From the NCBI GenBank assembly GCA_035084275.1, contig CM068757.1, forward strand, positions 8,122,001-8,186,000: a stretch of 64,000 nt of DNA, given 5' to 3'. The number at the start of each line of letters is the position of its first letter. Position 1 is the stretch's first letter. The notes under the pieces are model-generated. The model saw only the letters and a list, made by a program, of their open reading frames with translations, made no database searches and was not told where the DNA came from. The translations under genes and the position numbers were made by a program. This document shows, in pieces, positions 1 to 64,000 of the stretch. The stretch is from Hydrolagus colliei. Taxonomy: Eukaryota.

Positions 1-744
1 GACTGGCACTAACTCGGTGACCCTGTACTGGTGCCCAATGTGGGTCACCCTCTGCAACAAATGGGGCAAGTGGGAAGATCTGCAAGTGGAATTGAAGAGG
101 GCAAAACTAAATCTCTGCAAGTCCTGTGTGTTCAGGCATGAGACAACAAATTATCAGTTTTAATAAACACGGAGCACTTGGTAAACAATATTACAGCAAT
201 CTGCTCTGCACCTAATTTAGCATCTACTGCAACACAAACTGTCCCCAGTGGCCAAGATGACTAGTGTTATAGTTGAATTTCAGAACAGGCTGTTGCTGAA
301 TGTTATAGGAACTATTGCCCAATTGACCCCCCCCCCCCCCCACCCCACTTAGTAAAAGCCCCAGCGCTAGGAACTATCAGTTCAGATCAAACCATCGTGG
401 TCCACTATAAAGCGCATCCCACCAGCATCTGTTTGAACTGCTCCATCTTTGCATCAACTACCCAAATAGCCAGGCAGATAAATTAAAACATTTTGGTGCT
501 GCAATGTTTTAATTATTTACACAGGGCAGATTAATTAAAATGTTTAGACGTAATTGTTGGCAGCTTTAATTATTTACGCTTGGGGTTTTTGAATCAGCAT
601 CTGCAGCAAGGAACTCAGACCATGATATTAGCCGAGAAAGCACAACCCTTTTAAAATGTGTATCTAACAGAGATTATGTTAAAGAATGAATCTAAAATAG
701 CAGCTGTGGAGGACAGGGGTACACCTCAAACCCCTGCAACTCCC

Positions 745-905
745 TCCCTCCACACCATCTCACCTCCTCTACTTAGGTCCTGCCACAAACCCTACCTTGA
801 ATGCACTTACAGCTGCCTCCCTCTCCCCACCCTTGCTGAGTGTCCTATCCTGTCCTTGAGAAGCGCTCTGAGATATTAACACTATATAAATGCAAGTTCT
901 TGTTG
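745..905 (+). mobile_element. L2-type LINE/SINE 3' end fragment
   Basis: Pyrimidine-rich tract, then 'gaagcgctctgagata...ctatataaatgcaagttcttgttg', the L2-like tail recurring throughout the window. Confidence 0.55.
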
Positions 906-1384
906 TGGATAGGTTGTACATAGCTAGTGATTATATACATCATATATTTCTAATTATCAGAATGGCTAGAATGCAAATCATTTGCTTTCATTCCAACAGC
1001 GGCAGTGAAGAAACTGGCTCTTCAACTCCATGGTGCATTGATCGGGCAGTTATTTTTTTTGTTGAGGATCAAAGATGTCTTGGAAGACTGGAGGCAAGGT
1101 CTAGCTAAATGTGTTATTTAGCCTTGCATCCTATTTTGAATAGAATAGCAATTAGCATTCAAAACGTGCCAATTATGCTAATAAACTAAGCAATCTACTG
1201 AGCACCACGAGTTGCTGTAAAAATACACAATGACACATACGGCAAGAAATTCTCATTATAAATCAAAGCAAGGACACCTCTTCAAAGAGAACGCCTCTGT
1301 GCAGAGTTTTGTTTTAATATAGTCAATTGGTGCTCAGAAGAAGGTACAGAAAGTTTATTTAGACGTCTGAGATTTCGCATTATC

Positions 1385-1680
1385 ACTAGAATCATCAAAT
1401 TATAGTGTCTGTGCCGGCCGTTCGAAAAGAGCTCTCGAAATGAATCCCACTCCCCCGCTCTCTCCCCATAGCCGTGCAAACTTGTCCTCCCCAAATAATT
1501 ATCTACTTCTCTCTTAAAAGTTGTTTATCAAATCAGCTTCAATCACCCTTTCAGGCGATGCATCCCAGATCCGAACAGTTCGCTGAGTGAAAACATTGCT
1601 CCTCACCCCACCTCCCTTTCTTTCAACAACCATTTTAGATCGCTGCCCTCGGGTTACTGACCTTCTCGCCAGTGCATGAG
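1385..1680 (-). mobile_element. CR1 LINE 3' fragment
   Basis: Minus-strand translation '...NVFTQRTVRIWDASPERVIEAD' resembles the CR1 ORF2 C-terminus. It is followed by the CR1 3' UTR (ggagagagcgggggagtgggatt...ggccggcacagac). Confidence 0.8.
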
Positions 1681-4584
1681 TAAACGGAAGTAAATGCTCA
1701 TGCAAGAGAAGAAAGGAAGATATGGTACAAACATCACAGAAATATACATGAGCTCTTTGAGAGGCATAAGCTGTGAAGAGAATAATGAAGCACTCAAGTG
1801 CAAAGGTTGCCAACCTAAAATCTGCACCTATTTTAAAAGCTCCCATAGACTGAGTTGATTTGAACAGATAAAGACCTCCTAAGGACATTCATATCAATTG
1901 CCTAACGCAGTGCAGAGTGATGTTATTTTTCGTATTTTTAGTTGAGTAAAGTTAGTGACTCTCACGTCAGCGTGATCATATCCATCCAGAAGTCAAGGAG
2001 AGTTTGGTAATGCGGAACACGATTGCTGGATTCAGTAAGCAGAATAAATTGGTGTGCCAATTGTTCCCTCCGCCTCCCCACCTCCAGCACGGAGACAGGC
2101 CTGACAAACATCAGCAAAAGTTCCAAGATAGCAAAGGGTCATTTGTGGCAACTGTTTTAATAAGTCATGGCACTAATCCGCCCCTGCATTGTGATAAACT
2201 GAACTTTTCCGTACACATTTAATGGGCCAAGGTTCACACAGAGATGACAGCTGGGGTGAGGGAGGTGGGGTTTGGCTTTTGAAGTCGTTGAAGCTTTCTC
2301 TGTATGCACACTTGAATAGAGTGGACTGGTTTATACAAACCAATGTAGATCTCACATGCTAATAAGCAGGCAGCAAGTTGAAATATACCTTCACTTGTAT
2401 TATCTAGAGCTGCTCCTCCTACTCAGTAAACTGTTCAATGTGCTGCTCACTTGGCAAAATGCATTTTTGATTCACCTTTGGAAATAATGATCTTATCGAT
2501 GACATAATCTAATGGGTTAATATACACAATGAAGTATATATACTCTACTATATAATTTAGACACTGTTTCTGTCTCTGCTCTCTTTCACATCCGAGGGTA
2601 GGACAAGAAAGTTTGACCAATATATTCTCTGATGCCGCTCCATGTCATGGGAACAAGGTGTGCTTTGCGTGTCTGCTTTCATCATTGCATAAATCAGCAT
2701 ATTTGGGCAGCAGTGTGCCCTGCAATCTTAGCGTGACAACACATACAACACCTACCATAGGTAAGCAATACTGAATCTCTACAGAATCATGGCATATATC
2801 ATGTGGGTGTAAAGTACTTGCAATGTACAATGCATAAAATTATTCCTCCCGGCTGTAATGAGACAGCGGGTCACTCTCAAGCTTCCTCTAGAACAATAAA
2901 CAGGCTTCAGCATTTGATGGTGGAAGTCAAGTCATCATTATTTTGGAAGGGAAAGAAACGAGGGAATCTGCACATCACGACAACATCGTGCAAGGGATGC
3001 AGTGCATGTTTCCAACGTAAATTATGTTCCTGTGGCATGACTGGCACCACTGTGACACAGACTAAACCATCTTGCTGTGCATTTATGAGCCTAATAAAGA
3101 AATGTAAAAGAATTTTAAAAAAACCTTCAAATAAGCAGCTGCTCCGGGCATTCTTGGGAAAAGACAATGTTGTGACTAATTTCTTCCAAAAGACAGTGCC
3201 TCACTTAACACGCTATTAGCTCTTTGCAAGGCTAAGAGCTAGAGATTATGGTAAACTCTCAGCTTGTATTCTGCTTCATTTTTCTGCTCTTCCAAGGCAG
3301 AGGAAACCAGACTTCTTTGAGGGAGAGCACAGTTCTATAGAGGTATAGTTTCAGGGCTCCGGAGAGGATTGACTGGCTGTGTCAATGGAAATTCAAGACA
3401 TTTTAGAAGGTAATGCACATGCAGAAGAATTTGCAATTGGCTGTAATGAGGTGACTGGAGTAAAAGCAGGTGATGCTGCTCTGATACTCAAGGTGAAGGG
3501 CAACTGGATCAAATAACTGGATTTTTTCCCTTACTTTAGGCTATAGGGATGGAAAATATCACTAATGGGCTTGAGTGATGTATCATCTCCCTCGTGCTCC
3601 CCCTAGTCAATTGAAAAGAGTCAGTCTCAATATTACTGAACAGAGCCTCCAAAAGCTCCTGTACACTCCGTTAAGGTTTCAGCGGTGTGAACGGACACCC
3701 TGTAGGGCAGAAAAGTCATGGATACTCTTCCAACTAGATACGGAACCCAACTTGGAATTCAAATCCATTCGAGACAAGTTTGTATTCATCTGACAGGTGG
3801 GGCATCCCACGCTAGGAGAAGAAGCACAAACGGATCTCAGGTCCGTTTAAACCGGAGATGATGCAAATGAATTGTAAACTAACGATAGGACGGGAGAGGA
3901 TGGCTGCCATTTCCTACCATCTTAAACAGAGGCCCTCGGAAAGCACAGAATAAACAAGGGAATAATTCACCATCAAAAGTGTAACAATGACCTTCTCTCA
4001 TAAAATGAGAAAGATCCGCAGATCTGCAGTCGCAGGTGCCAGTGAATTTTGATGTTCTCTGCCACGACTGAGAGGGTCTCAGTAATGCACCATTAACACT
4101 GCCACATGCTATTTGTTCTCAAGGGGAATCATGGCTCCATTGCTACACACTCTGGAATTTTGACTATTAGGCGATAATTTACTGTCGGGAATGATCACAT
4201 CACTGGGCAAGGAAATTATTTTTTGTACCTATGGCATAAAGGAAAAAAAATTCAGTTATTTGATTGCAAAACAGTCTGCGTTAGTCTTCAGCATGTGTCA
4301 ATCCAGTCCCTATACCCTCACTTCCCACCTCAGCATCCCCTTTGGCTGTGAGTTGTGCAAACCCCAAATCTATCTATGCCCTTTAGGCAGTAATCAACAT
4401 TGAGATTTACTGTCCTTGGGTTCTGAAGAGGACGATGAAACTTCCCATTGCAAACACCTTTGAAATACTGTCTTCCCTCTCTTCAGCGATATTCCGTCGC
4501 ATTCAGATTATAACAAGTGCCATACCCTCACCACCTGCATTATAACAGTGCCACTCTCAAGCCACAGCTGTTTGTGCATGGGGC

Positions 4585-4710
4585 AACCCTTGCGTTTCGC
4601 CCAGAAAATATACAGTCAATTCACTTTACAGTGTATTCTGTGAAGCGCTTTGAGGCTTCTCGATTACAACAATGCGCCATTATATATAATGCAAGGATTA
4701 TTATTATCAT
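4585..4710 (+). mobile_element. SINE 3' part (L2-like tail, (ATT)n end)
   Basis: 'atatacagtcaattcactttacagtgtattctgtgaagcgctttgag...aatgcaaggattattatt', matching many copies in the window. Confidence 0.75.
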
Positions 4711-6359
4711 TCCTTCACATCCTGCCCTAGAACAGGTCCTTCAGGTCCTCAGTAGAAGCAATACTCGCAGATCACAGAACGCGCAGTTGACAGCAATCAG
4801 AACTACAGCAGCACAACAGTGTGAAAACTGACCAAAAGAAATCGTGCTGAGTAGAGTTATAGTTCTAATGGCAGATGTTACTCATGAATTTTCAGCAGTA
4901 GTGCATTGTTACAAATCCAAACAATTCGCTCACAAAATCTAACGGCTCAACGCTCATTTTTCTGGTTTATGATAATGACATGAACCCACCTACGAAACAG
5001 GGTGCTCTTCAGCAACTACTGGCCACTTGGCGAGAGGACATCACCACCCATTGAGTAAAGACAGTCGCTCTCTGTGTAGTTGACCTTCTCTGACCACTTT
5101 GGCTTTGAACAAAAAGGACTATGTTTTGAATGCCAATGAGCCGAAGAAGAAAGTGGATGCAGGTTTGATGTTTGTGAACCAGCGCAAGCAAGGCTGCCTC
5201 TTTAAAAAATGTAGAAAGCAAAACCCCAACAAGCTTACCGCAGTGATATGAATCACACTTCCAGCAAATTTTTAATTCTGTTTATTGTAGCAGCTCAAAG
5301 AGGTGAATCTGACAGCTGCTGGCAGCCACAAAGATTCAATTATACGCTGTGCAAACATTAATAAAAAAAAATGGCACTTTTTTTAAAAAAATCACCTATT
5401 CAGGATTTGTGAAGAACAATATTTCTGTAATTAGTTCATTAATATTCAATTAGGGTCAGTGGGCTAAATAAAACCTTTTCAGAAACTGGGGAAATTTTCA
5501 ACACACTGGGCTGCAGATGCCTGCTTTCATTATCATCTGTATACAGGCATACCTTATCTGCTGGCCAGATGTTTGAGAACAATGTTCCCCGATTATCGTC
5601 CTGGCACAGTGTGCATCTGTGAGCCGTGCTTTACTGCAAGTGCACCGAGTAGATACAGGAGCATTTAGTGCAATTGATATGTGGTTCATGTTCGATTTTT
5701 AAGGCCATATTTTCTTGCTCTCGTTTCCGCTCTCCCGTTTTGCAGTGATGGTATTTAGTCTGGCAGAATGGGTGGGTGATTGATTTTGTCACAGTCGTCT
5801 TTCTTCCATGGCCCGCTAATCACTCTTCAATGCAGAGCTGTGTCTAATATCGGGCCCAGAGCTAGGAGTTCCTCAACTCTCTGCCTTTCAGTGCCTACCC
5901 AACAGCTGCTCACACTTAAACCATGTACCTGATACCAAAGCTGGATATTGTTAGCTGCTTGATTCCCAATATGAAGTGCAGTGTCAGAAAATAAAAGTGT
6001 TGGATTCATGCACTTCCACACTGCTGTACAAACCCAAGATTAAAAATGAGCCCAATTGTCACATAAAGATAGCCATCCACCAGCCCGTCAGCCCACTGAT
6101 CTTTACTAGTTTCTATTTTTCTTGTGAATAACCATCCTTGCACGTGACAAACATTCTTCAAATATCAACTCTCTGTCATTTATTAAGAGTGACTGGCTAA
6201 GGGGGGCATTTTGTTCCCCTATCTGGATGACAAGAGGATTATTTATTTGTTGGGATGTTCTAGATAAGGAGGATGCCATTGTTGAGATGTTTCCCTGATA
6301 ATTATTTTGTTCATGGCATAAATAGGTAATTACCAAGTACTGTACTTTCACCCCTGGGT

Positions 6360-6580
6360 CAAACGACTATGGTTTGAAACCCCGCACAAGGATTTGAGCT
6401 CAAAATCCAGGCAAACACTAATTTAGTCCTGGGCGAATGTTCTTTTAGAGATGCCACCTTTCGGATGAGCTAAAACAAAGTTGTGCCAGACTATTCAGAT
6501 GAATATTAAAGATCCCGCAGCATGATTTCAAAGAGGAAGTTCTCCTGGTGCTTATATCCAATATCTATGGCCAATTTCCT
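6360..6580 (+). mobile_element. Deu-core SINE fragment
   Basis: 'gccacctttcggatgagctaaaac...aaagatcccgcagcatgatttcaaagaggaagttctcctggtg' resembles the DeuSINE central domain as recalled. Related copies lie near 12600-12800, 29600, 32070, 34060 and 44700. Confidence 0.65.
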
Positions 6581-9500
6581 TTTGGAATCACATTCAGAAT
6601 AAAAGTTTAATTTCTTTGCTACTACAACTTGGCAGTAAGTTATTTCGATCAGCTAAGGGAACGTATTAAGAACTTAAGTTATTTATCAAATAGCCTCTTA
6701 AGGATTGTCCAGTTCTCATCCCATAAGCCCAGGAGTTTCCACCCATTTGTCTCCAACTCTAGGTGGCACCTTGAACAGGCCGAATAAAAACAAGAGGCGG
6801 AAGCGATAGACTGCAGTTTAAACTTTACAGTTTAGATTTTTATTTCAAAATGGATGAAATGCTTTGTGAATTTGGTTTAGTTCTCAATTTGACGCAACAA
6901 ATCATGTTCTATCGCTCTCTATCCTTTTGATTGTACGCGAGAGCACCACCTAGCGGTGATTGACCGGTCTGGTTGAAAATCCCCCACAGTTGTTCACCAT
7001 CAGTCGCATGTAATGAAAAATAATAACCCTGGCATTTGATATAGTGCCTTATTGCATCTTCAAGACGTCTCAAAATATACTGTAAAGTGAATTGTCCGTA
7101 TGTTATGTGGGCGACATGCTGAAGCCACTTGCGCACAGCAAGATCTGTATCTTCACTCCACTCTAAACCTTTTGCCCAACCAAAACTAGTCAACTAACCT
7201 CAATAACATTATTCTAAATCAAGTGGTACACTTAACCTCCATATTCAAATCTTAACAGCTTTTCAAAACTGTCACTAAATAGCTTTTGACCAGTAAGTTA
7301 ACACAACCAAAAATACCGATGAGTCACAAGGTGACACATAATTGGTGAGACTTTTAACCAATCAACCCAGTCACGCCAATCACAGGCGGTAGGTAACCTT
7401 ATCGGAACACAAGTGTGTTTGACAGGTAAGCCATGGAAAAGGCAGAGGTGTTGAGGGCCTACAGAAGGCAGCAAGAGTTATTTTTAAAAAAATGTTACAC
7501 AGTTAAAAACAAAAGTGATCAAATCATTTGCCTCATTTGAAGTGGAAGCTCAATGCCTCAGTCACCTCAAGGTTCTCTCCTTCATAACAGAGCCTGCTGT
7601 TTAAACAATTCAGAGATCCCTGTGGTAATGCTTCAAGAATCAAACCATATTGTTTGGATGCATACCTGGAATTCGTGCCTGCCGGGCAACCAATTAGAGC
7701 TTCTAAAATTCTCAATCTGTATCCTGCTCTAATGTAAAGCTGAATTGGCAGGTGCATGTCATTAACAGCAGCTGTGATAACACGTACAATTCAAAAAGCC
7801 ATTGTTTCGTTTTGACTGTTCAATGCGTCACTGGATACTAAGCAATCCGGACAATTATAAAGTATTGTGAGCCCCCTGTAATACACCAAAACCCATCATA
7901 GGGACCACCTATCAATAATGACCTCCTAATCTCAGTGATAACATTAAATTAACGATTGCGTCTTGACTGTAAATTACCAGAGCGCTGATCTATGACGAGC
8001 TGCTTTCTGAAATGGGCTATCATAGATGCAGTATAAACGTGAGTTTAAACGGCACACAGTATTTTTCCCCGTACACACTGACAAGACATTCAACCGCCTG
8101 AGCATATATGCAAGTGCCCAACACACAGGCATTCCAGGGTTCAGTACGTTTCGATGTGAATTTTTTGCTGCTCCTATCGTACGTCGTTGCAAGGGCGGCT
8201 TCTGAAAGATGGTCATTGTCAAAGTGTTATTTTTATTGCTCGTTTCATATAAATCATTGTGAAATAAAGCCCGGTAATGTTAACAATGCGCTTATTTATC
8301 TCAGAACATTTACGGTTTAATAAAAAGAGCAGAACACCCACCGTAAAGGAGCTCTAAATTATTAAAATAAGGCAAGAGCACTTTCCTGTTCAAAGTTAAC
8401 TAACAGCTTACGCAAACATTCTATTCAAGGGGGTATATGTTTATTATTTTCCATCCCAGCTACATCAGCTCTGCCAATCCATACTTCATTTGCATACAAA
8501 ATGCTTCATTCTGGCAATCAATGAAAGTGCTGTATTTAGGGCTTATCACAAGCATGCAGGGATCGGATTCTTCAGCTTTCTCGTTAAGTTCTGGCGATGC
8601 ATAACAAAATGAAAAGGCTGGAGAACTGGAAGTGTGCATGGGATTTAGCGATGCCTTCACTTCATTTCAAACAATGTGTCAGGCAAAAGAAACATCAGAG
8701 AGTTTATCCGTTGGGATGCACGCACGTCTTAAAGCCAAAAGAGACTTTTTTTTTTAAATGTCAGGAGTGTGTTGCCATTATTATATCGTGAAATAACCCA
8801 TAAAGCAGCTTTGGGCACCCTTAGGAGAATAGTACTTTTAATTGAACTATTTAGGCTAATGTAGCACAAAATTACAACACACATCCTCTTAGAGGGCAAA
8901 TGCTCCATTAATATTCTCAAAATGGACTTCGCGTTGAAATCGTTATAATTTTACTACAATGTATATTCTTTTCATCACTTATACCCATTTGGTTGATTAG
9001 GTACAGAGTTGGGGGGTGGGGGGGAAGAAACTTTCAAAGCTGGAGACATCTGACCGAAATTTTCAGGATCAAACACCATTCATCTGGGATTTCATTTACT
9101 GGCAATCGAGATAATAAGGTCCACACTGGCCAGCAATGGTAATTGGTTCCCGCTTAGCCCATTACAGAGACTGCACCACTGCAGCTCGTTACATTGCTGC
9201 TAAAATAGCGTATTTAAAAGTTATCATGTTTCAATAAGAATTTTTAAGCACAATGTCTTGCTCTTGGGAGTTTGCAATCACGATTGCTGAATTAAGAGGC
9301 AGTTGTGAATCTTTTTTGGTACGACTTCACTGACGGCATCATACATTGCCTTTACTAAACGCATAAATTGTGGATCCTGACTGCGTTGAGGAAAAAAAAA
9401 CTCACGAATGTATAGGTCCCTTGCATCCTCCTCAGAAACAGGATGGGAATAGTTGGTTCAAGAGCTGCATGAGCAGATTTAGAAGCAAGTTATTTTTCAC

Positions 9501-11114
9501 CAGAGAGATTGTTTGAAGAGGAATACAAAAGGATATGAGACAGCAGGGATCTGGGCCAAATGGCCTTCTTGTTATGAAATCCTAACAATTGGATTATAAC
9601 TAGTACCAACGACATTAAACCCTACAGCACAAACTGTAATGTAAATGATCACACCTGATTGTACTATAGTGAAATGACAAGGAAGGTACTGCCAAAGTAT
9701 TCAGATAAAAGGCCAATTTCAAGTACCTGTACAATGCATAAGAATTAAATATCCAGAAGAGGGAACAGAAAATAGGATTATCCAGATGTGAAATGGCAGA
9801 TAGCTCCAATGGGGAACTAACATCACCCAGACCACAATAGACAAAATTGACCCCTGCTCCAAAAATTCTAGAATTAAGTTTAATAGATGTACAGGTTTCC
9901 AGTGCATATAGAAACACGCATTCATTCAGGCGTCCAACTGACGAGAAAGTCACTCCATAAAATGAAAATTGCATTAAACCCACTTACGAGTACTGTATGT
10001 AACACAGATGATTAGTCTTCCATAATGCAGAACATTAGCTTTGAATCTTATGGGGAGTTAACATGGCAGTTAGACAACTGTCAACAGACCCGTGTATAGT
10101 TGGGTTAAATGCAAGTTTACCATACAGCTTACTTGCAATATACAGATCACACAAACAGCACACATTACAGTGTATCCTGCGATGTACTTTGTGATACCCT
10201 CCCAATGTGAATGGCACTGTATCACATCCTAACAGTGATACTACAGTTCTGGGAAATGGCATCTTTATAGAAGCGCAGTAGAAGGTAAGATTTATTGATC
10301 AGCAAACGGATGCAATTGCGAATTAGTTGCCCCTCGTGTAATCCTATTGCAATATAACACCAATATGCAAAGCAACTCTCAAGAGATACTGTTCAACTCA
10401 GAAAGAGAAAGGCTGTTTCGCCACAATATTTCAACATACAAGAGGATAATTCCTCTTGCCTCCATCTCTGTGAGTTTTAGCCTGATCAACTTTGAGTACC
10501 AAGAAAAAAAAATCTGTTTTAATAATCCTTGCATTTGACATAGCACTTTTCATGTCTAGACATCTCAAATTTTCTCTGCACTTGCAGTTGCTTACTACCC
10601 CAGTACACCATCTAACCAATGATCATACTAAGTGTCTCTTATTGTGCGATACTAGTTTCTAATTCCAAATTGATATGCCAGATGCTGCCAGCACAAAGTC
10701 AACTGTATTTAGATGTGTGCTTTTTTTAAAAAAAGGAAGCTCATTGCTAGAGTAGATTTATTGAACTAATTGTCGAGCTTATTTTCTCAGGTCGAGTCAA
10801 CTCTCAATGGCAGACTGATTCTAAATGTCTCGTCAGGCCACTTCATCCATAAATCCTAAGCTGCTGCATGCGTTCAACAATCAGCATTCAATCATGCCAA
10901 CAAAGTTTGTATGTGTCACCTGAAATCGTTACAACAGGAGTTTGATCAGTCTGTGTATAAGGTACACCCAATAATTTATTCTGTGTCTACAAATCATTTG
11001 CCTGCTCTCGACCACACACAAGTTAGCAGAATACATTTTAGATCCAGTTCATGTGAATGTGTGTAAAGCCAGTTGCATTGTTCATCTCAATTGGGGTGGG
11101 GGAAAAGTTATTTA

Positions 11115-11230
11115 ATGCCCACAAAATATAGTTGATTCACTTCACAGTATACTCTGTGAGGCACTTTGAGCCATCTGAAAGATGTGATACAAAGAGCTAT
11201 ATGAAATGTAAGGATTATTATTATTATTAT
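11115..11230 (+). mobile_element. SINE 3' part
   Basis: Same tail family as 4585-4710, ending in (TAT)n. Confidence 0.7.
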
Positions 11231-12539
11231 ATTGTTGCAATGTCAACACTCATGACTCAGCAATTGCCAAAACCAACTTTCAGAATTAGAAGTATTGTAC
11301 CATGTAGGTGCAATCAGTGCTAAATATCTACAGTAGTAAATCTTCAAGATATTCAAGTATGCATATTCACAGATCTCATAGGTCCTTGTAATGCATCGGG
11401 ATAAGACATAGCTAGTCTCAAAAAGACAGACGTTGAAATCATTAATTAGAATGACTACAATCCAGTTCAATGTAAAAATGGGAATTGGAAGTGTTTCATC
11501 TTCAGGCTTCCTGTCAAGCTTAATCTATTTCCTCCAACTGAACAAATCTTCTCCACTTTGCTTTCTGAGATTATTTGATTCCTGACTTCTGGCTTTGCCG
11601 AGCACCGTTGAACTGGTGCTATTTTAATTTGGCCGATCGCCTGGCAAGTACACAAAATCAGCTGCAGGTTTCTAAAATAACCCAATGATCAATCGTTCAA
11701 GGAGATTCGCCAAGTCACGAGGAAACTGCATTCCCATCACTTGAGCAAGTAGCAGAACAGCCATACCAAATAATACACACATGCTGTAGGAGTTTGATCC
11801 AACTTTATTTCTACCTTTCCTGGATCTCCAGAAAATGAGATGGCTTAAATATGATCTTTTTAAAAAATCAAAAATGAACATGAACTATGCTCTAATTAAC
11901 ACAAGCCAGATAGCAAATTGTGGATTATTTGCTTTGAAATACAAGCAGCCAAAAGGTTACAAGACAGTTCTTTGGAGACGCAAATCTAGGTCACATGGAT
12001 TATAAAATGTACCTTCCCTCAACCCAACATTCATGCCGTGGTAGTTGATAATGAGCCTAAAAGCAAACCAGCTCCTTCACCTAATACCAATTCATATCTG
12101 GGAATCACAAATCACCATCAGAGGGAAATACAAGTACAGTACACATCTGCCACACCTATCATTTATATGCCCAACTATATGTGTGTCCCACTGGTTAGAT
12201 AACCCAACCTATTAGTATTTAGCTTGCATGTTGTGCTAACCATGTGTAAATACAGATGGCTTTAATTATGTAAATATGTCATGAGGAAATTGAAAGCAAC
12301 TTTTACGATTGTTACACAATTAAAACACCCGCAATTCCTTTTGTGCAACTGCCAACACACACAGCCTAAACTGCAAATTAGAACCCATTGAACAATTTAC
12401 ATTTTTGTGAACATTTATAAATATGATATATTTCCTGGTTTCCCCATTGGGCTGGAAGTTTCTGTAATTATTGCTGCATTTGATATAAAACCTCTTTTGT
12501 CAGTAGAACAGTTCAAATTACTTCACAAGATTCACTGTG

Positions 12540-12810
12540 AAATGTAGTCATTCTGGGGAAACACAACAACCAATTTGCACAAAGCAATGACTTCCAAACA
12601 TTGATGAAAGACAAATTTTGTCTTGGGGATTGGCTATGACACAAGGAAACTCCCTTCTCCTTTCAAATAGTGCCACAGGATCTTCAACGTTGACCTGAAC
12701 AAGCAGATAAGAATTCAGTTTAATGTCTTATCTGAAGACCTCACTGTAGCAATGTGAGAGCAACCCCTCATCACTAGTCAGTCAAAACCCTGATGGAGTT
12801 GGAACCTACC
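12540..12810 (-). mobile_element. Deu-core SINE fragment
   Basis: Reverse complement of the Deu domain ('aactcccttctcctttcaaatagtgccacaggatcttcaacgttgacctgaac'). Confidence 0.6.
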
Positions 12811-14934
12811 GTTTTCCAACATAGAAGCAAATTAAATTAATCAGCAATAGGAATTTGCAGCAAGCGTAAGCTAAGTTTAGGTGAAATGTTACTGTAAGAA
12901 TAAACAATAAGCCACATAGAAAATTTTAAGCAATCCAGTAGACCCTTGCCGAACGCAGCAGTTACGTTCCTGTAGAACAGTGCACTCAGTAAAATCATGT
13001 TCGGTAAGCTTAATAAGTATTGTATTGTAATGGGAAAAAAGGGGTGAGAGGAATCCATCTACAGGCTATCCAACCTCAAGCCTCCAGGCACATCCACATC
13101 CGACCAATGCAAGGTACGTACTGAGGCAACTTACAGCTGGCTGGCCCGTTCATCACGCTCCCCAACTCGCTAGACAATAAAACAGCACCGTACACTACCA
13201 CAGCTTGGCTAAATTATTTTACCCTGGAAGTTTTAAGAGACTCTCTTCTCTCTTCTGTTTACCAGGTTGCGCTGAGGAATCATTGGACTTAGGCAGGAAC
13301 TGGCGGCATCCTCCCAAGTGTACATTACACGTGGAGGCTGGCGTCCTCCCAAATGCGCATATGCGCAAGTCCAGTCAGCTGAGAAATCATCGGATTTAAG
13401 TCGGGAGCTGCCATCGTCCTCCCGAGTATGCACTGCGCGCGGGGCCGGCGTCCTCCCAAATGCACATGGGGCCAGCCAGCGCGTATACACAAATTTTACT
13501 CGCGTTACGCAAAAAACTGCCTAATTTATTTCTTTGCATATAGGCAAATCCGCAGTCGAGAAAGTCGCGTTCGGCAAGGGTTGACTATGTAGTAAGTAGC
13601 ATGTGTTTAAAAAAGCTTGTTAAAAATTAAAATAGCTTTCAACCAGATAGTGCAATGCATCTCACGTCCACCATATATCCCTAAAATTACACAATTCAGC
13701 ACCCAGTGAGTTTAAGAAAATCATGTTTAATAAACAACAATTCAACCTCCAAACCCAGTTCTCACCCAGCTAGAAATACAATTTTAAGTTAGATTAACAT
13801 ATACAAGTAAAACATGGGTATTTCTAAAGTGTTTATAATCTGTACTATTATATCCAACCGTTCAAGCGAGACCGCAATATAATTGTGCTCTTTGGCACTT
13901 GCAGTGCTAACATACATTACATGGTTAATGATATTAACATGCAATAATCTGGACTAAACCCGTTGGGACACAATAGATGAACGTTTCAGCTAGATTTGCT
14001 TTCATGTTGTACCTACCAACAGCCATTCAAGATTTAAACAGCAATTTTCTTGTTACTTAAGTAATCTTTGCTGTCCCCAAGAGAAAATACGACATTTGGT
14101 TATTGCAGTAATTTGTAAATGTCATAGTGACTTAAGTTTTCTTGTGTTTTCAGTAATACAAATGGAGCCACAATTAGAGGCAGTTTAAGAAACCAGTCAA
14201 TAGCTGCTTGAATAATTGCCAGAAACTCACAATGTAAACCATATGAAATACTCAAAAAGTGATTTGTGTCCATTAGAATTTTCTACTCAGAACACTGAGT
14301 CTAAAGTGTTTGAGGTAAAATAAGGGTTCAACAACCCCCCTTCAGAATCCTGCTTATATATAAAGATGGTACAATGAAAATATCCCCCACTTCCCTTAGA
14401 AACATGCACAAGTCCAAGTTCACCCAGGGACACAATTCCACAAGTAACAACACTCTTTCGTAACCCATTCCTCATGTTTCAGGCAGTGTCAACAGGCTAT
14501 TTGGCCCCAGGAGAATGACAATTAAGACCAATTGGCCTTGCTCAATGTCCAGAAATGCAGAGTTTCCAGCAGCACCCACTGAAAAGCAATCAAGAGTAGA
14601 AATTCTGATTAATTTCCTCTCTGAAGCCCAAAGGCACCAAGGACAATCATAGCTCTCTTACTGGCTCCAGCCAAACCAGCTCAGAGACAAACCAAGAAAC
14701 CCCCCAATATGCACTGCTCAGTGAAATTTATTTTAATTATGGCCTCATTTAGTTCAATAGGAGCCAGAAATGATTTTGTGCACAAACTGAAGTCAATCAC
14801 AAAGACTATTCTTCGCTATCACACATAAGGCAGTCAACTGGACTCAGCTGTGAAACTACAGCACTAGCGAACTAGCTGTACAAAAACCAGCAAGAGTTCA
14901 CAAACCCAAATGCATCAAAATGCATCCCAGGCAT

Positions 14935-14940
14935 TTTAAT
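14935..14940 (-). terminator. Candidate poly(A) signal (ATTAAA) of the snoRNA host transcript
   Basis: ATTAAA about 90 nt after the acceptor ttctcttctag (15031), followed by 'tttgggtttgtg...ggtttttgt'. Confidence 0.5.
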
Positions 14941-15676
14941 GATTGGATGACCCAGTAAGGTGAAGTACTGAAAGACGACGGCTGTGAATTCATTTTGTCC
15001 CTGTATTGAATCCCTCTTCAAAGTTGTTGTCTAGAAGAGAAGAAAGGTTACAGATGAGGGGAAATTGACTCATTTATCATTCTTAGTTGGAATGTTAAAT
15101 CGAGAACTGGCAACATATGACACACCAAATGTTTTAAATAAACGCCAAACTGAACTTTTTGCTACTATTGGTCTGAACTCAAATGGACTGAGACAGAATG
15201 AGGTAGAAGGGAAAAGAGGAAAAAAAACAGCCACTATTCCCAATTACTGGAAAGTATGTTTGTAGATGATAGCCAAGTTCAGGGACAAATTGCATTATTT
15301 TTCCTAACTAATGAGAAATTATAAAGTGCAAAATTATTTTGGCCAGAATTAATAGTAGTATTCCCCCCCGAAGGCTACAGTTTTGAAGACCAAAGAAATT
15401 ACAAATAAACTAGAAGAAGCAAGTCATTTAAGCACTAGGGATCTGAGTCAGCAAAGTTTACATGTACTGAAACCAGGTCACCCAGACAGTTTTACATTCG
15501 AGGAAACTACAAGAATAAGTAGCCCTCATGCCCACCTGTTTAGCATTCCTGAAGACCCGTGGATTCAGAAATATTACCATGGAGCACTTTCATCTTCAGC
15601 TGTGAAAAATAATTTGATCAGTTAGCTTGCAACAAGACTCCTTCATTCCTACTTTGAATCAATAAAATAATCCAGA

Positions 15677-15745
15677 GCCATCAGTCAACGTAATAACAAT
15701 TTCATCACATGTATTATGAAGACCATCGTGTGAACATCATTTGTA
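15677..15745 (-). ncRNA. SNORD35: Box C/D snoRNA U35-like, copy 1 (most diverged)
   Basis: C box ATGATGT (15740-15734), guide TCACACGATGGTCTT, D'-position CATA, C' GTGATGA, D box CTGA (15684-15681). External stem AATCCAGAG/CTCTGGATT. Confidence 0.78.
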
Positions 15746-15776
15746 ACTCTGGATTGTCTCATATTTTGTCGCAAAG

Positions 15777-16130
15777 AATAATGATCCTTGCATCTTATAT
15801 AACAGCTTATTTTGTTTTCGACGTGCCTCAAAGAACTATACAGAATAAACTGTAAAATGAATTGACAGTATATTTTGTAGGTGAAAAATAACAGCCAATT
15901 GCATTAGCTATTTCATTGAAAGCTGTGGTTTGAAGTGACCAATTTTCTGTTAAGGAACTATTATCCCCAGAAACACAATCAACCAATCAACTAACAACCG
16001 GGTTTCTACTTACTGCTAGGTCAACAGAAGAGTGTGGAGAAAGGAAACTCGCCCAACCTTTTGCCCTGGTGGGAATCGAACCCAGATGTTTTGCTTGCGT
16101 GGCTTCCAACCACGATCTACATATGAACTA
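15777..16130 (-). mobile_element. Near full-length tRNA-derived SINE
   Basis: B-box-like GGGTTCGATTCC on the minus strand (about 16083-16072), family body, and L2-like tail ending at about 15777. Confidence 0.7.
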
Positions 16131-16820
16131 AGCACTTGAAAATTGTAGTTTATAAAATGAACAAAAATATATTATAGTGCCATTGTATAATACTACTTGT
16201 TGCATTGATATCGCGCCTTATCACACATTTTCGAGATGTCTCAAACAGCTTCATAGTAGACACTATAAGGTGAAACGACTGTATATTTTGCAGAAGAAAC
16301 TAATATTAAACTACTGAATTGGATACTACAATTTGAAATGATAAATAACAGAAGATTAATTACCAATTTTTATTTCCAACTGGCCCTCGTTTTAGTTAAT
16401 CTACAATAAAACAATGTATCTTTACAAATATGTCACTGCCGTAGCTGACAAAAGAGGGAGCCACTCTCAGTTTGTGGAAGCACAGATGTGTGATAGCTTG
16501 TATTTTCCCTGCTGATAGGTAAACAAGGTATGTATACCCACTCCTGATCATCATCAATATAACGGTCCGTAAAACTTGCATGCAATGAAACCAGGTCATC
16601 CAGACAGGTCAATACTCAGGACAACCACAAGATTAAGCCTTCACGCCCACCTGAACAAGTTGCTTAGCATTCCTGAAGACTTAGCATTTTGCAGATTCAG
16701 AATTGCTATGGATCACTTATCTTCAGCTGTAAAAAAACTAGCAGAAATAAAAACAATTTGATCAGTTACCTTGCAACAAGTCTCTTCCATTTCAACTTTG
16801 AAGCAACAAAACAATCCAGA

Positions 16821-16890
16821 GCCATCAGCTAATTTCATATAGAAATTTCATCACATTTATTATGAAGACCATCGTGAGAACATCATTTGT
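16821..16890 (-). ncRNA. SNORD35: Box C/D snoRNA U35-like, copy 2
   Basis: C box ATGATGT (16886-16880). Guide TCTCACGATGGTCT is complementary (one G:U) to the conserved 28S rRNA sequence AGACCGUCGUGAGA. C' GTGATGA; ends TTAGCTGATG with D box at 16828-16825, like mammalian U35 as recalled. External stem TCCAGAG/CTCTGGA. Confidence 0.88.
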
Positions 16891-17623
16891 AACTCTGGAG
16901 AATCTCAATGAATGCAGCAATCTAATGCGCACTTAAAAGCATGAGTACAGCATTATTTAAGTCTAATGTGGTATGAAATAATAGGAATGCTCCCATCAGA
17001 ATTAAAAATTAATCTAACCAGGTGTTTTAAGCAACGAGTAAATGTAAGAGGAAACTTTCGATCACCAGTTATTTAACCAGAGGTTACCATTGGGCAGCTT
17101 CAAAGCAGTTATAAAAACCATTTCCACAAATAATAATGAAATAAAACTGCCATGCAAGTCATCTATGAAAATACATTTGATTCTCTAATCAATGAACCTA
17201 ACCATTTATCTTGTCGCAAACTGACTAGGCATTTGAAAAAGCGTGCTTTAAAAAGAATCAAAAAGGGTATTAAGAGTTATTATGCAAGTGTCAACCCACT
17301 TATCTCACTTTGTGAAAGCGCAGGCGAGAGAGAGAGCTTGCATTTCTCACTGGTAGGAAAGCAAGTCCCATTATTGACGCCTGGGTCAGTAAACTCTACA
17401 TGCACTGAAACCAGATCACGCAACGATTTAATACTCGGCAAAACCACAAGATTAAGTAGCCCTCATGCTTACCGGAGCAAACTGCTTAGCATTCCCGAAG
17501 ACCCATGGATTCACAAATATCCTCTTCAGCTTAGAAAAACTGTCTGAAAACAAAAACAATTTGATGAGTTACCTTACAATAAGTCTCCTTCATTTCTACT
17601 CTGAATCAATAAGTCAGTCCAGA

Positions 17624-17693
17624 GCCATCAGCTAATGTCATATAGAAATTTCATCACATTTACTATGAAGACCATCGTGAGAACATCATTTGT
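17624..17693 (-). ncRNA. SNORD35: Box C/D snoRNA U35-like, copy 3
   Basis: C box 17689-17683, intact guide TCTCACGATGGTCT, C' GTGATGA, D box 17631-17628, external stem TCCAGAG/CTCTGGA. Confidence 0.88.
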
Positions 17694-18121
17694 AACTCTG
17701 GAGAATCTCAATGAATGCAGTGATCTAATGTGCACTTATAAGCACCTTTATTTAACATCATTAAAATTGAAAGCAACTTGCTTTTTATATTGTGTACTTC
17801 ACACGGGGCAGTGTCTTGGAACACTTAACACATAGTTTCTCTTACATACCTGGAGAACAGGTATCCAAGCCTTTCTGAAGAAATGGAGACAATCTGCAAT
17901 GGGACACTGCATTTCAGTATCTGCTTTGTAGCTCAGCCTAAAAAAAAGGAAATGACAAAAGTCAAATGTAAATACATTTTTAGTTTAGGATATTGCATCA
18001 CACCATCCAATGTAGAATTAAATAAACAAAATGTTTCAATCCAATTTATTTCAATCAAACAAAGTGTTTAAATGAGGGGTAAATGTAGGAGGGAACTACT
18101 GATAGGTAAGCAAAGTACATA

Positions 18122-18461
18122 CAGTAAAGGCCTGTTTATCCGTGACTCGATCAACCGGATTGCACCCCCGGAGCAATTCCCCATTCCAGCAATCGCGAGT
18201 ATGCTCACTCTGCGCACTTATTAAACTTACAAACTATGGGTTTTTAGCAGAACGGTAAAATAATTCTATTTTACCAAGTGTGCTTGAATCTTTATTGGTA
18301 AGTATCCATACCATATTGTTACTATTTAGTATATTATTAATATGGTATGTTTTAAAATAAGTAATTTTTTTGTGTTAGGTTTTCGGCAACTTGCCGCCCG
18401 ATTATCCGACAGTCAATTAGTCGACCCCCCCAGAGGCTGTCGGATAAACAGGCTTTTACTG
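18122..18461. mobile_element. Tc1/mariner-superfamily (pogo/Tigger-like) MITE, 340 bp
   Basis: 21-bp TIRs CAGTAAAGGCCTGTTTATCCG / CGGATAAACAGGCTTTTACTG (1 mismatch), flanked by TA on both sides. Confidence 0.85.
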
Positions 18462-18564
18462 TATATCCCTTTACCGATACCAGGGCTAGGTAAAGCTTAC
18501 ATATAACGATACCAGGTCACCCAGATAATTTAACACCCAGGGAATCCACAAGTAGCCTTCACGC

Positions 18565-19081
18565 TAGTGTCCGGCGATATATCATTATATTGGTATAATT
18601 TTTCATATTGATATCCCGATATTGGTAATGTGAATATATCGTATATCAAAAAAGTTTGGTATGAAAAAAAATCGGTATATCCACGAAATATCGGTATATC
18701 ATCAACATATGCCACGTTACAACATACAGCAAATATACAACCAACGGTTCAAATGTACTTGACGACACAACGCACACAAGAGCTTCAAGCGCCAAAGGGC
18801 TCCATCAACAACAACAAAAACAGTAACAACAAAGTTCAACAGACCTTGTCGCTGGCATTCCTGGGCGTAGAGCACATATCTGAATGCGTGCGCATCCCTG
18901 AATGCACACACATTCCCCTCCTTCCCTTCCCCCCAACCACCAAACACAATCAGATTTGCGCACAACCCTCCCAAGCCATTCATATGTAAAGGTTTGGAAC
19001 ACGAGTAATAAAAAACTGGTGATATCGATATGAGCCCACCGATATATTGATACCGGAAAAATTCAATATCAATGGACACTA
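18565..19081. mobile_element. Non-autonomous hAT-type DNA transposon, 517 bp
   Basis: TIRs TAGTGTCC / GGACACTA. Perfect 8-bp TSD CTTCACGC (18557-18564 and 19082-19089). CGATAT/ATATCG subterminal repeats at both ends. The empty site is visible in the paralogous unit at about 16638-16650. Confidence 0.88.
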
Positions 19082-19252
19082 CTTCACGCCCACCTGAACA
19101 GACTGCATCGCTGAAGATCCATGGATTCAAAATTGCCAGGGAGCACTTATCTTCATTTGTGAAAAAACTAGCTAGAAACCAAAGACAATTTGATCAGTTT
19201 CCCTGTAACAAGTCTCCTCCATTTCTACTTGGAAGCAACAAAATAATCCAGA

Positions 19253-19322
19253 GCCATCAGCTAATTTCATATAGAAATTTCATCAAATTTATTATGAAGA
19301 CCATCGTGAGAACATCATTTGT
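19253..19322 (-). ncRNA. SNORD35: Box C/D snoRNA U35-like, copy 4
   Basis: C box 19318-19312, intact guide TCTCACGATGGTCT, C' TTGATGA, D box 19260-19257, external stem TCCAGAG/CTCTGGA. Confidence 0.88.
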
Positions 19323-21489
19323 AACTCTGGAGAATCTCAATGAATACAGCAATTTAATGTGCACTTAAAAGCATTATTAAAGTCTAAAGTGGTATGAAAT
19401 AATCAGAATGTTTTCATTAGAATTTTAAATTATTCTAACCAGGTGCTTTAAACGAGGGGTAAATGTAAGAGGAAACTTTCTATTACCAGTTATTTAACCA
19501 GCTGTTGCCATTGGGCAGCTTCATCAACGAAGTTACAATAACTATTTCCACGTGTAAAAATGAAGCAAATCTGCCATGCAACTATTCTACAAAGTACATT
19601 TGATTCTTTAAACAACGAACCATATATCTTGCCGCAAATGAACTATTCGAAAAAGTGTATGTTAAAAAGGATTAAAAAAATGTAAAGTTATAAATACAAG
19701 TGTTAAACTAAAAAGTGTTTTGTTACACTTACAATGTACACTAGTGGTGCATTTTTAATGTACAACAACTTGCATTTATATCGTGCCCTTCAAGTGGGGC
19801 GGCGTCCCAAGAGCGCTTAACATATATCAAGCTTCTCATACATACCAGAAATAGGCATCCGAGCCTTTCTGCAGAAATGAGGACAACCTACAGCAGAGGC
19901 ACTACATTTCAGTGTTCAGCTTTGTAGCTCAGCCTAAAAAAGGGGAAAGCCAAATTTAAATATCTTTTTAGGTTAAGGATATTGGATTACATCATCTAAT
20001 ATTGTATGAAATAATCAGAATGTTTTCATTATGATTTTAAATTGTTCTGTCGTTCCTAAATGAGGGATAAATGTAAGGAGAAACTTTCTATCACCAGTTA
20101 ACCAGGCATATATTTTGTTACAATAAACTTGGCATTTGTCTAGTGTATTTTAGAAAAAAGGAATAACAAATGTTATTTTTGTATAACTAACATAGTTATT
20201 TTGTAGCAGAGTAAACGAATAAATAGTCTGCTAGATTTTTTAATGGATTCCAGCAGTTCCATCAATCCAATAGATACAGCAAGTGTTTTACCTGCTTTTT
20301 CAAAGCATTTTCTTAAAAAAAGGTGAAATAGTGAGCTGATTATCCTACCATTTCAGTTACCTTCGAACTGAAATCAAACTATTTAGAATCAAACTAATTC
20401 TAATGAAAACAAACTGCTTAATTTCTCCAGAAAGAGATTTCATAGGTTATTACAGCTGAACACTACCATTGTTGGTACAAATCTAGTGTAAAATCATCCA
20501 AAGACTCCATTTAGCAGCACTCGAAGTGACCTTGATATACACAATGCTACCAAAAAAATTACTGAAATCTACAATATAATCAGCCAAAGGCATACAATGA
20601 AACTTCTTGTACTGCCTTACTCAGCTAAACTGAAGAAATGAGCGTTTGAAGGATAAAGGATCAACAATGATTCTTGAGAGCTGTCAAGCACTCAATATGA
20701 ACTTATGTCATGTTGCATGCACGCCAGAACAGGTTTTCACGCTAAGGGTTTGATTAATATCTTATGTGGTTTCCAGGCTTATCGAGGTTAACTAATCAAG
20801 AAATGCCATTAGTGGATGCCTGCTAGCAAACAATTAACCCCATTACCTACCTAAACAATGAACCAGGAGCATGTCCCTCTTGGCTTGGCTACCAGATGTG
20901 TCCAATTGCACTTCAGAAAAAAAAACTTCGAACATTGCAACTACTATGTTGGGACGTCCTCTCGACGTGAAAGGCGTTCTACAAATGTAATTGTGTTGTT
21001 GCAGTACGATGTAGTAGGTCACCTACACACAATCTTCCCTCAAACAACATTGAAGGAGCTGCAATAATACTGAACCTGAAACTCATCCCTCTCGAGAAAC
21101 TGGGCTAAGAAGCCAAAGGTTCAATGAACCATTGTGTCTAAACACACCATTTTTAAGTGTTTTGCTGATTGCTAACCACATGGTCATTTAACGACATGGC
21201 AATGTAATTATTTGGCATTGGATTCCAGCAGTTTGGCTTCAGTCACCACCAAAAAGAAAACTGCAGTTTGATGTTTCAAAAGTAAGAAGCCAAACATCAA
21301 AAGATCAAGCTCTCTAATCTTATCCAATGATTGATTGAGCAATAAAGACAAGGAAGGGGCAAATGTTGCCAATCTGTCAGGGTGACAATAAGAGCACTTC
21401 ACCTGATTCCAATATCCCAGGCTAGCAATCGGGAAAGAAAACAATCTCTGATTGTAATCTGAAATGGAAATCCACAAAAATATCCACAT

Positions 21490-21620
21490 AATAATCCTTT
21501 CATTTGATATAGCACCTTAGGTCACTGTTGAGATGCCTCAAAGCGCTTCATGGGATTCACTATAAAGTGAAATAACTGTATTTTATGGCTGAAACCCGGA
21601 AGTCAGTTCCGCAAAGCAAC
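21490..21620 (-). mobile_element. SINE 3' part
   Basis: 'ataataatcctttcatttgatatagcacc...gagatgcctcaaagcgcttca' is the reverse complement of the family tail. Confidence 0.7.
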
Positions 21621-23499
21621 ATTCCATAATTTTTAAATAAGATTCCTAATCCACCTGAGTGTTGAAGGGGGGTGTGTGTGTGTGTGTTTGCAATGGAGGG
21701 TGGGCAGCAAAAATTCTTGCTTCTCTCAATTTTATCCGTTTTCGGTTCAAAGACACTTACCTTCACACCGTTCAGCAAGCCTCTATCTAGTCTCCATTGT
21801 TCTTTGACCTTGGTGGCCAAAAAGCAATTCTGCAGGAAATAAGAATGACGAGTTTAGCCTTTGGTATTGCTATTGTTCTGTAAAATGAAACTTTCCTCGT
21901 TTAAAATACTTCTGATGCAAAAACACTTGTTTTAAAGAGCACTGCAGTTGTACATTGTAAGTATGCCGCTGCAATTGTATTGAAGCTGCCCATCGATCAT
22001 TATCAAACAACGTTCTCATTAGCTGACACACTTGTAAAGACACAAGACTGGTATTAAAATAAGCTTGTGCTGCCCCATCAAGGTAAAATGAGTTAGCTCC
22101 TTCCTCTGGATAAGTAGGTATATTTTTATGGTTTAAAATGCAAATTAAAAAGCATTAGATGTGGTCCATGGAGGCATTGTACATTTCAGCTCAAGTAATA
22201 CTGATAAAACTACCAACAGAAACACACATACACGAGAACAGCTTCACGATTGTGAACCCAGTAACCCTTTAAAAAAATATATATTATGCATGGGTATATA
22301 TCTATAATAATATATATATATTAACTAAAGCTGCTCAATTGTCCAGTTATTCTCGTTTTTAAGTTCTCATTTTCCCCAACACGTGTCTGTTTGTCTCTCT
22401 CTAGTCCATACCCATTCCAGCAGCGCCATCTTCTGTGAAACTGCTCGATCCACGAGGTCTGCCTTGTCTCCACGTGGTTCTGCCTGTGCTGAACGGGGGA
22501 GAAGGTCAGTGAGTTTCAGAACTTATTAGGCCGAGAGATCAAATGAGGGAGAGGAAATAACAATGATCATTATTATAAAAAGATCAGCCCGAGGGCTCAA
22601 AGTGAAAGGTTTAAAATGAGCTGCGGGTAACCAGTGATACTGGCTCTTTTTTTTTTTGTTGTTGATGAAAGATATAAAAATATACATGCAAACAAGATCT
22701 TCCAGAAACTTCCAACATCACTCAACCGCCGACGGTGGAGGAAAAGCGTCAGAGAATCAAACTTTTAAAACTATTTAAATAGCACAAGCCGGGTCTTATA
22801 ACTCCCAATAACTAAGAACCAGCTCAGGCTCGAGTTTTCCCCCAGAGACAAAAAGGAACTTCGAATCGAATGCAAGAATTAAGACTCTTATTATTAAACT
22901 CTAACCAATTTTATTTTAAAATCCCCCCCCTACAAAAAGGCAATGATTGCGTTATTACATGCTTGGTGACTGTCACTAACTTCCAAGTGTGGTTTCCCCG
23001 AGACTCCATAAGAAGTAAACTTGTGACTAAATTACATTATGTAAATGACGCAGGGTTTGGTCTCTCAAGTCTAGAAAGCTATAATATCAGTAAAATAAAG
23101 TAACCTCAGGCTTTGATTTCTCTCTCTCGCTCTCCCTGCAATAATATATAGAATAAACCTTCGGTTTGGTCTCAGGGACTACATCAGGTGTGAAATAATC
23201 AATCATAAAAAATATAAACATAACCTCAGGTGGGATCTCTTGACTGTATAACATAAAGTAACCTGAAGCTTTGTATCTATTATATATATTACCTATCTAT
23301 AGATATATAATAATGTATAACATACATGACACAACACGTATCGAATAACCTAAAGCTTTAACTCTTAACTATATATATATATACAATATATAAAAGACAG
23401 GACACAACACACACAAATATATAATGTATAACTGGATATATAACATCAATATAAAGTTACCTCAGGCAGAGCTCCTGGAGCAGCTGCTGCTGCTTCCAA

Positions 23500-24050
23500 T
23501 GGCGCCGAGAGAGAGAGAGGTGGGGGGTGGACGGGGGGGGAGGGGAGCTGCTTCCGGTCCGGTCCATCACCACGTGTCCAGGGTTCACGCCCCCAATTGG
23601 GCGGGTTTGAGCGGGCGCCTCGCGATTTTTTTTAAACAACCTTTACTCGCACTATTTTTTGTTACATATATTATATATATATATTAAAAAAGCACTCGCC
23701 GTTCCCTTTGTTGCTGTTTTTTTTTAAAAAAGGCTGCTGCCCTAAAAATAACAATTATCATGGTTATAATAACATTGGGCTACTTTGGGCTCGAACATTG
23801 GGCTACAAACGTATTGCGGGGTTTACTTCCGGTCTGGTTCACCCCTCCCACCCCCGCCCCACCACGCCTCCTCTCCCGGTTGCTAAGGAGGCCGTTCCCA
23901 TCCGGGCCTTGACTTCAGGCTCTTCTCTCGTTTCCTCGTTAAACTCCCACCTCCTCTCTCTCCCCGGCCGTGGGGGGCTTGAGTTGATGGTTTTAGTGGA
24001 AGAAAGGAGAGGCCGAGCTCCCGCTGCCCGAGCCACTGAGACCATGACTC
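23500..24050. promoter_or_regulatory. CpG-enriched bidirectional promoter (RIC3 / snoRNA host)
   Basis: ETS-type CTTCCGG at 23551-23557 and ACTTCCGGT at 23825-23833; E-box CACGTG at 23571-23576; CCAATTGG at 23593-23600; GC box CCCCGCCCC near 23851. Lies between the TOP start (-) and the RIC3 ATG (+). Confidence 0.7.
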
Positions 24051-24158
24051 TCTCCGCTTTCCAAAAGGTGGCCCTGGTCTCCTGTGTCGTCCTCTGTTGC
24101 TCCGTCGTCTTTCCTAAACTCTTCCTGGACCGAGGGAAGAGGGGCGATCCGAAGGAGG
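24044..24158 (+). CDS. RIC3: RIC3 acetylcholine receptor chaperone, exon 1 (signal/anchor segment)
   Basis: accATG; MTLSAFQKVALVSCVVLCCSVVFPKLFLDRGKRGDPKE resembles the RIC3 N-terminus. Donor G|GTAAGG, phase 1. Confidence 0.92.
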
Positions 24159-24329
24159 GTAAGGAACAGGAAGGGATTTATATACAAATCATTAAATAAA
24201 GCGAGGCGCGGCTTCTGCTTTCTCTCTCGCTCCACCCACCCCTTCCAAAGAAAAAAACCCATTCATTTATAAACCTACCTTGCGCTATCTTCCTGCTCCA
24301 AACATTGAATTTTCTATTCTAAATATTAA

Positions 24330-24510
24330 TCATAATAATCCTTGCATTTGATATAATCGTAATTCTTGCATTGGATATAATAATAATACTCGCATTGATA
24401 CAAGGACCCTGGCATTTGATATAACATCATCATTGTCTTTGGGAAGTCTCAACGCGCTTCGCAGAATGTACTGTAAAGCGAATTGACGGTATATTTTGTG
24501 GGTGAAATCT
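24330..24510 (-). mobile_element. SINE 3' part with locally duplicated tail
   Basis: 'ttgcatttgatataa'-like motif repeated 3-4 times, then the family body. Confidence 0.7.
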
Positions 24511-25184
24511 AAAGCCTTCACTTTATTTCTTGTCCCTTTTGCTTTCGTCTCCCTTTCAGCATTCCTTTCATTCATTACTCTTCTTCTTACGCTTGCATTT
24601 AGTTTACTCTCAGTTGGCCGCATTGAAATACCTGCTTCTTAAACCGCTCATTTATTTCTTCCCGATCAAATTCACAAGTCGTTCCTCAATAAAGTTTATT
24701 TGTATCATATTGTTTTGTTTTCATTTTTATCCTTATTTATTCCCCTTCATTCCCGTTTCCAGTACTTGCATTTTCATGATTGTATGAACCCATTGGGTTG
24801 AACCCGCACTATTCATGGGATAAGGAGTTGGCAATGCTATGTTAATAACGGGCTGGGCCAATCGAAAAGTATGTAAATTTGCCTCCCAAGTCATGGGGAA
24901 TTTTGCTGAAAAATCACATTGGGTTGGTTGGTGGTATTGAGGTACGTTTTACTGCCAACCTACATGTTTTCACTTTATTGGTACACACTAAACATGAGGA
25001 AATACCACCTATTAGATTGTTAGAAAACATTTATTAATTTCTTTTTTTAAAAACAAAAACTGGGTGGCCCATTGGGGATGGAGAGGATACCAGTGCAACC
25101 TGGAGATCTGCCAAAAAAACACTTAGGACCAGTGTTTTGACTGAGGGGCTAGAATTGCTCACTCCCTCTCAGGACCCAACACTG

Positions 25185-25580
25185 CACACAGACAGACACA
25201 CACATCCAGAGGAAACAGACACAGAAGCATTCACACAGAGACACTCCAATTCACAGACAGAAGAGACACACATGGACACACTTACAAACATGCATACAGA
25301 GGAGAGCGAGTCACACTCATACAGACACTCACAACCAGACACATACTGAGGACAGAGACACACTTACAGACACTCACAAACGCCCACAGCGAAGAAAGAC
25401 ACCTAGCGAGCGACACACATGGACACACTTACAAACACATGCATAAGAGGAGAAAGACACAGGACACTCACAAACACGTACACAGGAGAGAGACACAAAC
25501 CCAGAGAGTGACAGTCAATCAATAAACATGTACTCACATAAAGACACGTGTAGAGAGTAGACACACAGAGACACTCGGGC
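25185..25580. repeat. Degenerate (CA/GA)-rich low-complexity repeat
   Basis: Recurrent 'acacac/gacacac/gagacac' units; 'acacacatggacacacttacaaaca' occurs twice. Confidence 0.8.
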
Positions 25581-28500
25581 AATCACAATAGCAAGGCCTC
25601 CCAAGTGGAATGAAGCCCATTTCCCCTTGTGCCAAAACTTTGCTGTCCACAATCGTGCTGGGGTGGGAGTAGGGAGGTGGGGGGGGGGGGGGGGGGGGGT
25701 GCATGTGAATGTTGTACTGATGGCACTAGAAAGCAGATTCAAGGATAAACCACTTTGTGCCCAAAACAACTGCTGAACTAGAAATAATAATAGTAATGTC
25801 CTTGATGAGGAAACATGACGACTTCTCATGAGGCTCATTTGCTGAATCCAACTTAATTTTGACTGTTTTGTAAGCAACTTTATCTTAATTATTGTAACAT
25901 TTCAAAAATAACTTCGCAAGAGTAGTTAATTTGGAAATTAATTTATCCAGACACAGTGGTAAGTACATGCTATTGGGTTGGACTGAAACGAACCCAGTAA
26001 ACATTAGCAATGGAGAGCTCCCCATAGCTCAATTGGTAAGTGTCTCAACTTGTACGAATTGAGCCAGGAGGTTGAAGGATCATTTCCCTGTATAAAATCG
26101 ACCACTTTGCCTACAAATAAGGTCATGCTTCTATATAGAAAGATGCTCTCAAACACTTAGATGTTTCAATGTTACAGCCGGTATATTAAATTGCGTTAAG
26201 AGCATTACAATTTACATTTCATTCCCTTGAGGGGGAAGGGGAAGGTTATGTGATCAGATGACCCCAGCTAGAAAGCAAAGGACTGATTTGGACAAATTGA
26301 GTATTGTGGGCAGGGATCATGCTCCACAATCAATGGAAAAGCCTATCAACTCACATGTGAAGGTCACATGGACATGTCAGGAATTCAGCACCTTCAAGGA
26401 GGAGAGAGGAGACAAACCCATCTGATAAGCCAGTGATTGATCTGGTACTTAGTGTACTACATTCACATGGGAAAGTAAACTGCAAATTGACAGCCAAGTC
26501 ACTTAAGCCCAGTAACCAAGTAGACCTTCTGTAATGTATGCTGTATATAAAATACACACACATGGCTTTATTTCATGGTATCTCTTTAATTTAAAACTCT
26601 TCTATATGTATATTATATATGCTCATATGCAACTGTAATGCTAACAAAGGCAACCCCAAATATTTTTTGAAAAGAAAATTACTGCTTAGCAAAGGACTAC
26701 AAGTTAATGTGATTTGTGGTTTTTCAGATTTCCAGCATCTGCAATATTTTGCGTTTTTGACTAATGTTTATTCAGCGTTTGATTTAGTCATTAAATTACA
26801 CCCAAGTTTTTTTTGTAATCCTTATCCAAGCAGTTACTGCCAATAACAGGAGGCAAAATACTGCAGTTGCTAGAAATCTGAAATAAAAACAGAAGTTGCT
26901 GGGAACACTCAGCGTGCCAGGCAATATCTATGGAGAGATGCAAGTGAGTAAATGTTTCAGATGGATAACCTTTCATCTGAAACTTTAAATCACATTACAA
27001 GTTTCTCACCTAGAGTTCTATTGTTAAATTTTACATAATACAAGTAACTGGATTTGACTCACATCCACAACCATGTATTTTGAGAACACCATTGATTTAA
27101 TAAAATGGTTTCAAATGTACTCTTGAAATCATTTAGGCCTTGTACTAATGCTAATAGTACTATGCTGATATTTACACAAGTTTTCTTCTGCATTCAAATA
27201 AAACCATGTTTACAATGTTTGTACAATGTGATGTTTCCAACAATCCCTCAAGAAAATCTAATTTGGACCATCAGTGTATTGATCTAAATGATTTGTACAC
27301 ACAGCCTATTTGTGATCAGACACATTACTGAATTCAGTGATACTCGGTTTTAAAAAGGGTTGGGAGCAGAACTAGGCATTTTATTTTATCAGTGTGCTTG
27401 CCCCTCAGAATAACTAACCATACCATTTATGTTACTATGCTATCATAATAGTCCATGTTGTACTTGTAACCCTCCAATTTTGATAAAACATTTATCATAG
27501 TCTGGTCAGATTGAAAAGCATCCATTGACCAATGGTTGCACATAGGTCAAGAAGTTATTATCATCTATAGCTCCAGTGAGGAATTTAGGAACAGGAGAAG
27601 GTCATTCAGCCTACTCATTCCTCCCAGACACAGACCGTTCCATGGCACAAAACACAGCTTCCTTCCCCAAAATAGGAACTCAAGGGTTTAAATCAAATTT
27701 ATCTATAGTTAAGTGCAGTCGAGCCATAAACAGAACCAAAAGCCAAATAGAAGGTAGGATTTTTCCCCCCATCTACAGGCAATGGAAAATCTGTTTAGTT
27801 GGACAAAAATAAAGCCTTGATTTAGCCAGGATGCATAAGCCAACAAACTTGATCTTAAAGAAAATTATAAGAAAAATGCAATTTTGGAACTTTCAGTTTG
27901 GACTCTAGATCAGGTTAACTCGAAATACACCCGGCCCGGCGAGAGATTAGGAGGCGCAGAGCTCTATTGTAGGCGAATGTTGTGAGTCCTGCTGCTACAA
28001 ATCTGATCTATCAAACTATTGTACAGTATGGCTTTACTCTGTGTTAAATATAAACCTGTATCTAAATGAAATCGTATAGGGATTTTTGTGTGCAGTCCGA
28101 TTTTGATAAATGGGTAATATCTACAATGGAGTATTTCATTTGGTAGGTTGAATAAAGTAATTTAAAAACCATCAAAAATGTCAAACATTCGCCGACTGCA
28201 GCTCAGTCTCCCTTTAACCTTTGAAGGCTGCGGCAGTGCTTCTGCCACAAAATGAAAACTGCAACACAATTACAATTTTTCTGTTGATTTTTGAAACGAG
28301 TCCAACCCAAAGCAATGCTTTCTGTGGTGGTTCAGATTTCTTTGATTGCACTGATTGGTTTGACAGGCTCCTGCTTGGGCAATGTGTGGAAGACGAGTGA
28401 GCAGAGCTGCTTTGAGCAAAAAGTGGAAGCCAAGGGTTTAATTAGCTTGTGGAACTCGAGAATGGGAGAAGTTATTGCATTCACTGACAGATCGAATCGC

Positions 28501-30504
28501 ACACTGGTGGTTGGGTGGTGGGGGGTCGGTCGCTCTGAATTCAAAACATTAATGTGGGATTGTCAACACAAAATGTCAGATAACTAGCCAAATTAAATAT
28601 TTTCTACTGCACTAAAGTGTGTGGGCAAGTTTTCGAATTTATGTTGTCAGCCGCTGGTGGAGCAGCTCCCAACTGGACAAGGAAAGTTTCAGTGATGCTC
28701 ATACTCAGCCTGAATTACTCAACCAAGTAATTCAGGGAAAATAAAATCAAGTTTATTGCAGGAAAACAAACATTAGAAACTATTGAATAGCCATTAGCTT
28801 GACTTAAATCAGTTGAACATCTTGTCGAAAAGGCTGCATCTGCAGCAATGCAACACTCTCCCCAGTATTGTACTGCAGTGTCAATGAATATAGGTTTGAG
28901 CAACATGCTAGATCAAGCCAAGCTGAACCTCTAGGCTGACACCCAGTACAGATGTGAGGGAGTCTGCATTGTCAGAGGTAATGGTCTTAAACTGAGGTTC
29001 TTTCTGGTGAATGTTTTTTTTAAATGTGACTATGCATTTCCTTGTAATTTGTGGGATGTACCTGGTGATATCAGAAATTTTGCTTTGCTTGCATACATAC
29101 ATAACAGTCAATGGTACACAGTAAGAGGAGGAACTTTTTTTTAATAAAGGTTTGAAAGTAAGAACATTTCTCATTCATTTTCTCATTTTTTAATCTTTCC
29201 ATTTATACGATTGAGCATTTAGGTGCCAAGGGTCAAGCTTTGAAAACGTGGATGGGAATATACATTGTCCATTATGCAACATCCGCAAATGGTTTTCCAA
29301 TTTGGTCAATTTTAAAGTAAGAATTTATGGATGGTAATTCAGGGCTTCTGTTGCCACTTACAAAGTCATAAAATTAACCAGTCAGAAAATGAATCCAGTT
29401 TGAAGTTTGTAAGTCAGACTATTAAATGTAGTATAGAGTTGCTGTGACAGGGCATATATCATCAGATTATGAGCCAAATAAAAATATATTCTGTCTGATG
29501 TTTGAACTAGCAAAAAAAATTCTTTCACAGGAACATTAAAATGGAAAACATTTTCATTTGCTGTATATTCTCTGAACAAAAGATAGAAAAATTGATGCTT
29601 CAATGCAATGCTGGGGTTGTTTCGTAATGTCGGAGGTGCCTTCGTGCCTTCGTTCGGGTGAGACGTTAAATGTCTACCTGTTCAGATCCCATTACACTAT
29701 TCAAAAAGAGAACAGAGTTTCCCCCAAATATAATTGGTGACTTTCTCCATGGGTATCCTCATTTTCTTTCATTATAATAATAATAATCTGGGAAATGTAG
29801 GTGTTTATTGCAGCAGGCACCAGAAACAATTATGGGTAAACTTCAGTAAGGGACGAATAATTCCACCTAACATTTGATTATGCTAATAATCATTTCATAT
29901 TAGTGTCCTGTATTCTGATGTACTAATTTGTTTCAACAGGCAACAGTAGACTGCTTATTTGTTCTAGCAACATGTATAAAACTGTATCCAATGGAGCGAG
30001 AGCCAATATTCCAGTTAGCGATCAGACAAAATTCTTTACTGCTACAGGGTTAGATTTCACTGCCACCAAAAACATTATTGCTACAATGAACAGTATCTAT
30101 CAAGAGAGTGAGATGCGAAACATGGCTCACTGAATCCTTCAATAATAATCCTCGCTACACTACTTGATCAGATTGAAATACAGTATCTAAGTGTTTCAAG
30201 ACAATTAGTTTCCTGTCAAGTCCTCAGTTGGCTTACAGCTAACCACTAGGTTTCCAATTACTCAGATATACATAACAGAATGAATTTCAAGTTTTAGTGT
30301 AATGACTATTAGTAGGAAAAATACAGCAACCAATTTGTGAACAGCAGTATCACTCAAATGGCCAGGTCGATGACAAATTAAACTGGAGCATTATTGATGA
30401 GGACATCAGGAGAACTCCCTTCTCTTTTTGGAAAGTTTCGCCCATAAAAATATACAAGCAATTCACTTTACGGTATATTCTGTGAAGCGCTTTGAGATGT
30501 TTAG

Positions 30505-30639
30505 GGAGAACAGGTCTGTCAGGTTATGGGGAGAACGCGGGGCAGTGGGATTGAGTTGCTCTTTTCAAAGAGCCGGCACAGACTAGATGGGACAAATGGC
30601 CTCCTTTTGTGCCATAAAATTCTATGATTCCATGATTGT
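30505..30639 (+). mobile_element. CR1 3' end nested inside a SINE tail
   Basis: 'agagccggcacagactagatgggacaaatggcctcc...attctatgattccatgatt' interrupts a SINE tail (about 30440-30504 plus 30640-30700). Flanked by ATGTTTAG / ATGTCTAG. Confidence 0.8.
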
Positions 30640-32059
30640 ATGTCTAGAAGACATGAAAAGCACCATATCAAATGCGAGGATTCTTATTATCTCATTATTA
30701 TAGTTATTAAGTGCCGTAGATTCTTTAACATCCACTTAAATAAACAGATAAGACCTCGGTTTCACTTCTCATCCAAAGCAGTGCTGTCCAACCCAGTGGC
30801 CATATATATATATTCTAGTTTTTAGATGTTTTGATGTGATAGAAGCGACAGAAGATCCATTTCAATCCCACAAGTTGAAATGCAAATTGATTAATCAGTG
30901 TGGAACTAGCCACATCTGAAAAGAAAAACTGGCCAAATGTGGCAGATGGCCCTGGGCTTGGCAGAATTGATATGAAGGATGGCATCTTCATCAATGTAGT
31001 GCTGTCCACAAACTGCATTGGTGCTAGCCTCGATCATTGTGCTCACTAAAGTCCCCAATGTGGACCTGAATCCACAATATGTTACTCCAGAGAGTACCAC
31101 CAGTGAAGTCCGGCTAGCATCTTCACCTCTACATGCATCAGAGCCTTCCTTTGAAGCTTTGCTCTTTATGTATTTCTCTCCAATAATAGTACCGTATTAA
31201 GGAAAATAAGTGCAGAGCACAGAGTTAAGATCTAGAGTAAGCTTGATTTAAAAAGTATTTCAGGTAAGCAAGATAAAGGAAAATGACTGCAGTAATTTTG
31301 GATATGGTGCATTAAGCACTGTAAAACTGAAGGTGTTAAATTGAAGTTTAGTGCAGGTAATGCTATTCTGGATAAATCTTCAAATAATTAGAGTGTAGAG
31401 AGATCTTAGTTTGGATTAATCAAAATTTACAAAATTGGCTTGATATTGTAACTAGAAGTATTGAAGCACACAAAGCTCCTTGAAATATTACATTTTCAAA
31501 ACAGTTCTGTTGACTTTCGATATTGGCTTTCAGCTAACCAATAGTTTCCAATTACTTATTTATGCATAATAGAATGAATTTCACCGTAGAATTATTGTCT
31601 ATTTTAACAGCCATAAGAAGGGTTATACCCAAGTGATGGGCAGAGTTGGCAGAGATGTAGCCAATTGTACAGAATGATTAACCTATTCACAGCTGATAAG
31701 CAAAACGCCAGAAAACGTATCAGATGCAATTTACATTATTTAAAATACTGCTCTCTTGGGTGCTTATGCAGATTAATTCTATGAATACTGAGTGACATTT
31801 TATAATACCTTCACATCTGGTAATGAAAGAGTAGACAGTAGATTAACATTCGCAATAGTTATTTATACAAATGGTAGCCTAGCAACTGAAGACAGTATAA
31901 GCGGAGGCTCAACAAAAATTAAGATGAGGGTCCTTTGATCCCGACGACAACAAAATGGGTAAAAGATGAAGTTTTAAATTTCTATTTGTGGCAGACATAT
32001 TTCTCTTTTTACGCTTTGTACATGATGGTTATATTTGTTTGCATATCAGGACTTGAACT

Positions 32060-32390
32060 CACATAGTCTAAGCCGACACTTCAATGCAATGCTGGGGGTG
32101 AGATGTTACACTTCGAATGAGATGTGACACTGAGGTCCCATCTGCCTGTTCAGGTGGATGTTAAAGATCCCGTAGCACTATTCGGGAAGGGAGTATCTTC
32201 CAAACGTTCTGGCCAACAATCCCCCAAATAAAATGGTCATTTGTTTCATGGCTATTTGTGGGGCATTGCTTTGGATACTGTGTTCGCCTACAAATATAGA
32301 GTCACTCGATTTCACAGTAAATCCTGTGAAGCGCTTTGAGACATCCCTCTGATGTGATTAGGTGCTATACCAAAATGCAAGGACTATTGT
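32060..32390 (+). mobile_element. Deu-core SINE with L2-like tail
   Basis: 'gaggtcccatctgcctgttcaggtggatgttaaagatcccgtagcactattcg' core, then a 'gtgaagcgctttgagac...aatgcaaggactatt' tail. Confidence 0.75.
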
Positions 32391-32758
32391 CAAATGAGCA
32401 ACAGTTTGGCTGCTCCTGATTACTCAGTGGATAAATGCATTATATTGCGTGATACAGATCAGGATAGTCCGAACTTTGATCCCTCCTCTATAACTTGCCA
32501 CTCTCAGGTAATTGATGCTGGGGGCGTTATATTGGACCTAATTGGGCTCATCCTTCCAGAATACCAACTCCTCTATATTCCCAATTCAACACAAAGCAAT
32601 TTATTATGCAGACAGAAAGGGTGATATCAAAATGCAACTGAAGGCAAGCTGGCAAAAAAACATTGATTTAATCTCAAATTGTACTTTGATGAAGATTAAA
32701 AATGTACCATTCATGGGTAGCAAATGTTTAAACGATTCTCGTCTATTATGTTTTGCAG

Positions 32759-32961
32759 CTAACCCCAATCGATTTCCTCCCAAGATGCGTCCAAAAGCTT
32801 CTGACATCAAATCCAGCAGGTCAGCCCCTTCCCAGTTCAACAATGCAGAAGCTGTGGTCAAAGCCAAAGCTGTTGGAGGAGGCAATAAAAACATTATGGG
32901 CCAGATCATCCCTATTTACGGATTCGGAATATTTGTGTACATCCTATATATCCTCTTTAAG
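32759..32961 (+). CDS. RIC3: RIC3 exon 2 (includes transmembrane helix)
   Basis: ttttgcag| ...NIMGQIIPIYGFGIFVYILYILFK |gtactg. Hallmark RIC3 motif; phases 1/0 fit. Confidence 0.95.
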
Positions 32962-33631
32962 GTACTGTGGAAATTACAATACTGTATGTGTTTCAGTTGG
33001 GATTTTGGTTTTGATGTCATTCAAAGGCAGCAAGTCAATCGCCCACGTTCAAAACACAAACCGTCAGGAAGTAAGTTCAGCCTTTCGATTTGCCCAGCTG
33101 CAAGTTTCTGATATTGCAATACCTTCAAGGGCTTCTCTCGATCTACCACCATTACAATTAACAGTAATTATTGGGAGGCATTTAAGACATCAATATGACA
33201 CTAATAAATGCGCATATTTTACTTTATAGGCATCATCTGTAAGTACATTTTCTGTCTATCCTTACAGCCAAAAGAGAGTGGAGAACAGCAAAATATTTTT
33301 ATAACTAGTATTTTAAGTGCATTCATTGATGATAGAAAAAAAAGTTATCAAGGGGGCAAAAACATGATGTTTGCCTAAAAGGGGAATTTCTTTAAAAAAT
33401 ACTTTTAAAACACAAAATTGTATTTGGCTGCATCTCTTCCAACAGGGAAGAGAGCAGGGGAATGGGATTAGAGTAAATAGCTCTCGCGGAAGAGCTAGTC
33501 TAGCTAGCTAAACATGTTGGACACATGGCCTTCTGCGTTGTAAATTTTGATTCATTACATTCACACTATCATAATAATAATCCTTGTATTTGATATAATG
33601 CCTTATCATATCTAATACTTGTACTGAGATT

Positions 33632-33678
33632 TTCTATGGTTGTGTAAAAGGTAGTGTACCTTTTACACAACCATAGAA
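33632..33678. repeat. Perfect 22-bp inverted repeat with 3-nt spacer
   Basis: TTCTATGGTTGTGTAAAAGGTA-gtg-TACCTTTTACACAACCATAGAA. Confidence 0.9.
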
Positions 33679-34054
33679 GTGATTCATAAGGTACAACAGT
33701 GAGGCTTAGGTCAGGTCCTCACAGAACTGTTTTAACTCAAACAGGCCCAACCAGTCACCTTTCATTCCTCCAACAGCTTTGATTTGAACTGGTAAATGAA
33801 GGATGGTGGGGTGGGGGGTGGTGGGGAATGGAAGGTCGATCATGCGCCAATCACTTAAAGTAGCAATTTCTTTGTTGGTTCTTTGTAATGAAAAATATAT
33901 TACAATGTATTATGCATTTTGCAAAGCCATCAGTATGCTGCAGTAAATTATTCCAAATTGTGAATTGCTGAAAATGAGGCAATGAGATCGGATTCACTGG
34001 CAGGGAGTTCATTGTAAGGGAAAGCATGTGTCTGGCTCATTGTAAGGGAATGTG

Positions 34055-34340
34055 TCTGGCTCAATGGTATGCAGCATTTTCACCTTCAAGCCAGGAGGTT
34101 GCAGGTTCAAGCCCCACATTGGAACTTGGAAGCACAACATCTAAACTAACAATCCAATTCACTGCCAGAGGTATGTTGCATTGTCGGAAGTGCCTTCCTT
34201 CGGATAAGACGTTCAAACGATGTCTCGTCTGCCTTTTCAGGCGAATGTTGAAAAACTACAGTACTATTCAAAAAGAGGAGAGAGCTTTGAGATGAATTGA
34301 TGACGTGATAAGGTGCTACATCAAATGCAATAATTATTAT
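34055..34340 (+). mobile_element. tRNA-head Deu-core SINE
   Basis: A-box-like TGGCTCAATGG, B-box GGTTCAAGCCC, Deu core 'gccttcctttcggataagacgttcaaacg', and family tail. Confidence 0.7.
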
Positions 34341-34629
34341 ATAAAATACAATAAGGAAACTTGTACATTTAGAGAAATGAACAAATATTTTGCAGAGGTA
34401 AGTTAATTATTGTACAGGTTATTTACGTATGTGATCTAACCCACAGTACATCTGGGAGTAACTTGACAATAGTTTCTTTATTTTTATAAAGACAACACAT
34501 AGCCAACAGTGAATTAAGATCCAGCAAGGAATCCTCCCTCAGTTAGGAAGGACTTTGCAGTGTCTGGGCCATGCATTGGAGAACTGGATTTGAGAACCAC
34601 TTCTTCAAAGGTTTTGGAGTCCTGTAGCT

Positions 34630-34925
34630 CAGTGGTTGGCACATTCAATGGGACTTTTGAAGAGGAGGGTCTTGAGGCAGGACTTGAAGGAGGCTAGGGA
34701 GGGGGCATGGCCGAGGGATTGTGGGATGGAATTCCAGATGTTGGGGGCAGAGTGGCTGAAGACTTGCCCGCCAATGGTGGAGTAGGTGGGCGGGGGGACA
34801 TGGAGCAGGCCAGAGCCCACTGAGCGGAGGGAGCGGACAGGTTGGTGGAGGGTTAGGAGGTCACAGAGGTAGGGTGGGGCAATGCCATGGAGGGCTTTAA
34901 AGGTGAGGGCCAGGATTCTGAATTG
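34630..34925 (-). mobile_element. L2 LINE 3' fragment
   Basis: Translation '...STIGGQVFSHSAPNIWNSIPQSL...SLASFKSCLKTLLF' is typical of the L2 ORF2 C-terminus. Confidence 0.85.
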
Positions 34926-36339
34926 AAAAGCGATATATTAAAAACAAGGATTATTATTGTGGTTCTGGTGCTCATTTTAACTGGAACATTAGTTTCAGAC
35001 TACCAGACAGAATAGCGATTTTAATTGATTTATTAATTCCAGCCTGGATACGTCCACATTACAAAATGTTCATTAGAACTCACCCCTGGTTACTGCACCA
35101 GAAATAGAAGAAATTATGAGCTTTCAAAAATTGAAGTTTAAAATCGAATTGAAAAGTTGAAGATGCAAGCATCTCTTATAAGCAAGTGCTGTACTCTTTC
35201 TAAAGAAATTAACATTTCTTGTAAATTTTTAAATGAGATCTGCCACTATTTCCCTCAGTGCTGAGCTTTGACATTGATTTAGCTGGGAACTATCAAATCT
35301 CAAAGGCACTGAGGTATCACTTTCTCACTTAAGATTTGTTCATTCTTTTGCAGTCTTATCCTCAGATTCTTTGCGAGTCTGATGCACTGGGCAGAATCTT
35401 TGCATTCTTCATTATCTTTTCATTGGTTCACAGTCTTCCAAAGAATCATTCTTTGATACAACCCTGTAGAAATCCTTTGGAGAGTGCGGTTTTAGAGGAC
35501 AGGCGTTCATGAAACCTGCCGTTTATAAACGGATGATCTGAGTTGGTGCATTGTCTCACTGCTTCCAAAAACATGGATGGCCGGTCAAGTAAGGTCACAA
35601 CCTTGGTAAGGGCATTTACAGAGGTTACAAAGCCTTCAATTTATCAATGACGTCTTATTGTACTGTGGTCCAATCCAGTATCAATCTGATTGATGATGTG
35701 TTTGGTGCAAAAGGCACTAGATGGATGGTTGTCTAGGTTATCTCTGGGTGGGTTGGAGCAGCTTTCTAGAATGATAGCCATCTTCCACTATTTCTGTATC
35801 AGCTCCCAGTTCCAAATTTATATAGGATTGAAGTTATTCCAGGCACTCTCCTTGCCCCGGTGAGTGATAGTAAGGGTACCAATTCCCTTGGAAATAAAAG
35901 AACTTAACGATTTAATTATGAGCAGATTTCTCATCTCTTTCATGTCGCAACACGCGTTAACGCATGTACTAACTAGTCTCACGGGACCCCCTGTCATCTT
36001 GAACCATTGTCTAGAAAGGGAAAATACAGAGAAAAATCATAAATGTCCACATTAAAAAGCTTTGGGGGCTACACCTATAGCTGGTGTCCAGGTAGAAAAT
36101 GTTTCCTCCCTAGTCAATCATACTAAAAGTTCATATCCTTAACACTCTTAATTATACAATATGATCCTAACATTTACCAAGCCATCCATTATGGCTTCAA
36201 GATATGTTTATCTCATCTGTTTATCCCCCTGCAATCTTTCTAATGTTGGGAATATGAGATTATAAGCCTTTTAATAACAAATACTTTTTTTTAAAAAAAG
36301 TCAAGATTGACCTGGAAGAACACTTTCTGACCCATTTGA

Positions 36340-36690
36340 TCTCATCTGTTTGTGGGACACTGTTGTGCGCAATTTGGCTGCCACGTTTTGCCCACAAATA
36401 TGCAGTCGATTTTCCTGCTTTCCTTCCCCCGACCCCTCCCCTTACCCTCTTTCCCCCTTTCTCCCCTAACCCCACTTCCATGGCTGTTTGTGGGATATTG
36501 CTGTGCGCAATTTGGCTGCTGTGTTTCACCCACAAATATACAGTCAATTACTTTCTTTCATCCTGCCCCAACCCCTCCCCCCGGTCTTGTCCCTACTTGA
36601 CTGCAACAGCGCCTTGGGATGTTCTCTCAATGTGAAAGGCGCTATATAAATGTAAGTATTGATTGATTGATTGATTGATGGATTGATCGA
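36340..36690 (+). mobile_element. Duplicated SINE body + L2 tail + (GATT)n microsatellite
   Basis: 'tgtttgtggga...gtgcgcaatttggctgc...cccacaaatat' occurs twice, followed by an L2 tail and (TTGA)n. Confidence 0.7.
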
Positions 36691-37974
36691 TCTTGCCAGA
36701 TACAGAATGGCTATTAAAGTCTTCACATTGTTTCACATGGTAACAATTCAACCTATGATTGTAAGAAGATTTCAAGCGAACTAGTCCAAAAAGGCATGTC
36801 TGCAATATAGCGAAGCAATATGCATCCTGTTGCACTAAACTAAAATAAATGGATCGGATGTCAATGATTCAATTGCAAATCAGCAATCGTAATAAGCAGT
36901 TTCTACCCAAGGTTTGAATGCTCACATCATTGCTTTCAGTTGACAGTTCCGTAAACTATCCAATGAATGCAAACATGGATTGGACATTTCAATACTATAG
37001 TTAATCTGGAGATCTGACAGATGCCAGAACTGTATAATTGAAGTTTATTTTCTATTATTATCTGGGAAATAGAATAACCCACACCAGGCATGGGAACGCT
37101 ATGTGCCATCTATCTGAGTGAAGGAATGTGATGATTGCATTTTGTGCATCAGATATCTTTGAGCAAAGGTGGAAATAAGATCCAAGACCAGTAAGGGAAG
37201 ATTGATGCAAATAAAGTGCGTTCAGTGTAATAATATGCCCAATCTATTTGGTCAGTCTTTGATTTAACACCTTGAACATTCAAATATGCATCTGTGTGGC
37301 TTTTGTGGCTATTATTAGCTTGTGACTTAACTCTGCCAAGCTTCTCTGCAATGTTAAACTAATGCAGTCTTGAAACACACTGTACTTCAGGCCATGCGTT
37401 CCTGCAAACCAGAAGTAATTATTGGCTGTCGGTCAGTTTCATGTTTTTAACAGTAGCAATAAACGAATGACATCTACATGTTCTGTAAGTTTGATAATTA
37501 AATATGCTGTACTGAATTCTTTTTGGGGGTAAGTATCCTAAAGCATCAACTCCAAGGTTAAATATTAATTTGGAACACTGTTTGAAACATTTCCAATAAT
37601 GATTTTCTGAATTTTCCAACAGTATTCAATTAGTCTCTTACCTCAGGAAAGGTTATCATTAATGTTATATTCCATGGTGACTTGTATAGTGCAATACAGT
37701 ACAACTAAAAGTAGGTCATACCATGACAAGGAACTCACTTTTATTACCAAGTGTAACCAGCATGCACGTTCTAATGCTATACTGTATAAAGCCTTTACAG
37801 TAAACTATATAATGATGAAAGTACAATATGTAGATTATATTAGCACATATTATGGAGTTTATGTTGTTTTGTACTCCCAAAAATCAAACTGGTATTATAA
37901 TAACACTAGTTCAGTGATGTCTCACACCCACAGAATCTCTCTTACCATTTTATGACTTTTCAAATCACAAGATC

Positions 37975-38330
37975 AGTCAAGATAAAGAAGGTCTTTCAGC
38001 CCATCTGATCTCATTCCACCAGAACACCTACCCTTTCAACCCCTCCATCATTGCATGATTTATTAAATTAGTGCAGTGTTCTGGTCTTTACCACCTTTCC
38101 TGACAACCTGTTCCAGCCATCGATTACCCTCTGCGTAAAGAAAGGCTTCCGAGTATCCATTGTGAAATTGCCCTTTGCACTTCTAAACCCGTGTCCCCTT
38201 GTTTTACTGACTTGATGCATCATAAAGTATTGAAATTGGTTTACTTTTTCCCTAATCTCTTTTAAAATGTTATAAACTTCGATGAGGTATCCTTCCGAGT
38301 TGTCTTCCCTCAAGACAGAAGAGCCCAGAG
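37975..38330 (-). mobile_element. CR1 LINE 3' fragment
   Basis: 'LIEVYNILK...KTRGHGF...RKPFFTQRVIDGWNRL' is a typical CR1 ORF2 C-terminus. Confidence 0.85.
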
Positions 38331-38937
38331 GTTGTTTAATGATTGCTCAAATGTATTACATCACCTGCTTCTAAGTGGTGAGAATAGTTTAAACTACTTT
38401 TATAATTAACATGTAGACTAAGTTATATATACACACACCAAATGTGTGGTAAGTATCTAAGAGCAACGTTCAGATGCATTTTGTTGTGTGTATTGAATAT
38501 TGGACTAATACTAACCGTTTCATGCAGTAGACCAGTGGGCCATCCAGGGGCCCATTCATCTCCAAAGATTCAACTTCAACCACATCTGTTTCACTGTTCA
38601 ATACACCTGAATCTTTGTCATTTCCAGGAACTTGGAAATTTAATTCCTTTTGACAAAACCCTTTGTAGCTCTTTAGGGTAAAGAGGAGAGAATATAAATT
38701 ATCAAGAGAGAGAACTCTTCCACCACCACCCAGTACCCCCCAAAATAATAAAGGCACATGTTGAGTGGTTCTCATTAACAGTGTCAAAGGTTCTGCTGAA
38801 CCATGATAATAATAGTAATTATTAATATCATACTGACGAGAGAAAGGTTTCTCTTTATCCTAATGAAGAATTAAATTTTTTCCTTTGATACAGGCTGAGT
38901 TTATATTATAATGTACCGTATACATTTTGTCTTCCAG

Positions 38938-39016
38938 ATATCGGCCAAAGGTTCAAGTACTCAAGTGAAGAGGAAATGTGCGACTACAAGGCCTGGGAAC
39001 AAGAAGCAGAAAATTA
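38938..39016 (+). CDS. RIC3: RIC3 exon 3
   Basis: cttccag| ISAKGSSTQVKRKCATTRPGNKKQKI A|gtatgt; 79 nt, phases 0/1. Confidence 0.88.
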
Positions 39017-39503
39017 GTATGTATCAGGTTACTTTCCATCTTCCCTACAGGGAGAGCCACATTAAATATTTCTATTTTCATTTCTCATGTCTGTTAGACT
39101 ATTTTTTTTTTTGCATCCCACTTAAATTCAGTGCAGCCAACTTCTGCCCAAGCCAAATGGTGGTGGACTGTTAACTGCTGAGATAAACAATGCATTAGAG
39201 CCCAGGAGCGCATTTCTTATTACAGTACTTCCGATCCTAGATCTGTACGAGTTAAAACAAACAGAATAGGGATGGGGGGAGGGAAGAGTCAAATTGTAAT
39301 ATTCCTAAACATATTTCATCCTTTGCTAGAATGAGTTTAAGAATACCGCAGTTTTACTCCGAAGAATCCCATTCGCTGTGTATCTGGGGGTTTCAGTCTT
39401 TTAAGTAAGTGGTGCCTTAGCATTACAAGCAGAGGCAAAGCTCTAAGTGTAACATTTAACCAGATCTGCTGGATGTGACATCTCCGTACAATGTGTTTTG
39501 CAG

Positions 39504-39597
39504 CCGATTACGAGCTGGCTCAACTTCAAGAAAGGCTGAAAGAAACTGAAATGGCCGTGGAGAAAATCGTATCCAAAATGGGAAGCGGGTCAGACGA
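39504..39597 (+). CDS. RIC3: RIC3 exon 4 (coiled coil)
   Basis: ttttgcag| (T)DYELAQLQERLKETEMAVEKIVSKMGSGSD(E) |gtaaga; 94 nt. Conserved RIC3 coiled coil, not in the ORF track. Confidence 0.93.
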
Positions 39598-40574
39598 GTA
39601 AGAATCCATCATTCTGCTTAAAATGGTCATTTACTGGCATAGCAAATCATTTTTAAAATATGGTGTTCTTCTGCCCTGTGTGTGCTCCTTGTAGCATGCT
39701 TACCGCTGTGGGATTTAAGTGCTAATCTGCTCTGTTTGCTAAATGTGGGGAATTTGTCGCCACATGCTTATAACTCATCGATTTTTACATTATTAAACAT
39801 GTAAAATTAAGTAGTAGTCTTAAAACAAATGCACTAGAATGATTTACAGCACATGCGCACACAGGGACAAATTCATAAAATTTACCAACTGGTGCTGAAT
39901 AGCCCACATCAAAACATGTGCTCTGCGGAGCAGAGTAATCTAAGATCCTAGTGCTGTAGTTATTCTGCAGCTCGTTCATCAGTAAAAACGTTGGCGCTAT
40001 TGCTAAAAGACAGTAATTGCTATGGGATTAAAAGGCATCCTGAAGTATGTATCAGGGTTCACTCCCTTAACACTTGACTGCGAAGCCATGACTTAAAATG
40101 ATTTGTACCTTGCTATGGAAACTAAGAGAGGTGGATGGATAAGATTTCTGAATCTATATAATAATTCTTGCATTTGATATAACACCTTATCACCTTATCA
40201 CGTCATTGAGACATCTCAAAATATTGGGACATCTCAAAATACTTCAGAGTATGCTGTAAAGTGAGTTGACTGTATTTTGCGTGCGAAAATGATTTGAGTC
40301 TCACTTTGAAAACTACAAGAGGTTGTAACAAGAGGATAATATTTCTAAATGGGTTTGAAGAATGTTTATTACCGGTACTCATACATGCAGGTAGAAACAC
40401 CTGATCAAAACAGGAGGTTTACTTTCTTATTGGAACTCCTGGTTTGCAAATATTGGATATTCCTGTTGGTCATTTCAGAATCCCAAGCCAAAAAAGGCTG
40501 AAAACTTGCTGACTGGGGTTTTGCTTAGTCAACATTTTGTGGGAGTTAGACATCAAATTAGTTGCTTCAATCCA

Positions 40575-40720
40575 CGACTATGGGACACTGGCTTTGCAAT
40601 TGGCTGCGTTTCTCCCACAAATATAGTCAATTCACGTTACAGTATATTCTGTTAAGCGCTTTGAGACATCAAGGAGATGTGAAAAGCGCCATATCAAATG
40701 CAAGGATTATTATTATTATC
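40575..40720 (+). mobile_element. SINE 3' part
   Basis: Family body and tail ending 'atcaaatgcaaggattattattatt'. Similar pieces at 40160-40290(-), 41500-41610(+), 41763-41860(-), 42830-42895(-) and 43005-43110(+). Confidence 0.75.
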
Positions 40721-43700
40721 CTGAGATGGTTGTACTTGAAATTTACAATCCACATTAACGCAAGAATATTAATTCGTGCACGGGATGGTCAAGTTTCAAG
40801 GCTCCGTATGTCTTCTGATTGAAACTGTACTAAAACATTGTCAGATAGTGTTCAGCGTGCGGTATCATTAGAACTTAAATGGAGCATGTGTGATGGGGGG
40901 CATGATCATTATCTTATCAAGCAAAGAACTAATCTACAGGGTGACCAAAACATTGTGATACAGTTACAGTGTCTAATACATCTGAAATAAATTATGATCT
41001 TTTTAGATAACAGGGTAGTTATCACGGCTTTTTTGGTCATCACCCTGTACAATTGTGATCGAATTTGGCATTCGCTTTGTGAGTGAAGATATGAATTATG
41101 CATTGTATAATATTTATTATATCCCTTTGCTTGCCAGGAGGTGAAGCAATAATAGTACTGGCACATTTAAACTCGGGGCAGGAAGTAATTTATGAATTAC
41201 CTGGAATATGTGAAACTTGCTAAAAAAAAAGCCATAAAATAAAACCTGAAAATGCGAGTCCTATTAACAGTGCCCTCCGGTGGTGCATAATGGTTTGGGG
41301 ATACAGAGGATTTGAACCAATTCTCTGTCTACAGTACTGCATGTAAGGTCCTCTAGTGGTCTCCTATTGCATTACTTTATCAGAGGATTGCAGTTAAGGC
41401 ACCATTAAATCAGATATCGAAGTCCTAACACAATAGCCGCAAGGAAGGTCGCTGATTAACAGTGATTTTTTTTCTTTTAAAAAATATTTTCCGCACTTTA
41501 GTTTCATCCACAAAATATAAAGTCAATTCGCTTTACAGTATATTCTGTGAAGCGCTTTGAGACGCCTAAAAGACATGAAAAGCTCTATGTTAAATGCAAG
41601 GATTATTATTATATTAAAGTCAGGAGAATGATTGAGGTCATACCTGAAGCTAGGGGTTTATCCAGAGAACATTCTGCCCCAGCAATACACTGGCAAGATA
41701 CAACCAAGGTCCATATTGGTCATGGAGAATTGTAGATGGTGGGAGAAATAAGACATTTTAGTTATAATAATCCTTCCATTCTATATAGCACCTTATCACA
41801 TCGTTGAGATGCCTCAAAGCGCTTCGCAGGAAATTTTGTAAAGTAGCAAGAGTGCAGGTATTTTGTGGGGGCTTGAGTGATATTCTTAGCTTTAGAATTA
41901 GAGCTCCAATTGGCACAATCTCTAGTATTCAAGGCTGTCACCTCAGTTAATGGGTTCATTTAGATAGAGGATATTGTAAACTGACCCAAGTGGAAGTGAA
42001 ATCATTGCAAATTTGCCAAGTGCCAATCATGTACTAGGAGATACATCTTTGAAGTCAGCCGTAGCACCCAACACAAAAAAAAGCTGTATGAAAAAGGTCC
42101 TTTTAATTTCATCCTTACAGAATGCCATCTCTCAACCATCATGCAGTTTCTTGAACCTACTCAGTGCCCTAGCTTCATCTACCCTTCCAGTGCTTCATAT
42201 AATCCTTTCTGATGACTATTCTAAACCCATCATTCACAAACTTGAACATGTACATTTTTTGTCCTGGTTATATGCCTCTATAAAGGTCTTCTATTCTTCA
42301 TCCATCCTCTTTGACCGTGCCTTCAGGTGCCATCCTACCTCTCTGCCCTTCCTCATTCCAACCCTGCCCTTCGCTCATTCTCGGGTCCTGACCCCTGAAT
42401 GTTCAGTGCCTTGGGATGTCCTATCGACGTGAAAGAGGCTCTACAAATGTGATTTTCTTGTTGTTGTTCTATTGAGATGTCCCTGAAACTGATGCCCTGG
42501 GTTATCTGGTGAGTCCTCATAAAATTGGGGGGTGGTGGGGGGGCAATTAGTTTGATTGTCACGCTCTATTCTGCTTCTAGGGCATTGACAGAGCTTACTC
42601 GTGCAGGTCTTTCTTCAGCCCTGATCAAAATTGGAAAATTGACACCTTAACTGATTTGGCATTGTTGTCCAGCATTGTGTTTGCTTTGTTCTATTCTTGC
42701 GATATACTGTTCAGACATAGTGATCTACAAATCAACCCAAATTCCTAGATCTCACTCAACTTTCGGCCCCCACTTAACAAGTTCTGTCCCACACAGAGAA
42801 AAAGTGCTCTATTTTTCCTTCTAATACAATAATAATATTCCTTGTGTTTATAAAGCACCTTATCACATCTTCGATAGGTCTCAAAGCGCTTCAGCATCAA
42901 TCTCATTTGAACCTAAGCAGAGCCATGATCTGAACCTGGTCAGGTTACTAACACTAGCACGACAGCGCACAATTAGCTTGTTACATATCACCCATATATA
43001 TACTGTATATAGTCAATTCACTTTACAGTATACTCTGTGAAGCGCTTTGAGACGCCTAGGTTATGTGAAAAGCGCTATATCAAATGCAAGCATTATTATT
43101 ATTATTATCATCACCACTAACAAATCTGTACTACTGGCTCCAGAGCTACACAGCATTGTTAGTATCAGAGGTGCAGACAGACATTGTGCATGAGGAGAGC
43201 CACCTTTATACACGTTATGGTAGGATTTTACCCTATTAATGGTTTTCTCTCATTTGGTCTTCTGTAAAAGTCCTACCAATTTTAATGTCAATGCACAATA
43301 ATTAGCACAGATTGCTCTGTAGGGTTTTTAGTGTGAACAGCTGGCATCAACCATTCCCCTCATCCCTCTACCTTATGGCCTTGGGCAAGTTCCTTGTTTT
43401 GCTTGCTCTCCGTGTGACTCTGACAAAGAAAGCATTTTTGCTTCTGATATTTTCAGAACAACATTTGTTTCCCCACAGACCGACCTTTCATTTATTCCTG
43501 AAAAAGGTACAAGCATTGAGCAGTGAGTACAAGCACTCACTGCCTGGTGCCACAATACTGATCTGGATCCGTGTACAATAACTTGCCTTGTTCAACCAGC
43601 AGATAGAATGTCCATCTCGTTTACAGTCTTAGTACCTCGTGGGGCATTTCTGTACGTTCTTAAAATAAAAATGATAAAATAGTGATATACTGGCTATTGA

Positions 43701-44169
43701 AGCAAACTGAAAGAGCACCGGCCCATTGGATTTATTCTTGAATTCTTCACAGGTATCATTCTCACTTCCTTTTCACAGTGAATACATTTTTAAAATGATA
43801 TACAGTACAATAAAAATGATTAGTAATAATATACACCCCATGCGCTCACACACACACACACACACACAAACGCACAAAAGAATTGAATTCTACCATGTTA
43901 ATATAACTTGTATTTATATAGCATCACATTGGGTAGAGTCTCAGCTGGCACAGCAGCTGCCTGCCTCATAATGCAGTAAACCTCCGGGTAGTTGAAATGA
44001 AGATATCATGAGTGAATGACACGAAGAACATGAAAGGCGCTGCAATAAGCTGCACCTATAGACTAATATTTGTTCAAAATAACAATCACAATATGTCCAT
44101 CTCATAGTAAGTGCTGCTGACTGTTGCTGGTTGATGGAATTCCGCCTTGTTTGGGGGTTTGTCTTGCAG

Positions 44170-44315
44170 GATGACTAATGTTACCACAGAGCAGGAACAG
44201 AAGCTTCTACAACAGCTAAAGGAAATCACAAGGGTCATGAAAGAAGGGAAGCTGATCGACGGCTTTTGTCCTGAAACGGAGGCAGAGGAAGACCCGTATA
44301 TGGAGGACTGGGAAG
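44170..44315 (+). CDS. RIC3: RIC3 exon 5
   Basis: tcttgcag| MTNVTTEQEQKLLQQLKEITRVMKEGKLIDGFCPETEAEEDPYMEDWE G|gtaaag; phases 2/1. Confidence 0.93.
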
Positions 44316-45015
44316 GTAAAGATAAATTTAAAGTATTGATAGTATACAAAGGTTATTTTTATTAACTTTTTTGAGTGTGGGGGAGAGAAAAGAAAGCTGA
44401 TTTTAATTGCATCGGTATTATAACTAACACAGTAAATAATACTAAACGCCATTGGCAATTTTGCCTGGAGTGCTGTTGGAACAATGTTAAGTAACAACTT
44501 CAAGCAAAATACAATGGGAACAGCAATCTCCAACTTGCCCAATTTCCTGCACCTAGTTGATGTAATGTCAATACCTCACCACCAGATGTCATTATCTGAC
44601 CCAGTTTGTAATTACGGTCAGTGAATTGTTTATTGTCAGCAAATCTGAATATCTTTTTGGGCTAGCAATGTCCCACAAACAGCCTTGAGATGAATGACCA
44701 ATTAAGCTGGATTGCTAGTCAACACACCGAAGAAATTCCCTGCTCTCCTTAAATAACGTCATGGACATCTTTTATGTCTATCTGCACAGGCAGATAAGGA
44801 AGTCTTCCCCAGTACCTACACTGGAATATCAGCCCAGATATTTCCCTCAATAGACCCGCAACTTCCCAGTTCACTTCCGGTACTACATCCATCTCTATTG
44901 CATGGTCAAGGGTTCAAAAGTAGTTTTGCTGATCTGATGCAAATAGTCTGTCGAGCAGATTTTTTGTCCTAAAAAAACCGCAAACTAGTTATACCTTTCC
45001 CTTCCTTTTTCTAAG

Positions 45016-45479
45016 AATATCCTGAGGAAATGGACCACACTTATGGCATGTCCAAATGCAGATGCCAGCAGAATTCCTCAGAGCCTGACCAGTACTCTGC
45101 AGAGAATTTGGAAGAGCAAGTGGAAGCAGAAACTACTGAAGGCTTTTCCAATGAAACAGTGACAAAGCAAACTAAAGAGAGGGAAGATCAAGCGATGGGG
45201 CAGAAGGAAGGAGATGCACTGAGGCTCGGAGAGCAGAGAGATGTGATTCAGTGTGATGAGAACAATTGTCTAGTTGAAGAATCCCAAAATGGAGACTATC
45301 AAGACTTCAACCAAGTCAGTGAGGATGTGGATCAAATGGAGAACACTGGTCTCAGTCTCGGGGACTGCAGCGATAAAGCCCAGGAAGCATCCAGTGCGGA
45401 TCTCTTTTGTGGCAAGCAGCAAAATATTGTGAAAGGTACAGATAGGCTCCGAAAACGCAACAAGAAGGTGATGGAGTAA
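45016..45479 (+). CDS. RIC3: RIC3 exon 6 (acidic C-terminus, stop TAA)
   Basis: Pyrimidine tract + ctaag| (E)YPEEMDHTYG...DRLRKRNKKVME*, with the conserved C-terminal LRKRN. Total CDS 1101 nt = 366 aa + stop. Confidence 0.9.
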
Positions 45480-47683
45480 CTGAACAGAAGGTCCACCACT
45501 AGACAGTATCCTTTTAAGTAATAATCCTTGCATTTGCTTGCAAGACGAGTGCTCTAACCAATACACTAAGGGACAATATTTCACTTCATTTACTTTTAAC
45601 AATACATCCCACTCCATATGTACCTTTTGTTCTTGGAGCTGCCGACCCTCCCATTAGTTCCCCTTCAAAGTTTGGAATAATTCCAATTGAAAGGAACACA
45701 ATGTACATAATTATATGCAAATATTTATCCAAACAGTTTAAAAACTAACAGGTTCTATTTACAAACGTATGTACAATTTCCCCTATGTTGAGAAGACATT
45801 ATTGTGATGAATCACACAGTTATTAAAGTGGTTCAGGCCATGTCACAAAGCTAAACCAGAAATAAGCAATTTGTCATTTTTACAAATTAATACAATTAAT
45901 CATGAAGCTGGGTGGGTTCACCTACCCTTAAGAGCCCAGAGTTTTATCCTACACATTTACAGGTACAGTAATAACCCCTAGCAGTAATTAAGTGGTTTCT
46001 GGATGAATGCTGACAGTATTCATGGATACTCACGGATACACATTGTATAAATGGTCTGTGTTTGCTCAGTTAATGCATGCTACCTGCAGCTAATAAGTGA
46101 ATGCAGACAGGTGGTGAGTCCAAGATTTTAATGTTCATTGGCTGGGAAGTGAGTTATCCACAGTATCTTAGCAAGTCGTGGTACACAGAAGATATAATAG
46201 CAACGAGTAGAGTGGCAGAAGTGTCCTGAATAATGAGTTGACCACATTGGCTAGTTACCACTCAAATTGAAGCGATTGAAAGAATGACTAGGAAGTCTCT
46301 CAGTGGTTTCATTTTCAAAAATGACAGCAAGAGCTAACCTTTTTCTAGGGCAGACTGCCCCACATACGTTCTTTGCCGATAATACATATGAGACTGCAGA
46401 TTCCTTCACTTTTTACCAGCAGAGATCCATCATTGTAATCATGAACTTCAGCTGCATGTAGGCCATGGTCATCTTTCCACAGCGTGGCAGCCACAGCATG
46501 AATCATTCCACCAGCGTCTTACCTGCTTCAATTTGTATCAAGGCAAACCCAGCTAGTTTCCATAGCAAAATAGGTTTGGACAGAGGGGAACAGAAGAGGT
46601 TTTTTCACTACTTTTGCTCTGTCAGGATCTGTTTAGCCATCTATTGCATGGCATCGTTGGGAAGCCTGATTGTCAAGAAGATGTCACAAGCTGCTCATCT
46701 AAGTAAAACTTGGGCATACAGTGCGATGTTTGTCAAGGATATTATTCATGCCTCCTATAAACGGCTAACTAGCATATGCTTCTGTTTAGGCAGTATTGTA
46801 GAGCAAGCTCAATGCAGCTCATTTTGTTTTTCACCCAAGGTCTCAGAAACTCAGTAACAACTGGCTACAGTTCATTATGCAGCTACTGATGTCTGTATGC
46901 AGATCTGAACTATACAGTGAACATAGACATGATATAAGAAAAGGCTATTTTTGCCTGCTTGTTCCTTCCACCACTATCCAAAACACCCCTTAACACAGAC
47001 ATGACAGATGCATTTGCTTCAATGGTAAATCAAATTTTTTAAAAAAGAAAATGTATCCATTTCTACATCTCCATTATTTACCTGTAACTTTCCTTGCTCT
47101 ACAATCCCAATGCTATCCCTGTACACCACCATACCTACCCTCACTTCCCATTCCCTTTCATGCATGAAATGAAAGCAATTCAAACTGGTGCAACAGTATC
47201 TTGCATTATCATAGGAGAAGGCATCATAATTTTGCATTGTAAACACCAATGTCTTTTGAGGAGTCTTCAGTGACTAGTGTCAGGTCACGGCAGAGCTATT
47301 TCCCTTCAGCTCCCAATCCTCCCATATGGTAACAGCAGGAGGTGGTTAATAAGAGCTAAGTTAAGCGCAGGCCATTGTTGGATCTTCTGAGAGTGCTCCT
47401 TTTAACTGGACGTCACTTTCCAACTAAAGCACCATCACTGAATTCCCACTGGAGACTTCTCTTCACCTTGATCATGGCGTTCTGGCTTTGTGCTTCACCC
47501 CTTGAAATACAAATTAGAGAAAAAATAATCCCACCATCCCCTTTTGAGGGGACACCATGTTACGAGCTCAGCTTGACTGCCTTTTGCTGCACATTACACA
47601 GCACCCAATCCAATGGAAGTCACTGGTCTGTTTGTTAGTCACCATCTCTGACTGTTATTTAATCCTATGTGTATTTATTTTTG

Positions 47684-47689
47684 AATAAA
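47684..47689 (+). terminator. Candidate RIC3 poly(A) signal
   Basis: AATAAA with U-rich upstream and 'tgtttgctttttg' downstream. A second AATAAA lies near 47834. Confidence 0.4.
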
Positions 47690-50039
47690 GAATGGCAAAG
47701 AATGTTTGCTTTTTGCATTCTTTCATCTACGAAGTGCATTCCTTTTGGGCCCATTTCACTCTATTGCCTCACATTGCACTGAGAAGCTAAATATTTGAAC
47801 TCAATAGCTTTCTCTTAAGGTACAGGCTTATCCAATAAATTATTTTCTTTTGGGAAGTTACCATGCAAAGACGAGTGCTTAAACCGGGTCTGGCATCCTC
47901 GAATCATTGAAAAGTGCTATACAAATGTAATTTTCTATTGTATTGGACATTTTAGATCATCACATGAAGTCCCCAAGGTATAAAGGGATCAAACTTAATT
48001 TTTAAAGGGCTAGTACAGACACGATGTGTCAAACAGCTTCCTTCTGTGCTGTAATATTCTGTTTCTAACATTCCAAATTCAAACCCCATTGCTTATTCTC
48101 TCTCGGAAGTCTTAAACACTGTTTATTGTTCTGGCACTTGATTTAAAAAGCATCTTTGCAATCCTTCATTGCATTGATATAAAGATTGCCAGAGATAATA
48201 AACATTGCCTCATGGAGAAATCATGTCCCTTGATTTTCTATTACATTTGCAAAACTCAGCGTTTTCAGATCTAGTTGCACATTTCATTATCTGTAGCAAC
48301 TAAATGCCCATGTTGTGGGTGATGAAGTTCAGCAAAGCGCACTGACAAGAGTTTCCAATTATAAGGCGACAATGAACACAAACTCGTTAATCTGCCCATA
48401 AAATGCTCCATTGCAAACACATAATATGATTTCAGCACTGAAAACAAGCAAGAGTCAATCTTTCCAAGCTCTACCTAGGGTATTCAGAGGACAATTAATC
48501 CATCCAATCATTTATTTCCAAACCATTCAATCAGAACAGATTTGTTTCATATGTCTTTCCAAATATGAGAGATTAGCTTTCCACATGTCATTAGAATGTA
48601 CAACTTGCTCTTCATTTAAAACAGGAACGTTTTTGCAGTCAAATTATTGAAAGGTTCCCAATACATTTAATTTACGGGTTAAGCATTTGTTAAGGCGGGT
48701 AGACCAAATGCTTTCACTTTTAAGTGATTTGACTGGATTTAAGGTGAATGATATCAACATATCATTATCTTAGGTAGCGTTCAGAATCTCACCTTTCAAA
48801 ATGCAATTTGAGGCCATAACTCATTAGTATTTCCCACCCTTACTGATATTCATCCTTCATATGGCAGTATACAATACTCCATCCATCCTGTGCAAACTCA
48901 ACGCGAGTACAAATATCTCCTTGTGCAGAACAATCAGATACACGAGTGTGTGCTTTGGGAAATTTTGCTATTGATCCCAAAAGTAGGAAACCTATCCTCT
49001 CAGGGCAAAACAGTGTCAACCCAACCAACAAAGGCTGATGAGGTGAAATTATGCTCAGTACCTTTCACTGATTGGCCTCAGCTCAACCTTCTGCTGGAGA
49101 AAAACCTGTACATCGGTAAACACTTGCTAGTCATCAGTAGCCATCGATCAGTGATGCAAATATTCAGACTGGAGGCAAATTCAGTTGTTCCTAAAGTAAA
49201 GCAATACATTACTGACTTACCAGCTCTCATGTGTTGCTTTCACTTTGTGCAAAAGGTTATGCCCCTCACAACTCTTTGTTACTTGAATAACTGTCAATTC
49301 TACATAGGTTGTGCAGTAATTAGGTTAGTCTGTCAGGGTAGACTGTTTTAATGGATTCAGAATGACTCCTGAATTCCCAGCATCACACAATGTGCAAATG
49401 AATTCTGCCTTGGCTTCCATGCTATCTGGTTCAGCCTTTCAGTGGGAAGGTTAATTGCAACGAGAAGAGGACACCTGGTCCACATCTAATCACAGTGAAA
49501 ACAGCCACCAGGGAAAAAGCACATACTCAAGTTGTAAGTAAATCCTGGAACAGGAGCCTCTTAGTTTGGAGCAATTTAATTGTTAGTTGCAGTGTGCTCG
49601 TGAATGCATTTCCCTTTGCTCTTGGGGCAACCGCCTTGGGAAAACACCCTGTAACTTCAAATATGTGGTCGATCATTCTTCATTCAATCTGATGAGATAT
49701 TTTTAGATTAATTTAAGATTTGAACAAAGCCATTCGGGGGTTTATTCCTCCCCCTCCTCGTGCTACAGAGGAGAGTTATGCCTAGCTGTAGGATGTCTCA
49801 ATCGAGCCAGCCCTCTATGGTAGTCTCCAGTTGGGTTCCTGAACCAGGCAGGTCCGCAGTATTCTGGGGCACTGCTGATTATAGCACAGACAGCCTGACT
49901 CATCAGCAGGACCTGGAAGGACAGACCAGGACCTGGAAGGACAGACCAGTCATTGGAGGCAGGGAGTCATCCCACTTTGCTCTTGTTACCCCTGTAAGCT
50001 AAAGCCCGAATTGGTAAGGTGGTCTTAGCTGGACAACAA

Positions 50040-50660
50040 CAACCACAAAATTACATTTGTATAGCGCCTTTCACATCAGGAGGATGGACTGTCAGTGTTT
50101 CAGACCTGAGCTGGGTTCGGGATCAGGGAGGGTGGAGGGAAGGGCGGCGTGACTGATGGCACAGTTGAAGAGGAGGATCTTGAGGCAGGACTTGAAGGAG
50201 TCTAGGGAGGGGATGAGGTGGAGGGATTGTGGGATGGAATTCCAAAGGTTAGGGATAGAGTGGCTGAAGGTTCGCCCACCGATGGTGGGGCAGAGGATTT
50301 TGAACAGGTCAGAGCCTGCTGAGGGAGCATACAGTTTAAAAGGGGGTTTGTAGGTCGCTGAGGTGGGTGGCTTTAACAGTGAGGACCAGGATCTTGAATC
50401 CTCTGAGTGATAGGAAGCCAGTGGAGTTGGACGAGTAGGGTGGAGATAGAGTCACGGAGCTTGGTGCGGGAGAAGACACAGGCTGCAGAGTTCTGGATGA
50501 TGTGCAGTCTATGGAGGGAGGAACTGGAGGTGCTGACAAACAGAGCATTAGCATAGTCAAACCTAGACGTGATGAAGGCATGCACGTGAGATAGTGGTGG
50601 AGTCGGGCAAAGTTGGAATGTGAGGGAAGGCACAGGAGGTCATGGCATGGATGTGTGGAA
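50040..50660 (-). mobile_element. L2 LINE 3' fragment (about 600 bp) with intact tail
   Basis: 'HAFITSRFDYANALF...LHIIQNSAA...LHWLPITQRI' L2 motifs, then tail 'gtgaaaggcgctatacaaatg'. Confidence 0.9.
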
Positions 50661-52964
50661 CAAAGCGGGAAGGCAATATCAATGGCGAGTTATGTGGTCA
50701 GCTAATAAGGATACTCTTAAGCATGATAATGGGTTTCCGCATGTATAGACATTTGGTTGACCCCCCAAAAAGGGGAGTTTATTAATCGTCACTCACTCTC
50801 CCATCAGCTGAATGTTCTTTCCTGCACTCACCCGAGCAGTAGTTAAGAGGATTGATCATCTTCGAGGTTCTTGCAATGATTACCTGTCACTGCAGCCGGG
50901 ATACAGTAATGCAAACATTAGCTCCCTCCCATCAGCTATGCATTTTTTCTGCATGTGACAATCGAGACAGCAACTCACTGTGCAGAGAAACTCTTGTATC
51001 GTGGGTATCTCCTCTGACTGGAAATGAAACCATCTCTCCGTATTAAGCAGTATCATTCTTTTTGAAAGTTTGAACAATTGTGAAACATTTAGCATAAATA
51101 TATTTTTTAACTTCACTGCAATGAATCGCTCCAGCGTTTGGCTGTGAAATCGCCAGGCACGAACATGGATTTGTGTTTCCAAATGGAGGTACTGTAATGA
51201 CAATCGGCATCCCTTTAAAAAAGGCACAACTTAAGAGACGAGTGATACAATTGGACATAATATTTCTTTAATCACACCTAACTCTTGGTTTATTTCAAGA
51301 CTTTTAGAAGGATTGGTTTGAGGGCAGATACTAAGCCAGGCAGCAAGGCAGCTAAAGTTAACATGCACAGTAAAACAAATCCACTCTTGAATTAATGTTT
51401 ACTGACATGAAGCCAGCTCCCCCAAAACCCCAGGCTTAGCATTTTCTTCCGAGCCAAATCCCATGATACTGTTATTAGCATGCTTCATATTCCACAAACA
51501 GATAAGGAATATTGATAATCAATACTTTTAATCTGTAATTTTTTTAAAAACAAAATTCTGCATTTGAAGTAACGTCTTTCACATCGATATTCTCAAAGTG
51601 CTCTGCAGGATTTTCTGTGAACTGTTGTGACTTTGTATTTGGTCAGCGAACTTTTCAGCGCCTTGGGACATCCTCCTGACGTGAAAGGTGCTCTATAAAT
51701 GTAATTTTCTTGTATTTCGTTGCTGTTTTGAATTTGGGCTGCGTGTTATAACCCGCAGTGCAACTAAACTGTGTTACACTCTCTCATGTGGCAAAGCAGG
51801 AGTCCTACCCTCCAGTGAGGGCATTCATTTATATGGATTGCACTATATTGTAGAGCTGTCTCAATATATACAGTTATCATACACTCAAATATCATTTAGA
51901 TTTATTGGTGTACATCAATCAGAACCATCATTTAATATTTACAACACAAAGTAAAACAGTTGAAATACATGGTCTCCACATATGAAAAATAAACAGTGAA
52001 TACAGCAGTAAACATGCCATGCATGTTAGCAGGTAGCAGCGCATGTCGTTCTGTGCATAAGCTGCACATGCAAAACAGACATTCATGTTTTTTTTAATTG
52101 ACACCAACACCTTCCTAAACAAAGCCAACCAACCAAAGCTTGTGAGATTTGCAGCATGACCACGAAGGGGTTAACACCCCTTCTCAACGTAGTCACGTTT
52201 CATACTAAAATATTTAACATCAGATTTCTCTATTCCAACTCTTTAGAAAGGCCATAAATAATTATTATTCATTAAAATTTCCCCCCTGCCACAAATATAT
52301 ATATTTTTTCACTGTGCAAATGAGACCATCAGTCTGAGTCACAATCTAAACCAGTATATTGTTGCCTTGGTTTTTGATTTTGTGCAGATGGTGAAGGTGG
52401 GCCAGTTACAAGCAAAAGAAAAAACAAACGTGATAGATAACAGGTCGAGTTTGGATACCATAATGTCTCATCTTGGGATTTTTCTCTTCCACTATTTCTA
52501 TACAACAAGACTGAATGAGCATTACAGGTAAACCAGTGAGTCAAAGAAGCTGCAATTAGCTATTTACGTAGGAAGGATTTTGAAAGATGAAGTTACTGCA
52601 AGCAGAGGGGCTCGGCGGGGTAGAACCACTTACTTTGTTGTCAATTCTGGGTCTCCTGTTTACAATCCTAGCTGAGGGGTCAAAGTTTCCTCCGCTGGCT
52701 TTAAGGCTCCCAGGGGAAAGTGAGCATTCATAACCTAAAGGCCACATGTTACCAGGACAAAACTAACCAAACTTAAATACACAACATCAATGAACTCGCA
52801 ATCATACTCTGAGAGGCCATAAATGGCTTTGAAGAGCAGTTTAAATGTTACACTGGGGTACCGGATGATGCACTGAATGGAGAGCGTGGTTTTGTCTTAA
52901 ATAGGTTCAACATATTTTATGTGCTCATTCCCTCAGCCTCAAGATCCTAACTTGTACCCTCTGA

Positions 52965-53180
52965 ATACATAGGAATATAGAAATGTACAAGAATGTTAAA
53001 AAAAATTACAGTCCGTCTTGGCTGGTCCCTTTTCCTAATACTGAAAACGTTGCTTCGGAGCTTCAGAATCACCTTTCCCCCTAAACCTAAGCCACCAACA
53101 TATCTTAAACACTCGTAACATTGTCAACACTATCCACCTCCCTGGATTCTGTTCCACGGATTCACCATTTCTGTGTAAAG
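52965..53180 (-). mobile_element. Degenerate CR1 3' fragment
   Basis: 'acataggaatatagaa' tail and 'tccacctccctggattctgttccacggattcaccatttctgtgtaaag', the reverse of the FTQRVVxxWN-coding region. Confidence 0.55.
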
Positions 53181-55120
53181 TAGTTAATTCTAAACCAACT
53201 AATCATCTCTCTTTCTTCTGAGAATGAGACTGAGTCCATTTGCAGTGACTATTTCAAATGTATTAAGAGTGTAGTTAATCCCTCCCCTTTAGCATCCAGA
53301 GCCTAACACCAGGCTGACTGTATCCAGTAGAACGTATGAACTGATGTGAAATTAACTTCAATGCAAGTAAACTGCTTTTATAAGAATAGATTTCGTGTAT
53401 ATTTTTGAAAACTCTGGCAATGAATCTATGGGTAAACTGAGCTATTTTCTAAGACACAGAAGTTTAAGTGTTACAGTTACTGTTGCTGCCACTAAATTCA
53501 TTCCGTTCCATTAATTCAATTTCAATAAACTCCTGAATGTTATTAGGAGTTCTCAAAAAGCATCATTCAATGTACATTGACCCTTACAAAATGCATGTGA
53601 GAGCTTTATTCCCAACCAATAAACCTGGTGCTCGGCGTTCCACTGACAGCTCCCTGGAAAATTCCAGTGTTTGGGAATCTGTTTCGGAGATAATAAGCTC
53701 GAGTGAAAGCAGCCAACGAAGAACTGTGTGCAGTTACCTCCTCAATAAAAGTGCAAACATTCAGTAAATTCTAACACTACACATAGTTCACAAACTCTAG
53801 TGCTGAACATCGAGAAACAGGATTGTACTTAACATCAAATAATTCCCAAACATTTTGGGATTCAAGAAAGCTTGGATCCGTGTTCAACAAATAGACTACT
53901 TTGAGTTCATGCCAATATGTCCTGCCATTCACAGAGTTGGCAGTGTACTTTGTCTATACCATCGGAGTTGAGTGCATAGAGAACTGCTCCATATTGTACA
54001 GGAATGGAAACCTTCAATGGCTTCAAGATTCATAGGTTTGCGACTGAACCGAAACACTGCTTTTTAAAAACTTATTTTTGCCGTAAGTACATTTTAAAAA
54101 ATATATATAAATAGAGTTGCGAAGAATGGCGAAAATGAACTTCAGTACATACACTGTGGGGTGCTTACCGATAATCAATGAATTTCATCATTTAGTTTTA
54201 CATTTATAATGTTTTGTTATTTAGGACATTAAAATCATATCAGATGCTCAGAAGCACTGGGAACAAATTTGGTAAAGATCGTGAATGGGAATGGCATTTA
54301 CCCCACAGCAATGAATCTGTTGGAACAATTAGAATCCCCCCCCCACACACACACACAGACCCATCCCTGCCCCCATTCCCTCAGTGACAATAGAAAAAGA
54401 CTTAGAAAAAAAGCAAATCAAAGTGTTTATATCCAACCCTTTGACTTTAAAAATAGCTCTTCATTATCAACATCCCACCCACCCACTCCCACCTCCCATC
54501 CCCACTCCCCTCCACTCATGCACATACACACACATACACTTTTTAAGTAATGAATTTCCCCATTCCCTTTAAGAGCCTGATTAAATCAGTATCGGAAATG
54601 TCAGTCACTGAAGTATCATAATGCTGTATATTGTACGGAAATGACAGAGAGAATATAGTGCACATGCGGGGAAAGTACTTTCTCATCTGCTTATACTGTA
54701 CATCGCCAATGATACAAAGGGTAGTAAATAAAGAGTGCTTTCATCACTGGGCCAAATTTCCACAGGTTCTGTAGCTGCCATTTTCACACAAAACCTTTTA
54801 TTAGAAAAAAAAATTTCTTCATTTTTTTTCAAAAGACAATTTTGTTTCCAAACTCCCGTTTAAAGTCAGTCGGGGAAACAAATGAAACAAAAACACTTTT
54901 CGGGCCATGCTTTTTTTTTAAAAAGCCATAGAATTACAAGTATTTTTCAATGTGTCCTTGTGTTCTCATATCCACAGATAAATAATTCAACAAGAGAAAA
55001 TAAACGGAAATCGCACGATGATGAGTTATGGCCTGTCAAAGGTCATTAGGTCAAAGCAGAAATGATGGGTTTGTCCTTGATGAAAATGTTGCTTCCTTGG
55101 AAAGACTGGCAGTGTCCCAT

Positions 55121-55254
55121 CTATTCACAGGCTAGTTTACTATCAAAACTAGAGAGAGCAATAGCGAACGCTTGCAGTGCACACATTGGGTAGTTATAGT
55201 CCATGGTAAAGACATCTTCAGCAACCCTGCCAAACTGCATCACTATATAATCCG
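55121..55254 (-). CDS. TUB: Tubby protein, last coding exon
   Basis: (P)[43 protein letters not shown]; canonical tubby C-terminus, TAG at 55123-55121. Confidence 0.96.
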
Positions 55255-57409
55255 CTGGAAAGAAAAAAAAGCATGTGCAAAATTGTTAATTCTGCAACAA
55301 CAAAACAATACAATTTTTTTTAGCAGGACAAAGGCTATTTCAAACATCATAATAATTATGCATTTGATTTAGCGCTTCACAAAATATACTGTAATGTGAA
55401 TTGACTGGATATTTTGTGGGCGAAGGGTGGCAGCCAATTGTCCCACACACAATCGTGGATTGAGATATAGGGTGGAAATATTGCCTGAATATCCAGCAAC
55501 TCAATACATCAATTGCAAGTTTTAAAAAAATGGCATATTTTGTCTCAGCAATGTTCTCTCTTCCTGTTACTTGTTGGTGGAGTTTGCATTATAATTAGTG
55601 TAAATCCTGATGTACTGTGCTACAGGGCTCTTGGGAATGAAACACTGCACAATGTGTGATCTCCGCTGTGATTGACGGTGTTGGGAAACCCAGATGCTCT
55701 CACCACAGGAAAGGATAGAATCTGGAAGATAAAATCCCCCAGGTACTGTTTGTGTATCTTTCATTAGCTCCTTCCAGAGACAGAAGCTTGTGAGTAAGTT
55801 TGTCTGTCAGCCAGGGAGTGAAGCATAATATCTAATAAACCTTGTATTTGATGAAACACCTTATCATGTCGCTGAGATGGTTCAAAGCGCTTCAGAGGAA
55901 TTTTATTGTGAAATGTAGAGGCTGTGTATTCATACGCAAACACAGTAGCCAATTTCCACTGCAGCATTTGTCCCATAAGCAGCCACAAAGTGAATAACTG
56001 ATTTTATCTGCTTCATACAGGGCAGGTGAAGGTAGGTAGGAGAAAAGAATATCAAGCTGAAGCAAATGTTTCCTGTAAGCAAATACTTAAGGTTAATACG
56101 GCACTCATTGTTGGAGTCTTGTTTTGCCAGTGTCTTCCTGACTGGATGAATAAGGTAAATCTTGTCATTGGGTAGGCAGATGCTCAGGGGTAACCAGCCT
56201 TTGGAAGGAAGATTACTGCTCAATGCTAGGATTAACAACACAGAGCAATGATTAACCACTTTGAAAAGCAGTAAAGAGCAAGTAGAGCTGAAAAGCGGCC
56301 CATGACATTGAGACAATTGCTCTAAAACATCTCTAACAGTGTTTAAATGTCGATTCGCAAATAGTTATTCAGGGACTGATCTATCTCTATAGTCTCGTCC
56401 ATTAAACTATTTCCATCCATTCTATAAATTTAATCAAAACATCAGATTTATCATATGTCGGGTTGTGGAGTGGGAGGTTGGCAGTGAGAGAAGGGAGGAG
56501 AAACAAAAGCTCAAACAGCCTGCCTCATATCCTGTGTGGAAGTTTAATACTGATTGATGTTGACGTTCAAATATTGGATTGTCTGCATGTGGGGAAGTTT
56601 ATCAATGCAGACAGTCTGCACTGTACACCGACAACAGTAATGTATGCAATACGGCAAAGGCTGCAGGCCTTTTTAAAGTGGGTGAAGGAATGAGATTCTT
56701 ATTCTTGATCAGTTTAGCATTGTATTGTGTGTTCATGTGTGCATGGTCAAAGAAGAACTTTGACCATGAATTTGTGGAAGCAGTTAGTACATTATGCCCC
56801 AGCAGGATTGCACACACATGCACACACACGCGTCGCACACACTTCCTGCCGGGAAAGTGGACATGCTGCTCTGTATCAGGAAATTGCTCTTTGAGACAAG
56901 ACTGCATGGTTTAACCCTGTAGCCCTGAGCTCTCCTCAGAATTGTTTTGGAACTACAGTATACGGTCTAAATGTCAAATGCAGAAATTCTTTGGAAAATA
57001 AGTTAAATTCCATCGATAATGATTTCAGAATCATGTTTTGTTGTGCAATGTTTCTCTTCACTCTAGATCTTTAGAACAATATACAGGTAATTGGACAACA
57101 TGTCACAGAGGGAGTCACAGCAACAAAATTCCATATATAGAGCGCCTTTCACGTCAGGAGGACTTCCCAAGGCGCTGGTTTGGGAGATTGAGACGTTTTG
57201 ACATGACATTATGCAAGGCTTTCCCCAGTGTTTGATCTGGGATTATTTGCTTCCCATTTCCAAGGGTTGTGAGTGTTTTGACAATAAAAAAGGTAGAAGT
57301 ATTTTGAAATGCTACACAGTTACACCTCACCATATTGAACATCATGAAGACAGCAAAATGGAGAATCACTACATATATATATACATATATATGCATAAAT
57401 ATACACAAC

Positions 57410-57441
<32 letters not shown>

Positions 57442-57470
57442 TATATATGTGTGTGTGTATGTGTGCAGAA

Positions 57471-57785
57471 GCCCTGTAGCTCAGTAGTTAGAGCACTCGC
57501 CTTTCAAGCGAGAGACCTGGATTCATTTCCAGGCAGGACAAAACCATGGGCATGTTTCCTTATTCCTCATGCTTAATAATAATCACACAAGAAAAAAACC
57601 AATAATAAATTGGTCATTTAAATCCACGACTGTTTGTGATAATCTGCTGTGCCAATTGGCCACCACGTTTCACCCACAAATATACAGTCATTTTACAGTA
57701 TCTTCTGTGAAGCACTGTGCGACGTCAAGAAGACGTAAAAAGCGCCACATCAAATGCAAATATCAAAGGATTATTATTATTATTT
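57471..57785 (+). mobile_element. Full-length tRNA-derived SINE (about 315 bp)
   Basis: Head folds like a tRNA (A box TAGCTCAGTAGTT; arm CTCGC-ctttcaa-GCGAG; CCTGG/CCAGG T-arm), then the family body and an L2-like tail with (ATT)n. Confidence 0.85.
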
Positions 57786-57888
57786 ATATCCAGAAGGTGG
57801 AAAATGTCCTTCTATTGCCTCGCTGGAAATGTTGCAGAATCCTGATTCAGCGATTGGCGTCGCAAATCACCACAAACTTTCTACTTAC

Positions 57889-58060
57889 GGTCATTGTCGT
57901 GAATAATCTGGAAATTCTTCACAGAGGCCTGTGTAACTCGACCGTGAAAATTGAGGACGTAGGATTGCGTGTCGTCATTCCACACCGGAGTTTTGTTGTG
58001 CAGCTCAATGACGCTCTCTGTGCTTTTGTTCTGCCATCTTGCCAGTAACGCTTCGTGCTC
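57889..58060 (-). CDS. TUB: Tubby exon
   Basis: [57 protein letters not shown]; AG/GT ends, 172 nt. Confidence 0.96.
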
Positions 58061-58953
58061 CTTCATTGAATAAAAAGGAAGAGTTACTCAGCACAGAGTT
58101 TCATTTGCTTAAAAGTTCTTCTCCTAAAATAAAGTTCCGTCAAACAGGTCAACATCCAACTCTCTGCCCAAACTGCGTTCATGTCAGTCTACACAGCGAG
58201 CGTTGGCAGGCTATACAACTGTTCGGCAATGTCACAGGAAAATCCTACCTTGTTCTCACTCATTCGCCACAAACACACTGTGGGGCAGGGAGAATTGGAA
58301 AGCTATCAGGAAACTTGGCTGTTCTTTCCCCTCTGGGCCCTAAGATTAATTATGTTGCCTTGGATGGTATCAGCTAACTTGGCATACAGCGTATATTGAA
58401 CCAGAGACCTCCCACGTCTTTATGGCTCAGTTTTGCAATACCTTTGCCAACTAAGACACCACGAGAAGCAGTAGATTCTCATCAGTGAATCCTGAAATTT
58501 CAAGAGCACCATTACCTATGGGATCCCAAGATTGCAACCCCTACCTCAATGGTGACGAACATGCTAACAAACTTTTGTTGAACTAAATAAGAACAATTTC
58601 CCTCCAGCTGAATAAGACATTAACGTTGCAGTAAACCAAACACATTCCAATTCCAAAGGATTGCATCTCTTCACCCTTACATGTACAGTAACCGCCTGTT
58701 AATATAAAACACCTGGAATCAGCATCTGCCTGGTATCTATCAGCACAACACAGAAGTTTAGACATGTTTATTACATTTTGGTGGGATCCGACATCCAAAG
58801 ATCTGTACCTCATTGCTTCTTGAACTGGAGACCAATGAAATGTAACCATTAATTGTACAATGACTGGCTCACTGCACCACCTTCCCTGACAGACAGAAGC
58901 CCAACAAAATCATGGGCTCCATTTGGAATCTGTGACTCTCTCCTTGGACTTAC

Positions 58954-59052
58954 GTTTCGTGGCCTGATGGAGACTCTTTCGTGGTCCATGTTCATGCCGG
59001 GGATAATTACACTCATCTTCCGTGGTCCCTTAAAACCCAGAACATTTGTTTC
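58954..59052 (-). CDS. TUB: Tubby exon
   Basis: [33 protein letters not shown]; 99 nt, AG/GT. Confidence 0.96.
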
Positions 59053-60246
59053 CTAAAGGAAATGACATATTTTTTAATTATATATATATATATGTATATA
59101 TTATCTTTTCAGAAACTGATAACAGATATTTTAACAAAATTATGATGAAAGTTTAAGTTGCACATCTGGCAAACAGATGGCAACAACTAACCACTATTAA
59201 AAAAACATAAACATGACTATTCACATTCAATGGAAAAGGTTGTTGCAATTATAACTCACTGGCTGTTTTGTTTTGAAATCTGCCCTTTGAAAATGTTTTA
59301 AACTGAGATTCGCAATTAGTGCAAAAATAGTAAAAGCACAAAAAATGGAAAACCCACATTTTTGACCCCCAATGTCAAACTGCAACATCCAACAAATTTT
59401 ACCTGCAGAGAGATTGCAGGGTCTCAGAAGGTTTAGTTTACTACAAGAAGACTCATGATAAAAGCTTGCTTCAAACAATTCCTGAAATGCTGTTTCAATA
59501 AGATGCACTTTGAATCCTCCAGATACGTTTGATCGTTGGCTCACAACAAACTTAAGGGAAGTTTCTGAAGGCATCCAAGTGATTTCTGTCAGCAAACTGA
59601 ACTGAGAAGAGTAGTTACAAGGGAACGAGCTGACTGGTAAGTGCTGTGAGCAGTACACAAGGCTGGAGACTGCAAATGTTTGGGAGATGGGGAGAAATGC
59701 TGACTACTGCTAGGACTACTCGTTACAGCTATAGCTCAGTCGGGGATGTGTATTTCAGTCTAAATGCTGGAACCAGCATTGCCTTTCCGTTTACGGATTC
59801 ACACAAAAGAGCAAACCCAAGATTTGTCAAGCTGAATATTCTTGAGCCATGCTCTCAAAAGGGAGGCACGAAAGTGAAGGTCAGGCAGTGGCTGGAGCGT
59901 TCAATAGACAGTAGGAATCTAGGACTTGTCAATTTCCACACCCACTTCTTTCTATGCTCACAAGAACAAATAAGATCAAATTGTTGAGACAGCTGGCTTG
60001 GTTACAGTGGTCTCTGACTGTAGCCTGTTTGTGGTGTTGCCTGTTACGTACTCTAGGCTTGAACTACACAACTTTCCCCCTGGATTTTACCAACTGAAAT
60101 GCCCCACATCAACCTTCACTGATTTCTTAGGGAATGGTTACGGCTGCACTGACAAAGGCCTAGCAATCGGGTGCTGCTAACTTGCTTGCCTACCGAACAC
60201 AGTACTGTACTGTACTTGCAAACCTAACTCTCAGAACAGAACTTAC

Positions 60247-60361
60247 ATAACATATGGCCGCCAGCTCCTGACGCAAGTTGCTTGCCTCTAAGCTTGAACT
60301 TCCCTTTTCAGGATTCATTCCATTATCGTACACTGTGAACTTCGTGCCCATTAAATTTGAT
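60247..60361 (-). CDS. TUB: Tubby exon
   Basis: (R)[38 protein letters not shown]; 115 nt. Confidence 0.96.
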
Positions 60362-60604
60362 CTGCAAAGCAAATGGATCACAATTTGCTGAAGAAGTCTC
60401 ACACACACGCACACTGAACTCAGTCGATGTTATTGTTCTAAACCACAATGGAACCTTCTATAAGCAGCGACAGTATCAGTTATCCGGCCTAACCGTACAG
60501 TAGAATTCCACTTCTAACATGGCATTCACAATAGCACCATGTGTTTCTGACCTCAGTCACAATCACAAGAAGTATAGCAGCGGTGACTTATGGGACTGGC
60601 TTAC

Positions 60605-60717
60605 CTAAGTTTGCCAACAAAGCTCTCTCCGCCCCGCGACAGGTCAGTGGGGTCGACAGAGATGAGGTAATTTGATGTCTTGCTCTTCTTGCGTTTCCTT
60701 CCTGCCAACAGGAACAC
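60605..60717 (-). CDS. TUB: Tubby exon
   Basis: [37 protein letters not shown](R); 113 nt. Confidence 0.96.
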
Positions 60718-60760
60718 CTGGAGAATAAGGAGGGAAGATACCGTCATCACAGTCACAGGA

Positions 60761-61078
60761 ATAATAATAATTCTTGCATTTGTTATAGCATTTTTTACGT
60801 TTTTTAGACGTCTCAAAGCACTTCACAGAGTATACTGTGAAGTGAATTGACTGTAGATTTGTGGGTGAAATGTGGCAGCCAATTATGCACAGCAGTGTTC
60901 CACAAACGTTCGTGGATTGAAAATGACCAATTTCATTTTTGTGTTTTTTTTGGAGGGATTATTATTAGGCACGTGGAGTAAGGAAATTTGCCCAAGGTTT
61001 CACCCTGACCTGCCTGGATTTGAACACAGATCTCACATTTGTAAGGCGAGTGCTCAAACCACTGAGAAACAGGACTCC
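60761..61078 (-). mobile_element. Full-length tRNA-derived SINE, same family as 57471-57785
   Basis: Minus-strand head 'gtcctgtttctcagtggtttgagcactcgcctt...gttcaaatccaggcagg', then body and tail. Confidence 0.82.
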
Positions 61079-61833
61079 CCAAGCAACTTATTCAGAATTG
61101 ATTTATTCAATCCTCACCAGAAAGAAAGCAGGAAAACGCAACACACACTCGTTGGCCTTTCAACTTTACCATTTATTGGTAAATACCGGTAAATCTCCTG
61201 ACAAAACAGTCACCTTAGTTATAGTAAACATCCGTGAAGCATTTTGAGATTTCTTTAACAAGGGAATATACAGCTGCAAAGATAATAAACAGTAGAATTT
61301 GTAGAGAATCTCTCTAAAAAAATGGTTTGAATGCAAACTCGGGGGATGGGGAGAGGGAGGAAATGTTCCTTTTTCTCCAAAGACAATATAATATAATATC
61401 TTCCCTACTCCAAGCAAGGTTCTAGTACCTGCAGCTGGGAAATCCCAAACCAACTGGAGTGTTCTGGAGTGTTTGTTCACTTTGGTTTACAGCCCTGCTT
61501 TAAGAGGCTCTTTGATCTTCAAACCACTTCTGTTTCTGCTTTCACAACCACACTTAACTTGCCTGATTATCACTATGTCTCTTAGCATTTTAAAGAGCTG
61601 GATTGTGTCTTCTTCCCCCGCCAATGAGAACCAGAACAAAGCAATAAATCCAGCAATCACCTGGTTAAAAACCTTCTTAAGCCCCCATTAATATTTCATT
61701 GTCTTTTTGAAGATAGGGCACCCAAAATTACGCACAGTTTACAAATGGGATACACTGTGTACCAAGGCAAATGTAGGTTGAGATCTGAAGGATGTTTCTA
61801 ACTTGCAGTAAAGCTCTCGGATTTATTTCTGAC

Positions 61834-62025
61834 CTTTTTCCCATCATCTCTTTCCAAGTGGAGGTAGTAGGTGGGATACATTCCCCGATCCATCCCCTTC
61901 TTGTCCCTTGTGATGCGGCATTTGACGGTGACTCCCTGCGGAGATGGTCTCAAAGAAAACTCCTCGAGGTCATCGACATCTATCAAAGCATCGTTGCACG
62001 GAGGGGTTGAGACAGAGGCTGCTTC
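61834..62025 (-). CDS. TUB: Tubby exon (start of tubby domain)
   Basis: [64 protein letters not shown]; 192 nt. Confidence 0.95.
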
Positions 62026-62074
62026 CTGGAAAACAAGTGGAAGTTCAGCTCTGTATCAAGGAAATATTGTTAAG

Positions 62075-62270
62075 TATCCCCTCCCTGGCTTCCTTCAAGT
62101 CCCGCCTCAAGACCCTCCTCGTCCCATCGGTTACCCCAATTCCCCCCACTTCCTCTCCCCCACCCCATCCCTCATCCCTGACCCGAGCTCGGGTCTGAAA
62201 CAACATCTGTCCAGTGCCTTGGAACATCCTCCTGACGTGAAAGGCGCTATACAATGTTGTTGTTTTTGTA
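62075..62270 (+). mobile_element. L2 LINE 3' end
   Basis: 'PSLASFKSRLKTLL', pyrimidine tract, and tail 'gtgccttggaacatcctcctgacgtgaaaggcgctatacaatgttgttg'. Confidence 0.85.
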
Positions 62271-62689
62271 TGTTGTAAGCACTAAAATACTCCCATCATC
62301 TTTTCTCTGTGTTTCTTAGGCTTGTCAGTGCTGGAGATTGTAACTGTTAATCTTTTCCGTCCAGTGGAAATATCTAATGAAGTCCAGACAAGGAGTAAAG
62401 CATCTGTATGACCTCAGGATATAAACTGATGCCGTTCTGTATCACACTTAAACTTCTGCCTCAACAACAACAACTTGTTTTTTTATATCATCTCCATGCT
62501 GAACGGTCTCTCAAAGCGCTTCCCGATAAAGGACCTCATCAACCTATGCTGGATTTCAAACCAGATCTCAGCCATATACGGACAGTGTGCATTACCAGTC
62601 GCGCAGTTTACCCTTTTCAAAAGAATATGATTGAGGGTCACAATGAAATTAATTTCTTGTGTTGAATCAGCTCTGTATCTACCTCTCAC

Positions 62690-62811
62690 CTTATTGGATT
62701 TTTTACTAGAAGCGGAGCCAGGCCTGGTGTTGCTGTTCAGCTGAGAGGAACTGGAGCTATCTTCATCTTCCTCGTCCTCCTCCTCATCAAAGTTCATGCT
62801 GCTGGAAATGC
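62690..62811 (-). CDS. TUB: Tubby exon
   Basis: (G)[40 protein letters not shown], characteristic of TUB; 122 nt. Confidence 0.94.
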
Positions 62812-63277
62812 CTGCAGAGGTCGAACACATTGGAGATTTCAAACTTAGATCACCTAGAAATCCAGGCTGCACTCAATCCCACATCCCATTGCAAAAGGAG
62901 CACCCATTAACTATGATGCCTTATGCCACATGTTAAAACATGTACAAATATAACTGCTCGGCTCAATGCAGCTGCCTTAGGAATGAGAAGTCTGTCTTTC
63001 AGTTATAATCAGTTCAATGATCGTAGTCAATTAATTGGTAGCTGTCCTCAGGAAGTGCTCGATGTGCAAGTCAACCAAAATATATTGGGATCTAATTTGC
63101 TCGAGATTATAATGGGATTTCTTAACAAGGAGCCCAATTTATACAAATGGAGAAGCGCACAGCCACAGGAATTCTAATGGGATTACTCATTAAGCAATCC
63201 CACCATGTACCATGATTTAGACCCCACTGTACGCACCAGGCTTCTCGTTCAGCAACAGAACAGTGTCAATGATTTAC

Positions 63278-63442
63278 CCTTTATCTGCATTGCGGCTCTG
63301 AGGTCCTGCTTGGCTGTTTGCTGCGCGCTTGCCACAGGGTCTGTGTCGTCATCATCATTGCTGGACTGCCCAACGGTGAGGATCTGCACCTGGCTCCTCA
63401 CCTCCTGCAGGTCGTCCTGAAAGGCTGCAGGCCCATCGATTC
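63278..63442 (-). CDS. TUB: Tubby exon (most 5' exon found in window)
   Basis: (G)IDGPAAFQDDLQEVRSQVQILTVGQSSNDDDDTDPVASAQQTAKQDLRAAMQIK(G); 165 nt, phases 1/1. Confidence 0.9.
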
Positions 63443-64000
63443 CTGCCAGAGGACAGACTTCAGTCACTTCGGTGTGTTATAGAGACCCGATGTTTCTTGG
63501 AGTGCATGGGTCTGTGTTACTCATAGAGTTAAACCCTAGTGTTAAACCTGATTGTGTTACTAATCCTTTGGTGGAACCCTCTAACTGTGACAATGAGCAG
63601 CATCTCCATACCCATCTACTACAGCATGAGCAAAGCACTTGTGTTAGATTTACCAATCTGAACAAGTAAAGACAAGTTGTGTTCGAAGGTACAGTACAAT
63701 AAAATACAAGTTCACGTTTACACAGCATTTTTCACATTAGCAGGCCATCCCAACTCGCTTAACAATGTGTCCAAGTTGGGAGCTGAGGGACATGAGGAGG
63801 AGGAGGAGAAAGATGAACCAAAGTGCGGTCAAAGATGTAGACAGAATTTGAACGAAGTGTAGGAGGGAGCAAGTCATGGCTGAGACGCACCTCTCCACAA
63901 GCACATGCACGCACGCACCCATGCACACTCACACAGAGTCACAGCCAAAGGAAGCCTGGAAGCAAGTGGTAAACTGAAAGTTTCCACTATTGCAAAATAT

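What the first reader, a model, noticed from the sequence alone, without database searches (positions are those of the whole stretch)
14915..23519. Hidden 5'TOP non-coding host gene carrying a four-copy SNORD35 (U35) array, head-to-head with RIC3
Seen: a TOP-like start, a chain of short GT-AG exons with no long ORF, an ATTAAA end, and four C/D snoRNAs, one per intron, with D boxes about 80-100 nt upstream of a 3' splice site. Established: this is the architecture of SNHG/GAS5-type hosts, and mammalian SNORD35A/B are hosted in RPL13A and RPS11, not beside RIC3. Inference: U35 moved into a divergent RIC3 transcript and was amplified there, giving a lineage-specific host that seems dedicated to one snoRNA family. 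Protein-centred annotation would miss it.
Basis: partly seen in the sequence, partly recalled or inferred. Interest (0 to 1): 0.85.

Follow-up and report, generated by a model that had tools for sequence, protein, structure and literature searches.

The report
Four-copy U35 snoRNA array beside RIC3
Four copies of a small RNA that guides one methylation of ribosomal RNA sit in a row next to the RIC3 gene of a cartilaginous fish, apparently inside the introns of a non-coding carrier gene: an ordinary arrangement found in an unusual place.

Summary
The core observation holds. Four box C/D snoRNAs lie on the minus strand (19331-19247, 17702-17618, 16899-16815, 15753-15671). Rfam's SNORD35 model is their best match, but at 25-30 bits, below its gathering score of 36. 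Box C, a 16-nt guide identical to the SNORD35 consensus (one change in copy 4), box C', box D and a 10-12 bp end stem are present in all four. Copies 1-3 are 96-99% alike while their flanks are 70-83% alike. Each D box ends 81-87 nt before an AG that opens a 64-87 nt segment closed by GT. Three proposed exons have stops in all frames. A promoter-like pyrimidine run lies 524 bp from the RIC3 ATG on the other strand. Splicing, the TOP start and the claimed move from RPL13A/RPS11 therefore stay untested. The kind is known: non-coding, single-family snoRNA hosts built by cassette duplication, such as zebrafish FP101887 (PMC7668251). The scan noted this same stretch once before (s1-902632), not on other DNA.

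The parts
19247..19331 (-). U35/SNORD35-like box C/D snoRNA copy 1, including the outer stem (85 nt; expected mature form about 68-72 nt)
   Evidence: Rfam SNORD35 28.8 bits, E 0.0032. Boxes and stem. The D box ends 85 nt before the acceptor of B1.
17618..17702 (-). U35/SNORD35-like snoRNA copy 2 (85 nt with outer stem)
   Evidence: Rfam SNORD35 29.9 bits, E 0.0016. Fold z -4.09. The D box ends 84 nt before the acceptor of B2.
16815..16899 (-). U35/SNORD35-like snoRNA copy 3 (85 nt with outer stem)
   Evidence: Rfam SNORD35 29.0 bits, E 0.0029. It differs from copy 1 at 1 of 85 positions. The D box ends 87 nt before the acceptor of B3.
15671..15753 (-). U35/SNORD35-like snoRNA copy 4 (83 nt). 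It has one change in the D' guide and a diverged stretch before box D.
   Evidence: Rfam SNORD35 25.2 bits, E 0.037, local match. Boxes and a 12-bp stem are intact. It differs from the others at 9-10 of 83 positions, not significantly fewer than in the spacer.
23461..23520 (-). Proposed exon 1. It opens with a 14-nt pure pyrimidine run (23520-23507), has no ATG, and its donor is GTAACT.
   Evidence: The start site itself is not tested.
23521..23640 (-). Promoter-like stretch: CCGGAAG at 23557, CACGTG at 23576, CCAAT and a GC box near 23600, TCGCGA at 23625. GCGCCAT follows the tract at 23505.
   Evidence: Motif positions and window-wide counts: 2 of the 4 CCGGAAG sites and 1 of the 2 TCGCGA sites of the 64-kb window lie within 23400-24100. 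The motif names are recalled.
22412..22488 (-). Proposed exon 2. The acceptor tract is 0.82 pyrimidine and the donor is GTATGG. It holds an ATG at 22429.
21761..21829 (-). Proposed exon 3 (acceptor tract 0.76 pyrimidine, donor GTAAGT)
19846..19933 (-). Proposed exon A1, upstream of the intron that holds copy 1. It has stops in all three frames.
   Evidence: Unique in run X1 by depth.
19094..19171 (-). Proposed exon B1, downstream of copy 1
   Evidence: acceptor tract 0.65 pyrimidine, donor GTGGGC
17850..17937 (-). Proposed exon A2, upstream of the intron that holds copy 2
   Evidence: (repeat families D15 and D16)
17473..17543 (-). Proposed exon B2, downstream of copy 2
   Evidence: acceptor tract 0.71 pyrimidine, donor GTAAGC
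16651..16737 (-). Proposed exon B3, downstream of copy 3, with an alternative acceptor at 16726. It has stops in all three frames.
15536..15599 (-). Proposed exon B4, downstream of copy 4. It has stops in all three frames and the weakest acceptor (0.59 pyrimidine).
14915..15030 (-). Proposed last exon, with ATTAAA at 14940-14935 and a GT-rich stretch after it. Further signals lie at 14737-14727.
   Evidence: AUUAAA is used by 18.4% of elephant-shark non-coding cDNAs (PMC3466250 table). The end itself is not tested.
24044..24158 (+). RIC3 exon 1 (coding part), on the opposite strand. The ATG lies 524 bp from the proposed exon-1 start.
   Evidence: Translation. Its start resembles RIC3 representatives such as P0051 and P0019. 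Pfam alone found nothing in this short piece.
32759..32961 (+). RIC3 exon 2
   Evidence: Pfam PF15361 RIC3, E 1.7e-16, 61.4 bits against a cutoff of 28.9. 85 representatives at E up to 0.001.

Best explanation
The region holds four paralogous genes for a U35 (SNORD35-type) box C/D snoRNA, the guide for 2'-O-methylation of the large-subunit rRNA cytidine that is Cm4506 in human 28S. Each copy lies in its own intron of a minus-strand, non-protein-coding RNA polymerase II transcript of about 8.6 kb and ten short exons. That transcript probably starts at a pyrimidine tract about 0.5 kb from the RIC3 start codon, on the opposite strand, and ends after ATTAAA near 14.9 kb. After splicing, the snoRNP proteins bound to the C/D kink-turn protect the snoRNA while exonucleases trim the intron. 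The spliced exons are a by-product with only a short (about 34-codon) upstream-type frame. The array grew by tandem duplication of an intron-plus-exon cassette and was later stretched by transposon insertions.

Shown: the four snoRNA units, their conservation relative to the flanks, their geometry relative to AG/GT signals, the lack of any long frame, and the RIC3 neighbour.

Inferred: transcription, splicing, the start, the end, and methylation of the target.
For: - Rfam: SNORD35 is the best family for all four units. Three still reach E 0.011-0.021 when the whole 64 kb is searched.
- The 16-nt guide equals the Rfam consensus in 3 of 4 copies; copy 4 has 1 change.
- Box C plus guide occurs 4 times, against 0 in 100 shuffles.
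- End stems are 10-12 bp.
- Copies 1-3 differ at 1-3 of 85 positions, against 23-37 of 134-135 flank positions; Fisher p 1.7e-6 to 8.8e-5.
- Mean identity by segment: snoRNA 92%, spacer 76%, exon B 55%, downstream intron 55%.
- The distance from stem end to acceptor is 75, 74, 77 and 71 nt, and a CTGAT-type branch-like motif is kept in 3 of 4 spacers, CTCAT in the fourth.
- AG and GT are kept at all four B segments.
- A1, B3 and B4 have stops in all three frames. 0 of 9 ORFs of the region hit Pfam.
- Promoter-type motifs cluster just upstream of the pyrimidine tract.
- Four distinct flank contexts are present in an independent-looking 60x DNA data set.
- A C/D scan validated on the four copies finds no other credible snoRNA in the gene.
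Against: - No hit reaches Rfam's gathering score: 25.2-29.9 bits against 36.
- No RNA run was available, so nothing shows transcription or splicing.
- Acceptors after the snoRNAs are only moderate: pyrimidine fractions 0.65, 0.71, 0.76 and 0.59. Only 1 of 4 passes a strict definition, and B4 fails even at 0.60. Three of the four B donors are the weak GTGGGC.
- The four copies are paralogues, so their shared geometry is not four independent observations.
- Copy 4 is not significantly better conserved than its spacer, p 0.17-0.25.
- Pure pyrimidine runs of 14 nt or more are not rare: 19 on the minus strand of the window.
- CpG observed/expected at 23400-23599 is 0.48, close to the window mean of 0.41.
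- X1 contigs break inside copies 1-3, so their order rests on the assembly.
Confidence: 0.6

Rival explanations
1. The snoRNAs are real and intronic, but the exon chain is partly wrong. In this reading they belong to a longer or differently started transcript: another lncRNA promoter, or untranslated exons of a gene whose coding part lies outside 14.9-23.5 kb. The link to RIC3 would then be mere proximity, not a shared promoter.
For: - Exons E1-E3 and the last exon rest on single, unduplicated splice-like signals.
- Donor-like and acceptor-like strings are frequent: 5.81 and 1.31 per kb on the minus strand.
- Pyrimidine runs are not rare.
- Further poly(A)-like signals lie 200 nt beyond the proposed end.
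Against: - No Pfam-recognisable ORF in the region, 0 of 9. No LIM-like motif anywhere in the window.
- Promoter-type motifs cluster exactly upstream of E1.
- E2, E3 and the A exons have the best acceptor tracts of the set, 0.76-0.88.
Confidence: 0.2
2. The copies are made without splicing. They would come either from their own promoters or by endonuclease cutting of a long unspliced precursor, as in plant and yeast snoRNA clusters.
For: - The yeast and plant U35 homologues are, from recall, in polycistronic clusters.
- The splice signals here are only moderate.
- PMC13736004 mentions endonucleolytic routes for some intronic snoRNAs (passage).
Against: - In vertebrates nearly all snoRNAs are intronic and only a few have their own promoters (PMC3349704 passages).
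- The 71-77 nt spacing to an AG, the kept branch-like motif and the kept GT after each short segment would have no reason to persist through 17-45% divergence of the surrounding sequence.
Confidence: 0.08
3. The array is a relic: duplicated U35 pseudogenes that are no longer expressed. The working U35 of this species would sit elsewhere, for example in rpl13a or rps11.
For: - Scores are below Rfam's threshold.
- Copy 4 has drifted in its 3' half and has a guide change.
- There is no expression evidence.
Against: - Copies 1-3 keep every box, the guide and the stem, with 1-3 changes in 85 nt, while the adjoining 134-135 nt carry 23-37 changes. That pattern needs purifying selection, or conversion confined to the snoRNA.
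- PMC3349704's criteria for a gene are met: intact boxes and antisense element, flanking inverted repeat, intronic position. The last criterion is met only conditionally.
Confidence: 0.07

Closest known systems
SNORD35 / U35 (Rfam RF00211; human SNORD35A in RPL13A and SNORD35B in RPS11, guide for 28S-Cm4506)
   Same: - Box order C - guide - D' - C' - D.
- The 16-nt guide is identical to the Rfam consensus.
- By my reading of the alignment, the guide is placed so that its tenth base lies five positions before the D' box.
- Target and hosts as in PMC8393311.
   Different: - It is 13 nt shorter than the model: 4 nt missing between box C and the guide, and 9 nt missing in the middle. It therefore scores 25-30 bits, under the 36-bit gathering score.
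- The D' box reads CAUA, where the consensus has CAGA.
- It sits beside RIC3 in an apparently non-coding host, not in a ribosomal-protein gene.
- There are four tandem copies.
Zebrafish FP101887 host gene (SNORD52/SNORD202 family), PMC7668251
   Same: Both are poorly annotated, apparently non-coding multi-exon hosts whose introns carry many related snoRNAs of one family: there, 10 SNORDs in 11 exons, 9 of them related. In both, family members diverge in one of the two guides (section 10 read in full).
   Different: A different snoRNA family, species and locus. Expression was shown there by RNA-seq and is not shown here. Here there are four copies and no unrelated extra snoRNA.
5'TOP non-coding snoRNA host genes of mammals (GAS5, UHG/SNHG1, U17HG and other SNHGs). 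The names and the TOP property are recalled, not taken from a call.
   Same: Short, poorly conserved exons without a long frame, one snoRNA per intron near the 3' splice site, and a pyrimidine-tract start.
   Different: Those hosts usually carry several different snoRNA families. Here the TOP start is only a sequence candidate.
Tandem exon-intron snoRNA arrays of imprinted loci (SNORD115/116, SNORD113/114). Recalled, not taken from a call.
   Same: Amplification of a unit made of a non-coding exon plus an intron with one C/D snoRNA.
   Different: Those arrays hold tens of copies of orphan, tissue-restricted snoRNAs. This one holds four copies of a canonical rRNA guide.

Membership tests
SNORD35 / U35 (RF00211) | Reaches the curated Rfam gathering score (36 bits) | tested here: not met
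   Scores are 29.9, 29.0, 28.8 and 25.2 bits, with no hit in gathering mode. The shortfall comes from 13 missing positions in variable parts of the model. SNORD35 is still the best-scoring family for every copy; the next best overlapping matches score 20.1 and 18.9 bits.
SNORD35 / U35 (RF00211) | Antisense element for the Cm4506 site directly upstream of the D' box | tested here: met
   16 of 16 guide positions equal the Rfam consensus in copies 1-3, and 15 of 16 in copy 4. Pairing with this species' own 28S could not be tested because no rRNA is in the window.
Box C/D snoRNA gene, by the criteria of PMC4053766 and PMC3349704 | Box C RUGAUGA with at most 1 mismatch, box D CUGA, and a terminal stem of at least 4 bp flanking them | tested here: met
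   AUGAUGU (1 mismatch), CUGA, and contiguous stems of 10, 10, 10 and 12 bp in 4 of 4 copies. The criteria were read.
Box C/D snoRNA gene, by the criteria of PMC4053766 and PMC3349704 | An expressed, stable RNA of about 70 nt bound by fibrillarin and the other core proteins | not testable with these tools
   No RNA run holds the stretch.
Non-coding 5'TOP snoRNA host gene (SNHG/GAS5 type) | A spliced, polyadenylated Pol II transcript | not testable with these tools
   Only DNA contigs were available. GT-AG signals and ATTAAA are present.
Non-coding 5'TOP snoRNA host gene (SNHG/GAS5 type) | snoRNAs lie one per intron, near the 3' splice site | tested here: met
   On the proposed exon chain, 4 of 4 copies lie in separate introns of 674, 306, 735 and 1051 nt. 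The third figure follows from the acceptor at 16737; one search computed 731 with its earlier acceptor estimate. The D box ends 81-87 nt before the acceptor. This holds only if the exons are real.
Non-coding 5'TOP snoRNA host gene (SNHG/GAS5 type) | No long open reading frame; exons less conserved than the snoRNAs | tested here: met
   Stops occur in all three frames of A1, B3 and B4. The frame from the ATG at 22429 ends at codon 6 of A1, by exon-by-exon bookkeeping. 0 of 9 ORFs hit Pfam. Exon B is 55% identical across cassettes, against 92% for the snoRNA.
Non-coding 5'TOP snoRNA host gene (SNHG/GAS5 type) | Transcription starts at a C within an oligopyrimidine tract | tested here: inconclusive
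   A 14-nt pyrimidine run at 23520-23507 begins 37 nt downstream of the first base of a CCGGAAG site. However, 19 such runs exist on this strand of the window, and no capped 5' ends were available.
Bidirectional (head-to-head) gene pair with RIC3 | Two divergent start sites less than about 1 kb apart | tested here: inconclusive
   RIC3 is on the opposite strand with its ATG at 24044, 524 bp from the proposed start at 23520. Neither start site is mapped.

The most novel reading that the evidence does not exclude
In this chimaera-like lineage the U35 guide has left ribosomal-protein introns altogether. Methylation of the Cm4506-equivalent site would then depend on a dedicated TOP-type lncRNA that shares a bidirectional promoter with RIC3, and copy 4 would be acquiring a new box-D guide. 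Because all four copies score below Rfam's threshold, standard annotation would report U35 as missing from the genome.
Probability: 0.25. Interest if true: 0.45.

Novelty: new member of a known kind. Interest (0 to 1): 0.3.

Why it matters
It adds a cartilaginous-fish example to the known picture that snoRNAs stay conserved while their hosts change. It also shows a concrete annotation gap: all four copies fall under Rfam's SNORD35 threshold, so pipelines that use gathering scores would miss this guide for a conserved rRNA methylation. If RNA data confirm the host, the locus would be a compact case for studying two questions: how intron-plus-exon cassettes duplicate, and how the second guide of a duplicated snoRNA drifts. 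It does not open a new kind of biology.

Tried and rejected
- Rfam at gathering threshold over the whole window found only a tRNA-like hit. E-value mode was needed to see the four copies. Over the whole window, E-value mode added nothing but AT-rich miRNA look-alikes beside the tRNA-like element.
- RNA evidence: the look-up of sequencing runs returned one holder, not on record as RNA. Laid on 14900-20800, it proved to be about 60x DNA contigs, so it says nothing about expression.
- One metagenome scan with the box C plus guide string found 0 contigs.
- Scan notes: nothing for SNORD35, U35, rpl13a or rps11.
- Literature: searches for snoRNA plus RIC3 (6 papers, none on a host gene judging by titles and abstract starts), snoRNA plus shark plus host gene, snoRNAs plus host genes plus Callorhinchus (1 paper, on transposons) and snoRNA plus elephant shark gave no description of this locus. 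That is the basis for 'not found in print', and it covers open-access text only.
- PMC6984369 (Xenopus) does not mention SNORD35 in its main text. The 'U35' matches in PMC8210301 were U354.
I did not ask for them. They may already show where U35 sits in non-mammals.
- My strict acceptor definition was met by only 1 of 4 B acceptors. I report the graded result rather than the favourable one.
- My first C/D scan missed the four known copies because of a 2-nt offset limit, so its negative was worthless. The widened scan recovers them. Of its 4 other candidates, 2 are the C' box paired with the branch-site CTGA, 1 ends inside exon A1, and 1 (16554-16467) has a 5-bp stem, lies 867 nt from the acceptor and is, by my reading, not kept in the paralogous cassette.
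- A LIM-motif search for LMO1, the human neighbour of RIC3 from recall, found nothing in the window.
- A tandem-repeat search of the promoter and intron 1 found only short simple repeats.
- I considered dating the duplications from flank divergence but rejected it, because I have no substitution rate from any call.

Full report
WHAT IS THERE. A gathering-threshold Rfam scan of all 64 kb gave one match, a tRNA-like element at 57470-57541, and no snoRNA. In E-value mode on 14500-24000, the four best of 15 listed matches were all SNORD35 (RF00211) on the minus strand, at 17619-17694 (29.9 bits, E 0.0016), 16816-16891 (29.0, E 0.0029), 19248-19323 (28.8, E 0.0032) and 15701-15745 (25.2, E 0.037, a local match). 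The family's gathering score is 36. Three of them remain at E 0.011-0.021 when the whole window is searched. The alignments show why the score falls short. The units lack 4 nt between box C and the guide and 9 nt in the middle of the model, while the guide CUCACGAUGGUCUUCA equals the consensus at 16 of 16 positions in three copies and at 15 of 16 in the fourth. I take the units as U35-type guides on the strength of the guide, the boxes and the stem, and I record that formal Rfam membership is not reached.

THE snoRNA UNITS. With their outer stems the units span 19331-19247, 17702-17618, 16899-16815 (85 nt each) and 15753-15671 (83 nt). All four have box C AUGAUGU, box C' UGAUGA and box D CUGA. 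All four also have a contiguous end stem of 10-12 bp starting 3 nt from box C. Folding z-scores are -1.8, -4.1, -2.4 and -3.5. The 24-nt box C plus guide string occurs exactly 4 times in the window with up to 3 mismatches allowed, against none in 100 shuffles. These features meet the working criteria for C/D genes that I read in passages of PMC4053766 and PMC3349704. A table row in PMC8393311 gives the family's target and mammalian hosts: 28S-Cm4506, with SNORD35A in RPL13A and SNORD35B in RPS11. A legend in PMC5454292 and a passage in PMC12330743 agree. Pairing with this species' own 28S could not be checked.

CONSERVATION. Repeat finding shows a duplicated cassette with spacings of 1144, 803 and 1629 nt. 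Aligning it by segment gives these mean pairwise identities: 92% for the snoRNA (96-99% among copies 1-3, 86-87% to copy 4), 76% for the snoRNA-to-acceptor spacer, 55% for the following exon-like segment, 57% for the 60 nt upstream and 55% for the 110 nt downstream. Copies 1-3 differ at 1-3 of 85 positions, while their flanks differ at 23-37 of 134-135; Fisher p is 1.7e-6 to 8.8e-5. Selection, or conversion confined to the snoRNA, has therefore acted on the snoRNA and not on the exons. Copy 4 is different. Its 9-10 changes in 83 nt are not significantly fewer than the 13-15 of 71 in its spacer (p 0.17-0.25). They cluster between box C' and box D, leaving the boxes, the stem and all but one guide position intact. 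It is either drifting in an unused second guide or decaying.

THE HOST MODEL. Reading the minus strand and locating the ends by script gives this exon chain:
- E1 23520-23461
- E2 22488-22412
- E3 21829-21761
- A1 19933-19846
- B1 19171-19094
- A2 17937-17850
- B2 17543-17473
- B3 16737 (or 16726)-16651
- B4 15599-15536
- a last exon from 15030, with ATTAAA at 14940-14935

All internal segments are AG/GT-bounded. Each snoRNA falls in its own intron (674, 306, 735 and 1051 nt). The stem ends 75, 74, 77 and 71 nt, and the D box 85, 84, 87 and 81 nt, before the next acceptor. A branch-like CTGAT about 25 nt before the AG is kept in 3 of 4 spacers and reads CTCAT in the fourth. PMC13736004 cites Hirose and Steitz 2001 for the dependence of C/D processing on position relative to the branch point. 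The figure of roughly 70-80 nt before the 3' splice site is my recollection.

STRENGTH OF THE SPLICE SIGNALS. The signals are moderate:
- Acceptor pyrimidine fractions are 0.65, 0.71, 0.76 and 0.59 for B1-B4, against 0.71 for the confirmed RIC3 exon-2 acceptor and 0.76-0.88 for E2, E3, A1, A2 and the last exon.
- Three of the four B donors are GTGGGC.
- With a 75% tract rule only 1 of 4 snoRNAs is followed by an acceptor-then-donor pair, against 155 of 20000 random positions. With 65%, 3 of 4 are, against 276 of 20000. B4 fails even at 60%.

Because the copies are paralogues, these are not independent trials. What counts is that AG, GT and the spacing survived divergence that erased about 45% of the exon letters.

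CODING POTENTIAL. A1, B3 and B4 have stop codons in all three frames, and E1 has no ATG. The ATG at 22429 in E2 (context CAGAAGATGG) is in phase with an open E3 and meets a stop at codon 6 of A1, or codon 8 of A2, so the frame is about 34 codons. This was worked out exon by exon; I built and searched no joined sequence. None of the 9 ORFs of 70 aa or more on either strand of the region matched Pfam. A C/D scan that recovers the four copies finds no other credible candidate in the gene, and Rfam finds none. The host does look dedicated to one family, with the caveat that H/ACA snoRNAs were sought only through Rfam.

START, END AND NEIGHBOUR. RIC3 is on the plus strand. Its exon 1 starts at the ATG at 24044, and exon 2 (32759-32961) matches Pfam RIC3 at E 1.7e-16. 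Later exon-like ORFs near 44.2 and 45 kb gave no Pfam match; I assign them to RIC3 by eye, from their resemblance to representative P0006. A tubby-family gene lies convergent to RIC3 at 60-63 kb. The proposed E1 start is 524 bp from the RIC3 ATG. Just upstream of the 14-nt pyrimidine run lie CCGGAAG (23557), CACGTG (23576), CCAAT and a GC box (about 23600) and TCGCGA (23625), with GCGCCAT at 23505. Two of the window's four CCGGAAG sites and one of its two TCGCGA sites fall within 23400-24100. This is what a TATA-less housekeeping or bidirectional promoter looks like, by recalled motif names, but it is not proof. Pyrimidine runs of 14 nt or more occur 19 times on this strand of the window, and CpG observed/expected at 23400-23599 is 0.48, against 0.41 for the window. 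ATTAAA is a plausible end signal: AUUAAA serves 18.4% of elephant-shark non-coding cDNAs (PMC3466250 table). Further signals lie at 14737-14727.

INDEPENDENT DNA. The single public holder, X1, is a DNA data set of about 60x whose contigs total about 1 Gb. The 8 longest pieces listed (12,402 more not shown) match 14900-20800 with 0-3 other letters each. The five substitutions and one insertion all lie in proposed introns. Contigs end inside copies 1-3, as expected where identical words collapse, and one contig spans copy 4. Four distinct flank contexts are thus confirmed, but the order of copies 1-3 rests on the assembly, and X1 may be the sample the assembly came from. Bins at 15688-16278, 18052-19233 and 19628-19824 have depths of 10^4-10^5. 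These are transposons that stretched the array, and one is a 360-bp element with 31-nt inverted ends at 18112-18471.

WHAT COULD NOT BE DONE. A metagenome scan found nothing. The scan's notes hold nothing on rpl13a, rps11 or U35 in this genome.

COMPARISON AND NOVELTY.
- The abstract of PMC13736004 states that across vertebrates snoRNA sequences are widely conserved while the exact host association is less stable.
- PMC3349704 states that snoRNA genes can sit in different host genes in different species, and that overlooked hosts are common.
- PMC7668251 (section 10, read in full) describes zebrafish FP101887, an apparently non-coding host of 11 exons with 10 SNORDs, nine of one family, some with one guide degenerate.
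- Another note of this scan reports SNORD10 in BRD2 in this genome and its relatives, against EIF4A1 in bony vertebrates (s1-138835; not checked by me).
- A third note calls the genome chimaera-like (s1-138678; not checked).
- Searches for RIC3 with snoRNA, and for shark or elephant-shark snoRNA hosts, found no description of this locus.
- Host lists in closed supplements may bear on this.

I therefore class it as a new member of a known kind. The one practical point is that all four copies fall below Rfam's threshold, so routine annotation would miss them.

VERDICT.
- My confidence is about 0.85 that copies 1-3 are working U35-type genes.
- It is about 0.7 that they are processed from introns of a spliced non-coding minus-strand transcript.
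- It is about 0.5 that this transcript starts at the pyrimidine tract next to RIC3.
- For the whole statement it is 0.6.
- Interest is 0.3.

Noticed in passing
window 18112-18471: A 360-bp element with 31-nt inverted ends (87% complementary) sits in the intron between B1 and A2. Its depth in run X1 is 10^5, so it is a very high-copy MITE-like transposon.
   Followed up: partly
window 15688-16278, 18560-19080 and 19628-19824: Further stretches have depths of 10^4-10^5 in X1 and lie inside the host's introns. The one at about 16150-15990 (minus strand) looks tRNA-derived by eye. These insertions account for the unequal cassette spacing.
   Followed up: no
window 57364-57541: A tRNA-like element (46.9 bits, with imperfect stems) follows a TA/CA-rich stretch that gives sub-threshold miRNA look-alike hits. 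It is probably the head of a SINE rather than a tRNA gene.
   Followed up: no
window 60190-62872, minus strand: Tubby-family exons (Pfam Tub and Tub_N) lie convergent with RIC3. From recall, this is the same gene order as TUB-RIC3 in human.
   Followed up: partly
window 22429, minus strand (exon E2): An ATG in a good context (CAGAAGATGG) opens a frame of about 34 codons that would end in the first cassette exon. It looks like the short upstream-type frame of other non-coding hosts, and could instead be a micropeptide.
   Followed up: partly
window 15671-15753, minus strand (copy 4): The stretch before box D differs from copies 1-3 at most positions, while every box and the stem are kept. It is either a new second guide or relaxed drift. 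No rRNA was at hand to look for a target.
   Followed up: partly
window 23270-23258, 23230-23221 and 23110-23101, minus strand (intron 1): Three further donor-like strings resemble the exon-1 donor (..CCTGAG|GTTA.. and ..CTTCAG|GTTAC..), set in AT-rich repeats. They could be alternative donors or remnants of a duplicated first exon. Tandem Repeats Finder did not report a long-period repeat there.
   Followed up: partly
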